Position numbers and translations under genes: made by a program. Below the pieces are notes generated by a model. That model was given only the letters and a program-made list of their open reading frames with translations. It searched no databases and was not told the DNA's origin. From the NCBI RefSeq assembly GCF_003991155.1, contig NZ_CP031293.1: a stretch of 64,000 bases of DNA. One strand, written 5' to 3'. Of this stretch, positions 1 through 64,000 are shown one piece after another (positions within the stretch are counted from its first letter, which is position 1; each line of letters opens with the position of its first letter). The DNA is from Escherichia coli. GTDB lineage: Bacteria; Pseudomonadota; Gammaproteobacteria; Enterobacterales; Enterobacteriaceae.

Positions 1-12226: not shown

Positions 12227-14416
12227 TCAGAATTGATACGTGCCGGTAATGCTGAAATTACGCGGTGCGCCGTAGACGATAGAACCTTCCACGTTGGTAT
12301 CGTAGGTTTTGTCGAACAGGTTATTGACGTTCCCCTGTAACGAGAAGTTTTTCGTCACCTGGTAGCGGGTGAAGAGATCCACCAGCGCGTAGCTACCTTG
12401 CTCGGCGCGGAAGGTGCCATACGGTGTCACGGTGTCGGTATACACGCGATTTTGCCAGTTAACACCACCGCCGACCGTCAACTCTGGCATGACAGGCAAC
12501 CGATAGCTGGTGAACATTTTAACCGTGGTGCGTGGCAGATTAGGATTAACGGCGTTTCCTTCGTTATCCTCTGCAATATAGCGCGTTGCGCCAAACGTCA
12601 GCTGCCAGTTGTCGGTAATTGCGCCGTTGAGTTCAAATTCCACACCTTTACTGACTGTCCCATCCACCGCTTTATAGGCGGTTTCGCCGTTGCTGCCGGG
12701 GATAGGTGTACCGGTGGACTGAGCGACATTATCCTGCTCAATACGGAAGATGGCTAACGTGGTGGTCAGACGGCTATTCATCCAGTCCGATTTCAGACCC
12801 AACTCGTAGTTGTTACCGGTGATTGGAGCCAGATATTTGCCTGAACTGTCACGATCATTTTGCGGCTGGAAAATAGAGGTATAGCTGGCGTAGGTCGACC
12901 AGTTGTCATTGATGTCAAACACCAGACCAGCATAAGGCGTGGTGTGGTTTTTCTCCATGCTGTAAGTCAGCGTATCAACCCGCCAGTTGGTATAACGAGC
13001 GCCGAGGATCAGATGCAGCGGATCGGCAAGGGTGACACGAGTGGCAGCATATAACGATTTCATATGTGTGGTATCGTCCTGCGCCAGGCTCTGTGGTGAC
13101 CAGTCGGTTTGTGGGAAATTGCCATTAAAGTTGTAGAAACTGCCAATTTCATCCGGGAAGATGTTGGCCCATGAACTGATGTAACGATTGTTTTGTTTGC
13201 TGTAACTGCCACCAAACATTAGATTGTGCTGACGACCAAACAATTCATAACTACCGTCAGCAAACAAATCCAGCGCATCAACTTTACGTTTGCCGCTGTT
13301 CCAACCGGTGCCGCCGACATAATCAAAACCAGGTCCATAATTACTGTATGGCCCAACCAGCATACCATCCGCTTTGTTTACATAGGCATCGACATACATC
13401 ATTTTACTGTCAAATTCGACTTCGGAGTGGGTGGCATTCAGTGTCGCTTGCCAGGTATCAGCAAACCGCTGCTTGAGGGTCATAAAGACCTTGTTGATCT
13501 CTTTATCGTTATACGCCCAGTCAGGTGCGGTACTGCGTGCGCGATCGTAACTGTTGCTGCTGCCATCAGTATTCCAGCGCGGTAAACCGCCCCAGGTTGG
13601 GCTATTAACATCAATGCGCTGATATTCGTAACCGGCTGAAAGCGTCGTAAGATCGCCTAAATCAGCATCGACAATGCCGGAGAAGAAGGTTTTTTCACTG
13701 TTGTAGCGGTCCAGCCATGAGTCGTTATTCTGGTAGCCGCCGACAATTCGCGCGCGGATTTTACCATCTTCGGTGAGTGGGCTTTGTAAATCCGCCACAT
13801 ACCGTTCTTTGTTCCAGCTACCGTATTCCGCCGAGACATCGCCTTTAAATTCACGACTGGTCGCGTGTTTTCGAATCATATTAATTGCCGCAGATGGATT
13901 ACCCGTCCCGGTCATGAGTCCTGTCGCGCCACGCACTACTTCTACGCGTTCAAACAGTGCCATATCAGAAAGTGCGTCGCCCAGATTCCAGCGCGATTCA
14001 AAATAGGTGGGGATACCATCAACCATATAGTTATCGATCTGGAATCCGCGGGAATAATAAAGAGCACGATCGGAATCCGCCTGACTTTTGCTGATCCCCA
14101 GCGTGTTTTCCATCACTTCGCCCAGCGTTTGTAACTGCTGATCTTCCATCCGCTGCTGGCTAACAATAGTGACCGACTGAGGAATATCACGTTGAGTCAT
14201 CTGCATTTTTGTACCCGCAGAGGTAGACGTTACGTTGTAATCATTTTCGCCATCATCTGGGGCTGTGGCTGAACCCTCAACAATCACCGTTTCTTCAGTG
14301 ACTGGTGCAGCAAAAGCGGCGGAAGGTAATAGTGCCAGTGCTATGCAACCGGCAAGGAGTGACGGTTTGATGATGGCTTGATGTTGATTATCCCTGTTAA
14401 ATTGTGTCGAAAGCAT
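12227..14416 (-). CDS. fhuE: TonB-dependent outer-membrane receptor for ferric coprogen/rhodotorulic acid
   Basis: 729-aa ORF with signal peptide and C-terminal beta-barrel ending ...FSITGTYQF (terminal aromatic). Confidence 0.94.
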   Translation of the reverse strand: MLSTQFNRDNQHQAIIKPSLLAGCIALALLPSAAFAAPVTEETVIVEGSATAPDDGENDYNVTSTSAGTKMQMTQRDIPQSVTIVSQQRMEDQQLQTLGEVMENTLGISKSQADSDRALYYSRGFQIDNYMVDGIPTYFESRWNLGDALSDMALFERVEVVRGATGLMTGTGNPSAAINMIRKHATSREFKGDVSAEYGSWNKERYVADLQSPLTEDGKIRARIVGGYQNNDSWLDRYNSEKTFFSGIVDADLGDLTTLSAGYEYQRIDVNSPTWGGLPRWNTDGSSNSYDRARSTAPDWAYNDKEINKVFMTLKQRFADTWQATLNATHSEVEFDSKMMYVDAYVNKADGMLVGPYSNYGPGFDYVGGTGWNSGKRKVDALDLFADGSYELFGRQHNLMFGGSYSKQNNRYISSWANIFPDEIGSFYNFNGNFPQTDWSPQSLAQDDTTHMKSLYAATRVTLADPLHLILGARYTNWRVDTLTYSMEKNHTTPYAGLVFDINDNWSTYASYTSIFQPQNDRDSSGKYLAPITGNNYELGLKSDWMNSRLTTTLAIFRIEQDNVAQSTGTPIPGSNGETAYKAVDGTVSKGVEFELNGAITDNWQLTFGATRYIAEDNEGNAVNPNLPRTTVKMFTSYRLPVMPELTVGGGVNWQNRVYTDTVTPYGTFRAEQGSYALVDLFTRYQVTKNFSLQGNVNNLFDKTYDTNVEGSIVYGAPRNFSITGTYQF

Positions 14417-14499
14417 TTGAAATCTCTTGGTTTATGTTGGCGTCAGGCTCATGCCGGAGCAGGGTGATGAGCGGTTATATTTAGTGTGCGAATAATTTT

Positions 14500-14540
14500 G
14501 TATGTAAATGCAAATGAGAAATATACGCATTCACATTTGG
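14500..14540 (-). promoter_or_regulatory. Possible Fur box in the fhuE promoter region
   Basis: AT-rich segment aataattttgtatgtaaatgcaaatgagaaatat upstream of fhuE, loosely resembling GATAATGATAATCATTATC; position approximate and not scored. Confidence 0.3.
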
Positions 14541-14749
14541 CGTGTAAACCAAACAGAGAATGTCTTTTCAGCGCATTCGCAGGCAGAAATGGGAATAATG
14601 GCGATATATACGGCAGCAAAACGATTTTTTGCTTAAGAAATCGTGAGTTAAGGTTGAAAGAGCAGGTTTAACTCGACCATACTCTATACTCGCAGTGTGG
14701 CGCGGCGTAGCATGGCGCAACGCATGGCTATTTGAAAAAGGAAAATGTC

Positions 14750-15109
14750 GTGGCAGAAGAAACTATATTCAGCAAAATTATTCGTCGTGAGATCCCCTCC
14801 GATATCGTCTACCAGGATGATCTGGTAACGGCGTTTCGCGATATTTCGCCGCAAGCGCCAACGCATATTCTGATCATTCCGAATATCCTCATTCCGACTG
14901 TGAACGACGTGTCAGCTGAGCATGAGCAGGCGCTGGGACGCATGATCACCGTAGCGGCAAAAATTGCTGAGCAAGAAGGTATTGCCGAAGATGGTTATCG
15001 TCTGATCATGAACACCAACCGCCATGGCGGACAAGAGGTTTACCACATCCATATGCATTTGTTGGGTGGTCGTCCGCTGGGACCAATGCTGACGCATAAA
15101 GGTCTGTAA
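14750..15109 (+). CDS. hinT: HIT-family purine nucleoside phosphoramidase
   Basis: ORF trimmed to GTG at 14750 ([16 protein letters not shown]..., 119 aa) with histidine-triad motif HIHMHLLGG. Confidence 0.9.
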
Positions 15110-15111
15110 CG

Positions 15112-15489
15112 ATGAGAAAAGGATGCTTTGGGCTGATGTCTCTGGCGTTGTTAGTGCTGGTGGGCTGTCGTTCACATCCGGAAATTCCGGTGAATGATGA
15201 GCAATCGCTGGTGATGGAGTCATCTTTATTGGCTGCGGGCATCAGTGCAGAAAAGCCCGTCCTTTCGACATCTGATATTCAACCTTCAGCATCCTCAACG
15301 CTTTATAACGAAAGGCAAGAACCCGTTACCGTTCATTATCGTTTTTACTGGTATGACGCCAGAGGGCTGGAGATGCATCCTCTGGAAAGGCCACGCAGCG
15401 TTACCATTCCCGCACATTCGGCGGTAACGCTGTACGGCAGCGCCAATTTTCTGGGGGCGCACAAAGTCAGACTTTATCTATATTTGTAA
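15112..15489 (+). CDS. ycfL: Lipoprotein YcfL (DUF1425)
   Basis: 125-aa ORF with lipobox LVLVGC after a signal peptide. Confidence 0.85.
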   Translation: MRKGCFGLMSLALLVLVGCRSHPEIPVNDEQSLVMESSLLAAGISAEKPVLSTSDIQPSASSTLYNERQEPVTVHYRFYWYDARGLEMHPLERPRSVTIPAHSAVTLYGSANFLGAHKVRLYLYL

Positions 15490-15502
15490 GGGGTGAATCT
15501 TG

Positions 15503-16124
15503 ATGACAAAAATGAGTCGCTACGCCTTGATTACCGCGCTGGCGATGTTTCTCGCCGGTTGTGTGGGACAACGTGAACCTGCACCGGTAGAAGAAGTGAA
15601 ACCAGCGCCGGAACAACCTGCCGAGCCACAACAGCCTGTCCCCACAGTGCCATCGGTGCCGACGATACCGCAGCAGCCAGGCCCAATTGAGCACGAAGAT
15701 CAAACTGCACCGCCTGCGCCGCATATTCGCCATTATGACTGGAATGGCGCAATGCAGCCGATGGTCAGTAAGATGCTTGGGGCTGATGGCGTGACTGCGG
15801 GTAGCGTCCTTCTGGTTGATAGCGTTAACAACCGTACTAACGGTTCGCTGAATGCCGCAGAAGCGACCGAAACGCTGCGAAATGCGCTGGCTAATAACGG
15901 TAAATTTACCCTGGTTTCCGCCCAGCAGCTGTCGATGGCTAAGCAACAATTAGGTTTGTCGCCGCAGGACAGTTTAGGCACCCGTAGTAAAGCCATAGGC
16001 ATTGCCCGCAATGTTGGCGCTCATTACGTGCTGTACTCCAGCGCCTCTGGCAACGTTAACGCTCCGACCCTACAAATGCAGCTGATGCTGGTGCAGACGG
16101 GCGAAATTATCTGGTCAGGTAAAG

Positions 16125-16144
<20 letters not shown>
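15503..16144 (+). CDS. lpoB: Outer-membrane lipoprotein activator of PBP1B
   Basis: ORF trimmed to ATG 15503 ([20 protein letters not shown], lipobox) followed by a Pro/Gln-rich linker; 213 aa. Confidence 0.9.
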
Positions 16145-17985
<1,841 letters not shown>

Positions 17986-18007
17986 CCCTGGCTTATGTGA
18001 GGAAGCG

Positions 18008-18550
18008 ATGATTATCTATTTACACGGTTTTGACTCTAACAGTCCGGGTAACCACGAGAAAGTCTTACAATTGCAGTTTATTGACCCGGATGTACGCTTG
18101 ATAAGCTACAGTACGCGGCATCCGAAACATGATATGCAGCATCTGCTTAAAGAAGTGGACAAAATGTTGCAACTGAACGTCGACGAGCGTCCGCTGATTT
18201 GCGGCGTTGGTCTGGGCGGATACTGGGCGGAACGGATTGGTTTTCTTTGCGATATCCGCCAGGTGATCTTCAACCCTAATTTGTTCCCTTATGAGAACAT
18301 GGAAGGCAAGATTGATCGCCCGGAAGAGTATGCCGATATTGCCACTAAGTGTGTGACCAACTTCCGCGAAAAGAATCGCGATCGTTGCCTGGTGATTTTG
18401 TCGCGTAATGATGAAGCGCTTAACAGCCAGCGGACATCTGAAGAGCTGCATCATTATTACGAGATTGTCTGGGACGAAGAGCAGACGCACAAATTCAAGA
18501 ATATCTCCCCGCATTTGCAGCGCATTAAGGCGTTCAAAACCCTCAGGTAA
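18008..18550 (+). CDS. ycfP: UPF0227 alpha/beta-hydrolase-like protein YcfP
   Basis: ORF trimmed to ATG 18008 ([19 protein letters not shown]..., 180 aa). Confidence 0.85.
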
Positions 18551-18559
18551 ATGCCCTCG

Positions 18560-18680
18560 TCGCATCAGGTAACCTTGCCGGTACCTGATGCGCTCCGAAT
18601 TCTGTAAGTCGGATAAGGCGTCCATGCCGCATCCGACAGTCGAGCATCAATGCCTGATGCGCCTCTTATCAGGCCTACCG
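18560..18680. repeat. REP/BIME-like palindromic repeat cluster
   Basis: Several GC-rich imperfect palindromes of the gcctgatgcg / cgcatccg type between ycfP and ndh. Confidence 0.6.
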
Positions 18681-18949
18681 AACGCACTCCATACACCCCT
18701 CACTCTATATCACTCTCACAAATTCGCTCAAATAATAAACAATAAACTCTGTTTTTTGATCTCACCCGGTAAAGTCGCCTATCTTTTCAGCAACAAAACT
18801 TGATTAACATCAATTTTGGTATGACCAATGCACCATTCATGTTATTCTCAATAGCGAAGAACATTTTCATTGCTGTAACCTGTTGTTAATTAAGAGCTAT
18901 GTTAATAACCATTAATTAACAATTGGTTAATAAATTTAAGGGGGTCACG

Positions 18950-20254
18950 TTGACTACGCCATTGAAAAAAATTGTGATTGTCGGCGGCGGTGCTGGTGGG
19001 CTGGAAATGGCAACACAACTGGGGCATAAGCTGGGACGCAAGAAAAAAGCCAAAATCACGCTGGTCGATCGTAACCACAGCCACCTGTGGAAACCACTGC
19101 TGCACGAAGTGGCGACTGGCTCGCTTGATGAAGGCGTCGATGCGTTGAGCTATCTGGCCCATGCGCGCAATCATGGTTTCCAGTTCCAACTGGGTTCCGT
19201 CATTGATATTGATCGTGAAGCGAAAACAATCACTATTGCAGAACTGCGCGACGAAAAAGGTGAACTGCTGGTTCCGGAACGTAAAATCGCCTATGACACC
19301 CTGGTAATGGCGCTGGGTAGCACCTCCAACGATTTCAATACGCCAGGTGTCAAAGAGAACTGCATTTTCCTCGATAACCCGCACCAGGCGCGTCGCTTCC
19401 ACCAGGAGATGCTGAATCTGTTCCTGAAATACTCCGCCAACCTGGGCGCGAATGGCAAAGTGAACATTGCGATAGTCGGCGGCGGCGCGACGGGTGTAGA
19501 ACTCTCCGCTGAATTGCACAACGCGGTCAAGCAACTGCACAGCTATGGTTACAAAGGCCTGACCAACGAAGCCCTGAACGTAACGCTGGTAGAAGCGGGC
19601 GAACGTATTTTGCCTGCATTACCGCCACGTATCTCTGCTGCGGCCCATAATGAGTTAACGAAACTTGGCGTTCGCGTGCTGACGCAAACCATGGTCACCA
19701 GTGCTGATGAAGGCGGCCTGCATACTAAAGATGGCGAATATATTGAGGCTGATCTGATGGTGTGGGCAGCCGGGATCAAAGCGCCAGACTTCCTGAAAGA
19801 TATCGGTGGTCTTGAAACCAACCGTATCAACCAGCTGGTGGTGGAACCGACGCTGCAAACCACTCGCGATCCAGACATTTACGCTATTGGCGACTGCGCG
19901 TCATGCCCGCGTCCGGAAGGGGGCTTTGTTCCGCCGCGCGCTCAGGCCGCACATCAGATGGCAACCTGCGCAATGAACAACATTCTGGCGCAGATGAACG
20001 GTAAGCCGCTGAAAAATTATCAGTATAAAGATCACGGTTCGCTGGTATCGCTGTCGAACTTCTCCACCGTCGGTAGCCTGATGGGTAACCTGACGCGCGG
20101 CTCAATGATGATTGAAGGACGAATTGCGCGCTTTGTATATATCTCGCTATACAGAATGCATCAGATTGCGCTGCATGGTTACTTTAAAACCGGATTAATG
20201 ATGCTGGTGGGGAGTATTAACCGCGTTATCCGTCCGCGTTTGAAGTTGCATTAA
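18950..20254 (+). CDS. ndh: NADH:quinone oxidoreductase II (NDH-2)
   Basis: ORF trimmed to TTG at 18950 ([25 protein letters not shown], 434 aa) with two dinucleotide-binding GxGxxG motifs. Confidence 0.92.
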
Positions 20255-20269
20255 TCGACGTACACTGGC

Positions 20270-20360
20270 GGATGTGGCATAAACGCCTCATCCGCCCTGG
20301 ACAAATGGTACGAGCGGTAGGCCTGATAAGACGCGTTAAGCGTCGCATCAGGCATTCCTT
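20270..20360. repeat. REP-like palindromic repeat
   Basis: ggtaggcctgataagacgcgttaagcgtcgcatcaggc-type palindromic unit downstream of ndh. Confidence 0.55.
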
Positions 20361-20480
20361 CAGACTCCTCCGAATCCTTAAGTATTTCCAGCCATTCCCG
20401 CGCTTTTCATCTTCTGTCTGATAGCTGCTTTTCTCCTTCGCTTGCATGATTGGCATAACTGCAAAGAAGGAGGTGTTCCC

Positions 20481-21020
20481 GTGAATAAATCAATGTTGGC
20501 GGGTATCGGGATTGGTGTCGCAGCTGCGCTGGGCGTAGCGGCAGTGGCCAGTCTGAACGTGTTTGAACGTGGCCCGCAATACGCTCAGGTTGTTTCTGCA
20601 ACCCCAATCAAGGAAACGGTTAAAACACCGCGTCAGGAGTGTCGCAACGTCACAGTGACCCATCGTCGACCGGTGCAGGATGAAAATCGCATTACCGGGT
20701 CGGTGCTCGGCGCTGTTGCTGGTGGCGTGATAGGGCATCAGTTTGGTGGTGGTCGCGGTAAAGATGTCGCTACTGTTGTGGGGGCGCTGGGTGGTGGATA
20801 TGCCGGTAACCAGATCCAGGGCTCTCTCCAGGAAAGCGATACTTACACGACTACGCAACAGCGTTGTAAAACGGTGTATGACAAGTCAGAAAAAATGCTC
20901 GGTTATGATGTGACCTATAAGATTGGCGGTCAGCAGGGCAAAATCCGCATGGACCGCGATCCGGGTACGCAGATCCCGCTAGATAGCAACGGGCAACTGA
21001 TTTTGAATAACAAAGTATAA
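20481..21020 (+). CDS. ycfJ: Glycine-zipper membrane protein YcfJ
   Basis: ORF trimmed to GTG 20481 (MNKSMLAGIGIGVAAALGVAAVASL..., 179 aa), Gly-rich GxxxG repeats. Confidence 0.85.
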   Translation: MNKSMLAGIGIGVAAALGVAAVASLNVFERGPQYAQVVSATPIKETVKTPRQECRNVTVTHRRPVQDENRITGSVLGAVAGGVIGHQFGGGRGKDVATVVGALGGGYAGNQIQGSLQESDTYTTTQQRCKTVYDKSEKMLGYDVTYKIGGQQGKIRMDRDPGTQIPLDSNGQLILNNKV

Positions 21021-21042
21021 CAAGGCTGTACTCTGCAATTTG

Positions 21043-21077
21043 GCCCCTCATTCGCTCAGGCTGAGGGGCTTTTTTTG
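21043..21077. terminator. Bidirectional Rho-independent terminator between ycfJ and comR
   Basis: Hairpin gcccctca-ttcgctcaggc-tgaggggc followed by TTTTTTT; comR stop at 21082 on the opposite strand. Confidence 0.65.
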
Positions 21078-21081
21078 CGAC

Positions 21082-21714
21082 TTATTTCAGCAGTTCCGGC
21101 CATAAACGCAAAGTCGTTCGGGCAATCTGCATCAGTTTTTCCAGCGATGCACCTTCGCGTGCGCTGATCGACATCCCCTGAATAATACAATTAAGGAATT
21201 CTGCCAGATGCGTCACGTCACAGTGGGTCGGGATTTCCCCGCGCGCTTGTCGTTGACATAAAAACTGCTGCAAAGTGCGCTCTTGCATCGCATGGCGTGA
21301 TTTCAGCGTATTGCCGATATCTCCGGAATCCGGGGAGAGGGTGGTGCAGTTGTTGATCATAAAGCAGCCAGCCGGGGTGTCTTTGCTGGTAAAGCAGTTG
21401 GCGACGGCAGCAAAATAGTCAGCCAGCGCAGTCTCCACGCTTTTCTCTTCACAAAACAGCTGTGCTTCATGCTTAGCGGCAAAACGATCGATATAGCGGT
21501 CGAGTACGGCGCGAAATAACCCCTCTTTGTTGGTAAATTCCGCGTATAGCGTGGGCGCTTTGGCTCCGGTCGCTTCGACGAGGTCCGCAAGAGAAGTCGC
21601 TTCATAACCGTGCTGCCAGAACAATTTCATGGCCTTATCAAGCGCGGCATCCCTGTCGAACACTTTTGGGCGGCCACGGCTTTTTTTTATACATTGTGTT
21701 GAGTCAGTTGCCAT
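21082..21714 (-). CDS. comR: TetR-family transcriptional repressor
   Basis: ORF trimmed to ATG (plus-strand cat at 21712-21714): MATDSTQCIKKSRGRPKVFDRDAALDKAMKLFWQHGYEATSLADLV..., 210 aa, TetR helix-turn-helix. Confidence 0.9.
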   Translation of the reverse strand: MATDSTQCIKKSRGRPKVFDRDAALDKAMKLFWQHGYEATSLADLVEATGAKAPTLYAEFTNKEGLFRAVLDRYIDRFAAKHEAQLFCEEKSVETALADYFAAVANCFTSKDTPAGCFMINNCTTLSPDSGDIGNTLKSRHAMQERTLQQFLCQRQARGEIPTHCDVTHLAEFLNCIIQGMSISAREGASLEKLMQIARTTLRLWPELLK

Positions 21715-21954
21715 GATGCCGTTGTACCTGGTGACTGTGAATGAAAGGTTATTATAAAAATAATCACCTCCGTTCACCAGTCCAGAAACCATAAAAATAA
21801 TCGCTTTCTATTTAACTGAAATTTAAAGATTTTTAAATTAATTAATGATTGTTATAAAAAATATCTTGTATGTGATCCAGATCACATCTATCATTTAGTT
21901 ATCGATCGTTAAGTAATTGCTTGCGACGTCATTCATCTGCATAAGGCCACTATT

Positions 21955-22212
21955 ATGAAAAACGTAAAAACCCTCATCGCTGCGGCGATTTTAAGCTCCA
22001 TGTCATTTGTCAGCTTTGCGGCTGTCGAAGTTCAGTCAACCCCAGAAGGCCAACAAAAAGTCGGTACTATCAGTGCTAACGCGGGGACAAATCTGGGATC
22101 GCTGGAAGAGCAGCTGGCGCAAAAAGCGGATGAGATGGGCGCAAAATCTTTCCGTATTACTTCTGTAACCGGTCCGAATACCCTCCATGGAACAGCAGTA
22201 ATTTATAAATAA
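21955..22212 (+). CDS. bhsA: Multiple stress resistance protein BhsA (YhcN/DUF1471 family)
   Basis: 85-aa ORF with signal peptide, ends ...LHGTAVIYK. Confidence 0.9.
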   Translation: MKNVKTLIAAAILSSMSFVSFAAVEVQSTPEGQQKVGTISANAGTNLGSLEEQLAQKADEMGAKSFRITSVTGPNTLHGTAVIYK

Positions 22213-22252
22213 GCATTAACCCTCATTAATGCCTGCTACTGCTGATTTTTTT

Positions 22253-22286
22253 CCCCGCGACATGCCGTGTCGCGGGGACTTTTTTA
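22253..22286 (+). terminator. Rho-independent terminator downstream of bhsA
   Basis: Hairpin ccccgcgacatgccgtgtcgcgggg followed by ACTTTTTTAT. Confidence 0.65.
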
Positions 22287-22294
22287 TCCGAGCT

Positions 22295-23257
22295 TTACAG
22301 AGTTTGTGGGCTCACTTGATGACGGCGGACATCCACCGGCATCCCGGAACGGACATCCATCACATGTTGCATCACTTCAGCGTCAGTTTGTGCTGCATCT
22401 TTAAACGATTGCATTGCGCTATTCAGCGTAATTGGCAGCAGCTGCGGATCGTCATCAATCTTCTCTGACAGCGGCTGATGTACTTCAACCAGACGCGCAC
22501 CGTTTGGTTCGGCAGAGACTTTAATCGGGGTGTTGATGATATTTACTTTGGTACCTGGGGTGACCTGGCTAAAGAGTGTTTTGATATCGTCATCCCGCAG
22601 ACGAATACAGCCAGAACTTACCCGCATGCCAATGCCGAAATCGGCGTTCGTACCATGAAGCAAATAAACGCCGCCATAGGCCGCCAGACGAATCGCATGA
22701 TGGCCCATTGGGTTATCCGGTCCAGCCGGCACTACCGCAGGCAACTCAATTCCCTGTGCTTTATAACGGGCGCGGATGTTTGCCGTTGGCGTCCAGGTTG
22801 GGTTTGCACGTTTGTCTGAAACGGTGGTCACCATTGTCGGCGTCAGCGTGTCACCACCTAACTGACCAATGCCGATGGGATACACGGTTACCGAATTTTT
22901 ACCTGGCGGGTAGTAATAGAGACGCAGTTCCGCAATATTGATCACAATGCCTTCGCGCGGCGCATCTGGAAGTAGGGTTTGCAACGGGATCGTTAACACG
23001 CTACCCGCGCGCGGCACGTAAGGATCAACGCCGGGGTTAGCCTGTAACAGAGCGAGAAAGCCGACATTATATTTTTTGGCGATGGCTTCCAGAGAACCAC
23101 CGTCATTTTCCACCACATGAAATTTGTTTTCGCCAACCAGACGACTGCCCGCTGGCGGCAGCGGCCAGGTGTTGGCTTTTGCCGGTAGCGCCAGCGCCAC
23201 GGCAGCGGCGAACGTAAAAAACGTTAGCCAGCGAGAAAAACGCGTTTTGATCATCAC
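22295..23257 (-). CDS. ldtC: L,D-transpeptidase (YkuD domain)
   Basis: Long ORF-track ORF trimmed to V/M-IKTRFSRWLTFFTFAAAVALALPAKA signal peptide; start is either GTG at 23257 or ATG at 23254; YkuD catalytic region HGTNADFGIGMRVSSGCIRL. Confidence 0.88.
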   Translation of the reverse strand: MMIKTRFSRWLTFFTFAAAVALALPAKANTWPLPPAGSRLVGENKFHVVENDGGSLEAIAKKYNVGFLALLQANPGVDPYVPRAGSVLTIPLQTLLPDAPREGIVINIAELRLYYYPPGKNSVTVYPIGIGQLGGDTLTPTMVTTVSDKRANPTWTPTANIRARYKAQGIELPAVVPAGPDNPMGHHAIRLAAYGGVYLLHGTNADFGIGMRVSSGCIRLRDDDIKTLFSQVTPGTKVNIINTPIKVSAEPNGARLVEVHQPLSEKIDDDPQLLPITLNSAMQSFKDAAQTDAEVMQHVMDVRSGMPVDVRRHQVSPQTL

Positions 23258-23399
23258 CAAAGTCCATAATAAATATAAGGTTATTGTAATAAAAAGATAA
23301 GTCTGAATTATGGAGGGTGACAGTGTCGGATAGTGCAGGGAAGTGCAAAGAATTTGTAAATGTTGCAGATGGGGGCGCAGAAACGCCCCCGATTTACCA

Positions 23400-26300
23400 T
23401 TAAGCGATCGCGTTCTCTTCCAGTTCACGCATAAACTGGCGTACCCATTCGATACGCGTTTTCCGCTCGCTCAAATCCTGAATAAACTTCAGACGCGTCG
23501 GACCATCAAGGCGGTAATGCTGCGGCTGTTTTTGCAGCAAACCAATCAACCAGGCCGGATTAACGTGATTCTTCTCGGCAAATTCGATCACGCCGCCTTT
23601 CTCATTACCTTCCAGCTTCCTGATCCCCAGTTTCTGCGCTTGCTGGCGCAGACGGGCAATATCCAACAGGGTACGCGCCGGATCCGGCAGCAGGCCGAAG
23701 CGATCGATAAGCTCGACTTTGATCTCTTCCAGTTCGTTTTCCGTTTTGGCGCTGGCAATACGTTTGTAGAACGACAGACGCGTGTTCACGTCAGGGATGA
23801 AATCATCTGGCAATAGCGACGGCATCCGCAGCTCGACTTCTGTTTGCTGGCTGGTGAGATCTTCCAGCGACGGCTCGCGTCCGGCTTTCAGCACATCGAC
23901 GGCGTTTTCCAGCAACTCCATATACAGCGAGAAACCGATGGTTTCCATTGAGCCGCTTTGTTCTTCGCCAAGCAGTTCACCTGCGCCGCGGATCTCCAGA
24001 TCGTGCGTTGCCAGCGCAAAACCTGCACCGAGATCTTCCAGCGAGGCAATCGCTTCAAGACGTTTTTGCGCATCGGTAGTCATCGCTTTTGGATGCGGTG
24101 TCAGCAACCATGCATATGCCTGGTGGTGCGAACGCCCGACGCGACCGCGCAACTGGTGCAACTGTGCCAGACCGAAGTGATCCGCACGTTCAATGATAAT
24201 GGTGTTGGCGGTAGGAATGTCGATCCCGGTTTCGATAATGGTGGTACAAACCAGCACGTTGAAACGTTGATGATGGAAATCATTCATCACCCGTTCCAGT
24301 TCGCGCTCACGCATTTGCCCGTGACCGATGGCAATCCGCGCTTCAGGCACCAGTTCTGCCAGCCGTTCGGCGGCTTTCTGGATGTTTTCCACATCATTGT
24401 AAAGATAATAAACCTGCCCCCCGCGCAAAATTTCACGCAGGATCGCCTCCCTGACCACCAGGCTGTCATACTCACGGACAAAGGTTTTAACTGCCAGACG
24501 ACGGGCGGGCGGCGTGGCGATAATCGACAGGTCACGCATTCCGCTCATTGCCATATTCAGCGTACGTGGGATCGGCGTTGCGGTAAGTGTCAGAATATCC
24601 ACGTTCGCCCGCATCGCTTTAATGCGCTCTTTATGACGCACCCCGAAGCGGTGTTCTTCATCGACAATCAGCAGACCTAAATCTTTAAACTTGACGTCAT
24701 TTTGCAGCAGTTTGTGCGTACCGATCAGAATATCGATTTTCCCTTCCGCCACTTCCGCAAGGATTTGCGTCTGCTCTTTGGCGCTGCGGAAACGGGAGAT
24801 CATTTCGATACGTACCGGCCAGTTGGCGAAACGGTCGCGGAAGTTGTCGTAATGCTGCTGCGCGAGAAGGGTGGTAGGCACCAGCACCGCCACCTGTTTG
24901 TGGTTATCTACCGCCAGGAAAGCGGCGCGCATCGCCACTTCTGTTTTACCAAAGCCAACATCGCCGCACACCAGACGATCCATTGCCAGCGGCTGACACA
25001 TGTCGCTAAGCACCGCATTAATGGCCTGTGTCTGATCCGGCGTGGTTTCAAACGGGAAGCTGTCGCAGAACAACTGATACTGCTCACGATCGTGTTTAAA
25101 CGCGAAGCCCTCTTTGGCGGCGCGTTGCGCGTAGATATCCAGCAATTCTGCTGCCACATCACGCACTTTTTCCGCCGCTTTCTGCCGCGCGCGTGACCAC
25201 GCATCGCCGCCAAGTTTATGCAGCGGGGCGTTTTCTTCCGCGCCACCTGCGTAACGGCTAATCAGATGCAGTGACGACACCGGAACATACAGTTTGGCGT
25301 CGTTGGCATAGGTGAGCATCAAATACTCGCCAGTAATGCCGCCCGCTTCGAGCGTGGTCATTCCGGCATAGCGCCCGACACCGTGCTCCAGATGGACCAC
25401 CGGCTGACCAATGTGCAGCTCCGCGAGGTTACGGATCAGTGTATCGGGGTTGATGGCGCGGCGAGAATCCTGACGACGACGGGCAACGCGTTCACCGAGC
25501 AGATCGCTTTCGCAAATCAGCGCCAGATTACGTACCGTATCGACAAAACCATGTTCGGCAGCGCCAATCATCAGATAACGCCCACGGTCTTTGGCTTCAT
25601 CAAGACGCATAATGCGTTGCGGAGCAATTTTAATTCGCGCGAGCAGTTCACCCAGCGCTTCACGGCGACCTTCACTTTCTACCGAGAACACCACCGGACC
25701 GTCGAAAGACTCGAGGAACTTACGCAGCGCATCCAGCGGTGCTTTTTGTTGTGCCTGAACGGCCAGGTCTGGCAGTTTCTGGAAACCTAAATTGGCATTC
25801 GCGGCTTTTGTCGGTAAATGTTCAGTTTTTAGCTGCACTCGGGGCCAGTTTTTCAGCTCTGAGAAGAGCTCGTCCACCCGCAGCCAGAGCGATTGTGGTG
25901 GCAACAGTGGGCGCATCGGATCGACGCCGCGATTCTCAAAACGCGCCAGCGTGTCAGCCTGGAAACGTTCGGCACTGTTTTCCAGATCGCCAGTATTCAC
26001 CAGCAAGGTATTGGCAGGGAAATAACTGAACAGCGGCGGCAGTGGTTCGCTGAAGAATAGCGGCTGCCAGTACTCGATCCCGGCAGGTAATGTGCCTTTA
26101 CTCACTTGCTGGTAAATATGTTCCGGATCGCGCTTCACTTCGAAGGTATCGCGCCACTGGCTGCGGAACAGTTCAATTGCCGCTTTATCGGTCGGAAATT
26201 CGTGCGCGGGCAGCAGATTGATCGCTTCTACTTCCTCCAGCGTGCGCTGGCTGTCGACGTCAAACACCCGCAGGCTGTCGATTTCATCATCAAAGAAATC

Positions 26301-26846
26301 AAGACGATAAGGCAGCTCACTCCCCATCGGGAAGAGATCCAGCAACGCGCCGCGCGTGGCGTATTCGCCGTGCTCCATCACCTGGTCAACATGGCGATAA
26401 CCGGCGCTGTCCAGTTGGGTTCGTAATGCATCTCGTGACAGGCGCTGACCTTTTTTCATCACCAGCGCATGGCCGTGGAGAAAACTGTGCGGGCAAACGC
26501 GCTGCATAAGCGTATTCACCGGAACAATCAGTACGCCACGCTGCATCGTCGGTAGCTGGTAAAGGGTGGAAAGGCGCGAGGAGATAATGTCCTGATGAGG
26601 CGAAAAACTGTCGTAGGGAAGAGTTTCCCAGTCCGCCAGATTCATCACCATCTGGTCGGTAAACTGGCTAATTTCATCATGCAAACGCAGAGCATTTTGC
26701 ATATCTGGCGCAATAAGCACCACTGGTCCGGCGTGACGTTCGGCAATTTCCGCCACCAGTGTCGCGCAGGCAGCGCCAGTTAACTCGCCCAGCAGACGCT
26801 GCTCACCCGCTTTGACGGGCAGCGTATAACGATATTGTTCAGGCAT
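23400..26846 (-). CDS. mfd: Transcription-repair coupling factor
   Basis: ORF trimmed to MPEQYRYTLPVKAGEQ (1148 aa) by codon arithmetic on the ORF track; my hand count of this line was off by one base; superfamily-2 helicase motifs GDVGFGKTE and DEEHRFG. Confidence 0.94.
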   Translation of the reverse strand: MPEQYRYTLPVKAGEQRLLGELTGAACATLVAEIAERHAGPVVLIAPDMQNALRLHDEISQFTDQMVMNLADWETLPYDSFSPHQDIISSRLSTLYQLPTMQRGVLIVPVNTLMQRVCPHSFLHGHALVMKKGQRLSRDALRTQLDSAGYRHVDQVMEHGEYATRGALLDLFPMGSELPYRLDFFDDEIDSLRVFDVDSQRTLEEVEAINLLPAHEFPTDKAAIELFRSQWRDTFEVKRDPEHIYQQVSKGTLPAGIEYWQPLFFSEPLPPLFSYFPANTLLVNTGDLENSAERFQADTLARFENRGVDPMRPLLPPQSLWLRVDELFSELKNWPRVQLKTEHLPTKAANANLGFQKLPDLAVQAQQKAPLDALRKFLESFDGPVVFSVESEGRREALGELLARIKIAPQRIMRLDEAKDRGRYLMIGAAEHGFVDTVRNLALICESDLLGERVARRRQDSRRAINPDTLIRNLAELHIGQPVVHLEHGVGRYAGMTTLEAGGITGEYLMLTYANDAKLYVPVSSLHLISRYAGGAEENAPLHKLGGDAWSRARQKAAEKVRDVAAELLDIYAQRAAKEGFAFKHDREQYQLFCDSFPFETTPDQTQAINAVLSDMCQPLAMDRLVCGDVGFGKTEVAMRAAFLAVDNHKQVAVLVPTTLLAQQHYDNFRDRFANWPVRIEMISRFRSAKEQTQILAEVAEGKIDILIGTHKLLQNDVKFKDLGLLIVDEEHRFGVRHKERIKAMRANVDILTLTATPIPRTLNMAMSGMRDLSIIATPPARRLAVKTFVREYDSLVVREAILREILRGGQVYYLYNDVENIQKAAERLAELVPEARIAIGHGQMRERELERVMNDFHHQRFNVLVCTTIIETGIDIPTANTIIIERADHFGLAQLHQLRGRVGRSHHQAYAWLLTPHPKAMTTDAQKRLEAIASLEDLGAGFALATHDLEIRGAGELLGEEQSGSMETIGFSLYMELLENAVDVLKAGREPSLEDLTSQQTEVELRMPSLLPDDFIPDVNTRLSFYKRIASAKTENELEEIKVELIDRFGLLPDPARTLLDIARLRQQAQKLGIRKLEGNEKGGVIEFAEKNHVNPAWLIGLLQKQPQHYRLDGPTRLKFIQDLSERKTRIEWVRQFMRELEENAIA

Positions 26847-26973
26847 AACGGTTGTCAGATTCTCGTTAGGATATGCCTCAACATATGGGGGCATATCTCT
26901 GATAAGCAATGCTGTTCATTATCCGTAATCGACATGGTTTAGCAAATTGAATCGCCCCGGCTGGGGCGATGGC

Positions 26974-28047
26974 TTAGCGGGAGTAACTGACGGCCGCGGG
27001 CAGAGAAGGCGGGGAGAACAACAGATCGCTGAATGCACGCTGTGAAAGTTTTCTTACCAGCAAGCCCGCAACAGTACAGAGGAACAAACTGACAAAGGGA
27101 TAAACCAGCAGGAGTGTCAGTTCGACTTGCGGCGACCAGCGTGCTGCGTTCATTTGCGCAAGTAGAGTTAAGCTGAATATTTCAACCAGAATGCGATGGG
27201 TGGTGTAGATAGCAATGGTGTTGGAGCCAATCACATTCAGCAGGCTGGTGGAGCGCATACCGAATCGTTGCTCGTATTGATAAAACAGCTTCATGATCAC
27301 CACAATCGATACCAGCGACAACAGCAGCGAGATAGTAAACAACCAGGCACCGACCGCCAGAACGGTAAGCAAAGAAGCCATCAGCAGATGGCGGCGCAAC
27401 GGCACCTCTTTAACACAGGTCATTATTGTTGCGCCAAACCATGCGCCAAGGCTGTAATAAGGCAAATTGCGGATCACACTGTTCATTCCCCACCACGGCG
27501 TGGGAACGAAATTAACCGCCACACTCATCAGTACAAACAAGGCGAATAGTGGCAGCGCCAGACGGCTAAAAATTTTACATACCACGAAATAGACAATTAA
27601 CGCATACAGATACCACAAGCTGGTGCTGGCGGTGATCATCCCGTGCAGGAACTCACCGGTGGAATCGGCATAAGCGGCATTGGAGGCATTGCTTAAATCG
27701 CGCTCAGGTGCCAGCCACTGGTTCAACGCACTTAACGCCAGCCACTGCACCACGCCCCAAAGCGCCAGCACCCAGAAGATGTTCCAGATGCGTTTATCAA
27801 GACAATTTCCCCATGGTACGCTGTCGATATAGCGGCGAATCAAATAGCCGGAAATAAAGAAAAAAACCGGCATACGAAAGGGGGCAAGGTAAAGATTGAA
27901 ATAGATCCAGCATTTGCTCAGGACTTCCGATAACGGATGCTGAAAAGTGGTGAGATGCGGATAAAAGGTAATGACCGAGTGATAAATCACCACCAGACAA
28001 ATACATAACCCTTTGATCTGGTTAATCCATAGCTCTTTTTGTTTCAT
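26974..28047 (-). CDS. ycfT: Inner-membrane acyltransferase-3 family protein
   Basis: 357-aa polytopic membrane ORF. Confidence 0.85.
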   Translation of the reverse strand: MKQKELWINQIKGLCICLVVIYHSVITFYPHLTTFQHPLSEVLSKCWIYFNLYLAPFRMPVFFFISGYLIRRYIDSVPWGNCLDKRIWNIFWVLALWGVVQWLALSALNQWLAPERDLSNASNAAYADSTGEFLHGMITASTSLWYLYALIVYFVVCKIFSRLALPLFALFVLMSVAVNFVPTPWWGMNSVIRNLPYYSLGAWFGATIMTCVKEVPLRRHLLMASLLTVLAVGAWLFTISLLLSLVSIVVIMKLFYQYEQRFGMRSTSLLNVIGSNTIAIYTTHRILVEIFSLTLLAQMNAARWSPQVELTLLLVYPFVSLFLCTVAGLLVRKLSQRAFSDLLFSPPSLPAAVSYSR

Positions 28048-28196
28048 CAGGACAACACGCTCTTTTTATTTAACATGCTGTTGATCCTGAGGGGCCAGTC
28101 GCGTGGTGTAATGCGTATCTGTCTGTATTTGGTTATTTTTCAGATAAAGATCAGGCCACAAGGCCAATGAGATAATGAGGCCCTTTAGTCGATTGA

Positions 28197-31445
<3,249 letters not shown>

Positions 31446-31473
31446 AGGCAGTACATTAAAACAAGGAGCGGCA

Positions 31474-32385
31474 ATGTATTACGGGTTTGATATTGGTGGA
31501 ACAAAAATTGCGCTAGGCGTGTTTGATAGCGGTCGGCAGTTGCAGTGGGAAAAGCGGGTGCCGACACCGCGTGACAGCTATGACGCATTTTTAGATGCAG
31601 TGTGCGAGATGGTAGCCGAAGCTGATAAGCGTTTTGGCTGTAAAGGTTCTGTCGGCATCGGTATTCCGGGAATGCCGGAAACAGAAGATGGCACGCTGTA
31701 TGCCGCCAATGTCCCCGCTGCCAGCGGTAAACCGCTGCGTGCCGACCTGAGCGCACGTCTTGATCGCGATGTCCGCCTTGATAACGATGCCAACTGTTTT
31801 GCCCTTTCAGAAGCCTGGGATGATGAATTTACTCAATATCCACTGGTGATGGGGTTGATTCTCGGCACCGGCGTTGGCGGCGGGCTGATTTTCAACGGTA
31901 AACCAATTACCGGTAAAAGCTATATTACCGGCGAATTTGGCCATATGCGTCTGCCGGTTGATGCGTTAACCATGATGGGGCTGGATTTCCCGTTACGCCG
32001 CTGCGGCTGTGGTCAGCATGGCTGCATTGAAAATTATCTGTCTGGTCGCGGTTTTGCGTGGCTGTATCAACACTATTATCATCAACCGTTGCAGGCTCCT
32101 GAGATCATTGCGCTTTATGATCAAGACGATGAGCAGGCAAGGGCGCACGTTGAGCGTTATCTGGATTTATTAGCGGTTTGTCTGGGAAATATCCTGACCA
32201 TTGTTGACCCTGACCTGGTCGTCATTGGTGGAGGCTTATCGAATTTCCCGGCAATCACAACGCAACTGGCGGACAGGCTGCCTCGTCATCTCTTACCTGT
32301 AGCTCGTGTTCCGCGCATTGAACGCGCGCGCCACGGTGATGCGGGGGGAATGCGTGGTGCGGCCTTCCTACATCTAACCGATTAA
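31474..32385 (+). CDS. nagK: N-acetyl-D-glucosamine kinase (ROK family)
   Basis: ORF trimmed to ATG 31474 ([18 protein letters not shown]..., 303 aa); ROK zinc motif CGCGQHGC. Confidence 0.9.
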
Positions 32386-32400
32386 TCAACAGAGGTTGCT

Positions 32401-33222
32401 ATGCTGTCGCGTCGGGGTCATCGGTTAAGTCGTTTTCGTAAAAATAAACGCCGCCTGCGCGAGCGTTTGCGTCAGCGTATTTTTTTCAGAGATAAAGTGG
32501 TGCCGGAAGCAATGGAAAAACCAAGAGTACTCGTACTGACAGGGGCAGGGATTTCTGCGGAATCAGGTATTCGTACCTTTCGCGCCGCAGATGGCCTGTG
32601 GGAAGAACATCGGGTTGAAGATGTGGCAACGCCGGAAGGTTTCGATCGCGATCCTGAACTGGTACAAGCGTTTTATAACGCCCGTCGCCGACAGCTGCAG
32701 CAGCCAGAAATTCAGCCTAACGCCGCGCATCTTGCGCTGGCTAAACTGCAAGACGCCCTCGGCGATCGCTTTTTGCTGGTGACGCAGAATATCGACAACC
32801 TTCATGAGCGTGCCGGTAACACCAATGTGATTCATATGCATGGGGAACTGCTGAAAGTTCGTTGTTCACAAAGTGGTCAGGTTCTCGACTGGACCGGAGA
32901 CGTTACCCCAGAAGATAAATGCCATTGCTGCCAGTTCCCGGCACCCTTGCGACCGCACGTAGTGTGGTTTGGCGAAATGCCACTCGGCATGGATGAAATT
33001 TATATGGCGTTGTCGATGGCCGATATTTTCATTGCCATTGGTACTTCGGGGCATGTTTATCCAGCGGCTGGGTTTGTTCACGAAGCGAAACTGCATGGCG
33101 CGCACACCGTGGAACTGAATCTTGAACCAAGTCAGGTCGGTAATGAATTTGCCGAGAAATATTACGGCCCGGCAAGCCAGGTGGTGCCAGAATTTGTTGA
33201 AAAGTTGCTGAAGGGCTTATAA
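32401..33222 (+). CDS. cobB: NAD-dependent protein deacylase (sirtuin)
   Basis: 273-aa ORF with basic N-terminal extension and Sir2 motifs [14 protein letters not shown] and zinc-ribbon Cys pairs. Confidence 0.92.
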
Positions 33223-33234
33223 AGCAGGAAGCAT

Positions 33235-33335
33235 TGCCTGATGCGCTACGCTTATCAGGCCTACAAGGGGACGCAATTAATTGAATTTGCGGGTTTTGTG
33301 GGCCAGATAAGGCGTTCGCGCCGCATCCGGCATAA
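33235..33335. repeat. REP-like palindromic repeats
   Basis: gcctgatgcgctacgcttatcaggcctac and gccagataaggcgttcgcgccgcatccggcat palindromic units between cobB and ycfZ. Confidence 0.55.
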
Positions 33336-33359
33336 TAGACGCACACTTTACTGCCTCTT

Positions 33360-34148
33360 TTACCGTTTACTCGTCAATAACAACGCGGCAATAAACGTAC
33401 AGACACCAATCAGCCCTGCCCAGAGCGGCGATATTCTGGTAATTGCAAAGCTATTATCGATATACAGGCATAAAGCCTGATAGCCCATATTGGCAACAGT
33501 CATCGCCACTGCAAACTTTAATGCATAATTAAGGCGCGTCGTGTAGTTAAAAAATGCCGTAAAGACGATGAATGCAACCGCCCAGGCAAAAAGGCCTAAT
33601 GTCGTGGTACTGCCGGGTGGATCATTTTCATGCTGTTGTCCGGGATGCGGATAATATGTCAGTGGTGGCGTCGGTTGTTTTAATATCTGTGCTTGTAAAA
33701 CAGCCAATGCATTATTGATACCCTGATACCAGAGATCCGCATGTAAATAAGCCAGCGTGTGATTTTCTACCAGAAGGCCGAGATGTTTATCGTCCATACT
33801 GCTTTCGACCTGGCCGTTGGTTATCATAATTAACCGTGGCTCGCGGGTAGTAAAGAGTAACAGAACACTTCCTTTTACATTACTCATTGAAGATGCCGCA
33901 TGCGCCAGCATCGCTTTGCCATTTTGCCTGAGACTGGCTTCATTATTAATGTCGGGTAAAACCACAATAAACGGTGCAACTCCGGTTTGTTGGCGAAAAA
34001 GTTCGGCTTTATGCGCGATCTCTTCAGCATCTGGTACAGTACCGGTAACATCCGTAAAAAGTGTCTTCATTATTGGAATTAAGGGCTTACTGATTGCCGT
34101 CAGAGGCAGGAACATCAGTAAACTGAGCAGTATCATGATTTTTTTCAT
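33360..34148 (-). CDS. ycfZ: Membrane protein YcfZ (DUF2167)
   Basis: 262-aa ORF with signal peptide and C-terminal transmembrane segments. Confidence 0.85.
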
Positions 34149-34606
34149 GGGCGGGACTTCCGTTTCCTGCGTGTCTTTTTAGAGGAGGGCATACTGATTA
34201 ATAAACCGACGGCGATAAAAATAACGCCCATAATGCCGATAAACCCCCATTTAAAAAAATTAACCCACGGGTTATTTATCTCAGCCTTTTCAGGATGTCC
34301 TGGAGAATAATAAACATTAACTTTATCGCCTTCGCTGTCTTCATAAAAATCGCTGCCAATACTCGAATTGAAAATTAGCGTGTAATCTGGCGTCGGACGA
34401 AAGGCAACGACGGGATACCACGAACCATTTTTACCCGTGCGATGAGAATGACTGGAGTGCCAGACGGTATCAACAATGACGCCTTCAGTATGAATCGCGT
34501 CTTTGCTATAGGTGAACTGGTTATAAAAGATAACAACAGAAATGAGGATCAGTACCAGACCGATACCGAAGAATATACGAAAGAAAACTTTACTGTCCTG
34601 ACTCAT
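34145..34606 (-). CDS. ymfA: Inner-membrane protein YmfA (DUF3592)
   Basis: ORF trimmed to ATG (plus-strand cat 34604-34606): [22 protein letters not shown]..., 153 aa; 4-nt overlap with ycfZ. Confidence 0.8.
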
Positions 34607-34663
34607 TAGCCACATCCTTGCTAAATAAAAAACGGGCGGTAATACCACCGCCCGCTTGCTGAA

Positions 34664-35710
34664 TTAACGTCCTGCTTTCAGCTTCTGATAATACTCTTCA
34701 TAAATGCTGCTGGCTGCGCCAACGTCATTCTGCCATTCACCATTTTTAATGGTTTCAGCATCCGGGTAGAGCGTTTTATCGTTCGCCACTTCCGGACTTA
34801 ACAGCTTACGCGCCGCAAGGTTTGGCGTTGGATAACCGATAGTTTCAGCAACCTGTTTTGCCACATCGGGGCGCAGCAGGAAGTTGATCAATTTCAGCGC
34901 ACCTTCTTTGTTTTTGGCATTTGCCGGGATCGCCAGGCTGTCCATCCAGAAAATGCCGCCTTCTTTCGGCCACACCACGTCAATTGGCGTACCCGCCTGC
35001 CGTGCAACGAAAGCAGAACCGTTCCAGATCATGCCGAGGTTAACTTCGCCTTCCATGTACGGGTTAGCCGGGTTATCGGAGTTAAACGCTGCGACGTTTG
35101 GCATCAGTTTTTTCAGCTCGTTATATGCAGCTTCAATCTCTTTCGGATCGGTAGTGTTACCGGAGTAGCCCAGTTTGCGCAGCGCCATCTGGAACACTTC
35201 ACGGGCATCGTCGGTCAGCAGCAGGCTGCCTTTGTACTCAGGCTTCCACAGATCGGCCCAGCTGGTAACGGATTTCGGATCTACCGCATCACCGTTAACG
35301 CCAATCGCCGTCGCACCCCAGATATACGGAATGGAGTAGTCGTTATTCGGGTCAAACGGCTTGTTGAGCATGTCTGGATCGAGGTTGCTGAAATTGCTTA
35401 ACTTCGACTTGTCGATCTTCTGGATCATCCCTTCTTTACGCATTTTATCGACGTAATAGGTTGAAGGAACCACCAGGTCATAGGCACCGTCTTTGTACGT
35501 TTTCAGCTTGGCATACATGGTTTCGTTCGACTCGTAAGTCGAATAGATAACCTTAATACCGGTTTCTTTGGTGAACTGTTCAAGCAGTCCTGGCGGCACG
35601 TACTCGGTCCAGTTGTAGAAATACAGCGTGTTGTTGTCATCGGCGTGAGCGGCGCTCATGCCCAGTGCCAGAGCACCCGCCGCGAGCAGGTGGCGTGACC
35701 ATTTTTTCAT
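34664..35710 (-). CDS. potD: Spermidine/putrescine ABC transporter periplasmic binding protein
   Basis: 348-aa ORF with signal peptide; last gene of potABCD. Confidence 0.95.
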   Translation of the reverse strand: MKKWSRHLLAAGALALGMSAAHADDNNTLYFYNWTEYVPPGLLEQFTKETGIKVIYSTYESNETMYAKLKTYKDGAYDLVVPSTYYVDKMRKEGMIQKIDKSKLSNFSNLDPDMLNKPFDPNNDYSIPYIWGATAIGVNGDAVDPKSVTSWADLWKPEYKGSLLLTDDAREVFQMALRKLGYSGNTTDPKEIEAAYNELKKLMPNVAAFNSDNPANPYMEGEVNLGMIWNGSAFVARQAGTPIDVVWPKEGGIFWMDSLAIPANAKNKEGALKLINFLLRPDVAKQVAETIGYPTPNLAARKLLSPEVANDKTLYPDAETIKNGEWQNDVGAASSIYEEYYQKLKAGR

Positions 35711-36501
35711 TTAACGTCCCCTGTGTTACCTTTCGTTTTATCACGAGCAATAAGCTGGCTGGCAATTACCATCACCAGCGACAGCACCAGTAATATGGTT
35801 GCCAGCGCGTTAACTTCCGGCGATACGCCGACTTTGACCATCGAATAAATTTTTAACGGCAGAATTTCATAACTCGGCCCGGTGACAAACGAAGAAACCA
35901 CCACGTCGTCCATCGACAGGGTAAAGCTTAACACCCAGCCCGCCGCTACCGCTGGCATTGCCAGTGGCAGAATGATTTTTCGCAGAATGGTAAATTCGCT
36001 GGCACCGAGATCTTTCGCCGCTTCCAGCATTCGCACGTCAAAACCTTTCAGGCGCGAATACACTGTCACTACCACAAATGGCAGGCAGAAGGTGATATGC
36101 GAGAACAGCAGCGACCAGAAGCCAAGCTGAATACCCAGCAGCATAAACAGCACCAGCAGCGAAATCGCCATCACGATATCTGGTGACATCATCACCACAA
36201 ACAGCATTCCGCTAACGAACGGCTTACCACGAAAGCGATAACGGTACAGCGCAACTGCCGTCAGTGAACCGATAAGCGTAGCAAACGTCGCCGAAAACAC
36301 CGCCATTGTTAGTGAATGCTGCGCTGCCTGTAACAGGCTGTCGTTGTTCATCAGCAGGCTATACCATTTGGTGGTAAAACCTTGCCAGTTGATGCCAAAG
36401 CGCGAGCTGTTAAAGGAGTTCACAATCAAAATAATGATTGGGATATACAGGTACGCGTAGATAGCGGTCATAAAACCGCCGCGAAGCAGTCGACCGATCA
36501 T
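35707..36501 (-). CDS. potC: Spermidine/putrescine ABC transporter permease
   Basis: 264-aa membrane ORF, 4-nt overlaps with potD and potB. Confidence 0.94.
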   Translation of the reverse strand: MIGRLLRGGFMTAIYAYLYIPIIILIVNSFNSSRFGINWQGFTTKWYSLLMNNDSLLQAAQHSLTMAVFSATFATLIGSLTAVALYRYRFRGKPFVSGMLFVVMMSPDIVMAISLLVLFMLLGIQLGFWSLLFSHITFCLPFVVVTVYSRLKGFDVRMLEAAKDLGASEFTILRKIILPLAMPAVAAGWVLSFTLSMDDVVVSSFVTGPSYEILPLKIYSMVKVGVSPEVNALATILLVLSLVMVIASQLIARDKTKGNTGDVK

Positions 36502-37325
36502 TCGAGTTCCACCTTTTTGTTCAGCAGACGAGAAGCGCGCCAGTAAACCAGCAACATCAGGCCCATTACGATAGTCAGCGTAATGCTGGTGGCTGCACCA
36601 AACGGCCAGTCACGAATATTGAGGAACTGTACTTTGATGACGTTACCGATCAGCAGGTTTTTCGCACCGCCCATCAGGTCGGACACATAGAACAGGCCCA
36701 TCGCTGGCAGCATCACCAGCAGACATCCGGCAATAATCCCCGGCATCGTCAGTGGAATAATGATGCGGATAAAAGTCTGTAACTTGCTGGCACCGAGATC
36801 GCGCGCCGCCTCAAGCAACGGCTTATCCAGTTTTTCGATACTGGAGTACAGCGGCATCACCATAAACGGTAGCAGAATGTAAACCAGACCGATAATCACC
36901 GCACTGGGCGTGAACATGATGCGAATTGGTGTATCAATAACGCCCAGCCAGAGCAAAAACTCGTTGAGATAGCCTTTGGTGCTGAGGAAAATTTTCAGCC
37001 CGTAGATACGAATCAATGAGTTGGTCCAGAACGGAACAATCAGCAGAAACAGCAGCAGCGGACGCACCTTGTGTGGCAACTTCGCCAGAAACCAGGCAAA
37101 CGGATAGCCAAGCACCAGGCAGGCGAGGGTGGTGATCAGCGCCATATTCAGCGAGTGCAATAGCACTTCAAAATAGAGCGGATCGAGCAGACGCGTGTAG
37201 TTATCCAGCGTAAAGACCATTTTGACGAAACTGGCGTCGTCGCGGGTCAAAAAGCTGGTGCCAATGATCATCAGGTTGGGCAGAAAGACAAACAACACAA
37301 GCCAACCGACAATAGTGACAATCAC
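36498..37325 (-). CDS. potB: Spermidine/putrescine ABC transporter permease
   Basis: ORF trimmed to GTG start (MIVTIVGWLVLFVF..., 275 aa). Confidence 0.9.
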   Translation of the reverse strand: MIVTIVGWLVLFVFLPNLMIIGTSFLTRDDASFVKMVFTLDNYTRLLDPLYFEVLLHSLNMALITTLACLVLGYPFAWFLAKLPHKVRPLLLFLLIVPFWTNSLIRIYGLKIFLSTKGYLNEFLLWLGVIDTPIRIMFTPSAVIIGLVYILLPFMVMPLYSSIEKLDKPLLEAARDLGASKLQTFIRIIIPLTMPGIIAGCLLVMLPAMGLFYVSDLMGGAKNLLIGNVIKVQFLNIRDWPFGAATSITLTIVMGLMLLVYWRASRLLNKKVELE

Positions 37326-37338
37326 TACATTCTGGAAC

Positions 37339-38475
37339 TTACTTGTGTTCTTCATCAGCCAGTACGACCTCCCAGCTTTCTACCCAATTAATGGCCATTT
37401 TTTGGTCGAGAGAGTGGTCAAAGTCAGGATCGTCTTCATTGAAGAATTCGCTGACCATCACCATCTTGCCATTTTCCAGTTCAACAACCGACTCCAGCGT
37501 CATGCCTTTGTAGTTACGCTCGCGAACGTAACCAATCAGCCCTTCAGCGTGGTTGTCGTCGTTAATCTCTTCAACACGTAAGTCTTCCGGGCGCAGCAGA
37601 ACATGCAGTTTTTGCCCCGGTTCAACGGCGAAGTTAACGTAGATATTACATTCGCGGCCTTCAACGTTGGCGCGTACGCGCTGCTCGTCGAGACGTTCGA
37701 TGACAGTGGCGTTAAACATATTGATTTCGCCAATAAACCCAGCAACAAACAGGTTTTTCGGCTCTTCGTAGATTTCACGCGGCGTGCCGTCTTGCTCAAT
37801 GCGACCATCGCGCATCACCACGATCCTGTCCGACATGGTAAGTGCTTCTTCCTGGTCGTGAGTTACGAACACGAATGTAATGCCAAGCTTACGCTGTAAC
37901 GCTTTCAGCTCGTTCTGCATCTGTTTACGCAGTTTGTAATCCAGCGCTGAGAGCGACTCATCCAGCAACAACAGACGAGGCTTGTTAACCACCGCGCGAG
38001 CAATGGCGACGCGTTGCTGTTGACCACCAGAGAGCTGATGCGGTTTGCGTTGAGCGAAGGTTTCCAGCTGCACCATCCGCAGGGCTTCCATCACGCGGGG
38101 CGTAATTTCAGCAGCGGGGGTTTTTTGCATGCGCAACCCAAAGGCCACATTTTCGAACACGGTCATGTGGGGGAAAAGTGCATAGCTTTGGAAAACAGTA
38201 TTCACATAGCGGTTTTCCGCCGGAACGTGGGTGATGTCCTCGTTATCCAGCATGATGCGTCCGGAATCAACAGTTTCCAGACCTGCAATCAGGCGAAGAA
38301 CGGTTGTTTTACCGCAGCCAGAAGGGCCAAGCAGCGTGAGGAACTCGCCATTGTTGATAGTCAGATCCAGCTGGGGAATGACCTCTTTACCATCAAAGCA
38401 TTTGCGAATTCCCGCCAATTGCACCAGCGGTGAAAGCGAACTCGGTTGTTTATTCAATTTTTTACTCTGTCCCAT
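37339..38475 (-). CDS. potA: Spermidine/putrescine ABC transporter ATPase
   Basis: 378-aa ORF; Walker [10 protein letters not shown], signature [10 protein letters not shown]. Confidence 0.95.
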
Positions 38476-38724
38476 GTAAACGCAACGGATGGCTTACCGA
38501 TGCGGGGTTTGTGGTTAACCACCTTGGTGACTCTTAATGAGGGCGGTAATTCTACGGCAAACCGCTTGAATCGCCAATCTTTGTTGTGAATTACTGGCTT
38601 AGCTTTATATTCATTAAGGTAATGCTGATAAATATTCCCGCTTGCAGGGGTAAAAGTGACCTGACGCAATATTTGTCTTTTCTTGCTTCTTAATAATGTT
38701 GTCACAAAAAGTGAGGGTGACTAC

Positions 38725-39951
38725 ATGGATAAACTACTTGAGCGATTTTTGAACTACGTGTCTCTGGATACCCAATCAAAGGCAGGGGTGAGACAGGTTC
38801 CCAGCACGGAAGGCCAATGGAAGTTATTGCATCTGCTGAAAGAGCAGCTCGAAGAGATGGGGCTTATCAATGTGACCTTAAGTGAGAAGGGCACTTTGAT
38901 GGCGACGTTACCGGCTAACGTCCCTGGCGATATCCCGGCGATTGGCTTTATTTCTCATGTGGATACCTCACCGGATTGCAGCGGCAAAAATGTGAATCCG
39001 CAAATTGTTGAAAACTATCGCGGTGGCGATATTGCGCTGGGTATCGGCGATGAAGTTTTATCACCGGTTATGTTCCCGGTGCTGCATCAGCTACTGGGTC
39101 AGACGCTGATTACCACCGATGGTAAAACCTTGTTAGGTGCCGATGACAAAGCAGGTATTGCAGAAATCATGACCGCGCTGGCGGTATTGCAACAAAAAAA
39201 CATTCCGCATGGTGATATTCGCGTCGCCTTTACCCCGGATGAAGAAGTGGGCAAAGGGGCGAAGCATTTTGATGTTGACGCCTTCGATGCCCGCTGGGCT
39301 TACACCGTTGATGGTGGTGGCGTAGGCGAACTGGAGTTTGAAAACTTCAACGCCGCGTCGGTCAATATCAAAATTGTCGGTAACAATGTTCACCCGGGCA
39401 CGGCGAAAGGCGTGATGGTAAATGCGCTGTCGCTGGCGGCACGTATTCATGCGGAAGTTCCGGCGGATGAAAGCCCGGAAATGACAGAAGGCTATGAAGG
39501 TTTCTATCACCTGGCGAGCATGAAAGGCACCGTTGAACGGGCCGATATGCACTACATCATCCGTGATTTCGACCGTAAACAGTTTGAAGCGCGTAAACGT
39601 AAAATGATGGAGATCGCCAAAAAAGTGGGCAAAGGGTTACATCCTGATTGCTACATTGAACTGGTGATTGAAGACAGTTACTACAATATGCGCGAGAAAG
39701 TGGTTGAGCATCCGCATATTCTCGATATCGCCCAGCAGGCGATGCGTGACTGCGATATTGAACCGGAACTGAAACCGATCCGCGGCGGTACCGACGGCGC
39801 GCAGTTGTCGTTTATGGGATTACCGTGCCCGAACCTGTTCACTGGCGGTTACAACTATCATGGTAAGCATGAGTTTGTGACTCTGGAAGGTATGGAAAAA
39901 GCGGTGCAGGTGATCGTCCGTATTGCCGAGTTAACGGCGCAACGGAAGTAA
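38725..39951 (+). CDS. pepT: Peptidase T (tripeptide aminopeptidase, M20 family)
   Basis: ORF trimmed to ATG 38725 ([21 protein letters not shown]..., 408 aa). Confidence 0.92.
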
Positions 39952-39959
39952 GCGAAAAG

Positions 39960-39984
39960 GGATGCGGCATGTGATGCCGCATCC
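39960..39984. terminator. Hairpin between convergent pepT and roxA (probable bidirectional terminator)
   Basis: Near-perfect palindrome ggatgcggcat-gtg-atgccgcatcc between the pepT stop (39951) and the roxA stop (40000). Confidence 0.55.
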
Positions 39985-39999
39985 GGCTTAAATCCAAAC

Positions 40000-41121
40000 T
40001 TACCCTTCGAAGAACCAGTATCCGCTATTGACCAGCGCCGCGAGCATCGCGAGGAATGACGGATCTTCCAGCGCATCGCCAAAATTCTCCGCGGTCAGCG
40101 CAATGTTGCTGGCGAGCGCATCCAGTGCCGGACGGTGCGGGGAATCGATCTTCTCACCATTGGCATACACATCGTCGCCAATGCGCAATACGCGCAGACC
40201 CCCCAGGCGCACCAGCACATCACCTTGTTTCAGCGCATCGTAGATTTCATCCGGCTGATAAGGCGGCTCTGGCGGCGCGATATCCAGTTCATGACGTGAC
40301 TGGGATATAAACTCGCCAAACCATTGCTTAAAATGTTCCGGCTGGTTGATCAATTCGAGCATCATCTCACGCAGTTTATCCATCTCTTGCGGCAGAACGT
40401 CCGCAGGATGAGCGCGAGGTGGAACATCAGGATCGCTGTAGTAGTTGCCGCCCAGTTCACGTTGCAGCACATAATCGGCAAATCCACTAATCAGTTCCCG
40501 CGTATTTGGCGCGCGAAAACCCACGGAATAGTTCATCGCATTTTCCAGCGCGTAGCCTTCATGCGGGAATCCTGGCGGAATATAAAGAATATCACCAGGC
40601 TCCAGCTCTTCATCGATGATGGCTTCGAACGGATCGACCTGTAACAGATCCGGATGTGGGCAGTGCTGTTTCATTTGCAGCTTTTCACCCACTCGCCAGC
40701 GACGACGTCCGGTACCCTGAATAATAAACACGTCGTACTGATCGAGATGTGGGCCGACGCCGCCGCCAGGTACGGAAAAAGAGATCATCAGGTCATCAAT
40801 ACGCCAGTCCGGTAGTTCACGGAACGGTCGCATTAGCGCGGCGGTCGGCTCATGCCAGTGGTTCACTGCCTGTACCAGTAACGACCAGTTGGTTTCACCG
40901 AGATGATCGTAGCTTTCGAACGGGCCGTGGCTGACCTGCCATTTGCCATCCTGGTGACTGACCAGTCGACTGTCGACTTCGCTTTCCATCGCCAGACCCG
41001 CCAACTCGTCTGGAGAGATCGGGTCAATAAAATTATTAAAGCCGCGTTTTAACACCACCGGGCGTTTCTGCCAGTGACGTTCAAGAAAATCGGGCCAGTT
41101 AAGAGTGAGTTGGTATTCCAT
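40000..41121 (-). CDS. roxA: Ribosomal protein uL16 arginine hydroxylase (JmjC/cupin 2-oxoglutarate oxygenase)
   Basis: ORF trimmed to MEYQLTLNWPDFLERHWQKRPVVLKRGF (373 aa). Confidence 0.9.
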   Translation of the reverse strand: MEYQLTLNWPDFLERHWQKRPVVLKRGFNNFIDPISPDELAGLAMESEVDSRLVSHQDGKWQVSHGPFESYDHLGETNWSLLVQAVNHWHEPTAALMRPFRELPDWRIDDLMISFSVPGGGVGPHLDQYDVFIIQGTGRRRWRVGEKLQMKQHCPHPDLLQVDPFEAIIDEELEPGDILYIPPGFPHEGYALENAMNYSVGFRAPNTRELISGFADYVLQRELGGNYYSDPDVPPRAHPADVLPQEMDKLREMMLELINQPEHFKQWFGEFISQSRHELDIAPPEPPYQPDEIYDALKQGDVLVRLGGLRVLRIGDDVYANGEKIDSPHRPALDALASNIALTAENFGDALEDPSFLAMLAALVNSGYWFFEG

Positions 41122-41196
41122 GTTAAGCATCCACAGGCTGGTATCTGCAACCGATTATAACGGATGCTTAACGTAATGCGTGAAGTATGGACATAT

Positions 41197-42657
41197 TTAT
41201 TCATCTTTCGGCGCAGAATGCTGGCGACCAAAAATCACCTCCATCCGCGCACCGCCCATCATGCTCTCTCCGGCGACGATTTTACCCTCATATTGCTCGG
41301 TGATTTCGCGGGCTACCGCCAGCCCCACACCTTGCCCAGGGCGTAAAGTATCAACCCGTTGACCACGGTCGAAAATGACCTCTCGCTTGCTTAATGGAAT
41401 ACCGGGGCCATCATCCTCGACCACAATATAGAGATGCTCGTCGGTTTGCCTTGCAGAAATTTCGACAAACTCGAGGCAATATTTACAGGCATTATCCAGC
41501 ACATTGCCCATCACCTCGACAAAATCGTTCTGCTCACCAACAAAGCTGATCTCTGGCGAAATATCGAGAGAGATATTGACCCCTTTGCGTTGATACACTT
41601 TGTTCAGCGCCGAGGTGAGATTGTCCAACAGTGGGGCGACCGGATGCAGCTCGCGGCTAAGCAATGTCCCGCCGCGCATACTGGCACGATGCAGGTAGTA
41701 GCCAATTTGCTGTGAAATGCGGCTGATTTGCTCCAGCATTACCGGCTCAGCATCACTGACGCTCATCTTCTCACTACGCAGAGAACGCAGCGTACTTTGC
41801 AGCACCGCCAGTGGCGTTTTCAGACTATGGGTCAGGTCGGTGAGCGTTGTACGATATTTGTCGTAACGTTCGCGTTCACTTTTTAACAATCGGTTCAGGT
41901 TTCGTACCAGACTGGTCAGTTCTCGCGTTGTGGCTGGATTGAGCAATTCGCGGTTATGTTCTTCCAGTTCGCGGACTTCTTTTGCCAGGGCTTCGATGGG
42001 GCGTAAACTCCACCAGGCGGCGACCCACAGCAGCGGGATCACTAACAGCAGATTGGCTGAGAGCACATAGATAAACCAGCTCCAGACCATATAGGAACTT
42101 TTTAGCTCCACCGGAATGGTATCCACCACCACAATGGTTAACTTTGGCATCCGCGATGTTGCCGGGTAGACGTTTACCGCCACCGAGTGGGTCATCTCCG
42201 CGTCGTCATCATCTTCCCGCACTTCCTGCAACTGTTGCTGTATCGAATGATCTCCACTCAGCAAGAGGCTGGTATCGTTAACATCCGCTTCAATTTCATG
42301 AAAACCATTCGATTTCAGCCAGTCAGGCTGGATCATCTTCATCAGCCAGGGCACGTCACGTTGCGCCCATAAAAGCTGCCCGTTCTCATCATAAATTAGC
42401 GTCATGGTGGGGCTTTGCTTGTCGATATTTTCGGGTAACTCGACATGCAACTTATTGTTTTCCCACTTCGCAAGGGTATAGAACAGATTGCTCTCGCCAC
42501 GTAACAGCCGAAACGTAGTTTTATCGAAACTGACGCTATAACCGATCAGCGCAACCATTCCGTAGGCAAGCGAAAGCACCAATACTACTGCTGCAGTTGC
42601 TAACAGAAAACGTACCCGCAGCGAGAGCGGGAAAAAAAGACGCAGTAATTTTTTCAT
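41197..42657 (-). CDS. phoQ: Sensor histidine kinase PhoQ
   Basis: 486-aa ORF with two transmembrane segments, periplasmic sensor domain, HAMP and HATPase domains. Confidence 0.95.
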
Positions 42658-43328
42658 CAGCGCAATTCGAACAGATAGCCCTGGCCGCGAACGGTGGTAA
42701 TCACTTCTTGCGGATATTGTGCCTGAATTTTTTTGCGCAGACGTCCCATCAGTACATCAATGGTATGGCTTTCCCGCAGCTCCGCATCCGGGTAGAGTTG
42801 TAGCATTAACGAATCTTTGCTGACCACTTTGCCATTATTGCGTATCAACGTTTCCATAATGGTGTATTCGAACGCGGTCAGTTTGATCACTTCGTCATTA
42901 ATAGATAATTCACGGCGGGAGAGATCAACCTGAAACGGTGGTAGCGAAATGACCTGTGAAGCCAGACCGCTATTACGCCGCATTAATGCCTGCATTCGCG
43001 CCATCACCTCTTCAATATGAAACGGTTTAGTCACGTAATCATCAGCACCGGCACTTAATACTTCGACTTTGTCCTGCCAGCTTTCACGGGCGGTTAATAC
43101 CAGAATCGGCAGTGAAACATCGTTGCTACGCCAGCGGCGAATCAGTGACAGACCGTCCTCGTCAGGCAATCCGAGATCGACAATCGCAATATCCGGTAAA
43201 TGTTCATTGAGATAATAATCGGCTTCTTTGGCATCTTCTGCGTCATCGACCTGATGACCAGCATCCTGAATCTGAACTTTAAGATGGTGACGTAACAACG
43301 CATTGTCTTCAACAACCAGTACGCGCAT
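42657..43328 (-). CDS. phoP: Response regulator PhoP (OmpR family)
   Basis: 223-aa [43 protein letters not shown]...; stop overlaps the phoQ start. Confidence 0.95.
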
Positions 43329-43387
43329 TTTTATTTCTCCCTGTCTTAATTATTAAAATAGTGTAACGCGATTATGTGGTTATGGGG

Positions 43388-43405
43388 GTAAACATTAAAT
43401 AAACC
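43388..43405 (-). promoter_or_regulatory. PhoP box (autoregulated phoPQ promoter)
   Basis: On the coding strand of phoP, about 60-80 nt upstream of its start: GGTTTA-TTTAA-TGTTTA, a direct hexamer repeat with 5-nt spacer matching the (T/G)GTTTA-N5-(T/G)GTTTA consensus. Confidence 0.6.
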
Positions 43406-43496
43406 AGCGGGGAGGGGAGGTAAAGTGAAAAAATAAAAAGTGGATAATCTTAATAAGCAGGCCGGACAGCATCGCCATCCGGCACTGTTTTGAGGC

Positions 43497-44870
<1,374 letters not shown>

Positions 44871-45512
44871 TCACAACTCCGGGGTTAAATGAGCAAGAAT
44901 TTGTTTTGCCTGAGTGGTCAGGCGATTACGAGAAAACATCAGTTGCAGACGTCCGCCGCCAACCTGGTGCCAGAGCACGGCGGCGCGAATGCCTGCCAGC
45001 AGGGTTGCGCGAACTTTCGCCTGCACTTGTGGGCTTTGCAGTACAGCAGGGGAACCGGTTACCTGAATGCGTGGGCCAAGCGGGCTAATCACATCAACAT
45101 AGATAGCAGCCATCGCGCTCATCAGCGTTTCGGACTGTAAATCGAAGTGTTCGAGCTGGCGTTGCAGGCCGTTGATCCGGTTGCCCAGAGTGTCGAGCGC
45201 ACCTTTCGCTGAGGAGAGTTTGCGCTCAAGCACCATCAGACTGAGTGTGTAGCGGGTTAATTCGGCGTTTAAGCCCTGGCGACTGCTGGCATTGAGCACG
45301 CCGAGCAGGGTTTCCAGCCCGACGCGCAGGTTGGCTTCGCTACCGCCAAAAACCGCCAGCGTCGAGCTGGGGTTCATATCAATAATACTGTTGAGTGAGA
45401 CGTGTAGCGCATCGGCATCACAATGCCCCTGGTGAGCGAGTTGTTGCACCAGGCGTGCCGACTGACAAATACCGGCCAGGGCGAGGGTGATGTCATAGTA
45501 ATTCTTTGCCAC
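44871..45512 (-). CDS. hflD: High-frequency lysogenization protein HflD
   Basis: ORF trimmed to GTG start ([21 protein letters not shown]..., 213 aa). Confidence 0.87.
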
Positions 45513-45547
45513 GTTCACTGCTTCCTTGTTTTAAGTAAAGATAATAA

Positions 45548-47169
<1,622 letters not shown>

Positions 47170-47178
47170 TTTGCGTCC

Positions 47179-47832
47179 TTAATCTGTCGCTTCTCGCCAT
47201 TCGCCGTTGGCAAGATTATCCAAAGAGTAATCACCCATCGCATAGCGAATCAGTCGCAGCGTGGGGAAACCAACATGGGCGGTCATGCGGCGCACCTGGC
47301 GATTACGTCCTTCATATAAAGTAATCTTCAGCCAGCTGGTGGGAATACTTTTACGTTCACGAATTGGTGGATTCCGCGGCCATAACCACGCGGGTTCTTC
47401 AACCAGCTCCGCGCCTGCGGGCAGGGTAGGGCCATCATTTAAGGTTACGCCATTGCGCAAGGCTTCAAGTGCGTCTTGTGTGGGAATACCTTCCACCTGC
47501 ACATAATAGATTTTTCCGGTGCGTTTACCCGGCTGGGTTAAACGCGCCTGCAACGCGCCGTTATTGGTCAGCACCAGTAACCCTTCGCTATCGCGGTCAA
47601 GACGACCTGCTGCATAAACGCCCTGAACCGGGATGAATTCTTTTAATGTTTTGCGTCCGGCTTCATCGGTGAACTGCGGAAGAACATCGTAGGGTTTATT
47701 GAACAGGATCACACGCGTGGGCTGGTTTTCAGGTTTACGCCTGGTAGAACGTTGCGAGCTGAATCGCTTAACCTGGTGATTTCTAAAAGAAGTTTTTTGC
47801 ATGGTATTTTCAGAGATTATGAATTGCCGCAT
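47179..47832 (-). CDS. rluE: 23S rRNA pseudouridine(2457) synthase
   Basis: 217-aa ORF of the RsuA/RluE pseudouridine synthase family with basic N-terminus. Confidence 0.88.
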
Positions 47833-48003
47833 TATAGCCTAATAACGCGCATCTTTCATGACGGCAAACAATAGGGTAGTATTGACAAGCTAATTACAAA
47901 TCATTAACAAAAAATTGCTCTAAAGCATCCGTATCGCAGGACGCAAACGCATATGCAACGTGGTGGCAGACGAGCAAACCAGTAGCGCTCGAAGGAGAGG
48001 TGA

Positions 48004-49254
48004 ATGGAAAGTAAAGTAGTTGTTCCGGCACAAGGCAAGAAGATCACCCTGCAAAACGGCAAACTCAACGTTCCTGAAAATCCGATTATCCCTTACATTG
48101 AAGGTGATGGAATCGGTGTAGATGTAACCCCAGCCATGCTGAAAGTGGTCGACGCTGCAGTCGAGAAAGCCTATAAAGGCGAGCGTAAAATCTCCTGGAT
48201 GGAAATTTACACCGGTGAAAAATCCACACAGGTTTACGGTCAGGATGTCTGGCTGCCTGCTGAAACCCTTGATCTGATTCGTGAATATCGCGTTGCCATT
48301 AAAGGCCCGCTGACCACTCCGGTTGGTGGCGGTATTCGCTCTCTCAACGTTGCTCTGCGCCAGGAACTGGATCTCTACATCTGCCTGCGTCCGGTACGTT
48401 ACTATCAGGGCACTCCAAGCCCGGTTAAACACCCTGAACTGACCGATATGGTTATCTTCCGTGAAAACTCGGAAGACATTTATGCGGGTATCGAATGGAA
48501 AGCAGACTCTGCCGACGCTGAGAAAGTGATTAAATTCCTGCGTGAAGAGATGGGCGTGAAGAAAATTCGCTTCCCGGAACATTGCGGTATCGGTATTAAG
48601 CCGTGTTCTGAAGAAGGCACCAAACGTCTGGTTCGTGCAGCGATCGAATACGCAATTGCTAACGATCGTGACTCTGTGACCCTGGTGCACAAAGGCAACA
48701 TCATGAAGTTCACCGAAGGCGCGTTTAAAGACTGGGGCTACCAGCTGGCGCGTGAAGAGTTTGGCGGTGAACTGATCGACGGCGGCCCGTGGCTGAAAGT
48801 TAAAAACCCGAACACCGGCAAAGAGATCGTCATTAAAGACGTGATTGCTGACGCATTCCTGCAACAGATCCTGCTGCGTCCGGCTGAATATGATGTTATC
48901 GCCTGTATGAACCTGAACGGTGACTACATTTCTGACGCCCTGGCAGCACAGGTTGGCGGTATCGGTATCGCCCCTGGCGCAAACATCGGTGACGAATGCG
49001 CCCTGTTTGAAGCCACCCACGGTACTGCGCCGAAATATGCCGGTCAGGACAAAGTAAACCCAGGCTCTATTATTCTCTCCGCTGAGATGATGTTACGCCA
49101 TATGGGTTGGACTGAAGCCGCAGACCTGATTGTTAAAGGTATGGAAGGCGCGATCAACGCGAAGACTGTAACCTATGACTTCGAACGTCTGATGGAAGGC
49201 GCTAAACTGCTGAAATGTTCAGAGTTTGGTGATGCGATCATCAAGAATATGTAA
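48004..49254 (+). CDS. icd: NADP-dependent isocitrate dehydrogenase
   Basis: 416-aa [41 protein letters not shown]... with a complete C-terminus ...[13 protein letters not shown]. Confidence 0.97.
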
Positions 49255-49277
49255 TCACTACATGTGTTAAATATTGT

Positions 49278-49309
49278 AACGGGCGTATAACACGCCCGTT
49301 GTTTTATTT
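49278..49309 (+). terminator. Rho-independent terminator of icd
   Basis: Hairpin aacgggcg-tataaca-cgcccgtt followed by GTTTTATTT, about 25 nt after the icd stop. Confidence 0.65.
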
Positions 49310-49356
49310 ATGTGGATATTATTAATATCATGTCGAGAATATTTATATGAAGACCA

Positions 49357-49680
49357 TTACTTGAGCCCATATGGGCATATTTTTATAATGCAACTATTAT
49401 GCAAACATTTATTTGTTATTTTGCTTTCTCCTGGAGGACACTCTTGACTGCTTTTGAGTAAACTCCATAAATCCTTGTTGAATGGTGCGATGTTATAAAT
49501 AGTAATAGGATATTCTTTATCCTTAAGGATAATACCATACTTAACCGGTGTAAATATACTTCCAGGAGGGAGAAATATAGTAGATTGATACCAGATGATC
49601 ATTTTCATATCACCCCATATGGCTGAAAAAGATATGCCGCATGTAGGTTGAATTACCGTGTCAATTACTATCCACTTCAT
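49357..49680 (-). CDS. iraM: Anti-adapter protein IraM (RssB inhibitor stabilising RpoS)
   Basis: 107-aa [26 protein letters not shown]... in an AT-rich segment; matches the remembered IraM sequence and size. Confidence 0.82.
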
Positions 49681-50382
49681 TTGTTATGTCTTATCCCACG
49701 GTGCTTAATATAATTCATTTGGATGTTCATTTCTTGATTTTGCATATGTGTATATTACTCCCAAAAAAATAAATTAATTAAAAATTAATGTCATTATCTA
49801 TATAAAACAAAATTTAAAGCAAGGAATCTCAATAGAGATTAAACAAAATGAGATTTAGTGAAAACATTAAATTATTCACTTCGTTTTAGATTTGTTTAGC
49901 TAAAATGTTATACATTCAAATGACTGAATATTCTGTAATTAAAACATAGCCTTTATGCTACTTTGAGCCAATTTGCTAAACATTATGGTTGGCCTTTTAA
50001 TATAACGATAATGATGAATATAAGCATGACCTGAGAATAAGGTTTCAATTTTTTAGTTATATAGGAATGGTTAAACCCGTTCCTGACTAAAATACATATA
50101 ATCGGATGATGACTAAACCAAAACACATGTGCGTTAAGTATTGAAACGGGCGTATGGCACGCCCGTTGGTTTTATAAATATGTTAACCGTTATAAAATAA
50201 CGTATAGAAAGTCAAGTGATCACATTTCAAATATCAAGTTGATAGTATTGATCTGGTGATTATTTATGGGTGGCAATAAAAAGACAGTATTACTCATCCA
50301 TATGAATAGTCTCTGCACTTTTATTTCCATTATGCTAATGCCTTACTGAATTATGAAGCATTTTTTAAGCATCCAACTTTAG

Positions 50383-50787
50383 CTAGATTAATGGTTTATT
50401 GTTTTCTACATCTTCAATATATAAAAGCGTATTATCAATGGCGTAGTAACTGCGTTTGTTATGATTAACATCAGTAACCCACCGGAAAACGCCCGCGTCT
50501 GCCAGTGTTGAACAGTATTCCCGAAATGTAGATTTTCCGCAAATATGAAGCAATGCGGCCTCTTTTATTTTAGCAGGGTTCTTGGTCGTACTAACTTTTA
50601 ACAGGTTCCTGGTTCCTCTTAATAACAAAACCGTGTCATCGTGAGTAATAATTCTGATGTTATCCGTAGCTAGATAATAAATGTAATGTGCAATACGGTG
50701 ATGTTTTAATTCTGAATAAAACCAGGAGAAGTTTTGCTCTTTTCTCACTTGCTCAAACATCTTTTGAAAAACAACGACCTGATCCAT
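50383..50787 (-). CDS. ycgX: Uncharacterised DUF1398-family protein YcgX
   Basis: 134-aa ORF, position between iraM and bluR as in K-12. Confidence 0.78.
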   Translation of the reverse strand: MDQVVVFQKMFEQVRKEQNFSWFYSELKHHRIAHYIYYLATDNIRIITHDDTVLLLRGTRNLLKVSTTKNPAKIKEAALLHICGKSTFREYCSTLADAGVFRWVTDVNHNKRSYYAIDNTLLYIEDVENNKPLI

Positions 50788-51007
50788 CAGGATAATAACC
50801 TCTTGTTAGTTGTGAGACTGCGTAGTGTGCACGATCGGTTTTACCACTTCAATCTGGTCTGTCCTTTGGCTGTGATATGTACAAAGTGTGAAAGGGGGAT
50901 TACCTGAATTCTCCCGGTGAGCATTTTGTAATGGACCAGCTCCGGTACAAACGCTGTTGTGGGTTCAGATTATAACATTCTGTCTAAGGGGCGGGATAAA
51001 GGTGAAA

Positions 51008-51739
51008 TTAGGGGGCATGGAAGATGACTTTATAACCTTGCTCACCCCAGTGTTGTAAAAGTTCGTTTTGCCTTCTCGTTGGTGCCATGCCTGTCCAGAC
51101 AATTAATGTTTGCGTCGGGAACAGTTCCGGGCGCGGCGATTCAATGGGATCAGCAAGAACAGAAATGTGCCATCCTGACAATGATAAACGCCATGCTTCC
51201 AGCCACAATCGTGCTCTCTCTTCAACATTCCACGCCATCAGAATGGCTTCTTTACCGGGCTTACGGCGCATTTCGAAAAGCGAGGCTGCTGCGTATTCAA
51301 TTAATGCGCCGTCAAACATACTGCTCATAATGCGGGAGGTGTTGTGATCAAGCACGAGACGCTGGCGAACAGGAAGGTAAACATGATTAATCAATTGATC
51401 TACTGGGTACTCTCGGCCCAGTGAAATAATTCTCGCGCGTAGTTTGGCAGGATTAGCCATACGAAGAATTGACATCATCTCTTCTTGCAGGCGGCTCCAG
51501 TCATCTTCCGTATCCTGGCTGGTGGTTTCCAGTAATGCTTTAACTTTGCCTACAGGGACGCCATTACTTATCCAACGCTTGATCTCTTCGATGCGTTGTA
51601 TGTCTTCTTCATCAAAGAGTCGGTGTCCGCCTTCACTGCGCTGTGGTTTTAACAAACCGTAGCGGCGTTGCCAGGCCCGGAGAGTGACAGGATTAATCCC
51701 GCAACGTTCAGCAACATCACCAATGCTGTAATAAGCCAC
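51008..51739 (-). CDS. bluR: MerR-family transcriptional repressor BluR (YcgE)
   Basis: 243-aa ORF with N-terminal MerR helix-turn-helix [32 protein letters not shown]. Confidence 0.9.
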
Positions 51740-51943
51740 AATTCCTCCTTGCGGTCACAAATCTCCGTCGCCTGTACACGACCCAATAATACTTTGTACA
51801 ATATACGCTAAAATTGTACAAAGTATAAATAAGATTTCAGCTAAATTGAATGAAACATTATTTTTAATGTGGATTAAATTTAAACATAACGTATTCATTT
51901 TCACGATGATTTTCAGAAATCATACGAAATAATGTGCTGGAAA

Positions 51944-53155
51944 TTATTTTTTCTCCGGCCACGCAACTGAAGGGATACCATTCAATTTAGCTTTCGCAAA
52001 CAGATCTCCCTGAAACATCTCAATTCCTGCAGATTCAAGCCACATCCACTCTTCTGGTGTTGTCACACCCATAGCAGAGACTTGAATTTCAAGTGATGTA
52101 CAGCATTTTATGATCGCTTGAATAATTGCCTGCCGTGGCCCGCTTTTATGAACATTGGTAATCAATTCCTGACTGATTTTAATTCTGTCAGGCTGGAAGC
52201 GTGACAGGAGTAACAAACCGGCAAAACCTGCGCCAAAATGATCAATTGCTACACTGATACCGGCAGCCTTAAGCGATTTAATCGCTTCTGCAAACTCATC
52301 AAACCGAGATATGACTTCACTTTCAGTAAATTCAACGATGATTTGTTCAGGCACCAGAGCATTGGCCTTTATTTCATCAAGTAAAAAAGAGACTGCGTCA
52401 GGTTCGTTAACCAGGGTCATAGGTAATAGATTGATTGAAATCATTTTATCACCGAGCTCAAGTGCGTGTGCCATCGCGAATGCAAGCGCCTTACTTTTGA
52501 GATCCGCTGTATAGATTTCCCCGTCTTTACGCTGCCCAACCGCTATAGCTGATGGGCTATCTTCATTTTTTTGCACAATGGCTTCAAAAGCGATTATCCG
52601 CCGCGATAAGGGATCGACAATAGGATGAAAGGCAAAGTGGTCGTTTATAGTTGGTGAAAGGGTACAGGAATCAAGTTCTTTATCAGATCCGTCAGCGATA
52701 AAAAGCCAGGAGTCTTCGGCAGGGATCTCGAAATAGGTTGCTTGTTCGGTTGCAAGGACAAAAGTACGAAAAAATTGCAGCGCTCTGTCATCATAAGTTA
52801 GCTGAAATTTTGATGTGCCTTTGTCGAATACGGCCTGTAAAACGTCATCTCGCTCGTGCAGGCGCAAATCAAATAATTCCATTCCCGCTTTGCCAAAACG
52901 GCGAGCAGGCGCGTAATCGCACATCAGCTCAACAATATTATAGTGCCGTGGATCCTGGCATATAGCCCGATATATCATTTTAACCTGTTCTTCCGGACCT
53001 TCCAGAAGCTGGAAAAAATGAGAACCATTAAACAGTAAGATCCCTGTTACGTCAGACTGCATGTTCCTGCGATTTGCTATCGAAACCATTTCTTCGATTT
53101 TTTTGACAGGTTCGTCGTCACGTATATGGCTACGATAAATAAGGGTGGTAAGCAT
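51944..53155 (-). CDS. bluF: Blue-light sensor BLUF-EAL protein BluF (YcgF)
   Basis: ORF trimmed to ATG (plus-strand cat 53153-53155): MLTTLIYRSHIRDD... (403 aa); N-terminal BLUF domain plus C-terminal EAL-like domain. Confidence 0.9.
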   Translation of the reverse strand: MLTTLIYRSHIRDDEPVKKIEEMVSIANRRNMQSDVTGILLFNGSHFFQLLEGPEEQVKMIYRAICQDPRHYNIVELMCDYAPARRFGKAGMELFDLRLHERDDVLQAVFDKGTSKFQLTYDDRALQFFRTFVLATEQATYFEIPAEDSWLFIADGSDKELDSCTLSPTINDHFAFHPIVDPLSRRIIAFEAIVQKNEDSPSAIAVGQRKDGEIYTADLKSKALAFAMAHALELGDKMISINLLPMTLVNEPDAVSFLLDEIKANALVPEQIIVEFTESEVISRFDEFAEAIKSLKAAGISVAIDHFGAGFAGLLLLSRFQPDRIKISQELITNVHKSGPRQAIIQAIIKCCTSLEIQVSAMGVTTPEEWMWLESAGIEMFQGDLFAKAKLNGIPSVAWPEKK

Positions 53156-53468
53156 TAACTGTCCAGGGTAATGGGAGAGGCGAGAGTAAGACGGTAACAG
53201 ACATATCTTCCGGTGTCTTTCTTTTAATACCAAAACATAACTGTTTCTTTACATTGATAAAAAATGGAAAAAGTTGAAGATGAGTTGGCGAAAATTCTTG
53301 TATAGGTTGTTATTTAAATGATGCAATATTTTTTATCATAACCTGTTGTTTTGTATGTATTAGCACTAAATGCAAAAAATTAATTTATCATTTTGTACAC
53401 ATATTTCGTACAAGTTTGCTATTGTTACCTCACTTAACATTGATTAACATTTTTAACAGAGGCGTAGC

Positions 53469-53705
53469 ATGCATCAAAATTCAGTGACTTTAGATTCTGC
53501 GGGAGCAATCACTCGTTACTTTGCAAAAGCTAACTTGCCTACTCAGCAGGAAACTCTCGGGGAAATTGTGACTGAGATTTTGAAAGATGGACGTAATCTG
53601 AGTCGAAAGTCGCTTTGTGCCAAACTTCTAGGCAGACTGGAACAAGCGACAGGGGAAGAGGAACAGAAACATTATAATGCACTAATTGGGTTGCTTTTTG
53701 AATAA
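53469..53705 (+). CDS. ycgZ: Small regulatory protein YcgZ (YmgA/AriR/YcgZ connector family)
   Basis: 78-aa ORF, first of four small tandem ORFs divergent from bluF. Confidence 0.85.
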   Translation: MHQNSVTLDSAGAITRYFAKANLPTQQETLGEIVTEILKDGRNLSRKSLCAKLLGRLEQATGEEEQKHYNALIGLLFE

Positions 53706-53747
53706 TGCAACAGCCTGATTATTTAACAGGTTAGCTATGAAGTCGTT

Positions 53748-54020
53748 ATGAAGACATCTGATAATGAAAGTACAAAATATGAAATTACTGGCCAGGCGGT
53801 GCTCCAGATACTGCGCATGAAGATAAATTTTTCGTTGCAGACTCTTATTAAGCAATTACTCGTAATGAAATCTGTTGAGGAAAATGCTTTCCGACGAGAT
53901 TTAATTGACAGCATAATTCGTGATTTTAGTAACAGTGATACAGGAGGGCCAAACAGAAGAACAGCGATAACTGACAATAAAAGTATTTTCAATGGTAAGA
54001 AAATAAACAGAATACATTAA
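53748..54020 (+). CDS. ymgA: Small regulatory protein YmgA
   Basis: 90-aa ORF, second of the tandem small ORFs. Confidence 0.85.
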   Translation: MKTSDNESTKYEITGQAVLQILRMKINFSLQTLIKQLLVMKSVEENAFRRDLIDSIIRDFSNSDTGGPNRRTAITDNKSIFNGKKINRIH

Positions 54021-54048
54021 AATTTCATAAGTAAGATGAGAGGTTACT

Positions 54049-54315
54049 ATGCTTGAAGATACTACTATTCATAATGCAATAGCTGATAAAGCGTTATCAA
54101 GTTACTTTCGCAGTTCGGGTAATTTGTTAGAAGAAGAGTCAGCTGTGTTAGGGCAGGCTGTCACCAATTTAATGCTTTCAGGCGATAATGTTAATAATAA
54201 AAATATTATCTTAAGTCTGATACACTCCCTGGAAACAACAAATGATATCCTCAAAGCTGATGTGATCAGAAAAACACTGGAAATCGTGTTGCGATACACA
54301 GCGGATGATATGTGA
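54049..54315 (+). CDS. ariR: Small regulator AriR (YmgB)
   Basis: 88-aa ORF, paralogue-like to YmgA and YcgZ. Confidence 0.85.
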
Positions 54316-54427
54316 CTTTTAATTATTAAGTATAAATTTATAGAAAACTCATTCATCTTATTTTTGTCTGTCGCTTTAGACTATACACAGCATAATTTTA
54401 TTGGGTTAATATTTCTACGAGGCTGAC

Positions 54428-54676
54428 ATGAATAATTCAATCCCAGAGAGATTTATTTTGCAATGTGCTTTGTTTAAAAATCTCGAGAGGGAGGTGTTCA
54501 TGACGCATGGGTATGTTGATAGTTATATTATTGATCAGGCTTTACGCTTGCGTTTAAAAGATGAAACCAGTGTGATTCTTTCTGACCTCTATCTGCAAAT
54601 ATTGCAGTACATTGAAATGCATAAGACTACACTAACGGATATCATTATTAATGACAGGGAATCCGTGATCTCTTAG
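54428..54676 (+). CDS. ymgC: Small protein YmgC
   Basis: 82-aa ORF, last of the ycgZ-ymgA-ariR-ymgC cluster. Confidence 0.8.
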   Translation: MNNSIPERFILQCALFKNLEREVFMTHGYVDSYIIDQALRLRLKDETSVILSDLYLQILQYIEMHKTTLTDIIINDRESVIS

Positions 54677-54770
54677 AACTTGAGTAAGGTTATAGAATAA
54701 ACATCAGCTGTATTACCATGCTGGTGCAAAGTGAGCATTTCAGGCGTTATGCTTTCTTAATATGTCCGCA

Positions 54771-54824
54771 ATATCAGGTGTCAAGAATGGAGAGTTCTCG
54801 CTCTCCATTCTTGACACCTGATAT
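54771..54824. repeat. 24-bp perfect inverted repeat (large hairpin or cruciform)
   Basis: atatcaggtgtcaagaatggagag - ttctcg - ctctccattcttgacacctgatat, about 95 nt downstream of ymgC. Confidence 0.7.
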
Positions 54825-55007
54825 CCCGCCTAATTTATTTTATCCTATCTACATTATGCTCAATAATTAATGGGTTAGATCAAGATGGAGAAAATTTTAT
54901 CTTCGGCGTGGATATTTCTTATGCTCTCTACCATGCTCTCTGTAGATGCCAGCGCGAGCGAATGAATGGCATTTTCATGTATTAAACCCTTTGGCCGGGA
55001 CAAGCAA

Positions 55008-56531
55008 ATGCGCAATACACTCATACCCATCCTCGTTGCGATATGCTTGTTTATAACCGGTGTCGCTATTTTGAACATCCAGCTCTGGTATTCCGCAAAA
55101 GCAGAGTACCTGGCGGGAGCGAGATATGCCGCCAACAATATCAATCATATACTTGAAGAAGCGTCACAGGCGACTCAAACAGCGGTTAACATTGCCGGGA
55201 AGGAATGCGACCTCGAGGAGCAATATCAGCTTGGCACTGAAGCAGCTCTGAAACCTCACCTGCGCACAATCATCATTCTCAAACAGGGAACGGTCTGGTG
55301 TACATCCTTACCGGGGAATCGGGTCCTGCTGTCTCGTATTCCTGTTGTCCCGGACAGTAATTTACTGTTGGCTCCGGCAATCGACACCGTTAATAGATTA
55401 CCTATCCTGCTCTATCAGAGCCAATTTGCAGATACGCGCATTTTGGTTACGATAAGTGATCAGCATATTCGCGGGGCGCTTAATGTACCCTTGAAAGGGG
55501 TAAGGTATGTATTACGCGTGGCGGATGACATTATTGGACCTACGGGTGATGTGATGACGCTTAATGGACATTATCCCTATACCGAGAAGGTTCACTCCAC
55601 AAAATATCATTTCACTATTATCTTTAACCCGCCACCACTCTTTAGCTTCTACAGACTTATCGATAAAGGCTTTGGGATATTGATATTTATTCTGTTAATC
55701 GCCTGCGCCGCTGCTTTGCTGCTTGATAGGTATTTCAATAAAAGCGCAACGCCTGAAGAGATCCTGCGACGGGCTATAAATAATGGGGAGATCGTCCCTT
55801 TTTACCAACCTGTGGTAAATGGTCGGGAAGGGACATTGCGGGGAGTTGAGGTGTTAGCCCGCTGGAAACAACCTCACGGTGGATATATATCACCCGCGGC
55901 ATTTATTCCACTTGCTGAAAAATCCGGATTAATCGTTCCGCTTACGCAAAGCCTGATGAATCAGGTTGCCAGACAGATGAACGCTATCTCGAGTAAACTG
56001 CCGGAGGGTTTTCATATTGGAATTAATTTTAGCGCCTCGCATATTATTTCGCCGACGTTTGTCGACGAGTGCTTAAATTACCGTGACAGTTTTACCCGCC
56101 GCGATTTAAACCTCGTTCTGGAAGTCACCGAGCGTGAGCCATTAAATGTTGATGAAAGTCTGGTTCAGCGGTTGAACATTCTGCATGAAAATGGTTTTGT
56201 CATCGCGCTGGATGATTTCGGTACTGGCTACTCAGGGCTTTCTTATCTGCATGACCTGCATATTGATTATATCAAAATTGATCACAGTTTCGTTGGCCGC
56301 GTCAACGCAGACCCAGAATCAACCCGAATTCTGGATTGTGTATTGGATCTGGCGCGTAAACTTTCGATCAGTATCGTCGCTGAAGGTGTCGAAACGAAAG
56401 AACAACTTGATTATCTGAACCAAAATAATATCACATTTCAGCAGGGTTATTATTTCTATAAACCTGTTACATACATCGACCTGGTCAAAATTATCCTTTC
56501 TAAACCGAAGGTGAAGGTTGTGGTTGAGTGA
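55008..56531 (+). CDS. pdeG: CSS-motif-domain c-di-GMP phosphodiesterase (EAL)
   Basis: ORF trimmed to ATG 55008 (MRNTLIPILVAICLF..., 507 aa); N-terminal transmembrane segment, periplasmic domain, second transmembrane segment, C-terminal EAL-type domain. Confidence 0.87.
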   Translation: MRNTLIPILVAICLFITGVAILNIQLWYSAKAEYLAGARYAANNINHILEEASQATQTAVNIAGKECDLEEQYQLGTEAALKPHLRTIIILKQGTVWCTSLPGNRVLLSRIPVVPDSNLLLAPAIDTVNRLPILLYQSQFADTRILVTISDQHIRGALNVPLKGVRYVLRVADDIIGPTGDVMTLNGHYPYTEKVHSTKYHFTIIFNPPPLFSFYRLIDKGFGILIFILLIACAAALLLDRYFNKSATPEEILRRAINNGEIVPFYQPVVNGREGTLRGVEVLARWKQPHGGYISPAAFIPLAEKSGLIVPLTQSLMNQVARQMNAISSKLPEGFHIGINFSASHIISPTFVDECLNYRDSFTRRDLNLVLEVTEREPLNVDESLVQRLNILHENGFVIALDDFGTGYSGLSYLHDLHIDYIKIDHSFVGRVNADPESTRILDCVLDLARKLSISIVAEGVETKEQLDYLNQNNITFQQGYYFYKPVTYIDLVKIILSKPKVKVVVE

Positions 56532-56662
56532 AAATTGATCAGCAAGGCCATGGTGCGGTGTAATTATAGACAGCTAATTAGCTCGTTGCCTCTTGTTACT
56601 ATTGTTCATTATTTTGTTTGCTATAATTGTTTGAAAGTTTTGACAGGATTGCCATTAGTAGC

Positions 56663-56881
56663 ATGAACAATAGTAATAATCTGGATTATTTCACTCTCTA
56701 TATCATCTTTTCCATTGCATTTATGCTGATCACTCTCCTGGTCATCCTTATTGCAAAACCCAGTACCGGGCTGGGAGAAGTGCTTGTGACGATAAATTTG
56801 CTTAATGCCCTTGTTTGGCTGGCGATCAATCTGGTTAATCGATTAAGGGAAAGACTCGTCAGCCACAGGGATCAGCACTAA
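56663..56881 (+). CDS. ymgF: Small inner-membrane protein YmgF
   Basis: ORF trimmed to ATG 56663 (MNNSNNLDYFTLYIIFSIAFMLITLLVILIA..., 72 aa), two predicted transmembrane helices. Confidence 0.8.
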   Translation: MNNSNNLDYFTLYIIFSIAFMLITLLVILIAKPSTGLGEVLVTINLLNALVWLAINLVNRLRERLVSHRDQH

Positions 56882-57280
56882 ACTTTCAGTTTCTCACTGT
56901 CAGTATGCGGCTGAATGGGTTGCTGGCAGTGAACGCCTGGGTCATTGAAGGAAAGGTATTATTGCGCAAATAGTTGTCAACCCTGGTGTTATCACAGTTG
57001 TTTTTATATATCATCGAAATAATTCCAATGGCAACTATTAATAATTTTGATGTCGAAGAGTTATTTGTTAAACAAATTCGTCACTCCAAAGTGATCAATG
57101 TCATGAAAATAAGGTGAAAAATGATAATGCTGACTTATTTATCATTTATGTATTGTCGCTGTTTATCTATTTAAATTTCTTGTGCTTTTGTTTTTGTCTT
57201 TACCCTCCGTTTTGGTAATCTGAACTCATAGGTTATTTGACCAGGAATGTTTGTTAATCCAATGAATGGATGGTTAATCT

Positions 57281-59929
57281 ATGAAACTGAAAAAACTCCC
57301 CGGGTTTAGTTTGGGACTTATTGCTTTGGCGGTGGGTAATGCATATGCTGAACAGTTTATTCAGTACGATGAATATAAACATGCTGTGGCAATAAAAGAT
57401 GGAGAAGTAAAAGATATTGATAATGCGCTAGTTATAACAACGGGTAATGGAAGTTACGGGGTATCTGTTGCAGGAGAGGGTAGCAATTTAACCATTAACA
57501 AAGGCGTCATTGTAACAACGGGTGGTTTATATCCTTCTGGCAATAGTCCTCTAAGCACAGTATATACAGCTAGCGCAGTCGTAAGTGAATATGGCGGTGC
57601 AGTTATTTTGCAGGGTAATAATACGATTGTCACAACGGGGGATTACTCAATTGGTTTGCTAAGTCAAACGAATGGAAACCTGAATACTGATACCATAATA
57701 AGAGTCAACACTGACGGTTCGGTTAACCCCCATTTATCTGACGAAGGTAATACTTTTATTGTTACTGCGGGTAATCACGCAGTCGGCGTTCTTGCTTGTG
57801 CATCTCCCGGAAGCGCGCGTGCGTGTGTATCTTCTCTTGATGAAGAAAGTACTGCCGATACAGGAAGTAATGAAAATAACGCCAAAGCAAAACTGGATAT
57901 GGCAAAAGGGGAGATAACAACCCACGGAACAGAAAGTTATGCCGCTTACGCTAATGGCACTGTCGTCAAGGCGGGTAGCAAGCTTGATTATACCAATGCC
58001 AGCGTTACATTAACCGATGTTGATATTACCACGCATGGGGACAATGCTCATGCCATCGCTGCTCGCCAGGGGACTGTTTCATTTAACCAGGGAGAAATTC
58101 ATACAACGGGTCCTGACGCCGCGATTGCTAAAATTTATAATGGCGGCAAGGTGACGCTGAAAAATACATCTGCAGTCGCGCATCAGGGGGCTGGAATTGT
58201 GCTGGAGTCTTCCATAAATGGTCAGGAAGCAACGGTAGATATTTTATCTGGTAGCTCACTACGGTCAGCAAATGAAATCCTCTACAATAAAAATGAGACG
58301 AGTAACGTGACCATTACGGATAGTGAGGTATCATCGGCTGCAGATGTTTTTATTAATAATATTAAAGGTCATTTGGCCATCGATGCATCTAATTCAAAAA
58401 TAACGGGTTCAGCCAATCTTTCAACAGATGATAGCACTCATACCTATCTGTCGCTTTCAGATAATAGTACCTGGGATATTAAAACTGACTCAACGGTGAG
58501 CAAGCTCACGGTTGACAATAGTACGGTCTATATTTCCCGGGCAGATGGAAAGGCTTTCGAACCAACAAGATTAACAATAACTGAAAATTACGTTGGTAAT
58601 AATGGCATATTGCATCTCAGAACTGAATTGGGTGATGATAATTCAGCTACGGATAAAGTCGTTATTAATGGAAATACCTCTGGAACAACCCGAGTTAAAG
58701 TTACCAATGCTGGCGGCAGCGGGGCTTACACGTTAAATGGGATAGAGATTATCAGCGTTGAGGGGGAATCAAATGGGGAATTTATTAAGGATTCGAGGAT
58801 TTTCGCCGGTGCCTACGAATATTCATTAACCCGAGGTAATACCGAAGCGACCAATAAAAACTGGTATCTGACTAACTTCCAGGCAACGAGCGGCGGTGAA
58901 ACAAACTCCGGAGGAAGTTCAGCGCCTACTGTTGCGCCTACCCCCGTTCTGCGCCCCGAAGCTGGAAGTTACGTCGCCAACCTGGCAGCCGCTAACACTC
59001 TTTTTGTTATGCGTCTGAACGATCGTGCAGGTGAAACGCGCTACATCGATCCTGTAACTGAACAGGAGCGTTCAAGCCGACTTTGGCTACGTCAAATTGG
59101 CGGGCATAATGCCTGGCGTGACAGCAACGGACAGTTGAGAACGACCTCGCATCGCTACGTCTCGCAGTTAGGGGCGGAGCTGTTAACCGGTGGTTTTACC
59201 GACAGTGACAGTTGGCGTTTGGGAGTGATGGCTGGTTATGCCCGCGACTACAACTCAACTCATTCCAGCGTGTCGGATTATCGTTCGAAAGGGAGTGTCA
59301 GAGGCTATAGCGCAGGGCTGTATGCCACCTGGTTTGCCGATGACATCAGTAAAAAAGGCGCATACATTGACGCCTGGGCGCAATATAGCTGGTTTAAAAA
59401 CTCGGTGAAAGGAGATGAATTAGCCTATGAATCCTATAGCGCGAAAGGTGCAACCGTCTCGCTGGAAGCGGGTTACGGTTTTGCCCTGAATAAATCCTTT
59501 GGTCTGGAAGCGGCGAAATATACGTGGATCTTCCAGCCACAGGCACAGGCTATCTGGATGGGCGTCGATCATAATGCGCACACGGAAGCCAATGGCTCAC
59601 GTATTGAGAATGACGCAAATAACAACTTCCAGACCCGACTTGGTTTCCGCACCTTTATTCGTACTCAGGAGAAAAACAGCGGTCCTCACGGTGACGACTT
59701 TGAACCTTTTGTTGAAATGAACTGGATCCATAACAGTAAAGATTTTGCTGTCTCAATGAATGGTGTGAAAGTCGAACAAGACGGGGCGCGTAATCTGGGG
59801 GAAATTAAACTTGGCGTAAATGGCAACCTGAATCCGGCGGCCAGTGTCTGGGGTAATGTGGGCGTGCAGCTGGGTGATAATGGCTACAATGACACCGCAG
59901 TGATGGTGGGCCTGAAATATAAGTTCTGA
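57281..59929 (+). CDS. ycgH: Autotransporter (type Va secretion), full-length
   Basis: Uninterrupted 882-aa ORF: signal peptide MKLKKLPGFSLGLIALAVGNAYA, Thr/Gly/Asn-rich beta-helical passenger, C-terminal beta-barrel ending ...VMVGLKYKF. Confidence 0.85.
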   Translation: MKLKKLPGFSLGLIALAVGNAYAEQFIQYDEYKHAVAIKDGEVKDIDNALVITTGNGSYGVSVAGEGSNLTINKGVIVTTGGLYPSGNSPLSTVYTASAVVSEYGGAVILQGNNTIVTTGDYSIGLLSQTNGNLNTDTIIRVNTDGSVNPHLSDEGNTFIVTAGNHAVGVLACASPGSARACVSSLDEESTADTGSNENNAKAKLDMAKGEITTHGTESYAAYANGTVVKAGSKLDYTNASVTLTDVDITTHGDNAHAIAARQGTVSFNQGEIHTTGPDAAIAKIYNGGKVTLKNTSAVAHQGAGIVLESSINGQEATVDILSGSSLRSANEILYNKNETSNVTITDSEVSSAADVFINNIKGHLAIDASNSKITGSANLSTDDSTHTYLSLSDNSTWDIKTDSTVSKLTVDNSTVYISRADGKAFEPTRLTITENYVGNNGILHLRTELGDDNSATDKVVINGNTSGTTRVKVTNAGGSGAYTLNGIEIISVEGESNGEFIKDSRIFAGAYEYSLTRGNTEATNKNWYLTNFQATSGGETNSGGSSAPTVAPTPVLRPEAGSYVANLAAANTLFVMRLNDRAGETRYIDPVTEQERSSRLWLRQIGGHNAWRDSNGQLRTTSHRYVSQLGAELLTGGFTDSDSWRLGVMAGYARDYNSTHSSVSDYRSKGSVRGYSAGLYATWFADDISKKGAYIDAWAQYSWFKNSVKGDELAYESYSAKGATVSLEAGYGFALNKSFGLEAAKYTWIFQPQAQAIWMGVDHNAHTEANGSRIENDANNNFQTRLGFRTFIRTQEKNSGPHGDDFEPFVEMNWIHNSKDFAVSMNGVKVEQDGARNLGEIKLGVNGNLNPAASVWGNVGVQLGDNGYNDTAVMVGLKYKF

Positions 59930-59943
59930 TCCCGCCATTAGCT

Positions 59944-59973
59944 AAAAAACCGCGTCGATTTCATCGACGCGGT
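59944..59973 (-). terminator. Rho-independent terminator downstream of ymgD (also follows ycgH on the other strand)
   Basis: Hairpin accgcgtcgat-ttc-atcgacgcggt preceded on the plus strand by an A-run (a U-run on the minus-strand transcript). Confidence 0.6.
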
Positions 59974-59986
59974 AACATATTAAATA

Positions 59987-60316
59987 TTATTTTTTGCCGA
60001 TAGTACGCATGGTGTCATCAATTGCCGTGATCAACAGCATTTGCGGGTCTTTAGCGCAAACCTGATTCAGTTTTTCTACCACTTTGGCGCTCAGTTCCGG
60101 AGATTGCTCAATTTTTAAATCACGGCTGGCAACGCTGGCATTACCCATTACCGCAACAATTTCTGCAACCTGTGCGCTGTCAGTTTTTGCCATTTCGTTG
60201 GCTTCTGCGCAAGTAATATAGGTTTCTGACGGCAAACCGTTTTTAATATTGTAGTCCTGCGCCCAGGTCATTGGTGCGAAAACAAACAGACCCGCCAGTA
60301 AAGCAAATTTTTTCAT
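59987..60316 (-). CDS. ymgD: Periplasmic protein YmgD
   Basis: ORF trimmed to MKKFALLAGLFVFAPMTWAQDY (signal peptide), 109 aa. Confidence 0.85.
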   Translation of the reverse strand: MKKFALLAGLFVFAPMTWAQDYNIKNGLPSETYITCAEANEMAKTDSAQVAEIVAVMGNASVASRDLKIEQSPELSAKVVEKLNQVCAKDPQMLLITAIDDTMRTIGKK

Positions 60317-60325
60317 CATCATTCC

Positions 60326-60670
60326 TTATTTCATTTTACCCAGAATTGCACCACCCGTACCGCCAATCACGGCACCTTTAATCGCCCCTTCGAGGCCATT
60401 TCCGGTCAGAACGCCAGTGACAGCACCAACGGCGGCACCCACTTTTGCACCTTTACGCGCATTTTTACCGTCGCGGCCTTTTTCTGTTACTGCACCAACA
60501 CCAGCGCCAACAGCTGCACCTTTCAGTACGCCATTAACACCATTGCCAGTAAGTAAACCAACGCCTGCGCCTAGCAATGCACCTTTCGTGGTGCGATTCA
60601 TATCCGCCATCGCTGGCGTGGAGCAGAACAATGCTGAGATAAGCCCGAAGGCAAGTATTTTTTTCTTCAA
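60326..60670 (-). CDS. ymgG: Glycine-zipper lipoprotein/membrane protein YmgG
   Basis: 114-aa ORF with lipobox-like signal peptide and highly repetitive Gly/Ala-rich GxxxG sequence. Confidence 0.85.
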
Positions 60671-60671
60671 C

Positions 60672-60845
60672 TTAGATGTCCGGTATTAAGTAAGTTGCAC
60701 ACACAATAATTTCGTCTTCAATTAAGATCGGCTTAACTAAAGAACGCTCGCTATTATTCAGATAATTCAAAATGAGCGTGACTGTGATGATAGGAATTAT
60801 GTTTTTTACGGGAATAAGAATAATCTCAAATGAGAAATAACTCAT
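60672..60845 (-). CDS. ymgI: Small hydrophobic protein, probable YmgI
   Basis: Hand-translated 57-aa minus-strand [60 protein letters not shown]; its stop lies 1 nt upstream of the ymgG start codon; below the ORF-track size cutoff. Confidence 0.55.
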
Positions 60846-60945
60846 TGATTGACAATATTTTTATTCAAGAAGTGTCATTGAGTGTTAATACAATGTTGTA
60901 AAGGTAAGATAATCTGATTTATGAATATTATTGTGTGATTTTTAT

Positions 60946-61131
60946 GTGAGCAGAAAATATTCATCAGCAATGATTACATTAGTCATTTTATTTTGTCGAC
61001 GGCCTCATTGTCGAAAAATAAGCGTACAACAGTATTATCAGAAAAGAGTGATTTTTTATCCAACTACACTTCAGCGCACTGCGTTTAAAAAATGCCTCTT
61101 TCTTATGCGGGATATCATTATTTCATCATGA
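60946..61131 (+). CDS. ymgJ: Small protein, possibly YmgJ
   Basis: 61-aa reading frame from GTG 60946 inside the 66-aa track ORF; size and position match ymgJ of K-12; sequence identity not verified. Confidence 0.4.
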
Positions 61132-61537
61132 TGTCTTTGGTGAGCGGTGAACACAATACACTTGCGCTGTCTCTTCAGGAGCAATCCCCTGGTCTGGTGC
61201 CTGCGGGCTGATGTTGCAGCAGAGCTAAGGTCGCTTAGACGCTACTATCATTTATCCAATGGCATGGAATCGAAATTAGTCGATACCCGCAGTATATATC
61301 GTGAACTGGGCGCAACGCTGAGTTACAACATGCGTCTGGGGAACGGCATGGAAGTTGAGCCGTGGCTGAAGGTGGCTGTGCGCAAAGAATTTGTCGATGA
61401 TAACCGGGTGAAAGTGAATAATGACGGTAATTTTGTCAATAATTTGTCGGGCAGACGTGGAATATATCAGGCAGGTATTAAAGCCTCATTCAGCAGTTCG
61501 TTAAGCGGGCATCTCGGGGTGGGGTATAGTGTAGTGG

Positions 61538-62787
<1,250 letters not shown>

Positions 62788-63090
62788 TAGCCATGGTGCC
62801 GGTGTGGAATCCCCGTGGAACGCGGTGGCTGGTGCGAACTGGTCGTTCTGACCATCAACGATTAAACTGCGCTTCGGCGCAGTTTTCGTTTACAGGGTGT
62901 TAAAAGGGAAAATTCTGCGGCAAAAAAAGCCCGCCAGTTACGGCGGGAAACCTCATCCTATGGGAGAACAATGAATAATGAAATTGCGGGGTTATCATCT
63001 CCCAGTATACCAATACTAACAATAAGGTTATTTACTCAGCCAGGTATAAACATTTTGTTCTGTGTGGGGGGAACGGCATTAAGGTGTAAA

Positions 63091-63102
63091 GGGGGGGGGG
63101 GG
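63091..63102. repeat. Homopolymeric G12 tract
   Basis: Twelve consecutive G in the noncoding spacer between the IS-disrupted ycgI 3' end and the minE terminator. Confidence 0.8.
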
Positions 63103-63159
63103 AAGCAATGAGTAGCATCAGCAAGAATACTCGCCGCTCTTATCAAACGTGGATGAGGG

Positions 63160-63195
63160 GGATGAAAAACTCAAGGCAGAGATGACTCTGCCTTG
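63160..63195 (-). terminator. Rho-independent terminator of the minCDE operon
   Basis: Hairpin caaggcagag-atga-ctctgccttg about 30 nt downstream of the minE stop, followed on the minus strand by a U-rich run. Confidence 0.6.
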
Positions 63196-63221
63196 AAGAT
63201 AAATGCGCTTTTACAGCGGGC

Positions 63222-63488
63222 TTATTTCAGCTCTTCTGCTTCCGGCAAGGTCACGTTGAGCTCAAGAATAGAAATATCGCCATCTTTTTGCTCAAGCTGT
63301 ACGGTTACCATCTCAGGATCAATTTGTACGTATTTACAAATGACCTCAAGAATATCTTTACGCAACTGCGGCAGATAATGCGGTTCTGCATCGCTGCGAC
63401 GGCGTTCAGCAACAATAATCTGCAGCCGTTCTTTTGCAATGTTGGCCGTGTTTTTCTTCCGCGAGAGAAAGAAATCGAGTAATGCCAT
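63222..63488 (-). CDS. minE: Cell-division topological specificity factor MinE
   Basis: 88-aa [34 protein letters not shown]... Confidence 0.96.
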
Positions 63489-63491
63489 AAC

Positions 63492-64000
63492 TTATCCTCC
63501 GAACAAGCGTTTGAGGAAGCCTTTCTTCTCTTCTTCAATGAAGCGGAAAGGACGTTCTTCTCCCAACAGACGTTCTACGGTATCTGCGTAGGCTTTACCC
63601 GCATCGGCGTTAATGTCGAGAATGACCGGTTCACCCTGGTTAGAGGCGCGCAATACTGATTGATCCTCAGGGATCACACCGACGAGTTTGATGCGCAGGA
63701 TCTCCAGCACATCTTCCATGCTCAGCATGTCACCTCTGCTTACGCGGCCTGGGTTATAGCGCGTTAACAGCAGGTGCTCTTTAATAGGCTCTTCGCCATT
63801 TTCTGCGCGGCGTGATTTCGACGCCAGAATGCCTAAAATACGGTCAGAGTCGCGTACTGAGGAGACTTCCGGGTTGGTGGTAATAATGGCTTCGTCTGCA
63901 AAATAGAGTGCCATTAGCGCACCGGTCTCAATCCCTGCCGGGGAGTCGCAAACAATAAATTCAAAGTCCATCGCTTTCAGATCATCAAGAACTTTGGCGA
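63492..64000 (-). CDS. minD: Septum site-determining ATPase MinD (3' portion; 5' end beyond window)
   Basis: Frame open to the window edge; C-terminus ...EEKKGFLKRLFGG (membrane-targeting amphipathic helix) immediately upstream of minE. Confidence 0.95.
   Translation of the reverse strand, partial: AKVLDDLKAMDFEFIVCDSPAGIETGALMALYFADEAIITTNPEVSSVRDSDRILGILASKSRRAENGEEPIKEHLLLTRYNPGRVSRGDMLSMEDVLEILRIKLVGVIPEDQSVLRASNQGEPVILDINADAGKAYADTVERLLGEERPFRFIEEEKKGFLKRLFGG

Follow-up and report, generated by a model that had tools for sequence, protein, structure and literature searches.

The autoregulatory PhoP box of the phoPQ operon in a 64-kb stretch of an Escherichia coli genome

The phoPQ operon lies on the minus strand of the window, the term used here for the whole 64-kb stretch of Escherichia coli DNA that was analysed. 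With gene names transferred from the annotation of strain 2016C-3878, the window runs from lolE through potABCD, pepT, roxA, phoQ, phoP, purB, hflD, mnmA, nudJ and rluE, and onward from rluE through icd, iraM, ymgK, ymgL, ycgX, bluR and bluF to minE. A 401-nt stretch around the PhoP box described below was compared with complete E. coli genomes and found a match in 5,425 of 5,426, with 100% identity to several strains, 2016C-3878 among them. This last is the nearest match of the strain, which differs from K-12 in having no e14 prophage between icd and iraM. The order phoQ-phoP-purB is shared with K-12.

The phoP gene (42657..43328, minus) encodes a 223-aa response regulator of the OmpR/PhoB family, with a receiver domain (Response_reg), a winged-helix domain (Trans_reg_C) and the phospho-acceptor Asp51. 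Over residues 1-120 the protein matches 2PKX/2PL1, structures of the receiver domain of E. coli PhoP; in the PDB, PhoP is represented by this receiver domain only, and no PhoP-DNA or PhoP-RNA polymerase complex is available for the class II geometry discussed below. The gene for the sensor kinase, phoQ (41197..42657, minus), annotated as PhoQ, overlaps the phoP stop by one base within the same operon and is full length (486 aa). Both genes being intact, the regulatory architecture is therefore intact as well, as the original prediction had held.

Upstream of phoP, a spacer of 168 nt (40% G+C) leads to purB (43497..44867, minus), and this phoP-purB spacer is uninterrupted in 5,424 of 5,426 E. 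coli genomes. Directly after the purB stop stands a G+C-rich hairpin, terminator-like or REP-like (43461..43483, minus), at which the phoP regulatory region ends on its upstream side. In MG1655, RefSeq annotates no regulatory feature at the phoP upstream site.

Within this spacer, the phoP coding strand carries the direct repeat GGTTTA-tttaa-TGTTTA (43389..43405, minus), made of GGTTTA (43405..43400), the spacer tttaa (43399..43395) and TGTTTA (43394..43389). The minus strand here reads ...ccgctGGTTTAtttaaTGTTTAcccccataaccaCATAATcgcgttAcactattttaataattaagacaGGGAGaaataaaaATG, and the region, read on the phoP strand, is ccgctGGTTTAtttaaTGTTTAcccccataaccaCATAATcgcgttAcac...GGGAGaaataaaaATG. A fit of GGTTTA-N5-TGTTTA to the PhoP-box consensus had been claimed for the segment 43329-43420, and the repeat found inside it is an exact match, with 0 mismatches. 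It is the single exact match to KGTTTA-N5-KGTTTA on both strands of the 64-kb window, against 0.03 expected from dinucleotide shuffles, among which 3 of 100 gave any exact match. Sites with one mismatch to (T/G)GTTTA-N5-(T/G)GTTTA were searched for throughout the window and none was found.

A 19-column matrix was built from 37 DNase-footprinted Salmonella PhoP boxes taken from Zwir et al. 2012 (PMC3335776, Table 1), from which the phoP site itself was left out in order to avoid circularity. Scanned with this matrix of Salmonella sites, the window yields the phoP box as its top-scoring position, at 14.6 bits and rank 1 of 127,964, so that the site does not fall below threshold. When the real sites are scored by leave-one-out, their median is 12.7 bits, which the phoP box exceeds, and it equals or surpasses 27 of the 37 individual scores, and the opposite strand of the 168-nt spacer shows no second site above 4.5 bits. 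The locus hence serves as a positive control, in which a reading made from sequence alone places a known 17-bp operator correctly and a matrix scan recovers it as the top site in 64 kb.

The repeat is placed in a promoter context that matches the characterized one. The -10 hexamer CATAAT of promoter P1 (43371..43376, minus) is separated from the box by a gap of exactly 12 nt (43388..43377), with the same hexamer and spacing as in Salmonella phoP, so the claim that the box sits at the expected distance for a Mg2+-responsive promoter holds too. The proximal E. coli promoter P1 was described as PhoP-activated, with a 36-nt leader, by Coornaert et al. 2013 (PMC3536696). By arithmetic from that leader length, the P1 transcription start is placed at the A at 43364 (minus), 36 nt before the AUG at 43328 and 7 nt after CATAAT, which places the box at -41..-25, in overlap with the -35 position. 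The phoP 5' leader of 36 nt (43329..43364, minus) carries the Shine-Dalgarno sequence GGGAG at 43341..43337. The small RNA MicA is reported to pair with positions -15..+11 of the phoP mRNA, equivalent here to 43343..43318; a second small RNA, GcvB, also pairs within this translation-initiation region (PMC3536696). The distal constitutive promoter P2 could not be placed from sequence, conservation or a sigma-70 scan.

A PhoP box upstream of phoP is a textbook site that was already known, and its identification here is no discovery. The PhoP box of K-12 phoPQ P1 goes back to Kato, Tanabe and Utsumi (1999), as relayed by PMC5775216, PMC3335776 and PMC3536696, and it is the same element at the same locus, with no difference within the element and a 51-nt core 100% identical in K-12 C600 and the window. 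Of 5,426 complete E. coli genomes, about 4,050, with K-12 C600 and O157:H7 among them, carry this core (43362-43412) at 100% identity, and the others match it at 95% or better; owing to this identity within the species, the published K-12 work applies directly. According to the literature, P1 is induced in low Mg2+ in a PhoP-dependent manner, and P1 transcripts are lost in a phoP mutant.

The Salmonella phoP promoter consists of the box TGGTTTATTAACTGTTTAT, 12 nt, CATAAT, a +1 seven nt later and a 34-nt leader (PMC3335776), the footprint being attributed to Lejona 2003 as far as that paper cites it. Salmonella enterica and the window thus share the half-sites GGTTTA / TGTTTA, the 12-nt gap, the CATAAT hexamer and the +1 spacing, whereas the box spacer is TTAAC instead of TTTAA, the leader counts 34 instead of 36 nt, and flanking bases differ. 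In Shigella flexneri 2a, the 19-mer tGGTTTAtttaaTGTTTAc (PMC5775216, Table 5) is identical to the E. coli site. There, the phoP promoter fragment is shifted by PhoP-P in EMSA, a fragment-level result, phoP itself not having been footprinted, and a phoP-lacZ fusion is 7.2-fold phoPQ-dependent at 10 uM Mg2+ and induced by low Mg2+, acid and polymyxin (PMC5775216).

Among PhoP-activated promoters, architecture I designates those with one directly oriented box that lies 12 nt upstream of the -10 and overlaps the -35 position, and comprises mgtA, phoP, yrbL, slyB, pmrD as well as orgB (PMC3335776). This architecture is predicted to be class II, independence of the alpha-CTD having been demonstrated for mgtA (PMC3335776). 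With its single direct box, 12-nt gap and overlap with the -35, P1 in the window would belong to architecture I. The boxes of mgtA, yrbL and slyB share consensus, orientation and an 11-12-nt distance to the -10, but drive other genes; only the phoP box closes a feedback loop on the regulator itself.

To follow the element beyond E. coli, phoP loci were fetched from 80 other Enterobacteriaceae species. A direct box 57-69 nt before the AUG is kept in 58 of the 80, and a footprint was computed on 59 sequences, namely these 58 species and the window. The two half-sites reach 1.64 and 1.93 bits per position and the -10 reaches 1.54 bits, against 0.78 bits for the 5-nt spacer, which occurs in 23 different forms, and 0.47 bits for the 14 nt upstream of the box. 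CATAAT stands at 12 nt from the box in 49 of the 59 sequences, and some -10-like hexamer does so in 55. Conserved half-sites, a free spacer and a fixed -10 phase are the pattern predicted for selection on the site of a dimeric activator, and the comparison shows that the site is under constraint and not drifting neutrally.

Taken together, the repeat is almost certainly the autoregulatory PhoP box of the proximal, Mg2+-responsive phoPQ promoter P1. Sequence, uniqueness, geometry and conservation come from the window and its relatives, and the literature supplies the start site, the class II mechanism and the evidence that PhoP binds and that Mg2+ controls the promoter; no sequence evidence was found against this reading. 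Three alternatives are each given very little weight because the conservation pattern and the exact 12-nt phasing are decisive.

The one that survives best, and is still highly unlikely, would make the repeat mainly a PhoP-independent element, UP-like or a -35 substitute, for constitutive phoPQ transcription. A PhoP-independent phoP promoter, relatively stronger in high Mg2+, has indeed been reported in E. coli and Salmonella (PMC3335776), and the box contains a weak -35-like hexamer, TTTAAT (43394..43399, minus), which occupies the formal -35 position, 17 nt ahead of the -10, and matches TTGACA at 3 of 6 positions; its counterpart in the phoP promoter of Salmonella is TTAACT (Zwir 2012, Table 2). 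However, the constitutive promoter is the distal one, P1 being the proximal, PhoP-activated promoter. A generic sigma-70 promoter scan of 43250-43560 called no promoter, hence no stand-alone one here, which fits an activator-dependent promoter. Moreover, conservation tracks the PhoP hexamers and not the -35 register, the spacer positions that form most of TTTAAT being variable.

Even less probable is a site for another OmpR-family regulator (PmrA/BasR, PhoB or RstA) in place of PhoP. Regulators of this family recognise direct repeats with a periodicity of about one helical turn, so that a repeat of similar periodicity could in principle suit another member; yet both hexamers are exact to the PhoP consensus (T/G)GTTTA and unlike the PmrA half-site, which is CTTAAT-like, or the 7-nt CTGTCAT of the PhoB Pho-box, and the matrix derived from footprinted PhoP sites ranks the site first. 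As for a chance T-rich direct repeat with no regulatory role, the 40% G+C spacer does produce a score of at least 14.6 bits on the same strand in 41 of 5,000 dinucleotide shuffles (0.8%) of its A+T-rich 168 nt, and two-mismatch consensus sites are common (about 30-31 in the 64-kb window), but the rarity of an exact match, the precise geometry to the -10 and the EMSA and reporter data for the identical Shigella sequence all run against it, and the conservation of half-sites across genera around a varying spacer effectively refutes it.

For the autoregulatory PhoP box, the following sequence of events is proposed. When periplasmic Mg2+ is low, or in response to acid pH, antimicrobial peptides or an osmotic upshift, PhoQ would become active and phosphorylate PhoP on Asp51. 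A PhoP-P dimer would then bind head-to-tail, one winged-helix domain per hexamer, the hexamers being 11 bp apart and therefore on one face of the helix. With the box (-41..-25) standing in for a proper -35, PhoP-P would recruit sigma-70 RNA polymerase to CATAAT as a class II activator, and transcription from about 43364 would produce the 36-nt leader followed by phoP-phoQ. The additional PhoP and PhoQ would close a positive feedback loop, with the distal PhoP-independent P2 supplying a basal level and the sRNAs MicA and GcvB repressing translation at the leader. At this particular box, we infer the substitution of PhoP-P for the -35 contact, the start near 43364 and the positive loop. The phoPQ feedback loop sets the strength and speed of the enterobacterial response to low Mg2+, acid pH and antimicrobial peptides, and the intact box of this strain implies normal autoregulation.

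The same arrangement is interrupted in a number of relatives. No box is found at the canonical place in 16 of the 80 species, and in 15 of these 16 the cause is a mobile-element insertion and not drift; autoregulation through this site is therefore not universal. Integrase-bearing elements are inserted in the phoP P1 core of Citrobacter, Enterobacter, Lelliottia and Kluyvera. In the 15 species, the phoP AUG is preceded, at about 70 nt, by the end of a 429-aa tyrosine integrase (Arm-DNA-bind_2 and Phage_integrase domains) or of its remnant (loci L007, L011, L016, L017, L019, L020, L023, L028, L030, L032, L039, L040, L049, L052 and L069, with further element loci L089-L092 and L098-L100). In Citrobacter, this integrase forms the int end of a lambdoid prophage that resembles Rac and carries xis, RecE/RecT, a CI-like repressor, YdaS/YdaT, terminase and lysis genes. 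Enterobacter hormaechei, E. cloacae and E. quasihormaechei retain no more than a fragment of the integrase, beside an IraM-like ORF. A search for a sequenced phage with a matching attP returned distant integrase similarity only.

Junctions were compared between an empty site (L008), a phoP-side junction (L017) and purB-side junctions from viral contigs (L098-L100); the far prophage junction was found by a pattern scan of viral contigs, a walk along a metagenome contig having stopped short of the prophage end. The common att core, CCACATAATCAGCGTTAAACTAT, runs from the -10 hexamer of P1 across the start site to the first bases of the transcript (about +10), and E. coli differs from it at a few positions (ACCACATAATCGCGTTACACTAT). 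The purB-side junction keeps the PhoP box with its 12-nt gap, followed by a copy of the core, and this arrangement faces into the element, where the next genes are co-oriented in L099 and converge on the junction in L098. At the other junction, phoPQ receives from the element a TTCATA, spaced 17 nt from CATAAT, which would serve as its -35. The junction structure shows that these elements use the P1 core as their attachment site and separate phoPQ from its PhoP box. We consider it possible, with the balance somewhat against it, that lysogeny uncouples phoPQ from positive autoregulation and puts element DNA under PhoP control.

Across genera, the first transcribed phoP bases (43365-43350 in the window; L002-L081) are more conserved than the 12-nt gap. 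They read CAGCGTTAAACTATT in most genera and CGCGTTACACTATT in the window, and coincide with the element attachment core.

Several other positions of the window resemble PhoP sites. The second-best match to the matrix, TCGTTTACAGGGTGTTAAA (14.5 bits, 62886-62904), falls in the intergenic region that separates minE from an IS3 copy. Also in this region, 170 nt apart, is the sRNA isrC (Rfam, 145 bits; 62597-62719, minus), beside the IS3 copy and autotransporter remnants near minE. When a canonical-submotif matrix was used, the top match was TCGTTTATAGTTGGTGAAA (17.0 bits, 52641-52659, plus), inside the bluF coding sequence and about 830 nt upstream of ycgZ. A further match, at 18915-18933, is a near-palindrome just upstream of ndh. 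With no supporting context, these three probably match by chance and were not retained as PhoP sites.

The upstream region of iraM (49357-49680, minus) was scanned as well. In Shigella, iraM (ycgW) depends strongly on PhoPQ for its expression (0.09 in the mutant), and in E. coli the gene shows an induction of about 20-fold that acts through PhoQ. Our literature search found no published definition of its PhoP site, which Bougdour 2008 or Eguchi 2011 may give. The original prediction had reported no clean box readable there and had proposed a matrix scan; the former stands, no exact or one-mismatch site being present, and the scan added two candidates with two mismatches. These belong to the three two-mismatch sites of the iraM-ymgK spacer (49681-49938; 258 nt, 23% G+C). 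The candidate direct site, TGTTTA-atctc-TATTGA (49845..49829, minus), scores 13.0 bits with 2 mismatches and is followed after exactly 12 nt by TAAATT, a putative -10 (49816..49811, minus). The candidate reverse site, CGTTTT-agatt-TGTTTA (49882..49898, plus), scores 14.4 bits and lies 36 nt upstream of the direct one.

By analogy with architecture II, in which a direct box 12 nt from the -10 is accompanied by an upstream reverse box (e.g. ybjX), iraM may carry an unrecognised two-box PhoP promoter of similar design. Singly, the site scores are weak because the region is so A+T-rich: the scores of the direct and reverse candidates are reached by 12% and 3.6% of local shuffles, respectively, and both together by 0.3%. 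The two candidates are retained in K-12 and three divergent strains; with the window this makes five sequences at 93% identity, a level at which retention is suggestive only. Among the five, variation in the direct site is confined to the spacer and to the opening base of the second hexamer (TATTGA/CATTGA), and TAAATT and the 12-nt gap are invariant. The segment 49681-49920 upstream of iraM is itself polymorphic, with matches at the megablast level in 2,543 of 5,426 E. coli genomes, most at 90-95% identity; the remaining genomes presumably carry the iraL allele or nothing (PMC4045071).

The IraM-like ORF of the element-bearing loci is divergent (26% identity to IraM) and lies between purB and phoP (L030:636-1025, minus; also in L028 and L049). 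No Pfam family matches either this ORF or IraM. The ORF has a C-terminal CP(F/Y)GLK motif, and a strong PhoP-box-like site precedes it (CCGTTTATGAACGGTTGAA in L030).

Follow-up and report, generated by a model that had tools for sequence, protein, structure and literature searches.

The icd terminator and a diverged second copy of it bracket iraM in Escherichia coli and bound its presence/absence polymorphism

Introduction

The 3′ end of icd is the classic integration hotspot of e14 and phage 21. In the stretch of Escherichia coli DNA considered here (64,000 nucleotides of contig NZ_CP031293.1, assembly GCF_003991155.1; hereafter “the window”), icd is followed by iraM, and iraM stands between two similar hairpins, the first of which is the terminator of icd. 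This raises the question of where the second hairpin came from, whether it is the trace of e14 or of something else, and what the pair means for the presence of iraM in the species. An earlier note on this DNA, made from the letters alone, had taken the pair for the footprint of an old site-specific insertion or excision and had connected it with e14. A literature search found no description of repeats flanking iraM.

Gene Order and Repeat Geometry

Positions 48900–50900 of the window are 100% identical to E. coli strain 2016C-3878, and the genes run in the order rluE (−), icd (+), iraM (−), ymgK (−), ymgL (−), ycgX (−), bluR and bluF. The icd gene (48004–49254, + strand), annotated as such in 2016C-3878, is a full-length, prophage-free open reading frame (ORF) of 416 aa for NADP-isocitrate dehydrogenase. 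By the ORF calls iraM (49357–49680, − strand), which encodes a 107-aa anti-adaptor of RssB and is annotated as iraM in 2016C-3878, lies 102 bp past the icd stop codon, so both the intact icd and the iraM within about 100 bp of it are as the earlier note described them. The very AT-rich upstream (promoter) region of iraM (49681–50124, − strand) holds the tiny ORF ymgK (49939–49983, − strand), and further right lie the small ORF ymgL (50220–50330, − strand), both taken from the annotation of 2016C-3878, and ycgX (50383–50787, − strand), a DUF1398 gene of a phage-borne protein family assigned by its ORF, by annotation and by phrog_413 (E = 1e-41). The ORF list has no integrase or phage ORF in the interval from icd to ycgX, again in agreement with the note. 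GC content between the two repeats is 0.22–0.35 vs about 0.51 in icd; the repeats do bracket an AT-rich iraM segment, as had been claimed, but the AT-rich zone runs past the second repeat across ymgL and ycgX at 0.30–0.40.

The first repeat, T1 (49260–49307, + strand), is the intrinsic terminator module of icd; it starts 6 nt past the icd stop codon, co-oriented with icd, forms a hairpin at 49278–49300 with the loop ATAAC followed by GTTTTAT, and faces the convergent iraM. The second, T2 (50125–50175, + strand), is a diverged duplicate of this module with its hairpin at 50145–50167 and the loop ATGGC. The two stand in direct orientation, and the roughly 0.87 kb between them holds iraM with its upstream region and ymgK. 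A gapped local alignment of T1 and T2, running from ACATGTG to GTTTTAT, has 44 of 51 columns identical and scores 64, compared with a mean of 17 and a maximum of 26 for shuffled sequences, which bears out the imperfect direct repeat of about 50 bp that had been noticed by eye. The repeat search gave an ungapped direct repeat of 43 nt at 86% identity (49263–49305 vs 50130–50172), and a degenerate 36-nt pattern matched nowhere in the 64 kb except at T1 and T2 and gave 0 matches over 100 shuffles. The two copies share 11 identical bases, CACGCCCGTTG, at 49291–49301 and 50158–50168.

The homology has sharp boundaries: when T1 and T2 are compared, the 300 nt to their left and the 400 nt to their right score no better than shuffles. 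A larger tandem duplication in the window allele is rejected on this ground, and a tandem duplication of a gene together with its terminator found no backing either, no similarity being seen between IraM and YmgL.

The Repeats and the Attachment Site of e14

The nearest explanation at hand is that T1 and T2 are attL and attR, the icd and icdC ends, of e14 or of a similar recent prophage that has since been excised. The location in the hotspot of e14 and phage 21 speaks for it, and so do the copies of the icd 3′ end found in prophages. Those of O157:H7 SS52 and E. albertii continue through the terminator as far as GTTTTAT before they diverge into an integrase gene, so that icd-targeting elements do carry the terminator module. 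The gene arrangement of K-12 refutes it all the same. In BW25113 the order is e14 (with pinE and mcrA), icdC, T1, iraM, ymgK, T2, ymgL and ycgX; K-12 thus still has e14; the junction of the prophage, icdC and T1 all precede iraM there, and T2 follows it on the right. Alignments of lysogens (K-12, O157:H7 4276 and others) break at window positions 49090–49096, and the approximate crossover zone of e14 and other icd-targeting prophages (attB, 49085–49096), where the lysogen alignment ends, is unoccupied in the window. A crossover near 49090 lies within icd, some 165 nt from its end and 170 nt ahead of T1, the icdC of K-12 begins at the equivalent point, and the published length of the icd end duplication, 163 bp, agrees with the position of the break (PMC6379469). 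Unlike the e14 att pair, which includes the last ~165 nt of icd, the T1/T2 repeat has no coding sequence and starts 6 nt past the stop codon. T2 is not limited to lysogens, being found in them and in prophage-free strains such as the window alike, and it carries fixed differences in every iraM-bearing strain examined, with or without a prophage. The e14 reading is left with practically no probability.

These observations also decide two further points of the earlier note. Its suggestion that the two copies correspond to the icd and icdC ends and to the attL/attR core of e14 fails, as icdC lies left of T1 in K-12 and T2 is separate and older. Nor is the event recent: the differences of T2 are fixed in nine strains, and an allele about 20% diverged has the same layout. 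The outcome that the note had named as contrary to its own idea, a conserved ancestral structure, comes close to what we find, since the structure is old and conserved, but T2 is not a remnant of icdC.

The same arrangement bears on the published position of iraM, which in K-12 “is found on the e14 prophage” (PMC4045071). This statement is imprecise, as iraM lies outside e14 and is also present in e14-free strains such as the window, and the literature placing it on e14 is to be corrected: iraM sits in an older islet outside the prophage. The icd hotspot thus carries stacked scars of successive integrations.

The end of icd itself shows an uneven divergence. Its last 174 nt (window 49081–49254) are 91.5–97.5%, mostly about 96%, identical to other E. 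coli, compared with 98.5–98.9% for the first 1077 nt, and this diverged 3′ end fits the known replacement of icd 3′ ends by phage-borne copies.

The Native Terminator and its Duplicate

Both hairpins look like terminators on the + strand. Terminator scoring gives T1 a stem of 11 pairs and T2 one of 9 pairs, each with 6 GC pairs and a T-run, and the minimum free energy structures (−21.3 kcal/mol for T1, −17.1 kcal/mol for T2) include the hairpin with a GC-rich stem of 9–10 bp. A strict hairpin scan with one genome per species matched E. albertii, E. whittamii, Escherichia sp. E1V33 and three Citrobacter genomes, and in each of these the module occurs as a single copy directly after icd, with other genes downstream. 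All are of the T1 type, beginning ACATGTGTTAAA and with the loop ATAAC. The scan returned none of E. coli K-12, E. fergusonii and E. marmotae and does not settle the polarity. Within E. coli the T1 hairpin is the same in 13 of 14 strains examined and its stem is invariant throughout. Judged by these sequence comparisons, T1 is the native-type icd terminator.

One variation in T1 deserves a remark of its own. In strains 144 and 5283, which belong to one lineage, the stem of T1 is kept and the loop is inverted, with GTGTTATAC in place of GTATAACAC (L051 of strain 144, 3179–3201; L077 of strain 5283, 578–600; equivalent to window 49278–49300), which looks like a flipped palindrome. Strain 5283 has no IS200C beside T1, so the inversion is not caused by this insertion sequence.

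T2 differs from T1 in a constant manner. Three differences, an inserted CG, A>G and the loop (A/G)TGGC, are fixed in the nine strains examined that have iraM and the common allele. In the K-12 group and in O104:H4 the T2 stem is moreover disrupted by substitutions that are not compensated, and by structure prediction the K-12 copy no longer folds as a terminator. A copy that is always derived and whose stem is broken in K-12 and O104:H4 would be a decaying duplicate, and as part of our preferred explanation we think it probable that T2 is today largely a relic. The alternative is that the duplication is functional and that T2 is selectively kept as a working terminator or insulator, for example one shielding the iraM promoter from read-through out of ycgX-ymgL or icd. 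The T2 of the window, with its perfect 9-bp GC stem and U-run, folds well on both strands, and T2 persists across most of E. coli. Yet no + strand gene lies upstream of T2 to be terminated, iraM and ymgK being on the − strand, and on the − strand, downstream of ycgX-ymgL, the stem has no trailing U-run; the stem damage in the K-12 group and O104:H4 is not compensated and the hairpin of K-12 is lost, while T1 keeps its stem unchanged in the same strains. We hold a functional T2 to be unlikely.

Allelic States in E. coli

The population sample consisted of 5426 complete E. coli genomes, of which 3938 have iraM. In 3852 genomes icd, T1, iraM, T2 and ycgX form one uninterrupted match (state A, the type of the window), and the earlier observation that the e14 site is unoccupied here thus describes a layout shared with these genomes. 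State B, exemplified by K-12 and O157:H7 4276, differs from this layout by a prophage inside icd. State C, in 1039 of the 5426 genomes (for example SCU-125, ExPEC XM, M-17 and E11), has a single hybrid terminator and no iraM, and state C′, in strain E371, is state C with IS200C at the junction; CFT073 has also been reported to be without iraM (PMC4045071). In state D (19 genomes, for example 2013C-4282) an island of 6.5 kb lies between icd and ycgX. In a further state, some O157:H7 have a prophage at icd, and the stretch with iraM and ycgX is not found elsewhere in the genome. With at least five allelic states, the junction is the good anchor for strain-to-strain variation that the note had expected it to be; that the two repeats bound a natural presence/absence polymorphism of iraM is a fact it had missed.

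The hybrid terminator of state C has a T1-type left half through the loop, a T2-type tail and then the sequence that stands right of T2 in the window (F′, see below): CCCGTTGTTTTTATAAATATGTTAACC. A crossover between T1 and T2 within the 11 nt CACGCCCGTTG would give exactly this product. Precise deletion between the two 50-nt repeats would then be a simple structural reason why roughly one in five complete E. coli genomes, ExPEC and UPEC strains included, have no iraM. One could go further and see in the duplicated terminator a standing deletion switch for iraM, reversible by transfer, with which E. coli lineages would time and again shed one arm of RpoS stabilisation, or regain it through recombination in the flanks, while iraL takes over in ExPEC, or see in the hairpins landing and processing sites of IS200C that promote the loss of the cassette; to these ideas we give little credence.

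Some observations on individual haplotypes may be added. In O157:H7 SS52 (L004) the integrase of a lambdoid prophage stands directly after icd, and a search of the genome, which gave one matching place only, found no iraM and ycgX stretch anywhere; the downstream stretch seems to be wholly deleted. The iraM cassette of the window (49311–50124) is itself a minority haplotype, with 44 genomes at least 99% identical to it and 3661 at 90–95%, and the flanking bluR of the window is 98–99% identical to other strains. As for IS200C, strain 144 has it between CCCGTTGTTTTT and GTGCACAG behind each of the two terminators (L051, 3174–3260 and 4752–4840), and at the same position it stands after T2 only in strain 5283 (L077) and after the single terminator in E371 (L076); its target appears to be the base just past the T-run of the hairpin.

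The Divergent Allele and the Flanks of T2

State D keeps a trace that is missing from the common allele. Behind icd and T1, strain 2013C-4282 has a flank almost the same as the one that follows icd in Citrobacter, and then a gene for a hypothetical protein of 455 aa, a fragment of IS5, trkG, a homologue of iraM, a gene of the YmgB/AriR type, a region resembling ymgK, a remnant of icd, T2, ymgL and ycgX. The allele is collinear with the window in iraM (81%; the encoded homologue is 74% identical to IraM), in the iraM upstream region (72%) and from T2 onward, and its identity to the window climbs from 60% near T2 to 95–100% in bluR. These values suggest that the haplotype of state D is old or was imported from another species. 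The trkG of the island (L069, 8105–14665) is a second one and its YmgB/AriR-family gene an extra one, and the divergence of the island from the common allele, about 20%, fades within ycgX. In the 6.5-kb allele no integrase or recombinase ORF was seen, and the 455-aa protein only weakly matches PHROGs of unknown function.

Directly upstream of T2 in state D stands ATGCTATCAAGAATATGTTAA, in which the exact 13-mer ATCAAGAATATGT followed by TAA equals the last codons and the stop codon of icd, and about 40 nt further upstream a block GCTG-TGTTCAG-GTTTGGTG is collinear with icd. In a blastn comparison, 107 nt over the icd end and terminator aligned upstream of and at the state-D T2 with E = 2e-13; the longer gapped alignment of the icd remnant is by itself weakly significant (p = 0.03). 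With icd codons beside it, T2 must once have been contiguous with icd coding sequence. It descends from an icd 3′ end that was either duplicated or displaced, and the common allele has lost the coding stump.

The right flank of T2 points the same way. This sequence, F′ (50168–50222, + strand), also adjoins the single terminator of state C, and it is homologous to the native post-terminator flank of Citrobacter and of the state-D T1, with scores of 23–31 compared with 13–14.5 ± 2.4 for shuffles (p about 0.001–0.004); by blastn the state-D T1 with its flank aligns to window 50125–50197. The sequence right of T1 in the window has no similarity to this native flank (p about 0.9). A part of the flank is of interest for itself: some 45–65 nt after the icd terminator (GTTAGCNNGCTAACGGTTATCAAAATTTTATCAAAAC) are better conserved between Citrobacter and state D than icd is (L069, 8151–8215; L012, 3671–3747; L031, 8659–8700), which suggests a so far unrecognised functional element downstream of icd of which most E. 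coli would keep only a diverged copy, right of T2.

Loss or Gain of iraM

A hybrid junction can arise by deletion of iraM from the two-copy state or be the target into which iraM later came. For polarity we compared 610 nt to the right of T2 among selected iraM-bearing and iraM-less strains. Four iraM-less strains cluster tightly (99.7–100% identical to each other), and E371 is a separate iraM-less haplotype at 96.9% to this cluster. Both haplotypes are 96.2–97.5% identical to the iraM-bearing alleles, which are 95.7–98.9% identical among themselves, and state D, which bears iraM, forms the outgroup at ~80%. Contigs of a non-E. coli species (best identity to E. coli 79.5%) have bluR, a ymgK-like region, a ymgB-like gene and an iraM-like gene in this order, and the linkage of iraM to bluR is therefore old. 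Read most simply, the locus had iraM and T2 from ancestral times, and iraM was lost at least twice by deletion between T1 and T2. The polarity rests on the divergent allele as a haplotype outgroup rather than on a species tree, and the opposite direction keeps some weight.

In that opposite direction, the single-terminator state of the ExPEC and UPEC strains examined is ancestral, and a cassette of 0.87 kb with a terminator-like end of its own was inserted beside the icd terminator. The single-copy allele is indeed laid out as in Citrobacter, with icd, the terminator and the homologous flank, the hybrid junction fits either direction, and the iraM family is mobile and phage-borne. However, iraM, its upstream region and T2 are arranged alike in the ~20%-divergent allele, the iraM-less alleles fall within the diversity of the common allele as two unrelated haplotypes, and the non-E. 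coli species links iraM to bluR as well. A later insertion of iraM is rather improbable in our judgement, and we continue with loss by deletion as the preferred direction.

The Cargo Between the Repeats

IraM matches NCBIfam NF007393 over residues 1–107 with 170.2 bits (cutoff 121) and Pfam PF11183, and in the PHROGs search it falls into phrog_4407 and YcgX into phrog_413. Lambdoid prophages encode relatives of IraM at 64–71% identity, with the Q antiterminator or stx2AB on one side and nanS-p/holin on the other, and other homologues are found on plasmids or islands. The cargo of the islet is thus foreign in composition (GC 0.22–0.35 vs 0.51 in icd) and by phylogeny, its protein family being borne by phages and plasmids, though the AT-rich zone continues past T2. 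A phage origin at the DNA level was considered and rejected, as homology to phage iraM stops at the ends of the coding sequence: the iraM region of an Stx2 phage matches the window in the coding sequence only (72% over 328 nt), and flanks and hairpins are not shared.

The Stx2 phages are worth a note apart from this locus. In Stx2a phage Stx2_EH2201 (L052, 3001–3324) and in four further loci (L057–L060) the gene of a homologue 65–71% identical to IraM follows directly after stx2B, on the strand opposite to it, and lies upstream of nanS-p, and Shiga-toxin prophages may thus also influence the stability of RpoS.

Origin of the Duplicate

Putting these results together, we consider it probable that T1 is the working icd terminator, that T2 is the stump left when an old integration at icd gave the gene a second 3′ end with its terminator, and that the iraM segment is leftover cargo which can be deleted by recombination between T1 and T2. 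Elements that integrate at the 3′ end of icd bring their own copy of it, and such an event would have left two copies, one at each end of the insert. We infer that an integrase-bearing element made the original duplication, and the assignment of one copy to the host and the other to the element is put forward in the same conditional sense. After further deletions, iraM, its promoter region and ymgK (about 0.87 kb) would be what remains of a horizontally acquired, probably phage-derived cargo. The event would long predate e14 and be unrelated to it, the e14 of K-12 being stacked to the left of T1. The direct repeats of about 50 nt would then have served as substrates for precise deletion in CACGCCCGTTG, presumably by recombination between them, which removes iraM and leaves one hybrid terminator. 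The idea of an old insertion or excision footprint in the earlier note was broadly right, and its link to e14 was not.

Several findings stand against this explanation. No allele has an integrase or recombination gene, and site-specific integration is read from the form of the scar: direct repeats derived from a 3′ end and single-copy empty alleles, the features of a decayed islet, are present, but an adjoining integrase is absent from both the window and state D. The T1 of state D has a native-type flank, which is unexpected for a copy supplied by an element unless the element had captured the flank. The phage-family gene ycgX lies outside the repeat pair, and the non-E. coli species (L062/L063) has neither T2 nor ycgX, so T2 could have come with ycgX as an element-borne copy.

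A different kind of mobility would be that of a cassette bounded by its hairpins, a unit of the IS200/IS605 type or an integron-like one whose recombinase recognises them. Similar hairpins in direct orientation do bound a single-gene unit of ~0.9 kb, in strain 144 IS200C has inserted at one and the same point behind T1 and behind T2, and a GTTRRRY motif occurs in both copies. Such a unit is nevertheless found once per genome (median of 1 place) and at the icd locus only; T1 is native after icd in genera without iraM; the strict hairpin pattern has one match per Escherichia or Citrobacter genome, always immediately behind icd; the iraM homologues of phages and plasmids share the coding sequence and not the ends; and on reading the sequences, comparisons with XerCD/dif and with attC fail past a short motif. 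In a comparison with dif, TGTTAAAT matches 8 nt of the XerD arm, with mismatches in the XerC arm and spacer, and the GTTRRRY motifs have neither a properly placed inverse core nor an integrase to make an integron attC. A hairpin-bounded mobile cassette is accordingly very improbable, and the stump of an old icd 3′-end copy is kept as the preferred origin of T2.

Comparison with Known Systems

The structure is an old, conserved and ordinary scar, a new instance of a well-known kind that poses no new mechanistic question, and three known systems help to place it. With e14 and phage 21 at icd (icd-icdC in K-12) it shares the hotspot and the logic by which an element brings a replacement icd 3′ end, direct copies flank the insert and recombination removes it. 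It differs in that the repeat is a terminator module of ~50 nt and not a coding sequence of 163–165 nt, that the islet has no integrase or phage genes and is far older, as judged by the fixed differences and the ~20%-divergent sister allele, and that it lies right of the e14 junction in K-12. Lambdoid prophage morons of the IraM/IraL/RssC family (Pfam PmrD) resemble its cargo, the chromosomal IraM being 64–71% identical to them, whereas the iraM of the window is chromosomal, lies next to icd and has a long AT-rich upstream region of its own, and the DNA homology ends with the coding sequence. It also resembles islets flanked by repeats of tRNA or gene 3′ ends, decayed integrative elements, with which it shares imperfect repeats of the target 3′ end, AT-rich acquired cargo and single-copy empty alleles in the population; here, by difference, the target is the terminator of a protein gene and the cargo is one regulatory gene. 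As no recombinase is left in the iraM islet, its loss at the present day must rely on host recombination.

Follow-up and report, generated by a model that had tools for sequence, protein, structure and literature searches.

A probable patchwork of regulatory modules at the 3′ end of icd in Escherichia coli

The block described here lies immediately 3′ of icd in a 64,000-nucleotide stretch of Escherichia coli DNA (contig NZ_CP031293.1), called the window below, with 100% identity to strain CREC-544. Gene coordinates were taken from the RefSeq annotation of NZ_CP024826.1 (100% identity over 7981 bp) and moved to window numbering. An earlier note had named ten genes from the letters alone; the annotation and a mechanical list of open reading frames agree on all ten, placed as follows together with the surrounding features.

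49090–49307, + strand: last 165 nt of icd and a 53-bp tail with the icd terminator hairpin (49276–49302), from phage comparison and terminator detection
49308–50124, − strand: iraM–ymgK segment, insertion/deletion-polymorphic by population presence/absence, with a very AT-rich promoter region
49357–49680, − strand: iraM (RefSeq annotation)
49939–49983, − strand: ymgK, annotated micro-ORF
50125–50175, + strand: tail2, an orphan second icd terminator copy (direct repeat with 49260–49307)
50220–50330, − strand: ymgL, annotated micro-ORF
50383–50787, − strand: ycgX (RefSeq annotation)
51008–51739, − strand: bluR, MerR/MlrA-like repressor
51944–53155, − strand: bluF, BLUF plus degenerate-EAL anti-repressor
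53156–53468, no strand: divergent bluF–ycgZ control region (313 bp, GC 0.31), with K-12 promoter and H-NS marks
53469–54676, + strand: ycgZ-ymgA-ariR-ymgC operon of small helical connector proteins
53469–53705, + strand: ycgZ
53748–54020, + strand: ymgA
54049–54315, + strand: ariR
54428–54676, + strand: ymgC
54771–54824, + strand: perfect 24-bp inverted repeat, 95 nt 3′ of ymgC (−44.9 kcal/mol, z −12.95)
55008–56531, + strand: pdeG, predicted membrane CSS-domain EAL phosphodiesterase
56663–56881, + strand: ymgF, small membrane protein associated with cell division
57281–59929: autotransporter, intact, 882 aa (NCBIfam autotransporter barrel domain)
57281–61131: continuation of the AT-rich zone (autotransporter, then ymgD, ymgG, ymgI and ymgJ; annotation and GC)

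The block is AT-rich and unlike the core to its left, as had been proposed: GC is 0.395 over 49255–57280 versus 0.514 for the 49 kb on the left, where the lowest 8-kb sliding window is at least 0.495. With 48 core genes from the window as reference, block genes have codon-index z-scores of −1.9 to −4.1 and GC3 z-scores of −0.8 to −4.4, bluR (GC 0.489) and pdeG (GC 0.455) being only mildly atypical. Coding density is 0.70, against 0.92 in the left core. The long spacers are indeed longer than those of the core (median 204 versus 48 bp; Mann–Whitney p = 0.0016), but the 200–450 bp first given for them is too narrow, as they span 28–702 bp (102, 702, 220, 204, 313, 42, 28, 112, 331, 131 and 399 bp). 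The 702-bp iraM–ycgX spacer contains ymgK, ymgL and the orphan terminator copy.

A block end at 57280 is arbitrary, since AT-richness continues to about 61150. The autotransporter beyond it is a pseudogene (ycgH) in K-12, ERP001 and ET650. Neither the open reading frame list nor the annotation places an integrase, transposase or phage structural gene within 49300–57280, the nearest IS3 lying at 61538–62715. A direct-repeat search found no pair flanking the whole of 49300–57280, and no icd fragment was detected at the far end of the block in E. coli. Judged as a horizontally acquired genomic island, the block has the composition and codon usage of one and begins at base 49308, right after the icd 3′ segment, a known integration site; repeats around the whole element, internal mobility genes and inheritance as one unit are lacking. 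Segment by segment, the block is 93–99% identical to the K-12 locus at the nucleotide level.

The left border is the segment (49090–49307) copied by phage 21-type phages at their attachment site. Over its last 165 nt, icd shares 97.6% identity with phage 21 (AF017626.1) versus 91.5% with the native icdC type of K-12, and the tail (49255–49307) is 98–100% identical to phage 21-like phages. Its partial second copy, tail2, matches 49260–49307 at 86% identity over 43–51 nt, 867 bp apart; no direct repeat in the block is longer. The tail2 hairpin (50145–50167) scores as a terminator though no + strand gene lies upstream. The two copies bracket an 817-bp iraM–ymgK insert, and the duplicated sequence matches exactly what icd-integrating phages carry, both ending at base 49307. 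The window resembles an e14 or phage 21 integration at icd in having the 165-nt and 53-nt segment that these phages duplicate, with a second copy of the terminator part 867 bp downstream. In K-12, e14 sits at exactly this spot, with icdC, the tail and iraM next in order. Unlike e14 or phage 21 lysogens, the window has no prophage at this site, and iraM and ymgK stand alone between the copies; no displaced piece of icd coding sequence could be detected.

The insert varies among strains. We found the iraM segment in 3878 of 5426 complete E. coli genomes (71%), mostly at 90–95% identity, and a clean empty site in 1036 (19%), in line with the presence–absence polymorphism of iraM and iraL already reported (PMC4045071). 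The empty-site allele carries the tail1-type terminator, compatible with a site that was empty ancestrally or with a deletion between the repeats at a later time. Of the 5426 genomes, 4775 (88%, ~96.9% identity) have the whole block and 5424 (~98.3% identity) the adjacent 8 kb of core; some genomes have a 5′-truncated pdeG, and one carries an IS1-mediated deletion. In the Citrobacter outgroup, the iraM position holds an IS200-like remnant, which is uninformative on the direction of the indel.

IraM belongs to the anti-adaptor family by both a curated model (NCBIfam NF007393, 170 bits, cut-off 121) and a solved chain (PDB 8twd, E 4.7e-41). Current Pfam returned no PmrD match for it even at E 10, while precomputed annotations do assign PF11183; PmrD membership therefore rests on the fold and not on a profile, and this fold is PmrD-like in the published IraM–RssB structure (PMC10844676). 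Among PmrD-type connectors and the IraM–IraL–RssC anti-adaptors, the window protein falls in the IraM subfamily, its fold and RssB binding being taken from that publication. The family is small, with 34 clusters, none of them from outside Escherichia. All five non-icd contexts examined are lambdoid prophages, in which the gene sits between antiterminator Q and the holin on the opposite strand; the diversity of the family (51–76% identity, many clusters) lies in prophages, and one prophage has both IraM-type and YcgX-type genes on the same strand. YcgX was correctly assigned to DUF1398 (Pfam, 161 bits), a full-length match and a YdfO fold both placing it with YbcV/YdfO/YcgX. Its relatives lie beside bor in lambda, beside Nu1 in an E. 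albertii prophage and at a different chromosomal locus in cryptic-clade Escherichia.

At least two modules of the block have phage relatives. Like lambdoid morons (bor, lom, the stx slot between Q and S), IraM-family genes occupy the Q–holin slot against late transcription, in some phages directly beside stx2B, and the DUF1398 genes beside bor or Nu1 are likewise counter-oriented. Unlike phage morons, chromosomal iraM and ycgX lack phage flanks, and iraM is under acquired host regulation (PhoP and H-NS, from the literature). Only the reading frames of iraM and ycgX, with some 80 nt upstream of the latter, resemble phage DNA. We infer a prophage origin for both genes, and likewise the order of events.

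The central cassette, bluR-bluF with ycgZ-ymgA-ariR-ymgC, agrees with the K-12 blue-light and low-temperature locus (Tschowri et al. 2009, 2012; PMC3509220) in gene order and orientation, in a degenerate BluF, an MlrA-like BluR and a divergent control region. Unlike K-12, this strain lacks e14 and has a phage-21-type icd 3′ end and an intact downstream autotransporter. BluF has the photoreceptor architecture, an N-terminal BLUF (86 bits) and a C-terminal EAL domain (167 bits; Pfam), and aligns with BlrP1 (PDB 3gfx) at E 1.2e-98 over residues 1–401. Compared with active BlrP1, five positions for catalysis or metal binding are lost (EAL-R to EAI-Q, DDFG to DHFG, K-V-D to K-I-S, EGVE to MGVT), and the complete EAL signature (EAL-R, N, ExxE, DDFG, KxD, EGVE, QG) is absent from this alignment; the earlier description of a degenerate BLUF-EAL protein holds. 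BluR is MerR-type, as suggested, with MerR_1 (67 bits), MlrA_helical (101 bits) and MlrA_C (111 bits) matches in Pfam. AriR (89 bits) and YcgZ (26.9 bits, cut-off 22.3) both belong to the YmgB/AriR family (PF10798), the pair scoring 96.6% in hhalign. YmgA and YmgC have no Pfam match even at E 10; hhalign gives them E-values of 3e-4 and 2.8e-4, respectively. Modelling gives YmgC an AriR-like helical fold, a small new addition.

The bluF–ycgZ control region is 93% identical to that of K-12, where a genomic SELEX table (PMC3946193) lists sites both for an RpoD promoter and for H-NS. Control of PycgZ by BluR, sigma-S and MarA is published (PMC3509220, PMC6900184), as are the function of bluR and bluF, the BluF/BluR-Ymg-Rcs pathway and its minimal unit (PMC3509220). 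The inverted repeat at 54771–54824 differs among strains and is probably the terminator of the ycgZ–ymgC operon or a stabilising hairpin.

PdeG has the features of an active-type EAL enzyme, as the earlier note had it: all signatures (EVL-R, NFS, EVTE, DDFGTGYS, KID, AEGVE, QQG) are intact in an alignment with PA3825-EAL. Pfam adds a CSS-motif domain (PF12792, 107 bits, residues 31–217; EAL 224 bits) that had been missed. Read from the translation, this predicted periplasmic domain lies between two hydrophobic stretches, the putative membrane segments (about 5–27 and about 221–243), and contains two cysteines, Cys67 and Cys98. By sequence, PdeG would therefore resemble PdeC-type CSS-domain EAL phosphodiesterases in domain order, cysteines and full EAL signature, differing from them in a C-T-S rather than C-S-S motif. 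CSS-domain EAL phosphodiesterases of this type in E. coli were reportedly treated by Herbst et al. in 2018. YmgF matches its NCBIfam equivalog at 141 bits.

H-NS is said, in the title of one paper, to regulate IraM. More broadly, the spacers had been put forward as candidate H-NS targets, a proposal that stands in part. According to the same SELEX table (PMC3946193), H-NS binds five K-12 spacers in vitro (iraM–ycgX, bluR–bluF, bluF–ycgZ, ymgC–ycgG and ymgF–ycgH), but ycgX is reported to respond to Hha/YdgT and not to H-NS/StpA (PMC3686432). Promoter-like hexamer pairs in the block are not enriched beyond composition (23 versus 26.6 ± 4.7 in shuffles). Every module would be driven from a promoter of its own within an AT-rich spacer; H-NS may silence the block in this strain too, and PhoP, BluF/BluR, sigma-S and MarA would overcome the basal silencing.

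Outside E. coli the modules part company. Within 10 kb of all 51 BluF loci, from at least 15 genera, iraM, ymgL, ycgX, full-length pdeG and ymgF are absent, absences that are weak evidence because the scan used two peptide patterns and returned 0 Escherichia and 0 Klebsiella. The bluR/bluF/ycgZ/ariR architecture is kept in about 22 of the 51, one of which adjoins icd, and its chromosomal context differs in nearly every genus. In most hosts the blu unit is 3–8 GC points below its flanks, regardless of host GC, so low GC travels with the genes. One Citrobacter has icd-ycgX(71%)-pdeG(72%) without a blu unit. In C. amalonaticus the blu unit is likewise downstream of icd, making an old icd-linked position possible for it; a partial second icd 3′ copy lies past the unit and an autotransporter. 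Contrary to PMC3509220, ymgC has homologues (47–54%) among members of the Citrobacter freundii complex, and pdeG has a 72% orthologue in a Citrobacter.

The locus is ordinary and already known, and what we add are modest refinements; the BluF/BluR-Ymg-Rcs pathway, IraM as a PmrD-fold RssB anti-adaptor, the K-12 H-NS sites and the suggestion of phage transfer are all published. The gene-level statements of the earlier note are upheld, and its single contiguous islet and right border are not, the modules differing in distribution inside and outside E. coli. The block is probably the icd-proximal part of the known variable region between icd and minE. We consider it likely to be a patchwork of at least four separately derived modules gathered at the icd 3′ end, a lambdoid-phage site (phage 21, e14). 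The iraM–ymgK insert is most likely the remnant of an icd-integrated prophage with an IraM-family accessory gene (‘moron’). The ymgL–ycgX pair would be a single DUF1398 gene of the type borne by lambda-like phages next to bor or Nu1; the blu genes would form a self-contained signalling cassette, found at different loci across many Enterobacterales; and pdeG–ymgF would be a separate module, directly beside ycgX and icd in the Citrobacter that has no blu cassette there.

Gain of the whole block in one phage-mediated event at icd, followed by strain-by-strain erosion, would suit its contiguous AT-rich composition, its contact with the icd attachment segment, the phage-associated transfer of the entire region proposed earlier (PMC3509220) and the partial icd copy of C. 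amalonaticus, placed as if the insert lay between. This is very improbable: in many genera the blu unit sits away from icd and lacks iraM, ycgX, pdeG and ymgF beside it, ycgX and pdeG occur without the unit, iraM has flanking repeats and a frequency of its own, and the block as a whole has neither a flanking repeat nor a far-end icd fragment in E. coli. Quite improbable, too, is an old, vertically inherited region, AT-rich through relaxed codon selection or selected AT-rich curved control DNA and patchy through repeated loss. Such a region would fit the 88% prevalence, the low GC of the blu unit in most hosts, its shared position 3′ of icd in E. coli and C. amalonaticus, and the losses seen directly (IS1 deletion, pdeG truncation). 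It fits poorly with the shifting context of the blu unit, its reported absence from Salmonella and Yersinia (Tschowri et al.; PMC3509220) and the overwhelmingly prophage-borne IraM and YcgX families, and loss by itself leaves the structural scar of the terminator duplication unexplained.

Within the patchwork reading, we advance a further proposal tentatively, rating it a little short of evenly balanced: prophages integrating one after another would have left the DNA 3′ of icd in layers, IraM would be a lambdoid-phage moron domesticated by the host, and phage IraM genes would encode active RssB anti-adaptors. Each integration would push the earlier remnant outward, giving e14 (in K-12), then iraM–ymgK between the terminator copies, then ymgL–ycgX. 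The terminator copies might instead be a local tandem duplication or recombination accident, with iraM an ancestral chromosomal gene and the source of the phage copies. In favour of this, iraM lacks flanking phage DNA, host genes are known to be captured by phages, and simple recombination between the repeats could yield the empty-site allele; yet the family is confined to Escherichia, its diversity lies in prophages, always in the same Q–holin slot, and the duplicated sequence is the exact phage-carried segment with the same end base, 49307, which makes this origin unlikely.

Under the patchwork reading, each module would add a single further input to a global core network. By the published mechanisms, IraM would bind RssB and stabilise RpoS under PhoP control; BluF, activated by light or cold, would take BluR off the ycgZ promoter, and the small Ymg proteins would then act on RcsC and SpoT; PdeG would act as a CSS-domain c-di-GMP phosphodiesterase. 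If the layered proposal is true, phage IraM-family genes in the Q–holin slot, including one by stx2B, would let prophages raise RpoS in lysogens, and the host's Mg-starvation anti-adaptor IraM would be a former phage gene.

The 7981 bases at 49300-57280 match the E. coli CREC-544 chromosome at 100% identity, whose RefSeq annotation places iraM, ycgX, bluR, bluF, ycgZ, ymgA, ariR, ymgC, pdeG and ymgF where the earlier note had put them, and adds two micro-ORFs, ymgK and ymgL. The left flank holds icd, rluE, nudJ, mnmA, hflD, purB and phoPQ; the right flank, an autotransporter gene, ymgD, ymgG, ymgI, ymgJ, a ycgI pseudogene, IS3 and minE/minD. Features that the argument draws on are as follows.

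49260-49307: terminator part of the tail 3' of icd, the first of two copies
50125-50175: its duplicate, 86% identical to it
54771-54824: perfect inverted repeat, 24 bp with a 6-nt loop, 95 nt 3' of ymgC
57281-59929: autotransporter gene, intact here (882 aa), a pseudogene (ycgH) in K-12 and truncated in strains ERP001 and ET650

The claim of an AT-rich block beside a compact core is borne out, with a GC of 0.395 (49255-57280) against 0.514 for the 49 kb to the left, where no 8-kb window falls under 0.495. Measured against the window's 48 annotated core genes, block genes are 1.9 to 4.1 SD low in codon index and up to 4.4 SD low in GC3, with bluR and pdeG just mildly atypical. Coding density is 0.70 in the block versus 0.92 in the core, and the median spacer is 204 bp versus 48 bp (Mann-Whitney p = 0.0016). 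Spacers are thus long, as proposed, but span 28-702 bp rather than 200-450 bp, and the right limit of 57280 is too tight, the AT-rich zone extending to about 61150. The autotransporter gene can be aligned with K-12 only over its initial 68 nt and its 3' half, the latter at 88% identity.

What did not stand is the view of the block as one contiguous islet, as its segments differ in frequency in E. coli and in distribution outside it. The core 8 kb adjoining the block is found in 5424 of 5426 complete E. coli genomes (about 98.3% identity) and the block in 4775 (about 96.9%), while the 817-bp iraM-ymgK segment occurs in just 3878 (about 71%), mostly at 90-95% identity. A clean empty site, with icd and its terminator running straight into ymgL, is present in 1036 of the 5426; in further variants pdeG is truncated at its 5' end or IS1 has mediated a deletion. 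In a subset of iraM-less genomes, pdeG is also a pseudogene lacking its first 630 nt (8848-9741 in the ERP001 locus), the two losses co-occurring in the same genomes.

The segment missing from empty-site genomes is exactly that bracketed by the two terminator copies; no direct repeat in the block is longer than the one they form. The second copy scores as a terminator, with nothing upstream of it on the + strand. The 53 bases 3' of the icd stop share 98-100% identity with phage 21-like phages, and the last 165 nt of icd (49090-49254) are 97.6% identical to phage 21 versus 91.5% to the native K-12 icdC. A phage-21-type icd 3' end thus sits here without any prophage, the remainder of icd being 98.3% identical to K-12. 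A search for a displaced icd fragment, both at the second terminator copy and where the E. coli region ends on its far side, found none, and an unclassified Citrobacter locus (L063) was uninformative as an outgroup for the iraM indel, having an IS200-like remnant at the site instead. The right flank of the second copy resembles the e14-side flank (about 10/12 bases) too weakly to be of use, and this likeness was set aside. The duplicated icd terminator is a structural scar that explains the presence of iraM in just about 71% of strains.

The IraM family is tiny (34 clusters) and exclusive to Escherichia. All five of the other contexts examined proved to be lambdoid prophages, namely Stx2 phages, three prophages of E. 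coli and one of E. albertii, each carrying the gene between antiterminator Q and holin on the opposite strand; stx2B directly adjoins it in two of the five. YcgX relatives hold a comparable counter-oriented position, beside bor in lambda and beside Nu1 in an E. albertii prophage, and one prophage has IraM-type and YcgX-type genes together on one strand. Searches with blastn (word size 7) and tblastx found no phage DNA around iraM and ycgX beyond the ORFs themselves. From these sequence comparisons we read iraM as a probable phage accessory gene left at the icd integration site and, less firmly, ycgX likewise. In some lambdoid prophages a gene for the lipid A deacylase LpxR follows the IraM-family gene on the same strand (8814-9773 in L060; also L061 and L062), so that a single phage cargo slot combines two functions of the PhoP world.

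Parts of this picture are published: the iraM/iraL presence-absence polymorphism (PMC4045071), prophage homologues of ycgX together with a proposal that the region was transferred horizontally in association with phages (Tschowri, Lindenberg and Hengge 2012, PMC3509220), and the IraM-RssB structure with its PmrD-like IraM fold (PMC10844676; PDB 8twd). The literature also places iraM 'on e14' (PMC4045071), which does not fit the studied strain: iraM is present and the e14 prophage, found at icd in K-12, is absent. Pfam at E 10 gave no PmrD match for IraM, despite precomputed PF11183 labels.

Outside E. coli, a BluF-alignment scan of species-representative genomes yielded 51 BluF loci in 15 or more genera. 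Neither Escherichia nor Klebsiella was among them, even though E. coli BluF fits the patterns used; this is taken as a limitation of the scan and not as absence. About 22 of the 51 keep the divergent bluR-bluF / ycgZ-(ymgA)-ariR architecture; iraM, ymgL, ycgX, full-length pdeG and ymgF occur within 10 kb of none. The cassette has a GC 3-8 points under flanking DNA in most hosts. Among the 51, only the C. amalonaticus locus is icd-adjacent. ymgC is additionally present in the Citrobacter freundii complex (47-54% identity), and the unclassified Citrobacter locus L063 reads icd-ycgX (71%)-pdeG (72%, full length), then a small membrane ORF, without the blu unit. The block's modules are patchily distributed inside and outside E. 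coli. According to previous work, bluR-bluF-ycgZ-ymgAB forms a minimal unit that several enterics have conserved and that Salmonella, Yersinia and O157:H7 lack (PMC3509220).

BluF homologues without an adjacent BluR (Rahnella L036-L043 and L048, plus L032, L033, L044 and L057) still adjoin ycgZ/ariR-like small genes, differently arranged. The link of BluF to the small proteins seems older than that to BluR. The C. amalonaticus locus has a partial second icd 3' end of 53 aa, 14.5 kb from the intact icd (2131-2238 and 16698-17945); between the copies lie the blu unit, its bluF apparently frameshifted, a ycgH-like autotransporter and accessory genes (GNAT, SnoaL and a WYL regulator).

BluF comprises BLUF and EAL domains, the latter correctly called degenerate because five catalytic positions are replaced in alignment with active BlrP1 (EAI-Q, DHFG, K-I-S and MGVT). 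BluR is of MerR type (MerR, MlrA-helical and MlrA-C domains). Every EAL signature is kept in PdeG when aligned with PA3825-EAL, consistent with an active-type enzyme; a CSS-motif domain, in which hydrophobic segments on either side enclose Cys67 and Cys98, is a feature missing from the earlier note that places PdeG in the membrane CSS-EAL class. YcgX is a DUF1398 protein by Pfam, with a solved homologue in YdfO (2hh8); a fold search gave no lead to its function. Its model (50383-50787) has an apparent internal duplication, helix-helix-strand-strand-strand twice over, predicted to form a sheet platform whose weak structural neighbours are MHC-I-like platforms.

The proposed trio of paralogous small connectors holds for YcgZ and AriR, both Pfam YmgB matches and clear homologues (hhalign 96.6%, E 6e-10), and is marginal for YmgA (E 3e-4). 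YmgC models with an AriR-like fold, which suggests a fourth connector of the AriR type. The inverted repeat downstream of ymgC folds as RNA at -44.9 kcal/mol (z -12.95), with one G.U-compatible change in K-12 and an insertion plus several mismatches in ERP001; it is probably an operon terminator or mRNA-stabilizing hairpin.

Battesti et al. 2012 reportedly deals with the regulation of iraM by H-NS. K-12 H-NS sites in Shimada et al. 2014 (PMC3946193) include the spacers iraM<ycgX, bluR<bluF, bluF<>ycgZ, ymgC>ycgG and ymgF>ycgH. ycgX is reported to respond to Hha/YdgT and not to H-NS/StpA (PMC3686432), and the ycgZ promoter is under MarA control (PMC6900184). Promoter-like hexamer pairs are not enriched in the block (23 versus 26.6 +/- 4.7 in dinucleotide shuffles), so sequence by itself is no evidence of extra promoters. 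Rfam (E-value mode, 47-64 kb) found no RNA family in block spacers and a sub-threshold tpke11 match on the icd terminator. Outside the block, isrC, an Hfq-binding sRNA family, matches strongly at 62597-62719 (-) (145 bits, E 1e-35), overlapping the end of IS3 (61538-62715) in the stretch that separates the ycgI remnant from minE.

Taking published work and domain content together, each module would feed one extra input into the core network. PhoP-induced IraM would block RssB and stabilize RpoS; blue light or cold would activate BluF, titrating BluR off the ycgZ promoter; RcsC would next be the target of YcgZ, YmgA, AriR and probably YmgC, with SpoT a second target of AriR, a YmgB-SpoT link being published. 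PdeG is a predicted c-di-GMP hydrolase that would be subject to redox control in the periplasm, and YmgF would be divisome-associated. The long AT-rich spacers would hold each module's own promoter; H-NS on them is documented in vitro in K-12, and specific regulators may counter-silence it.

This is a textbook-level E. coli locus whose subject was already known. The earlier note re-describes published biology correctly and adds little: its observation is confirmed, its interpretation supported in part. Specialists may find use in the mosaic structure of the block, in the duplicated terminator that flanks iraM, in YmgC's AriR-like fold, and in orthologues outside the species for pdeG, ycgX and ymgC, which are thus not E. 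coli-restricted. The consistent prophage slot is of use as well: IraM-family genes are standard Q-holin cargo of lambdoid and Stx phages, and prophage manipulation of RpoS stability thereby becomes a directly testable question.

Follow-up and report, generated by a model that had tools for sequence, protein, structure and literature searches.

What does the long inverted repeat in front of bluR do, and which protein, if any, reads it? The window analysed here, a 64-kb stretch of Escherichia coli DNA, carries bluR (ycgE; 51008-51739, minus strand), which has a GTG start and encodes a MerR/MlrA-family repressor of 243 amino acids, and bluF (ycgF; 51944-53155, minus strand, stop codon 51944-51946), the BLUF-EAL anti-repressor of BluR; the plus-strand gene ycgZ begins at 53469. 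BluR and BluF are the standard example of a degenerate EAL protein that serves as a light-controlled anti-repressor, and their output (Ymg/Rcs, curli, colanic acid and OmpF) shapes biofilm behaviour. Over 261 nt around the repeat the window is 100% identical to E. coli FDAARGOS_497, and bluR and bluF are annotated in about 4,970 complete genomes. The initial annotation of this DNA read the repeat as a 13-bp perfect dyad that might serve as a MerR-type operator or, alternatively, as a terminator of bluF.

The dyad and the bluR promoter

A perfect dyad is indeed present at this place, and its arms are 14 nt long, one base more per side than had been described. The repeat finder places the proximal arm (ATACTTTGTACAAT) at 51789-51802 and the distal arm (ATTGTACAAAGTAT) at 51813-51826, both given for the minus strand, with a spacer of 10 nt between them (51803-51812, minus strand). 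The dyad thus lies 50-87 nt upstream of the bluR GTG and past the bluF stop codon, at a distance of 117 nt, which agrees with the earlier siting; the description of the bluF-bluR spacer as AT-rich also holds, with a G+C content of 28-33%. Each arm contains one copy of TTGTACAA, box 1 in the distal arm (51814-51821, minus strand) and box 2 in the proximal arm (51794-51801, minus strand), and these are the two copies found in the whole window.

How often would such a structure be expected? The 64-kb window was shuffled 200 times with its dinucleotide composition preserved. Perfect inverted repeats whose arms measure 14 nt or more and whose loop does not exceed 20 nt then numbered 0.01 per shuffle (0.025 when arms of 13 nt or more were counted), against two in the real sequence: the bluR dyad and an unrelated repeat centred near 54797. 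For exact TGTACA pairs with 9-16 nt between them, the expectation is 0.016 per shuffle. The lone hexamer is not enriched in the window (11 found vs 12.5 expected), and three of the 11 copies cluster at 51773, 51795 and 51815. The third copy of this cluster (51773-51778, minus strand) lies in the bluR 5' UTR at +16 to +21, at a distance of 22 bp from box 2. In several E. coli strains, and in a sizeable minority of the genomes of the species, TGTAGA stands in its place, and no other genus examined has a counterpart at the same position; an extra third copy outside E. coli was seen in Superficieibacter only, closer to the start codon. With polymorphism in E. coli and no positional counterpart elsewhere, this copy is unlikely to be part of a conserved site.

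Two further repeats were noted in the same region of the chromosome. The unrelated one (54771-54824) has perfect arms of 24 nt, ATATCAGGTGTCAAGAATGGAGAG and CTCTCCATTCTTGACACCTGATAT, around a 6-nt loop, and, apart from the bluR dyad, no further perfect inverted repeat in the window combines arms of 12 nt or more with a loop of 20 nt or less. It lies about 95 nt downstream of a ymgC-like ORF (54428-54676), and no clear U-tract follows it. The other is a perfect 14-nt repeat (51839-51852 and 51979-51992) with arms that are 126 nt apart and flank the bluF stop codon. This one is probably due to chance: it matches at 13 of 14 positions in K-12, where a T-to-C change in one arm has no compensating change in the other.

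Where does transcription of bluR begin with respect to the dyad? Primer extension placed the bluR 5' end 54 nt upstream of the start codon, and separate promoters were concluded for bluR, bluF, and ycgZ (Tschowri, Lindenberg & Hengge 2012, PMC3509220). Genome-wide profiling of transcription start sites (TSS) found a ycgE start with the same 54-nt leader (8 reads), for which the upstream sequence ends in TATATTGTACAAA, and a minor start with a 45-nt leader (4 reads; Kim et al. 2012, PMC3415461, supplementary file 2). K-12 and the window are identical, without indels, from upstream of the dyad through the GTG. The 54-nt leader therefore puts +1, an A, at 51793 on the minus strand, inside the proximal arm, and the dyad spans -33 to +5; the two methods agree on this main start. 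The minor start falls at 51784 (minus strand), 45 nt upstream of the GTG. It might be objected that the mapped start is a reverse transcription (RT) stop at the base of a hairpin, and this is rejected by the identical 5' end from the sequencing-based TSS profiling. In that profiling an adaptor was reportedly ligated to the RNA 5' end, a thing that an RT stop would not mimic.

A consensus scan finds a -10 hexamer, TATATT (51800-51805, minus strand; -12 to -7), that fits the mapped start, and a -35-like hexamer, TTTATA (51824-51829, minus strand; -36 to -31), separated from it by an 18-bp spacer. The -10 hexamer overlaps the 10-nt spacer between the arms and ends in the T with which box 2 opens, while the -35-like hexamer reaches 3 nt into the distal arm from its outer end. 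The distal arm thus covers -33 to -20, with the TGTACA of box 1 at -27 to -22, and the proximal arm covers -9 to +5, with the TGTACA of box 2 at -7 to -2; this is a promoter location of the kind looked for in a BluR/MlrA-type operator. A protein on both boxes would compete with RNA polymerase at the bluR promoter. The boxes are not the promoter hexamers themselves, a reading that is rejected by the position of the mapped start within the proximal arm and by the 10 bp that separate box 1 from the -10. Another promoter in the bluF-bluR spacer, TTTAAA-16-AATAAT, was predicted from sequence alone (Shimada 2014) and corresponds to 51884..51857; neither start-site experiment supports it.

Conservation within E. 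coli and across genera

Is the dyad under constraint? Within E. coli, 4,593 of 4,969 records match the 46-nt dyad core exactly, and the other 376 carry one mismatch. Two of these one-mismatch variants were sampled (S88 and JCM 5491), and in both the change lies in the loop, which is thus polymorphic within the species, and the arms are intact. For the 80 nt around the dyad, 3,827 of 4,971 records match the window at 99% identity or more, compared with 320 of 4,942 for the neighbouring 80 nt of the spacer, a contrast that is overstated by the fact that the window has a minority allele in those neighbouring 80 nt. A natural disruption of the promoter and putative operator is found in E. coli NZ_AP027902.1 (L018), where an IS1 element sits in the dyad loop (about 51803-51812), the distal arm is replaced, and bluF is truncated.

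For the comparison across genera, 12 loci were taken from a one-genome-per-species scan with BluR and 8 more from homologues at 63-77% identity. A pair of perfect TGTACA hexamers, 11-14 nt apart, precedes a BluR/MlrA-like gene at 18 of 21 loci, in at least 14 genera that include Escherichia, Citrobacter, Klebsiella, Cedecea, Superficieibacter, Silvania, Enterobacter, Scandinavium, Pectobacterium, Dryocola, Pantoea, and Erwinia. At all 18, the proximal hexamer ends 53-64 nt before the start codon. Pseudocitrobacter and Lelliottia (2 of 21 loci) have the pair with one mismatch, and in Kluyvera ascorbata (1 of 21) the site is lost. Elsewhere in the 136 kb of these loci, only two other exact pairs occur, both in the bluF-ycgZ spacer. 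The gap is mostly 13 nt; it is 12 in Klebsiella, Cedecea, and Pectobacterium, 11 in Superficieibacter and Silvania, and 14 in E. coli only.

What exactly has been conserved? An alignment of the upstream 130 nt from 11 sequences of several genera has 19 columns that are fully or nearly conserved; 9 of them belong to the TGTAC cores of the boxes, and 5 of the remaining 10 are the ATG and bases close to it. A T before and an A after the hexamer are favoured across genera (TTGTACAA), and beyond these flanks no consistent complementarity was found across the genera. The long arms are thus a peculiarity of E. coli, and it is the boxes, not the hairpin, that have been kept by selection.

The same hexamer pair, with a gap of 13 nt, lies upstream of genes of Pantoea alhagi (L025, 2912-2936) and Erwinia (L026, 2923-2947) that stand in mlrA synteny, with yohO and yehWXY-like neighbours. 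The Erwinia protein shares 65% identity with BluR vs 56% with E. coli MlrA. Upstream of E. coli mlrA itself (L020, 19040-19290) there is no TGTACA pair, only a lone TGCACA. The presence of the pair in the Erwinia and Pantoea genes makes the arrangement appear older than the split between MlrA and BluR.

In most genera, a GTTAGTTTAG-like motif with a -10-like TAGTTT lies some 10-25 nt past box 2 (loci L006, L007, L009, L012, L022-L024, L027, and L028); it is absent from E. coli and Citrobacter. Promoter scans of three orthologous spacers gave no calls. The motif suggests that the bluR promoter is located further downstream in most other genera, which would leave the boxes at or upstream of the -35, or box 2 over the -35. 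Boxes at or upstream of the -35 in those genera would not by themselves imply repression.

BluR, MlrA, and other explanations

Which regulator would recognise such boxes? The initial annotation had named the ycgZ promoter, the known target of BluR, as the place where the same half-site ought to be found, and it is found there: the known BluR operator, TTGTACA-CATATTT-CGTACAA (53393-53413, plus strand), has the form TTGTACA-N7-CGTACAA, with boxes at -39 to -34 and -26 to -21 of the ycgZ start. The BluR footprint at ycgZ comprises a TGTAC...GTACA palindrome that overlaps a GTACA...GTACA direct repeat, and point mutations in this operator abolish both binding and repression by BluR (Tschowri 2012, PMC3509220). 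The csgD promoter, which contains an MlrA site, is also shifted by BluR in EMSA, at lower affinity than ycgZ (PMC3509220). In K-12 this MlrA site reads AAAAGTTGTACA-TTTGGTTTTTAT-TGCACAATTTT, that is, TGTACA-N12-TGCACA. Within the bluR dyad there are two perfect copies of the TGTAC/GTACA core that is common to the ycgZ operator and the csgD site.

On this evidence, the dyad is probably the E. coli form of the conserved TGTACA pair, a BluR operator placed on the core promoter through which bluR would be subject to negative autoregulation. Five points are joined in this reading: the core motif, the position on the promoter, the conservation across genera, the conservation within E. coli, and the fact that the dyad is neither a terminator nor a known RNA. 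BluR as the bound protein, repression as the effect, and the stoichiometry are what we infer for the dyad. Much of the BluR/MlrA-type operator in the initial annotation thereby stands, namely the half-site shared with ycgZ, the overlap with a promoter, and boxes that recur across genera; the emphasis on a long dyad does not, for the conserved part is a pair of hexamers.

How might such an operator act? BluR would occupy both boxes, one in the spacer just past the -35 and the other between the -10 and +1. In this position it would exclude RNA polymerase and lower transcription of its own gene. Once activated by blue light or cold, BluF pulls BluR from the DNA, so that bluR would be derepressed along with ycgZ-ymgABC. 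The outcome would be a negative feedback loop, in which the switch is re-set and BluR is kept low and buffered.

There are points that count against BluR as the ligand. The gap between hexamers is 14 nt at E. coli bluR and 11-14 nt across genera, vs 7-8 nt at the ycgZ operator in all genera; the spacing of the ycgZ type is thus not found at the bluR dyad. The bluR gap comes closer to the 12 nt of the csgD MlrA site, which BluR binds weakly. Moreover, a 3-bp variation in the gap is considerable if the protein is a rigid dimer. As for published data, PMC3509220 shows the bluR promoter sequence with no mention of a BluR site there or of autoregulation (the string 'autoregul' occurs 0 times), and no report of a BluR site at bluR, of BluR autoregulation, or of an EMSA, footprint, ChIP or reporter assay on the dyad was met in the part of the literature that was searched. 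The bluR guide RNA dropped out of PPTP-seq, and the tunable-TF library paper contains no bluR promoter results.

Could the boxes belong mainly to MlrA? If MlrA, and not BluR, held them and controlled bluR, the c-di-GMP/curli module would be coupled to the BluR-Ymg-Rcs module. BluR and MlrA share 49% identity overall and are near-identical through the helix-turn-helix and recognition-helix region (see also Tschowri 2012, PMC3509220), which means that sequence cannot by itself tell which paralogue binds. The gap of 11-14 nt, near that of csgD and unlike that of the ycgZ operator, indicates that MlrA may be the main or an additional ligand, and the same box pair precedes the Erwinia and Pantoea genes in mlrA synteny. 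However, the site travels with the regulator gene that it precedes, for which autoregulation is the best fit, no such pair lies upstream of E. coli mlrA, and an MlrA-type site is bound by BluR in vitro (PMC3509220). Control mainly by MlrA is unlikely, though not negligibly so.

A view that gives room to both paralogues is that the TGTACA pair is an ancestral self-operator of the MlrA/BluR family, which was kept at bluR after the duplication and lost at E. coli mlrA, with the bluR promoter as a node of competition between BluR and MlrA. We regard this as possible but rather doubtful. If it were true, the c-di-GMP/curli switch would be wired directly to the blue-light/cold Ymg-Rcs switch, and the longer arms and the +1 spacing in E. 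coli would tune which paralogue wins.

Or does the dyad act as RNA? On read-through transcripts from bluF it could form a hairpin, either a weak terminator or a 3'-end stabiliser between the bluF and bluR units, which have been reported to be separate transcription units (Tschowri 2012, PMC3509220). The predicted stem is 14 bp long with an energy of -14.8 kcal/mol (z = -5.1) and is retained in the minimum-energy fold of a 101-nt context; moreover, no other terminator-like structure is called in the bluF-bluR spacer, and the E. coli arms reach beyond the boxes. Nevertheless, the stem is AU-rich with a loop of 10 nt and is followed by UAUUGGGUC, not by a U-tract, and the terminator scan makes no call either in E. 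coli or in the three orthologous spacers examined. In other genera the hairpin is weak or absent despite retained boxes, and the flanks outside the boxes do not covary. Since the bluR mRNA starts inside the 3' arm, the hairpin cannot form on it. The published Term-seq tables searched contain no bluF or bluR entries, and an Rfam scan at permissive E-values found nothing relevant, with one chance-level snoRNA match inside bluR (E = 0.25). A role on read-through transcripts would also leave the conserved boxes unexplained. The bluF terminator of the initial annotation thus fails for want of a U-tract, of a terminator call, and of a conserved hairpin, and a hairpin role of any such kind is very unlikely.

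Other DNA-binding proteins have been placed at this locus, such as the TetR-type regulator RcdA, which binds TTGT..ACA-like sequences, SrsR, and H-NS. The RcdA box is TTGTnnACA, RcdA palindromes contain TGTACA, and RcdA footprints the ycgF-ycgZ spacer; however, its consensus TTGTNNACA has 0 matches in the bluF-bluR spacer, the sole match in the locus being the ycgZ operator (53393-53401), and ycgF/ycgZ is present in the RcdA SELEX lists whereas ycgE/ycgF is absent. An RcdA site at the dyad is thus rejected, TTGTnnACA being absent from the bluF-bluR spacer. A gSELEX peak of SrsR lies in the bluR<bluF spacer, and SrsR is an activator of bluR, but its TCAGATTTTGC-like box bears no relation to the dyad. 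H-NS is listed for the bluF-bluR spacer with a SELEX signal (Shimada 2014), but would not account for the conserved hexamers. It is very unlikely that any of these proteins is the main reader of the dyad. A further explanation, already disfavoured and given a very small chance, is that there is no dedicated site and that the symmetry is a by-product of AT-rich promoter sequence and chance: the spacer is AT-rich and TTGTACAAT holds -35-like and -10-like strings (the scan lists TACAAT as a possible -10), but only 0.01 such repeats are expected per shuffle, the boxes are kept across at least 14 genera where the surrounding promoter sequence is not, and the hexamers that suit the mapped bluR start differ in position from both boxes.

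Further boxes of the same type are found outside the bluR promoter. In all but one genus examined, a lone TTGTACA(A) box is found on the bluF side of the ycgZ operator, 94-96 bp away from it (for example L002 1415, L006 1363, L007 1443, L011 1478, L012 1538, L022 1399/1421, and L023 1401/1423). In K. pneumoniae the distance is 120 bp, and in Enterobacter and Scandinavium the box is paired with a second one at a gap of 16. The E. coli version, TTGTATAG at 53298-53305, has degenerated to TGTATA and falls on the 'promoter-distal' sequence TTGTATAGA that RcdA protects (PMC3535384). This box may serve BluR as an auxiliary operator, with DNA looping or control of bluF as conceivable roles. Klebsiella pneumoniae L009 has three intergenic TGTACA copies (4818-4823, 4842-4847, and 4916-4921) about 1.1 kb downstream of the bluR homologue, a cluster that may be a further target of the BluR/MlrA regulator family.

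Comparison with known operators

What would an operator at bluR add to the known circuit? RegulonDB and EcoCyc are not known to give BluR targets other than ycgZ-ymgA-ariR-ymgC, and in 2009 the regulon was reportedly given by Tschowri as eight small proteins. With bluR, a candidate target would be added to a regulator and a motif that are both already known, which is incremental to the known regulon and not a new mechanism. If BluR does repress itself, a negative feedback loop is missing from current circuit models; such a loop would set the BluR:BluF dosage, quicken the response, and re-set it after light or cold. The comparative results yield a cleaner recognition element for the family, a TTGTACA(A) box at two or more spacings, and would date the auto-operator before the duplication of MlrA and BluR.

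Among the nearest known counterparts of the bluR dyad is the ycgZ operator, which belongs to the same locus and regulator family and has the same TGTAC/GTACA core (TTGTACA). In both cases, two boxes lie on a core promoter with an 18-bp spacer, and one box is found at about -27 to -21. The second box lies upstream over the -35 at ycgZ, whereas at bluR it lies downstream over the -10 and +1. Binding is proven at ycgZ, with gaps of 7-8, while the bluR dyad, with its gap of 14, is a candidate from sequence. The csgD MlrA site, reported in 2010 and quoted in PMC3509220, resembles the bluR dyad in its two TGTACA-type hexamers with T/A-rich flanks, in its gap (12 vs 14), and in its total length of about 34-38 bp. 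Unlike the bluR dyad, which covers the core promoter, it is placed far upstream of the start site (about -113 to -146) and is activating; its second hexamer is TGCACA in K-12.

Does the dyad qualify as a MerR-type operator, as the initial annotation proposed? The regulator is of the MerR family and a dyad is present; the layout is not that of a canonical MerR site. Like merO, zntA, copA, and soxS, the bluR promoter would be read by a winged-helix regulator, and its dyad symmetry touches a spacer that is longer than the optimum (18 bp). However, canonical dyads are about 18-22 bp long, are centred in a spacer of 19-20 bp, and serve activation through DNA untwisting. With a spacer of 18 bp and an element of 38 bp that reaches +5, the bluR dyad has neither the spacing nor the compact form of such sites, and its centre (51807.5) is about 7 bp away from that of the promoter spacer (51814.5). 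Unlike canonical MerR proteins, BluR is known only as a repressor, and the layout looks like a classical repressor operator over the -10 and +1.

The nearest solved DNA-binding domains to BluR are those of CarH/LitR (5c8d and 3whp; E about 1e-13). CarA is freed by the anti-repressor CarS, and an analogy to BluF and BluR has been drawn (Tschowri 2012, PMC3509220). CarH, LitR, and CarA are light-controlled MerR-like repressors with operators that overlap promoters; unlike BluR, they bind B12 through their C-terminal domains, and their operators are direct repeats. The units read by CarH are repeats of the TnnACA type, a pattern that TGTACA fits, and CarH/LitR bind as flexible oligomers. By analogy, and as a lead only, variable spacing of the boxes would be tolerable if BluR behaves like CarH/LitR.

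Follow-up and report, generated by a model that had tools for sequence, protein, structure and literature searches.

We analysed a palindrome in the intergenic region between ymgC and pdeG (ycgG) of E. coli, within a 64-kb stretch of DNA that we refer to in its entirety as the window. The initial annotation of this DNA had placed the palindrome between these two genes, in a gap of about 330 bp, and the RefSeq annotations of matching genomes agree: 331 nt separate the ymgC stop (54676) from the annotated pdeG start (55008), and the palindrome begins 95 nt after the ymgC stop. The genes ymgC, ycgG and ymgF are confined to E. coli (Tschowri 2012). Hence, with both neighbouring genes specific to this species, all the comparisons described here stay within one species. 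In some strains pdeG carries an N-terminal deletion ('ycgG2') that begins ~29 nt past the palindrome. The ymgC-pdeG spacer also hosts IS3-family insertions and deletions in some strains.

Table 1. Features of the ymgC-pdeG region, in window coordinates
Feature	Position	Strand	Remarks
ymgC	54428..54676	+	ORF; annotated ymgC in matching RefSeq genomes; last gene of the ycgZ-ymgA-ariR-ymgC operon
Upstream TCAGGCG, near-copy of the left-arm base	54740..54746	+	Complementary to CGCCTGA of the G-allele right arm
Left arm, 5' half of the RNA stem	54771..54794	+	T54779 partners the polymorphic base 54816
Spacer TTCTCG	54795..54800	+	CGCTCG in 58-nt forms, TTTTCG in L069
Right arm, 3' half of the RNA stem	54801..54824	+	24/24 complementary to the left arm
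TTGACA hexamer inside the right arm (K-12: TTGACG)	54811..54816	+	Proposed pdeG (ycgG) sigma-70 -35; A54816 completes the perfect palindrome
C-rich, G-poor tract, rut-like	54825..54864	+	11 C and 2 G in 40 nt
TATTTT, proposed -10, 19-nt spacer from the hexamer	54836..54841	+	Sequence read against the Shimada 2014 string
pdeG (ycgG), CSS-EAL c-di-GMP phosphodiesterase	55008..56531	+	ORF and RefSeq annotation of matching genomes

The two arms of the palindrome (ATATCAGGTGTCAAGAATGGAGAG and CTCTCCATTCTTGACACCTGATAT) are complementary at every one of their 24 positions and are separated by the 6-nt spacer TTCTCG, exactly as first annotated. No other perfect inverted repeat in the window is as long, the runner-up having arms of 14 nt. 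In MG1655, the arms of every perfect inverted repeat that was detected measure less than 20 bp (Lavi 2018, GBE 10:918); hence, the perfect repeat of the window exceeds any perfect one in K-12. We detected no further copy of the arm in the 64-kb window when up to 3 mismatches were allowed, and shuffles gave a match in 0 of 100 cases.

RNA folding had been suggested with the initial annotation as a way of checking the hairpin, and it predicts a very stable + strand structure, with an energy of -49.8 kcal/mol in a 121-nt context (z = -10.1). The pair U54795-G54800 extends the 24-bp arms, so that the RNA stem consists of 25 bp capped by a UCUC tetraloop. For the 54-nt element on its own the RNA energy is -42.7, as compared with a minimum of -32.9 among 1,729 other 54-nt segments sampled from the window.

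At its foot the stem pairs AUAU with AUAU, and CCCGCC follows. The sequence downstream of the stem, CCCGCCTAATTT, contains no U-tract, which bears out the earlier statement that there is no clean U-run, and a terminator scan of the ymgC-pdeG spacer returned zero terminator-like sites in three versions of the locus. An excess of C over G begins directly past the stem: C minus G equals 9 over 54825-54864 (11 C, 2 G), which is the 98th percentile of the 40-nt windows of the whole stretch, and this skew fades to the 84th percentile at 60 nt and to the 62nd at 100 nt. A canonical intrinsic (Rho-independent) terminator would explain a very stable hairpin past the last gene, and a U-rich stretch, UUUAUUUU, does start 9 nt after the stem. 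However, the A/U-rich foot leads into CCCGCC, with no U-tract of the usual 7-8 nt within 0-2 nt, and ymgC mRNA lacks the poly(A) tails that are typical of intrinsically terminated mRNAs, as described below. We give this explanation very little weight. We also considered a composite terminator, in which an outer helix would act together with the U-rich run 9 nt downstream, and rejected it because the outer pairs are not conserved, with CCCGCC, CCCACC and CCCCCC occurring as variants.

The element with short flanks (66 nt) matches 4,951 of 5,426 complete E. coli genomes, always in the ymgC-pdeG spacer. The search reports two places per genome; since all 14 records recovered in a plasmid search likewise show exactly two, we attribute these to the two strands of one palindromic site. 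Those 14 records are non-mobilizable E. coli records, and the one that was inspected (pMY504-2) has the chromosomal bluF-ymgF gene order. Each of 80 metagenome contigs with the right arm contains a single match, and a search of phages for the element gave no match. A right-arm 20-mer had no exact match in ~100,000 species-representative genomes, a collection that returned no E. coli itself either. Scanning species-representative genomes with the YmgC protein for orthologues likewise yielded nothing, as follows from the restriction of ymgC, ycgG and ymgF to E. coli. An Rfam search produced only sub-threshold chance matches (mir-4864, P8 and others), far under the gathering scores.

With one locus per genome, always in the same spacer, the palindrome belongs to no repeat family and is no insertion scar; it is a single-copy, E. 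coli-specific intergenic feature. A miniature repeat element was among the candidates put forward initially, and two 24-bp inverted repeats around a short intergenic spacer do resemble a minimal MITE, so that the site could in principle derive, as a copy or as a scar, from some mobile or repeated element (a MITE, joined IS ends or a REP/ERIC-type repeat). Against this stand the single locus per genome, the lack of a second copy in the window or of any copy in phages, true plasmids, the ~100,000 species' genomes or elsewhere on the 80 metagenome contigs, and the lack of an Rfam family. In addition, the 58-nt and 54-nt forms of the element described below have the same flanks, so they do not constitute a pair of insertion and empty site. 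We regard a mobile origin as extremely improbable. Assignment to a known family (REP/BIME, ERIC/IRU or IS-end derived) was rejected because such families are recognised by multiple copies and we found only one. Many identical copies across the genome would, according to the initial annotation, have called for reclassification as a repeat family, and none of this emerged; the presence of the element at the orthologous position in 4,951 of 5,426 genomes leaves the alternative of an insertion scar, also raised there, unsupported.

Sequence variants of the element were read at 14 genome loci and at 80 metagenome loci; the latter were chosen by their right-arm sequence and are biased in that respect. 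The K-12 type is 54 nt long and has TTGACG in its right arm, leaving one T/G position (U·G in the + strand RNA) that splits the repeat into 8 + 15. The perfect form in the window differs from it by a right-arm G to A change at 54816. A second perfect form (L060, strain 94-3024 and others) has instead a left-arm T to C change, which makes its left arm the exact reverse complement of the right arm. Exact 66-mer counts among complete genomes are 2,889 for the K-12 type, 151 for the window type and 71 for the second perfect type. Three further forms, B2a, B2g and V4, are 58 nt long: their lower left arm is extended by a 4-nt insertion and altered by 2-4 substitutions, their loop reads CGCTCG, and the top of their right arm has TTTTCC in place of CTCTCC. 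In their RNA, an internal loop or bulge separates a foot of 7-8 bp from a top stem of 14 bp that includes G·U pairs. The 80-90% identity class that contains the 58-nt forms comprises ~1,700 records. Thus, the word "perfect" in the initial annotation holds for the lineage of the window strain, and fails for K-12 and most E. coli, where the arms match at 23 of 24 positions, and for the roughly one-third of E. coli that have the less symmetric 58-nt version.

Four singletons complete the set. A G to A change in L039 converts a G·U pair to A-U, L069 has a change in the loop, 14EC020 has a right-arm C to T change that adds one G·U, and L068 combines a K-12 left arm with the loop, right arm and flanks of the 58-nt type. 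Within the element, and within the spacer as a whole, variation is greatest in the left arm, where 3 substitutions and the 4-nt indel separate the 54-nt from the 58-nt forms. From CCATTC on, the right arm is near-invariant in the loci read, the exceptions being the C to T change of 14EC020 and the G/A position at 54816. One base (Y) aside, the left-arm block GGYGTCAAG of the 54-nt forms is the reverse complement of the right arm (CTTGACGCC). The upstream TCAGGCG is kept in 11 of 12 aligned representatives (it is TCAGGCA in L039) and, in folds of 58-nt variants with long flanks, it pairs with the right-arm base as an alternative partner. In the 54-nt forms, a 50-aa ORF (54718-54870) runs through the palindrome; we rejected it as a small protein, since the 4-nt indel shifts the frame in all 58-nt forms to give an unrelated 35-aa product and the ORF has no annotation in curated MG1655.

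We compared folding of the two RNA strands and of DNA across these forms. Element-only energies for the + and - strand RNAs are -42.3 and -37.5 for the K-12 type, -39.6 and -29.0 for L068, and -25.8 and -16.6 or -28.6 and -16.8 for 58-nt forms. The + strand RNA of the 54-nt forms has z = -10 to -12, and their DNA hairpins are also very stable, at -26 to -29 kcal/mol (z of about -9 to -13). Among the 58-nt forms, the + strand RNA has z = -4.3, with 0-1 of 200 shuffles as stable, while the - strand RNA has z = -1.1 to -1.6 (12-26 of 200 shuffles as stable) and the DNA folds have z = -3.3 and -1.1. The helix is continuous over 25 bp in the window, K-12 and second perfect forms and over 14 bp in the 58-nt forms. 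Across variants, 94% of cells are paired, with one pair occurring as G-C, G·U and A-U and another as U·G, U-A and C-G. Positions that are not Watson-Crick are mostly G·U on the + strand, a bias that is small (~5 positions as against 1-2). Covariation over nine distinct variants was not significant, with shuffles reaching the observed scores in 136-272 of 500 cases and one pair changing on both sides. Since only the + strand RNA folds significantly in the 58-nt forms, the property common to all versions is a hairpin in the sense-strand RNA of ymgC and pdeG and not the symmetry of the DNA. We take the strand asymmetry as suggestive, short of proof.

The initial annotation had listed four candidates without choosing among them: a strong RNA hairpin at the operon end, a protein-binding dyad, a cruciform and a miniature repeat. 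The fold comparison favours the first, because the + strand RNA folds best in every variant and is the sole significant fold in the 58-nt forms; the miniature repeat is refuted by the copy-number data above, and the dyad and cruciform lack support as a conserved property, though either might apply to the derived, near-perfect forms. The dyad might be bound by a dimeric regulator that acts on pdeG or at the operon end, or a cruciform driven by supercoiling might occlude the -35 discussed below, and the perfect DNA symmetry in the window strain, its overlap with the proposed -35 and the stability of the 54-nt DNA hairpins are consistent with either. Arms of 24 bp are, however, much longer than known operator half-sites, and the arms of the 58-nt forms differ by the one-arm 4-nt insertion and several mismatches. 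Because of this asymmetry, and because the DNA of these forms folds near background, neither a constant half-site spacing nor the capacity to form a cruciform is conserved, and the symmetric, evenly spaced half-sites conserved as DNA that mark an operator were not found. None of the papers found reports a regulator site at the palindrome; the mapped site of BluR is located at the ycgZ promoter, and its motif is different. We consider recognition of the DNA as a dyad or cruciform very unlikely.

A long RNA duplex could also be a processing site. Cutting of the 24-25 bp duplex by RNase III would destabilise or mature the ycgZ-ymgC mRNA, or would uncouple read-through into pdeG. RNase III accommodates ~22 bp of double-stranded RNA, and its in vivo sites are over-represented in UTRs and in the intergenic parts of transcripts (Altuvia 2018, NAR 46:10380). 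The 54-nt forms, with a continuous 25-bp helix, satisfy this length; like the known substrates they have a duplex of at least 22 bp, in an intergenic position on a possible read-through transcript. The resemblance does not extend to the older 58-nt forms, found in ~1/3 of E. coli, which are interrupted helices with only 14 bp of continuous stem plus internal loops. As these interrupted forms are also the deeper ones, cutting by RNase III cannot be the conserved role of the element. A literature search found no paper linking ymgC to RNase III cleavage. We judge the processing reading improbable.

To order the variants, we built neighbour-joining trees from flanking sequence with the element excluded, using either 840 nt upstream or 1.5 kb on each side. 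In these trees the deeper and more diverse branches belong to the 58-nt forms, which are paraphyletic, and the 54-nt form makes up one shallow clade. Four strains of the second perfect type constitute a tight subclade within the K-12-type clade, and the window type is a separate lineage that adjoins the K-12-type relatives L017 and L027. Every 58-nt form carries the right-arm G. Since these forms are deeper and uniform in this respect, the simplest history runs from an interrupted hairpin to a 23/24 quasipalindrome and then, twice, to a perfect palindrome. The two perfect types lie in different subclades and have changes in opposite arms; hence, the same pair was perfected twice independently. 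On this phylogeny the perfect form is a rare, derived, lineage-specific polymorphism. L037, which combines a 58-nt element with K-12-like flanks, and L068 indicate that recombination or recurrence has also occurred.

Imperfect inverted repeats in E. coli have been argued to be corrected to perfect ones through template switching (Lavi 2018, GBE 10:918). The variants described here show the pattern of quasipalindrome template switching, with changes clustered toward symmetry and one mispair corrected either way: mutations restored complementarity as if copied from the opposite arm, the U·G pair becoming U-A in the window lineage and C-G in the 94-3024 lineage. The change from G·U to A-U in L039 is a further step that restores pairing. 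As in the hot spots described by the Lovett laboratory and by Lavi 2018, an imperfect repeat has variants that approach perfect complementarity, the same mispair is fixed on either arm across lineages, and a block change complements the other arm; our case differs in being read from population variation and not from a mutation rate. The perfecting steps most likely arose by template switching between the arms during replication or by simple transitions. The template-switch mechanism itself is what we infer from population variation, and each perfecting step is also a plain transition.

A mutational route to symmetry raises the possibility that the element has no function, being a neutral quasipalindrome made or kept symmetric by template switching, with an inconsequential RNA hairpin. 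Covariation no higher than in shuffles, a left arm that is the most variable part of the spacer, IS3-family insertions and deletions that hit the spacer in some strains, and clustered changes toward symmetry that mutational bias alone could produce (cf. Lavi 2018) are all compatible with neutrality. We nonetheless regard it as unlikely: every version read, the old imperfect ones among them, has some hairpin here, which forms in the sense RNA alone, and the operon mRNA needs a discrete end in a spacer that contains no other terminator-like feature. Strong purifying selection is not evident, since a protective hairpin would require a much shorter stem and the left arm varies more than the rest of the spacer; this tells against the protective role proposed below.

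Published data on the operon mRNA bear on how its end might be formed. Northern blotting detected a single polycistronic ycgZ-ymgA-ymgB-ymgC mRNA (Tschowri 2012); therefore, a discrete end forms in the spacer, before pdeG. The ymgC mRNA served as a non-polyadenylated control that is not polyadenylated by PAP I, and abundant non-polyadenylated mRNAs are almost all devoid of Rho-independent terminators (Mohanty & Kushner 2006). (Primer YMGC-355R of the same study might fall in the left arm; we do not count this as evidence.) For Rho-terminated mRNAs of E. coli, steady-state ends lie just after stable stem-loops that lack U-tracts and are followed by sequence with C in excess of G, and the stem-loops were concluded to protect against PNPase and RNase II (Dar & Sorek 2018). 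The palindrome resembles this class in that a stable stem-loop on the sense strand follows the last operon gene, no U-rich tract lies behind the stem, C exceeds G over the first 40 nt downstream, with the skew fading beyond, and the upstream mRNA is discrete and not polyadenylated. It differs in its stem, which is perfect over 24-25 bp, whereas the stems and loops of the described class have lengths and energies like those of intrinsic terminators.

With moderate confidence, we interpret the element as a protective 3' stem-loop that would fix the end of the ycgZ-ymgA-ariR-ymgC mRNA. We infer that the 3' end lies at the hairpin, that Rho contributes, and that the stem blocks exonucleases. Transcription would pass the hairpin and stop further downstream, probably assisted by Rho loading on the C-rich, G-poor stretch past the stem; 3'-to-5' exonucleases would then shorten the tail until the hairpin blocked them at its foot. 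The hairpin would thereby fix the end of the polycistronic mRNA, stabilise that mRNA and separate it from pdeG. The perfect 24-bp symmetry would not itself be the functional feature: an older, interrupted 58-nt hairpin, with its 14-bp top stem and 7-8-bp foot, became a 23/24 quasipalindrome in one E. coli lineage, and the remaining U·G pair later turned Watson-Crick twice independently, in the window lineage via the right-arm G to A change. The element is thus most likely of an ordinary nature, an operon-end RNA hairpin of a known class and not a new kind of element.

We looked for transcript 3' ends at the site, as had been proposed with the initial annotation. The Term-seq tables of Adams 2021 list no 3' end at MG1655 positions 12170xx-12172xx, under conditions in which the operon, which responds to low temperature and blue light, is poorly expressed. 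The stem foot (54824 in the window) corresponds to MG1655 position ~1217144.

The right arm might act as DNA as well. It would supply the -35 of a sigma-70 promoter of pdeG, with the left arm incidental, and the G to A change in the window strain, which also creates a consensus -35, could raise pdeG expression. This reading is compatible with an RNA hairpin, and we hold it as a tentative possibility. Genomic SELEX with the RpoD holoenzyme has been reported to point to a constitutive promoter in the ymgC>ycgG spacer, TTGACG-19-TATTTT, flagged for H-NS (Shimada 2014, PLoS One 9:e90447); the string maps to 54811-54816 plus 54836-54841, and the sequence matches K-12. The right arm is less variable than the left in the loci read, and strains with the N-terminal deletion of pdeG retain the palindrome plus ~29 nt, the truncated allele being reported as functional. 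The reported ycgG/pdeG promoter and the palindrome share the TTGACG/TTGACA hexamer of the right arm, but the hexamers assigned in Shimada 2014 are a guess from sequence within a SELEX peak, and a promoter needs no left arm, so that the complementary arm is left unexplained. Moreover, such promoter spacers usually measure 16-18 nt and this one 19 nt, and the proposed -10 is weak and not kept, reading TGTTTA in the 58-nt forms. Scanning three versions of the spacer found no promoter-like site; the scan missed TTGACG-19-TATTTT because of its 19-nt spacer. The Cappable-seq and SMRT-Cappable-seq supplements list no pdeG transcription start site. We also considered an antisense promoter starting from the left arm (TTGACA on the - strand, 54784-54779) and rejected it as unsupported: even the best of its -10 candidates are without the conserved T at the last position and vary from strain to strain, and the scan was empty. 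Neither the proposed -35 in the right arm (TTGACA/TTGACG) nor the status of perfection as a rare derived polymorphism had been noticed in the initial annotation.

A bolder idea, to which we attach only slight probability, is that the element is a dual-use switch coupling the blue-light- and cold-induced ycgZ-ymgABC operon to pdeG, and that the perfecting mutations are adaptive for pdeG expression. At the RNA level, hairpin stability or cutting by RNase III would set read-through from the operon into pdeG; at the DNA level, the right arm would be the pdeG -35, to be hidden by cruciform extrusion when supercoiling changes. The G to A change of the window strain, which also creates the consensus TTGACA, would then be adaptive and not a neutral correction.

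If the element is indeed a protective stem-loop, it would provide the 3' boundary that has been missing for ycgZ-ymgA-ariR-ymgC, a studied biofilm and stress operon; the operon would then end in a protective hairpin that lacks a U-tract, as opposed to an intrinsic terminator. Our analysis also provides a clean natural case of the stepwise conversion of an interrupted hairpin into a long perfect palindrome, in which different lineages fixed the same mispair on different arms, and this series of variants supports the template-switch model for the over-representation of perfect inverted repeats in bacterial genomes. Given the overlap with the proposed pdeG -35, alleles of the element might differ in c-di-GMP phosphodiesterase expression.

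Searches of the species-representative genome collection with the YmgC protein and with an exact 20-mer cut from the right arm of the palindrome gave no match, while among complete E. coli genomes the share with both is about 91%. The collection apparently includes no E. coli genome having the ymgC-pdeG locus; hence, its null result is silent on E. coli itself. Two metagenome loci combine features of both types. In L037, K-12-like flanks surround a 58-nt imperfect element; in L068, the left arm is that of K-12, and the loop, right arm and flanks are of the 58-nt type. These combinations reflect either short-patch recombination inside the element or recurrent conversion.

Other features are listed below. 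In predicted folds of the 58-nt variants, CGCCUGA, at the base of the right arm, pairs with the TCAGGCG upstream of the palindrome instead of with the left arm, and so the older (58-nt) forms may adopt competing RNA structures. We also considered an ORF that spans the palindrome. The window form, the K-12 form and the second perfect form all keep this frame open; in every 58-nt form a frame shift yields an unrelated 35-aa product, so the ORF is unlikely to be a gene.

Features of the window and of two E. coli loci with insertions
Feature	Sequence	Position	Description
TCAGGCG	window	54740-54746	upstream of palindrome; similar to left-arm base TCAGGTG
50-aa ORF	window	54718-54870	spans palindrome
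Second perfect inverted repeat	window	51789-51826	14-nt arms, 10-nt spacer; from inverted-repeat search of window
L003	E. coli A29, NZ_CP028746.1	about 1440-1540	IS3 element plus ycgZ-ymgC deletion
L090	E. coli AREA_499, NZ_CP123328.1	about 105 nt 3' of palindrome	IS3-family insertion

The second perfect inverted repeat, with arms reading ATACTTTGTACAAT...ATTGTACAAAGTAT, lies in the bluR-bluF spacer, immediately below the bluF ORF. Both arms contain TGTACA, a motif of BluR and MlrA sites (Tschowri 2012). This repeat could be an operator of the MerR type at the promoter of bluR, or could mark the end of the bluF transcript. Within pdeG, the Term-seq tables of Adams 2021 list antisense RNA 3' ends (MG1655 1218619-1218730, minus strand, equivalent to window about 56300-56410), one of which is included in the bicyclomycin comparison table of that study.

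A known N-terminal deletion of pdeG ('ycgG2') is present in four of the loci compared (L002, L004, L046 and L054), all of the 58-nt B2a type; other B2a-type loci have a full-length pdeG region. The deletion starts about 29 nt past the palindrome, equivalent to window about 54853 onward, and leaves the spacer fused to the half of pdeG that encodes the EAL domain. Activity has been reported in the literature for this truncated allele. At L003, the IS3 element with its associated deletion stops at the very top of the hairpin, where ...GGGTAGGATCA, the end of IS3, directly adjoins GAGTTCTCG. The left arm is thereby replaced, and the loop and right arm remain intact. The insertion at L090 is independent of that at L003; it too falls in the ymgC-pdeG spacer, in the part that separates the palindrome from the start of pdeG. 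Insertions seem to recur in this spacer.

Follow-up and report, generated by a model that had tools for sequence, protein, structure and literature searches.

The 64,000-nt stretch of Escherichia coli DNA analyzed here (the window) has E. coli FDAARGOS_1268 as its best match, with 100% identity. At the end of the window, as in E. coli, minus-strand minE-minD-minC faces plus-strand ymgD-ymgG-ymgI-ymgJ and an autotransporter remnant in a convergent arrangement. The last gene of minCDE, minE (63222..63488, minus strand), codes for 88 amino acids; it is present in the list of open reading frames (ORFs) and annotated both in the 100%-identical genome and in K-12. The autotransporter remnant corresponds to ycgI of K-12 and is split in the window by an IS3-family element (~61.54-62.79 kb). 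Among bacterial genomes, that of E. coli K-12 has the most thorough annotation, and minCDE is a textbook operon. The K-12 annotation is empty between ycgI (end 1223907) and minE (start 1224279).

Two hairpins follow minE on its own strand. The first (hairpin 1), the intrinsic terminator of minE and of minCDE (63165..63197, minus strand), consists of a 12-bp hairpin at 63170-63197 (stem 63170-63181/63186-63197, loop of 4) and a U5 tract at 63165-63169, which reads UUUUU on the minus strand. Its folding energy is -19.4 kcal/mol (RNAfold), and the segment 63160-63225 folds with z = -6.2 against shuffles. The GGCAGA...TCTGCC core of this terminator is common to Citrobacter, Salmonella and E. albertii, and some strains carry a weakened form, with a CTTGCG stem base or U4. 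The second (hairpin 2; 62922..62947, minus strand) is an orphan terminator. It pairs cccgcc (62930-62935) with ggcggg (62942-62947) across the loop agttac, in a stem of 6-7 bp of which six are GC, and has a folding energy of -11.8 kcal/mol (RNAfold). The hairpin itself (62930-62947) is continued by a C-U7 tail (62922-62929), the plus-strand A7 at 62922-62928 being read as C+U7 in a minus-strand RNA. Both structures join a GC-rich stem (at least 5 bp, with a short loop) to an adjacent U-tract on the transcribed strand, as intrinsic terminators do, a canonical geometry that exists on the minus strand only, and they are the two strong ones among the three terminator-like sites that a consensus scan finds in 62700-63500 (vs 1.0 +/- 1.0 in shuffles). 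They are separate intrinsic terminators for minus-strand transcripts. An earlier note on this DNA had described two such hairpins after minE, with the plus-strand A7 as the U-run of the second, and its description holds, both positions being right within 1-2 nt.

Beyond hairpin 2, at 62864..62894, lies the plus-strand terminator of the autotransporter remnant, a perfect 9-bp inverted repeat followed by TTTTCGTTT. The hairpin is CTGCGC-TTCG-GCGCAG at 62864-62885, and the terminator is kept in E. albertii. This third terminator (62864-62885, plus strand) had been overlooked by the earlier note. Because the remnant ends at this terminator of its own, it does not need hairpin 2; and because the plus-strand hairpin serves the autotransporter gene, hairpin 2 is left over as an additional terminator on the minus strand, to which no annotated gene belongs.

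In K-12, Term-seq places a strong minus-strand 3' end at 1224224/5 in two listings, where its neighbors are 1218676 (or 1218619) and 1226099 (Adams et al., 2021; PMC7815308, supplementary file 1). The position is exactly the U-tract of hairpin 1, which is therefore the real minCDE terminator. The same two listings, which hold the strongest peaks under three laboratory conditions, give no 3' end at hairpin 2 (1223978-84; PMC7815308). Of the Term-seq ends that the earlier note proposed as a check, the one at hairpin 1 has thus been found and the one at hairpin 2 is missing from the strongest peaks of those three conditions.

The interval between the hairpins (62948-63169) measures 222 nt, close to the roughly 230 nt first described, and is noncoding as had been claimed: the longest ORFs touching it have 46 codons on the plus strand and 40 on the minus strand, so that none reaches 60 aa. 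The interval falls into two parts that evolve very differently. From 63039 to 63164 extends a fast-evolving noncoding spacer (minus strand), recognized by its variable columns, its indels and its low identity with E. albertii. Among 46 E. coli haplotypes, 8-48% of the columns per 25-nt bin vary in this spacer, 52% in the bin 63030-63006, and indels are frequent. The ~125 nt from the minE terminator to the conserved sequence described below are an unconstrained spacer, and this includes a G12 run. That tract, at 63091-63102 as previously reported, is G12 on the plus strand and C12 on the minus strand. Its minus-strand variants are TATTTCCACCTCCCCC (39 sequences), TATTTCCCCCTCCCCC (21) and pure C6, C7, C8, C9 or C12; most E. 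coli, including K-12, have the interrupted form TATTTCCACCTCCCCC or TATTTCCCCCTCCCCC, and the pure runs belong to minor lineages. Run lengths of 6, 7, 8, 9 and 12 among close haplotypes resemble those of the homopolymer contingency tracts of phase-variable genes, but here the tract lies outside any conserved ORF or promoter spacer and is interrupted in most E. coli. A search for a promoter-like site or a conserved ORF spanning the tract found none, and the run sits in nonconserved DNA 69 nt upstream of the candidate -35 element. A phase-variable locus, for which the length polymorphism would speak, was rejected on account of this position. The G12 tract, which the earlier note had mentioned as part of the interval, is a slippage-prone, lineage-specific homopolymer outside the conserved unit.

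The second part behaves in the opposite way. A block of 57 nt (62931..62987, minus strand), comprising GCAAUUUCAUUAUUCAUUGUUCUCCCAUAGGAUGAGGUUU, the 40 nt upstream of hairpin 2, and most of hairpin 2 itself, is 100% identical to its counterpart in E. albertii L009. Compared with a second sequence of the E. albertii type, L166, the identical run reaches 61 nt. As a neutral baseline for the comparison of the window with E. albertii, 33 of 120 four-fold sites of minD/minE differ, giving 72.5% identity, and the chance of an identical run of 57 nt is about 0.725^57, or ~1e-8. The spacer flanks of the block are barely alignable, with 28-60% identity. Homology with E. albertii begins ~50 nt upstream of the block and stops at the U-tract, an extent that matches a promoter and a small gene taken together. 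The 5' 40 nt of the block are U/A-rich and hold the motif CAUUGUUCUCCC, complementary to a Shine-Dalgarno (SD) sequence and AUG. Of 18 E. coli loci taken as an unbiased sample, 14 have these 40 nt in canonical form, three differ by one SNP and one carries a 7-nt duplication.

One account of this arrangement is a plain terminator. Hairpin 2 would then only catch read-through from minE and shield the convergent autotransporter gene from antisense transcription, with no functional RNA involved. The hairpin indeed lies on the minE strand, 222 nt downstream and with a strong U7; the U-tract of the minE terminator stops at U5, and in some strains that terminator is weakened; a terminator belonging to the convergent gene lies a short way past hairpin 2; and neither the accessible K-12 Term-seq listings nor the transcription start site list of Romero et al. 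(2014) show an independent transcript. Such a role leaves unexplained, however, why conservation should be higher in the 40 nt upstream, which match E. albertii at 100%, than in the hairpin. Within E. coli these 40 nt are conserved at least as well as the hairpin, in which a G-to-A stem change is found in 18 of 82 sampled sequences (22%), accompanied by U8-U9, and raises the folding energy from -11.8 to -4.6 kcal/mol. A crippled stem is thus tolerated in more than a fifth of the E. coli sequences sampled. The constraint is strongest on the 40 nt and not on the hairpin, which is unexpected for a mere back-up terminator. In E. albertii, hairpin 2 has a folding energy of -9.5 kcal/mol and U8, and the minE terminator is very strong and looks bidirectional, with a 13-bp stem flanked by A6 and U-runs; the block is kept all the same, which argues for its independence from minE read-through. 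The lack of a Term-seq 3' end at hairpin 2 also means that little read-through arrives there under the tested conditions. Compared with the tandem or fail-safe terminators known from convergent gene pairs, the two hairpins are not adjacent but 222 nt apart, selection acts on the sequence upstream of the second one, and no K-12 3' end is mapped there. A purely protective function is the main rival to a small unit of its own, though in our estimate rather unlikely, and the comparative data favor such a unit rather than a simple tandem terminator.

The candidate promoter of such a unit is weak. A minus-strand consensus promoter scan found no site in the spacer at a threshold of 9/12, and a laxer position weight matrix (PWM) gives one modest 8/12 site at 62994-63022. 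This candidate sigma70-like promoter (62994..63022, minus strand) consists of a -35 element TTGTTA (63022-63017), a 17-nt spacer and a -10 element GATGAT (62999-62994). It scores 7.7 bits with an approximate sigma70 PWM and ranks first on the minus strand of the interval in three E. coli haplotypes, that of the window among them, and second in K-12. Equally good sites occur at 0.0016 per nt in the window, about 0.4 being expected by chance in 230 nt, so the score alone means little. The predicted +1, at 62987, nevertheless coincides exactly with the base at which the conserved block begins. Hardly any variation is seen in the hexamers, where the sole -10 variant is AATGAT, as in E. albertii; the promoter spacer contains five highly polymorphic positions and keeps its 17-nt length in 81 of 82 sequences. 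This distribution of variation over hexamers, spacer and spacing fits that of a putative promoter. The E. albertii counterpart, TGGTGA-17-AATGAT, is weaker still, and stronger sites are found there 130-166 nt upstream in AT-rich DNA. Upstream of the candidate elements lies an A/T-rich dodecamer, TGAGTAAATAAC (63027..63038, minus strand), which spans roughly -51 to -40 relative to the candidate start. It does not vary among 46 E. coli haplotypes and matches E. albertii at 11/12 positions; a single variant, TGAGCAAATAAC, occurs in L175. The dodecamer may possibly be an UP-like element or a regulator site.

The region is widespread in E. coli and narrowly confined outside it. A 481-nt segment is found in 5,307 of 5,426 complete E. 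coli genomes (about 98%), with the two-hairpin arrangement kept, and a metagenome scan with a 25-mer adds 80 loci, all in the same context, for a total of 48 distinct haplotypes. The 98 nt that surround hairpin 2 occur as a single copy and are free of annotation in every RefSeq genome, and ten independent assemblies have no gene call in the spacer. Thirteen matches labelled as plasmids are non-mobilizable records of up to 4.9 Mb, which in our reading are chromosome under a wrong label. Phages do not carry the region; with this, and with a single copy per genome, a mobile element or repeat was rejected. When MinE-anchored loci from 80 species were compared for homologues next to minE, the 3' half of the spacer had a homologue, among these 80 other species, only in E. 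albertii; the 5' half is kept in one cryptic Escherichia (MOD1-EC7003), up to the end of its contig.

These surroundings bear on the idea that the block is conserved at the DNA level, as a protein-binding or recombination site at an old junction, or has been carried along by chance, hairpin 2 being the relic of a lost gene. The spacer does sit at a break in synteny. Elsewhere in the Enterobacteriaceae an A-run/GGCAGA...TCTGCC/T-run terminator comes directly after minE, and minE is followed by this bidirectional terminator and a convergent rnd; in Salmonella enterica subsp. arizonae the next gene is a convergent RNase D (rnd), as identified by Pfam. Three Escherichia, namely E. whittamii, E. 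sp. E1V33 and a representative labelled E. coli SCPM-O-B-8794, are without everything from the minE stop to ymgG, a different spacer joining the two. A relic, however, would decay at the neutral rate (27.5% at four-fold sites) and not stay 100% identical, and the block is single-copy, with no recognizable palindrome or repeat. Conservation of this kind, or hitch-hiking, is in our view decidedly improbable.

Less probable still is a coding function on the opposite strand. The block would in that case hold the SD sequence and start codon (GGGAGAACAATG, ATG at 62971) of a plus-strand ORF, MNNEIAG..., of 36-46 aa, accompanied by a cis-antisense RNA that ends at hairpin 2. The SD spacing is good, an ORF in the same frame is open over 36 aa in most E. 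coli and over 39 aa in E. albertii, the first seven residues being identical, and the antisense layout over a translation-initiation region recalls SymR/SymE. As in that pair and in type I toxin-antitoxin systems, the SD and start codon of the small ORF would have their exact complement in the short RNA, but here the ORF is unconstrained, is truncated in one lineage, is not hydrophobic and has no evident promoter. Past residue 8 nearly every nucleotide difference alters the amino acid, and 27 peptide variants occur among 82 sequences, a pattern at odds with purifying selection. In one lineage, represented by 9-10 of 82 sequences, a 1-nt deletion leaves only 15 aa of the ORF; the C-terminus shifts with homopolymer length, and the predicted peptide lacks the hydrophobicity of type I toxins. 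A search for a plus-strand promoter found none, and the DNA upstream is unconserved; five peptides looked up (four E. coli forms and one E. albertii form) have no match in a collection of 15 billion proteins. The minus-strand ORFs, for their part, extend across the terminator, and the 1-nt deletion shifts their frame as well. Frameshifts, mostly nonsynonymous variation and absence from the protein collection led us to rule out protein-coding readings of both strands.

If the block acts as RNA, it might still derive from minCDE transcripts that pass the first terminator and stop at hairpin 2, RNase E then trimming them to a stable 3' fragment that contains the block. Strand and order are those of 3'UTR-derived small RNAs (sRNAs). 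RNase E prefers to cleave at RN|WUU, with which the AA|UUU that opens the block agrees; in addition, an 8-bp long-range pairing, CCUCAUCC/GGAUGAGG, joins the block to the sequence immediately following the minE U-tract. Against such an origin, the minE terminator is strong and is a major mapped 3' end, hairpin 2 has no 3' end listed in K-12 Term-seq, and the pairing partner, together with the entire 5' half of the spacer, is not conserved in E. albertii. Like CpxQ, SroC and MicL, the element lies downstream of a coding operon, on the same strand, and ends at an intrinsic terminator. It does not use the terminator of the parent mRNA, however, as sRNAs of that type do; the efficient and mapped terminator of minE lies in between. 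A classical 3'UTR-derived sRNA is less likely because this mapped terminator lies 180 nt upstream of the block, and processing of read-through transcripts is, on the whole, improbable. Of the three possibilities raised in the earlier note (a tandem terminator, a small independent transcript and a 3'UTR-derived sRNA), the premise stands, with two genuine terminators and a noncoding interval; conservation favors the independent unit, and the 3'UTR-derived sRNA loses ground.

An independent sRNA gene is the reading to be set against what is known of E. coli transcripts and RNA families. The list of Romero et al. (2014) has no transcription start in the spacer. Its reverse-strand site 1224160, considered as a candidate, is given in U00096.2 coordinates and with the offset of 777 falls inside minD, outside the spacer. 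The searchable parts of Hfq-CLASH and small-RNA deep-sequencing supplements hold no match for the spacer, and the searchable literature, queried by gene pair, names, sequence strings and coordinates, makes no mention of its sequence or of the locus names. The covariance search proposed earlier assigns no family: at the gathering threshold, Rfam 15 leaves the spacer empty both in a 2-kb segment, where the only strong match is isrC inside the neighboring IS element, and in a 301-nt segment, where the best scores are rseX with 19.6 bits (gathering 50) and MicA with 16.2 bits (gathering 41), both at E > 1. These chance-level alignments run end-to-end, on the minus strand, to models of Hfq-type sRNAs. 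They are an architectural resemblance and not family membership. The fold of the block is not significant (z-score -1.1), and the block offers no variation from which covariation could be read. A duplex search against the translation-initiation regions of the 64-kb window gave nothing above shuffled controls. Intensive searches for sRNAs have already been made in E. coli K-12, so that the prior for a new one is lower.

The predicted RNA nevertheless has the parts expected of this class. A GC hairpin with U7 after a U-rich stretch is the typical 3' architecture of Hfq-type base-pairing sRNAs, and the predicted RNA, part of which reads GCAAUUUC...GAGGUUU, combines the U-rich AGGUUU with a hairpin and a U7 tail. 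Its 5' side offers 40 conserved nt, predicted to be mostly loop or weak stem, as would be expected of a seed region. The likeness to intergenic Hfq-type sRNAs (MicA, RybB and RseX) thus covers the predicted length of ~66 nt, the unpaired U/A-rich 5' region, conservation from the predicted +1 onwards, and the U-rich stretch beside a GC hairpin of terminator type, whose tail has 7 U or more. The candidate differs from them in being outside every Rfam family and known here from sequence alone, in having a weak and generic promoter and not one identifiable with a stress sigma factor, and in its restriction to E. coli and E. albertii.

A simple model can be drawn from these features. Hairpin 1 ends the minCDE mRNA, and hairpin 2 would form the 3' end of a compact conserved unit of ~120 bp (63038-62922) that has its own start. 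The unit would be driven by the weak sigma70-type promoter TTGTTA-N17-GATGAT, with transcription probably starting at about 62987, and would give an RNA of ~66 nt, from 62987 to ~62922 (in K-12 from 1224043 to 1223978, minus strand). The first 40 nt of this RNA would be U/A-rich and weakly structured and would present CAUUGUUCUCCC, complementary to Shine-Dalgarno and AUG, while its 3' part would consist of AGGUUU, the GC hairpin and the CUUUUUUU tail (U7). Through the conserved 5' region the RNA may pair with the translation-initiation regions of target mRNAs, in conditions not yet sampled. We thus propose, at somewhat less than even probability, that the locus is an unannotated small noncoding RNA gene, present only in E. 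coli and E. albertii, with its 3' end at hairpin 2 and distinct from the minE terminator. The fuller version of this proposal is more tentative: the product may be an undescribed Escherichia-specific regulatory RNA of ~66 nt with a weak or conditional promoter and a CAUUGUUCUCCC seed, silent under standard conditions and thus missed by two decades of screens.

If hairpin 2 were only a fail-safe terminator, the finding would be an ordinary one, save for the unexplained conservation of the flanking 40 nt. Fifty-seven nucleotides that have stayed unchanged since E. coli and E. albertii separated, and that are unannotated in >5,000 genomes, amount to a functional element missed by annotation. Should the element be an sRNA, it would be a lineage-specific regulator and would provide a cheap test case for finding silent sRNA genes through conservation combined with orphan terminators.

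The spacer between minE (minus strand) and the convergent autotransporter remnant (plus strand) contains a 57-nt block identical in E. albertii (62931-62987, minus strand), which runs from the predicted start of a candidate small RNA of about 66 nt to the second terminator hairpin. In one of the E. coli assemblies (among L171-L180) this otherwise conserved block carries a 7-nt tandem duplication, CATTATT, in the segment homologous to 62965-62980, and in another UUCUCCC has become UUCCCCC. Ahead of the candidate start (62987), at a distance of about 50-65 nt, the window has TGTTTA-N5-GGCTGA (63036-63052, minus strand) and K-12 has TGTTTA-N5-GGTTGA; both versions resemble the direct repeat of the PhoP box, (T/G)GTTTA-N5-(T/G)GTTTA. 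This PhoP-box-like sequence is poorly preserved in E. albertii.

The spacer also contains internal repeats. A perfect 8-bp inverted repeat, CCTCATCC and GGATGAGG (62951-62958 and 63151-63158), connects the conserved block with the sequence directly past the minE U-tract, and its upstream arm is not kept in E. albertii. Two plus-strand 16-mers that look like a Shine-Dalgarno sequence followed by ATG, GGGAGAACAATGAATA (62962-62977) and GGGGAAGCAATGAGTA (63099-63114), are 75% identical and 137 nt apart; an ancient duplication may have left this pair. The region of the G12 tract (63091-63102) holds plus-strand ORFs of 46 aa (62971-63111) and 25 aa (63108-63185), and changes in the length of the tract shift the reading frame. 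In two metagenome haplotypes the ORFs are joined into one of 69 aa (MNNEIAG...GGEAMSSISKNTRR...), and apart from this fusion they are unconstrained.

On the autotransporter side, one metagenome locus with an E. coli-type haplotype (L107) has an unrelated hairpin, AAAGCCCACAGATGTGGGCTTTTT, at the position of the autotransporter terminator hairpin (62864-62885, plus strand), and in another lineage this hairpin carries two stem-weakening changes (CAGCGCCGAAACGCAG). In the window the remnant is split by an IS3-family insertion sequence (61538-62790, minus strand), consisting of orfA (62404-62751, minus strand; HTH_Tnp_1 domain) and a frameshifted orfB. The Rfam model isrC, annotated as “Hfq binding RNA,” matches at 62597-62719 (145 bits, E = 1e-36). 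This match falls on the 5′ part of orfA, and the model therefore picks up IS transposase sequence here and not an independent sRNA.

The DNA downstream of minE differs among relatives. Three loci (L010, L012, L014; positions ~1768-2240), from E. whittamii, Escherichia sp. E1V33 and the GTDB representative that bears the label E. coli SCPM-O-B-8794, have an unrelated spacer of ~470 nt leading into ymgG in place of everything that begins just past the minE stop. The DNA lost there includes the GGCAGA terminator, the spacer, the autotransporter and ymgJ/ymgI, and the hairpin after minE is a different one with a long loop, ATCTGACAG...CTGTCAGAT. Among other Enterobacteriaceae, the loci read (L013, L017, L029, L035; positions ~1770-3020) have minE ahead of a bidirectional-looking terminator (A-run, GGCAGA..TCTGCC, T-run), beyond which Salmonella enterica subsp. 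arizonae (L035) has a convergent RNase D gene (Pfam DNA_pol_A_exo1 and HRDC). It follows that in E. coli the spacer between minE and the autotransporter lies at a synteny breakpoint.

Follow-up and report, generated by a model that had tools for sequence, protein, structure and literature searches.

How did a run of exactly 12 consecutive G residues come to lie downstream of minE in Escherichia coli, and does its length matter to the cell? The run is found near the end of a 64,000-nt stretch of DNA (NZ_CP031293.1; hereafter the window) and reads as C12 on the minE-sense strand. We put the probability at roughly 0.75 that a lineage-specific, neutral poly-G microsatellite occupies weakly constrained, unannotated DNA here, with G12 at the upper end of its length range. 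The tract is neither a contingency switch nor related to the neighbouring insertion sequence (IS), and it is no wholesale artefact. To our knowledge, this particular locus has no earlier description.

With respect to run length, G12 stands alone in the window. G/C runs of length 4, 5, and 6 occur 156, 29, and six times, respectively, runs of length 7 to 11 are absent, and the single run of length 12 is the only one longer than six. The rarity claimed for such a run from the sequence alone was borne out by chance expectations of 0.002–0.03 per window: dinucleotide shuffles yielded 0.03 per window (1 of 100 shuffles with any match), and a first-order Markov model yielded ~0.002 per window, or ~0.17 per 4.9-Mb genome. 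In E. coli, indel rates rise exponentially with homopolymer length, and G:C runs of 8 bp are already outliers in K-12 (PMC8510543). A scan for G-quadruplex motifs (four runs of at least three G, loops of 1–7 nt) returned none at the tract, even with loops of up to 12 nt; a match was obtained only with a 19-nt loop to the neighbouring G6 run, or as a two-tetrad motif. Single-strand DNA folding at the tract was likewise unremarkable (z = 0.2).

Measured in the direction of minE transcription, the tract follows the minE stop codon (63222) by 120 nt and the minE terminator by ~63 nt (Table 1). Genes in this part of the window follow the order ymgD, ymgG, ymgI, ymgJ, ycgI remnant, intergenic region, minE, minD, and minC, and the home of the tract is the 370 bp from the ycgI terminator to the minE terminator, which carry no annotation in any genome examined. 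At the tract itself, no annotated feature was found in MG1655 (curated RefSeq), RR1, FDAARGOS_1268, and 13 further genomes. The sequence-only reading had placed the run in noncoding DNA between the IS-disrupted 3' remnant of ycgI and the minE terminator, and both this placement and its coordinates proved correct. On the upstream side, the ycgI stop codon is located at 62849–62851 (+) and is followed by a terminator hairpin that we read directly from the sequence, as it was unlisted by the terminator scan. Two minus-strand terminators flank the tract, i.e., that of minE and a second, orphan terminator at which no annotated transcript ends.

Table 1. Features at and around the poly-G tract, in window coordinates
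Feature	Position	Strand	Description
IS3-family insertion sequence	61530..62787	-	1,258 bp, TG..CA ends, inside the ycgI remnant
Autotransporter/ycgI terminator hairpin	62866..62891	+	ACTGCGC-TTCG-GCGCAGT, then TTTCGTTT
Second (orphan) intrinsic terminator	62921..62947	-	CCCGCC-GTAACT-GGCGGG, then CTTTTTTT (T7); ~225 nt beyond the minE terminator
Mechanical 46-codon ORF	62971..63111	+	contains the tract, with G12 read as GGGG; no conserved gene
C-rich, G-poor 78-nt segment including the tract	63038..63115	-	highest (C-G)/length of any 78-nt window on either strand in 64 kb
Neighbouring G6 run	63066..63071	+	second indel site; GCGTGGG, one base shorter, in K-12-type genomes (alignments)
G12 homopolymer	63091..63102	+	longest allele of a polymorphic poly-G microsatellite; alleles G6-G12, conserved flanks
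minE (minCDE) intrinsic terminator	63163..63197	-	12-bp stem (63197-63170), then TTTTTC
minE coding sequence	63222..63488	-	nearest gene; tract downstream of its stop codon

For comparison of the region between strains, we aligned 15 fetched loci with the window and read the locus of the O2:H6 strain PG20180057 separately. Of the 16 E. coli sequences compared, 15 showed no change in the orphan terminator, and only PG20180057 had one stem change. In this strain (locus L011, positions ~270–300), the terminator has A8 rather than A7, and a C-to-T change produces an A-C mismatch in the minus-strand stem. A pattern scan of contigs with the orphan terminator (GCCCGCCAGTTACGGCGGG) returned four unrelated chance matches and no Escherichia; a variant of the PG20180057 type in the GTDB representative of E. 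coli could explain this absence. The ~100 bp upstream of the orphan terminator (block 62918–63018) scarcely vary between E. coli haplotypes; together with the terminator, they fold as a stem-loop of sRNA-like shape, with a fold z-score of only −1.1 and no Rfam match. Between 63020 and 63165, K-12-type and pure-G haplotypes differ at ~20 of 145 positions (~14%), compared with 95–99% identity of the adjacent 24.9 kb across most E. coli genomes. This pocket of deep haplotype divergence adjoins a variable autotransporter locus. Three other strains have an intact autotransporter in the ycgI position; that of 2013C-4282 and of AST85 is a 4.7-kb AIDA-repeat protein, and that of EC21Z-151 is YpjA/EhaD-like. 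In the ycgH position, the window holds an apparently intact 2,649-bp CDS (57281–59929, +; 'ECIAI39_1904 family autotransporter adhesin'), while ycgH of K-12 is a frameshifted pseudogene. Furthermore, a recurrent deletion variant (P0019; 98 aa, 53 contigs) corresponding to ~61400–63100 of the window joins the ycgI frame (...DDNRVKVNN) to the intergenic ORF (...EIAGLSSPS), apparently via a short shared AATAAT(G) motif, with loss of the ycgI 3' end and both terminators.

The sequence-only reading had proposed comparing tract length among related genomes, and this comparison revealed lengths from G6 to G12, with the flanking sequence otherwise conserved. The surrounding 271 nt are present in 5,415 of 5,426 complete E. 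coli genomes, and an uninterrupted G tract occupies this position in 739 of the 5,426. Synthetic queries of 81–84 nt, for which the 99% identity band is reached only by an exact match, gave 373 genomes with G6, 165 with G7, 27 with G8, and five with G9; spans of otherwise identical matches gave ten with G10, 24 with G11, and five with G12. No tract of G13 or longer was found at this position among the 5,426 genomes. The flanks were identical over 30 and 45 nt from G6 to G12. In the alignment, the alleles are represented by the window and FDAARGOS_1268 (G12), AR_0077 (G11), CREC-544 (G10), 2016C-3878 and 2013C-4282 (G9), SMS-3-5 and AST85 (G8), APEC E12049 (G7), and EC21Z-151 (G6). Other haplotypes carry G8AAAT (Rb-23 and AR_0086) or interrupted versions of the run, namely G5AG5 in PG20180057 and G5AGGTGG in K-12, O157:H7, and SCEC020001. 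Eight metagenome contigs comprised six with G6 and two with G7. Twelve matches to the segment downstream of minE were located on plasmid-labelled records, and the pure-G haplotype was present on three plasmid records. Taken together, the tract is an uninterrupted run outside any gene, its repeat number varies among strains, and its flanks are conserved, as is characteristic of microsatellites. This confirms a genuine, unusually long noncoding poly-G microsatellite, the length of which changes over evolutionary time.

The longest alleles belong almost exclusively to one clone. The IS in the ycgI remnant is flanked by a 3-bp target duplication (TAG at 61527–61529 and 62788–62790), and the same insertion, a clean clonal marker, was detected in 40 of the 5,426 complete genomes; G9 to G12 were found almost only in these 40 genomes. 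The window is identical to E. coli FDAARGOS_1268 (NZ_CP069501.1), a member of this IS-marked clone that includes ST457 isolates, over all stretches compared (271, 581, and 24,931 nt). The exact 271- and 581-nt sequences with G12 recur in four further independent assemblies, i.e., five in total. Within the clone (n = 40), the 581 nt around the tract differ only in length, by 0–3 bases, and fall into classes of 581 nt (n = 5), 580 nt (n = 23), 579 nt (n = 10), and 578 nt (n = 2); one genome per class was sequence-checked, and in seven 579-nt genomes the difference was placed within an 84-nt stretch that encloses the tract. No difference separates 24 of the clone genomes, with G10, G11, or G12 tracts, over the adjacent 24,931 nt (100% identity), and the remaining clone genomes show one or two events there. 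With 0–2 differences, the flanking 24.9 kb hold too few for a tree of the clone against which tract length could be set. Taken at face value, the tract would thus vary far more within the clone than any other site in this region, and such variability would fit the exponential rise of the indel rate with homopolymer length (PMC8510543). Regarding strain typing, MRY15-117, MRY15-131, AR13438, and CREC-544 were assigned to ST457 in their publications, and LWY24 (NZ_CP054556.1) was published as ST93 (PMC8025056). LWY24 has the IS insertion and the 24.9 kb at 100% identity in common with the published ST457 genomes, which reflects either inconsistent typing or labelling, or a region common to both STs.

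The IS itself had been considered as a possible source of the run, as part of an associated rearrangement. This did not hold, as the element is a clean 1,258-bp insertion with its TAG duplication and ends 303 bp away from the tract. An IS-linked origin was also rejected on two further observations: the DNA between IS and tract is collinear with K-12, and pure-G tracts exist without the element, with G11 in AR_0077 and G6 to G9 in IS-free genomes of other lineages. Judged from these comparisons, the tract is not a by-product of the IS insertion, and the IS provides context and a clonal marker with no mechanistic link.

A more serious concern was raised by the sequencing platforms. If the clone had one fixed true length, the spread from G9 to G12, including the G12 of the window, would consist of homopolymer miscalls. 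The platform is known for ten genomes only, and in these it coincides with length: the three documented G10 genomes (MRY15-117, MRY15-131, and CREC-544) are PacBio RSII assemblies, and the seven documented G11 genomes (LWY24, AR13438, the Hong Kong WWTP isolates, and KOr019) are Illumina+ONT hybrids from four laboratories. Furthermore, isolates from one study always share the same tract length, as a systematic error would predict. However, all 40 clone assemblies have G9 or longer, five independent assemblies agree on exactly G12, and these assemblies show no errors across 24.9 kb with A7, T7, and T8 runs in it. The lengths that distinguish lineages (G6 in 373, G7 in 165, and G8 in 27) were recorded in hundreds of genomes sequenced by many laboratories, and the rare G9 was called in both 2016C-3878 and AR Bank #0349, whose chromosome records differ by 14 bp and which look like two assemblies of one strain. 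We therefore consider a single true length in the clone an unlikely account of the spread. The sequence-only suspicion of an assembly or homopolymer artefact survives in part: with G9 or longer in each of 40 independent clone assemblies, the tract cannot be wholly artefactual, but its exact length may be off by one or two bases, and part of the G9 to G12 spread may be technical. As this spread is confounded with platform, recent hypermutability within the clone is not proven by it; the long tract in the clone and the length differences between lineages are secure.

If the length is real, it could still serve a purpose, and two such purposes were weighed, the first being phase variation. In the contingency loci of Haemophilus, Neisseria, and Campylobacter (Moxon and colleagues), poly-G/C tracts located inside genes for surface structures or restriction-modification, in their coding sequence or core promoter, turn expression on and off. 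The present tract resembles them in being poly-G in the G8 to G13 range with apparent single-base variation among close relatives, and changes in its length could shift the mechanical ORF that contains it into another frame or alter promoter activity. The ORF product would end in ...GGGGKQ with G12 or G9, in ...SNE with G11 or G8, and ~25 codons later with G10 or G7. Its start region is nearly invariant, with a GGAG-type ribosome-binding motif 4–5 nt before the ATG, K-12 encodes the same GGGG with other codons (GGG GGA GGT GGA), and the ORF was annotated here as C1358 in the original UTI89 record (PMC6206680). Against this, RefSeq leaves the ORF unannotated in 16 of 16 genomes examined, and its frame is broken differently in each major haplotype, by a 1-bp indel at the G6 site in K-12-type genomes, by an early 1-bp deletion in Rb-23/AR_0086-type genomes, and by an in-frame TAG in pure-G genomes; a small gene that keeps GGGG via synonymous codons in K-12 was rejected on these grounds. 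A search of 5.8 billion proteins returned only 29 rare E. coli/Shigella ORFs, a patchwork of different frames, and no relatives outside E. coli/Shigella. There was no NCBIfam match, and the one Pfam match (E = 0.07–0.16) was below the cut-off. YmgK and YmgL were also considered as candidates and discarded, their genes being located near icd. Regarding promoters, zero sigma-70 sites were predicted on either strand in 62750–63300, manual inspection at the tract found only poor hexamers, and an Rfam search at E ≤ 1 returned only sub-threshold noise. The neighbouring adhesin gene ends at 62851, ~200 bp upstream, is followed by its own terminator, and is an IS-disrupted pseudogene in this strain. 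No surface, host-interaction, or restriction-modification gene under control of the tract was identified. Unlike the repeats of contingency loci, the tract thus lies in unannotated DNA between terminators, outside any coding sequence or core promoter. The contingency-type tract suspected from sequence alone was not borne out, with no annotated gene, conserved ORF, or predicted promoter containing or adjoining the run, and we regard phase variation at this locus as highly improbable.

The other purpose concerns the RNA of the opposite strand. Read-through past the minE terminator would yield an unstructured, C-rich RNA with C12 in it, and this could be a Rho-loading (rut-like) or 3'-UTR element, with Rho or the orphan terminator halting transcription before it enters the autotransporter gene in antisense; tract length could tune the process. 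In Rho-dependent termination, rut sites downstream of leaky intrinsic terminators are established. The RNA predicted here is likewise C-rich, G-poor, unstructured, and untranslated over ~80 nt, and it has the composition expected of a rut site (~70–80 nt, high C, low G, little structure), a resemblance by composition alone. The C-over-G excess of 63115–63038 (−) is the highest in 64 kb, with a (C-G)/length of 0.33 against a background maximum of 0.32 (windows sampled every 10 nt), and 63132–63025 (−), with 41% C and 10–11.5% G, likewise ranks as extreme within the window. This bias stays at the 99.6–99.9th percentile in K-12, O157, SMS-3-5, EC21Z-151, and Rb-23, whatever the form of the tract, the predicted minimum-energy fold leaves the C run unpaired, and the segment is bracketed by the two minus-strand terminators. 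However, no other part of the intergenic region diverges as much between haplotypes, an argument against strong constraint, and the C excess of the segment may be nothing more than the mirror image of a decayed G-rich repeat. Searches of the literature for Rho or sRNA activity at minE/minCDE, and for bicyclomycin-sensitive termination downstream, turned up nothing relevant, and length-dependent tuning is pure conjecture. A rut-like role thus seems quite unlikely to us. Its most elaborate form, in which a conserved, unstructured C-rich RNA has the tract as its variable core and is either a Rho-loading site or part of an unannotated 3'-UTR-derived RNA ending at 62921–62947, and poly-C length tunes the escape of minCDE transcripts antisense to the adhesin locus, is a long shot. 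Nevertheless, a strand-biased, conserved segment together with two same-strand terminators hints that the DNA surrounding the tract may not be functionless.

The microsatellite reading accommodates these observations with a simple life cycle. Transcription of the autotransporter/ycgI gene and of minCDE converges on the site, and the run would change length there in one-base steps through slipped-strand mispairing at replication, a mechanism that we infer, with a rate expected to climb steeply with run length. In most carriers, the tract would persist in a short and stable form (G6 to G8); in the one clone that includes ST457 isolates, it would have expanded to about G11 to G12; elsewhere, it would have died by interruption, leaving G5AGGTGG in K-12 and G5AG5 in the O2:H6 strain. 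With neither a gene nor a promoter reading through it, the tract most likely changes length without phenotypic consequence, and it is on this absence of evidence for a function that neutrality is proposed.

Polymorphic intergenic mononucleotide simple-sequence repeats (SSRs) have reportedly been described in E. coli by Gur-Arie and co-workers in 2000 and, again reportedly, by Diamant and co-workers in 2004. The tract resembles such repeats in being an uninterrupted noncoding run of strain-variable length with conserved flanks, in its putative origin by slippage, in having no known function, and in its possible use as a typing marker, but at 12 G it is much longer than G/C runs normally are in E. 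coli. No new regulatory or phase-variation system is revealed, and the practical value of the finding is modest. For genome comparison, it calls for caution: this one site generates apparent indels among otherwise identical genomes of the ST457-containing clone, partly tracking the platform, and outbreak analyses based on SNPs or indels should mask or verify it. Provided that the lengths are real, the same site would be a fast-evolving marker with which a very uniform, globally spread, drug-resistant clone may be subdivided. For E. coli as a species, the allelic series would offer a clean natural example of the birth, expansion, and interruption of a microsatellite within one bacterial species.
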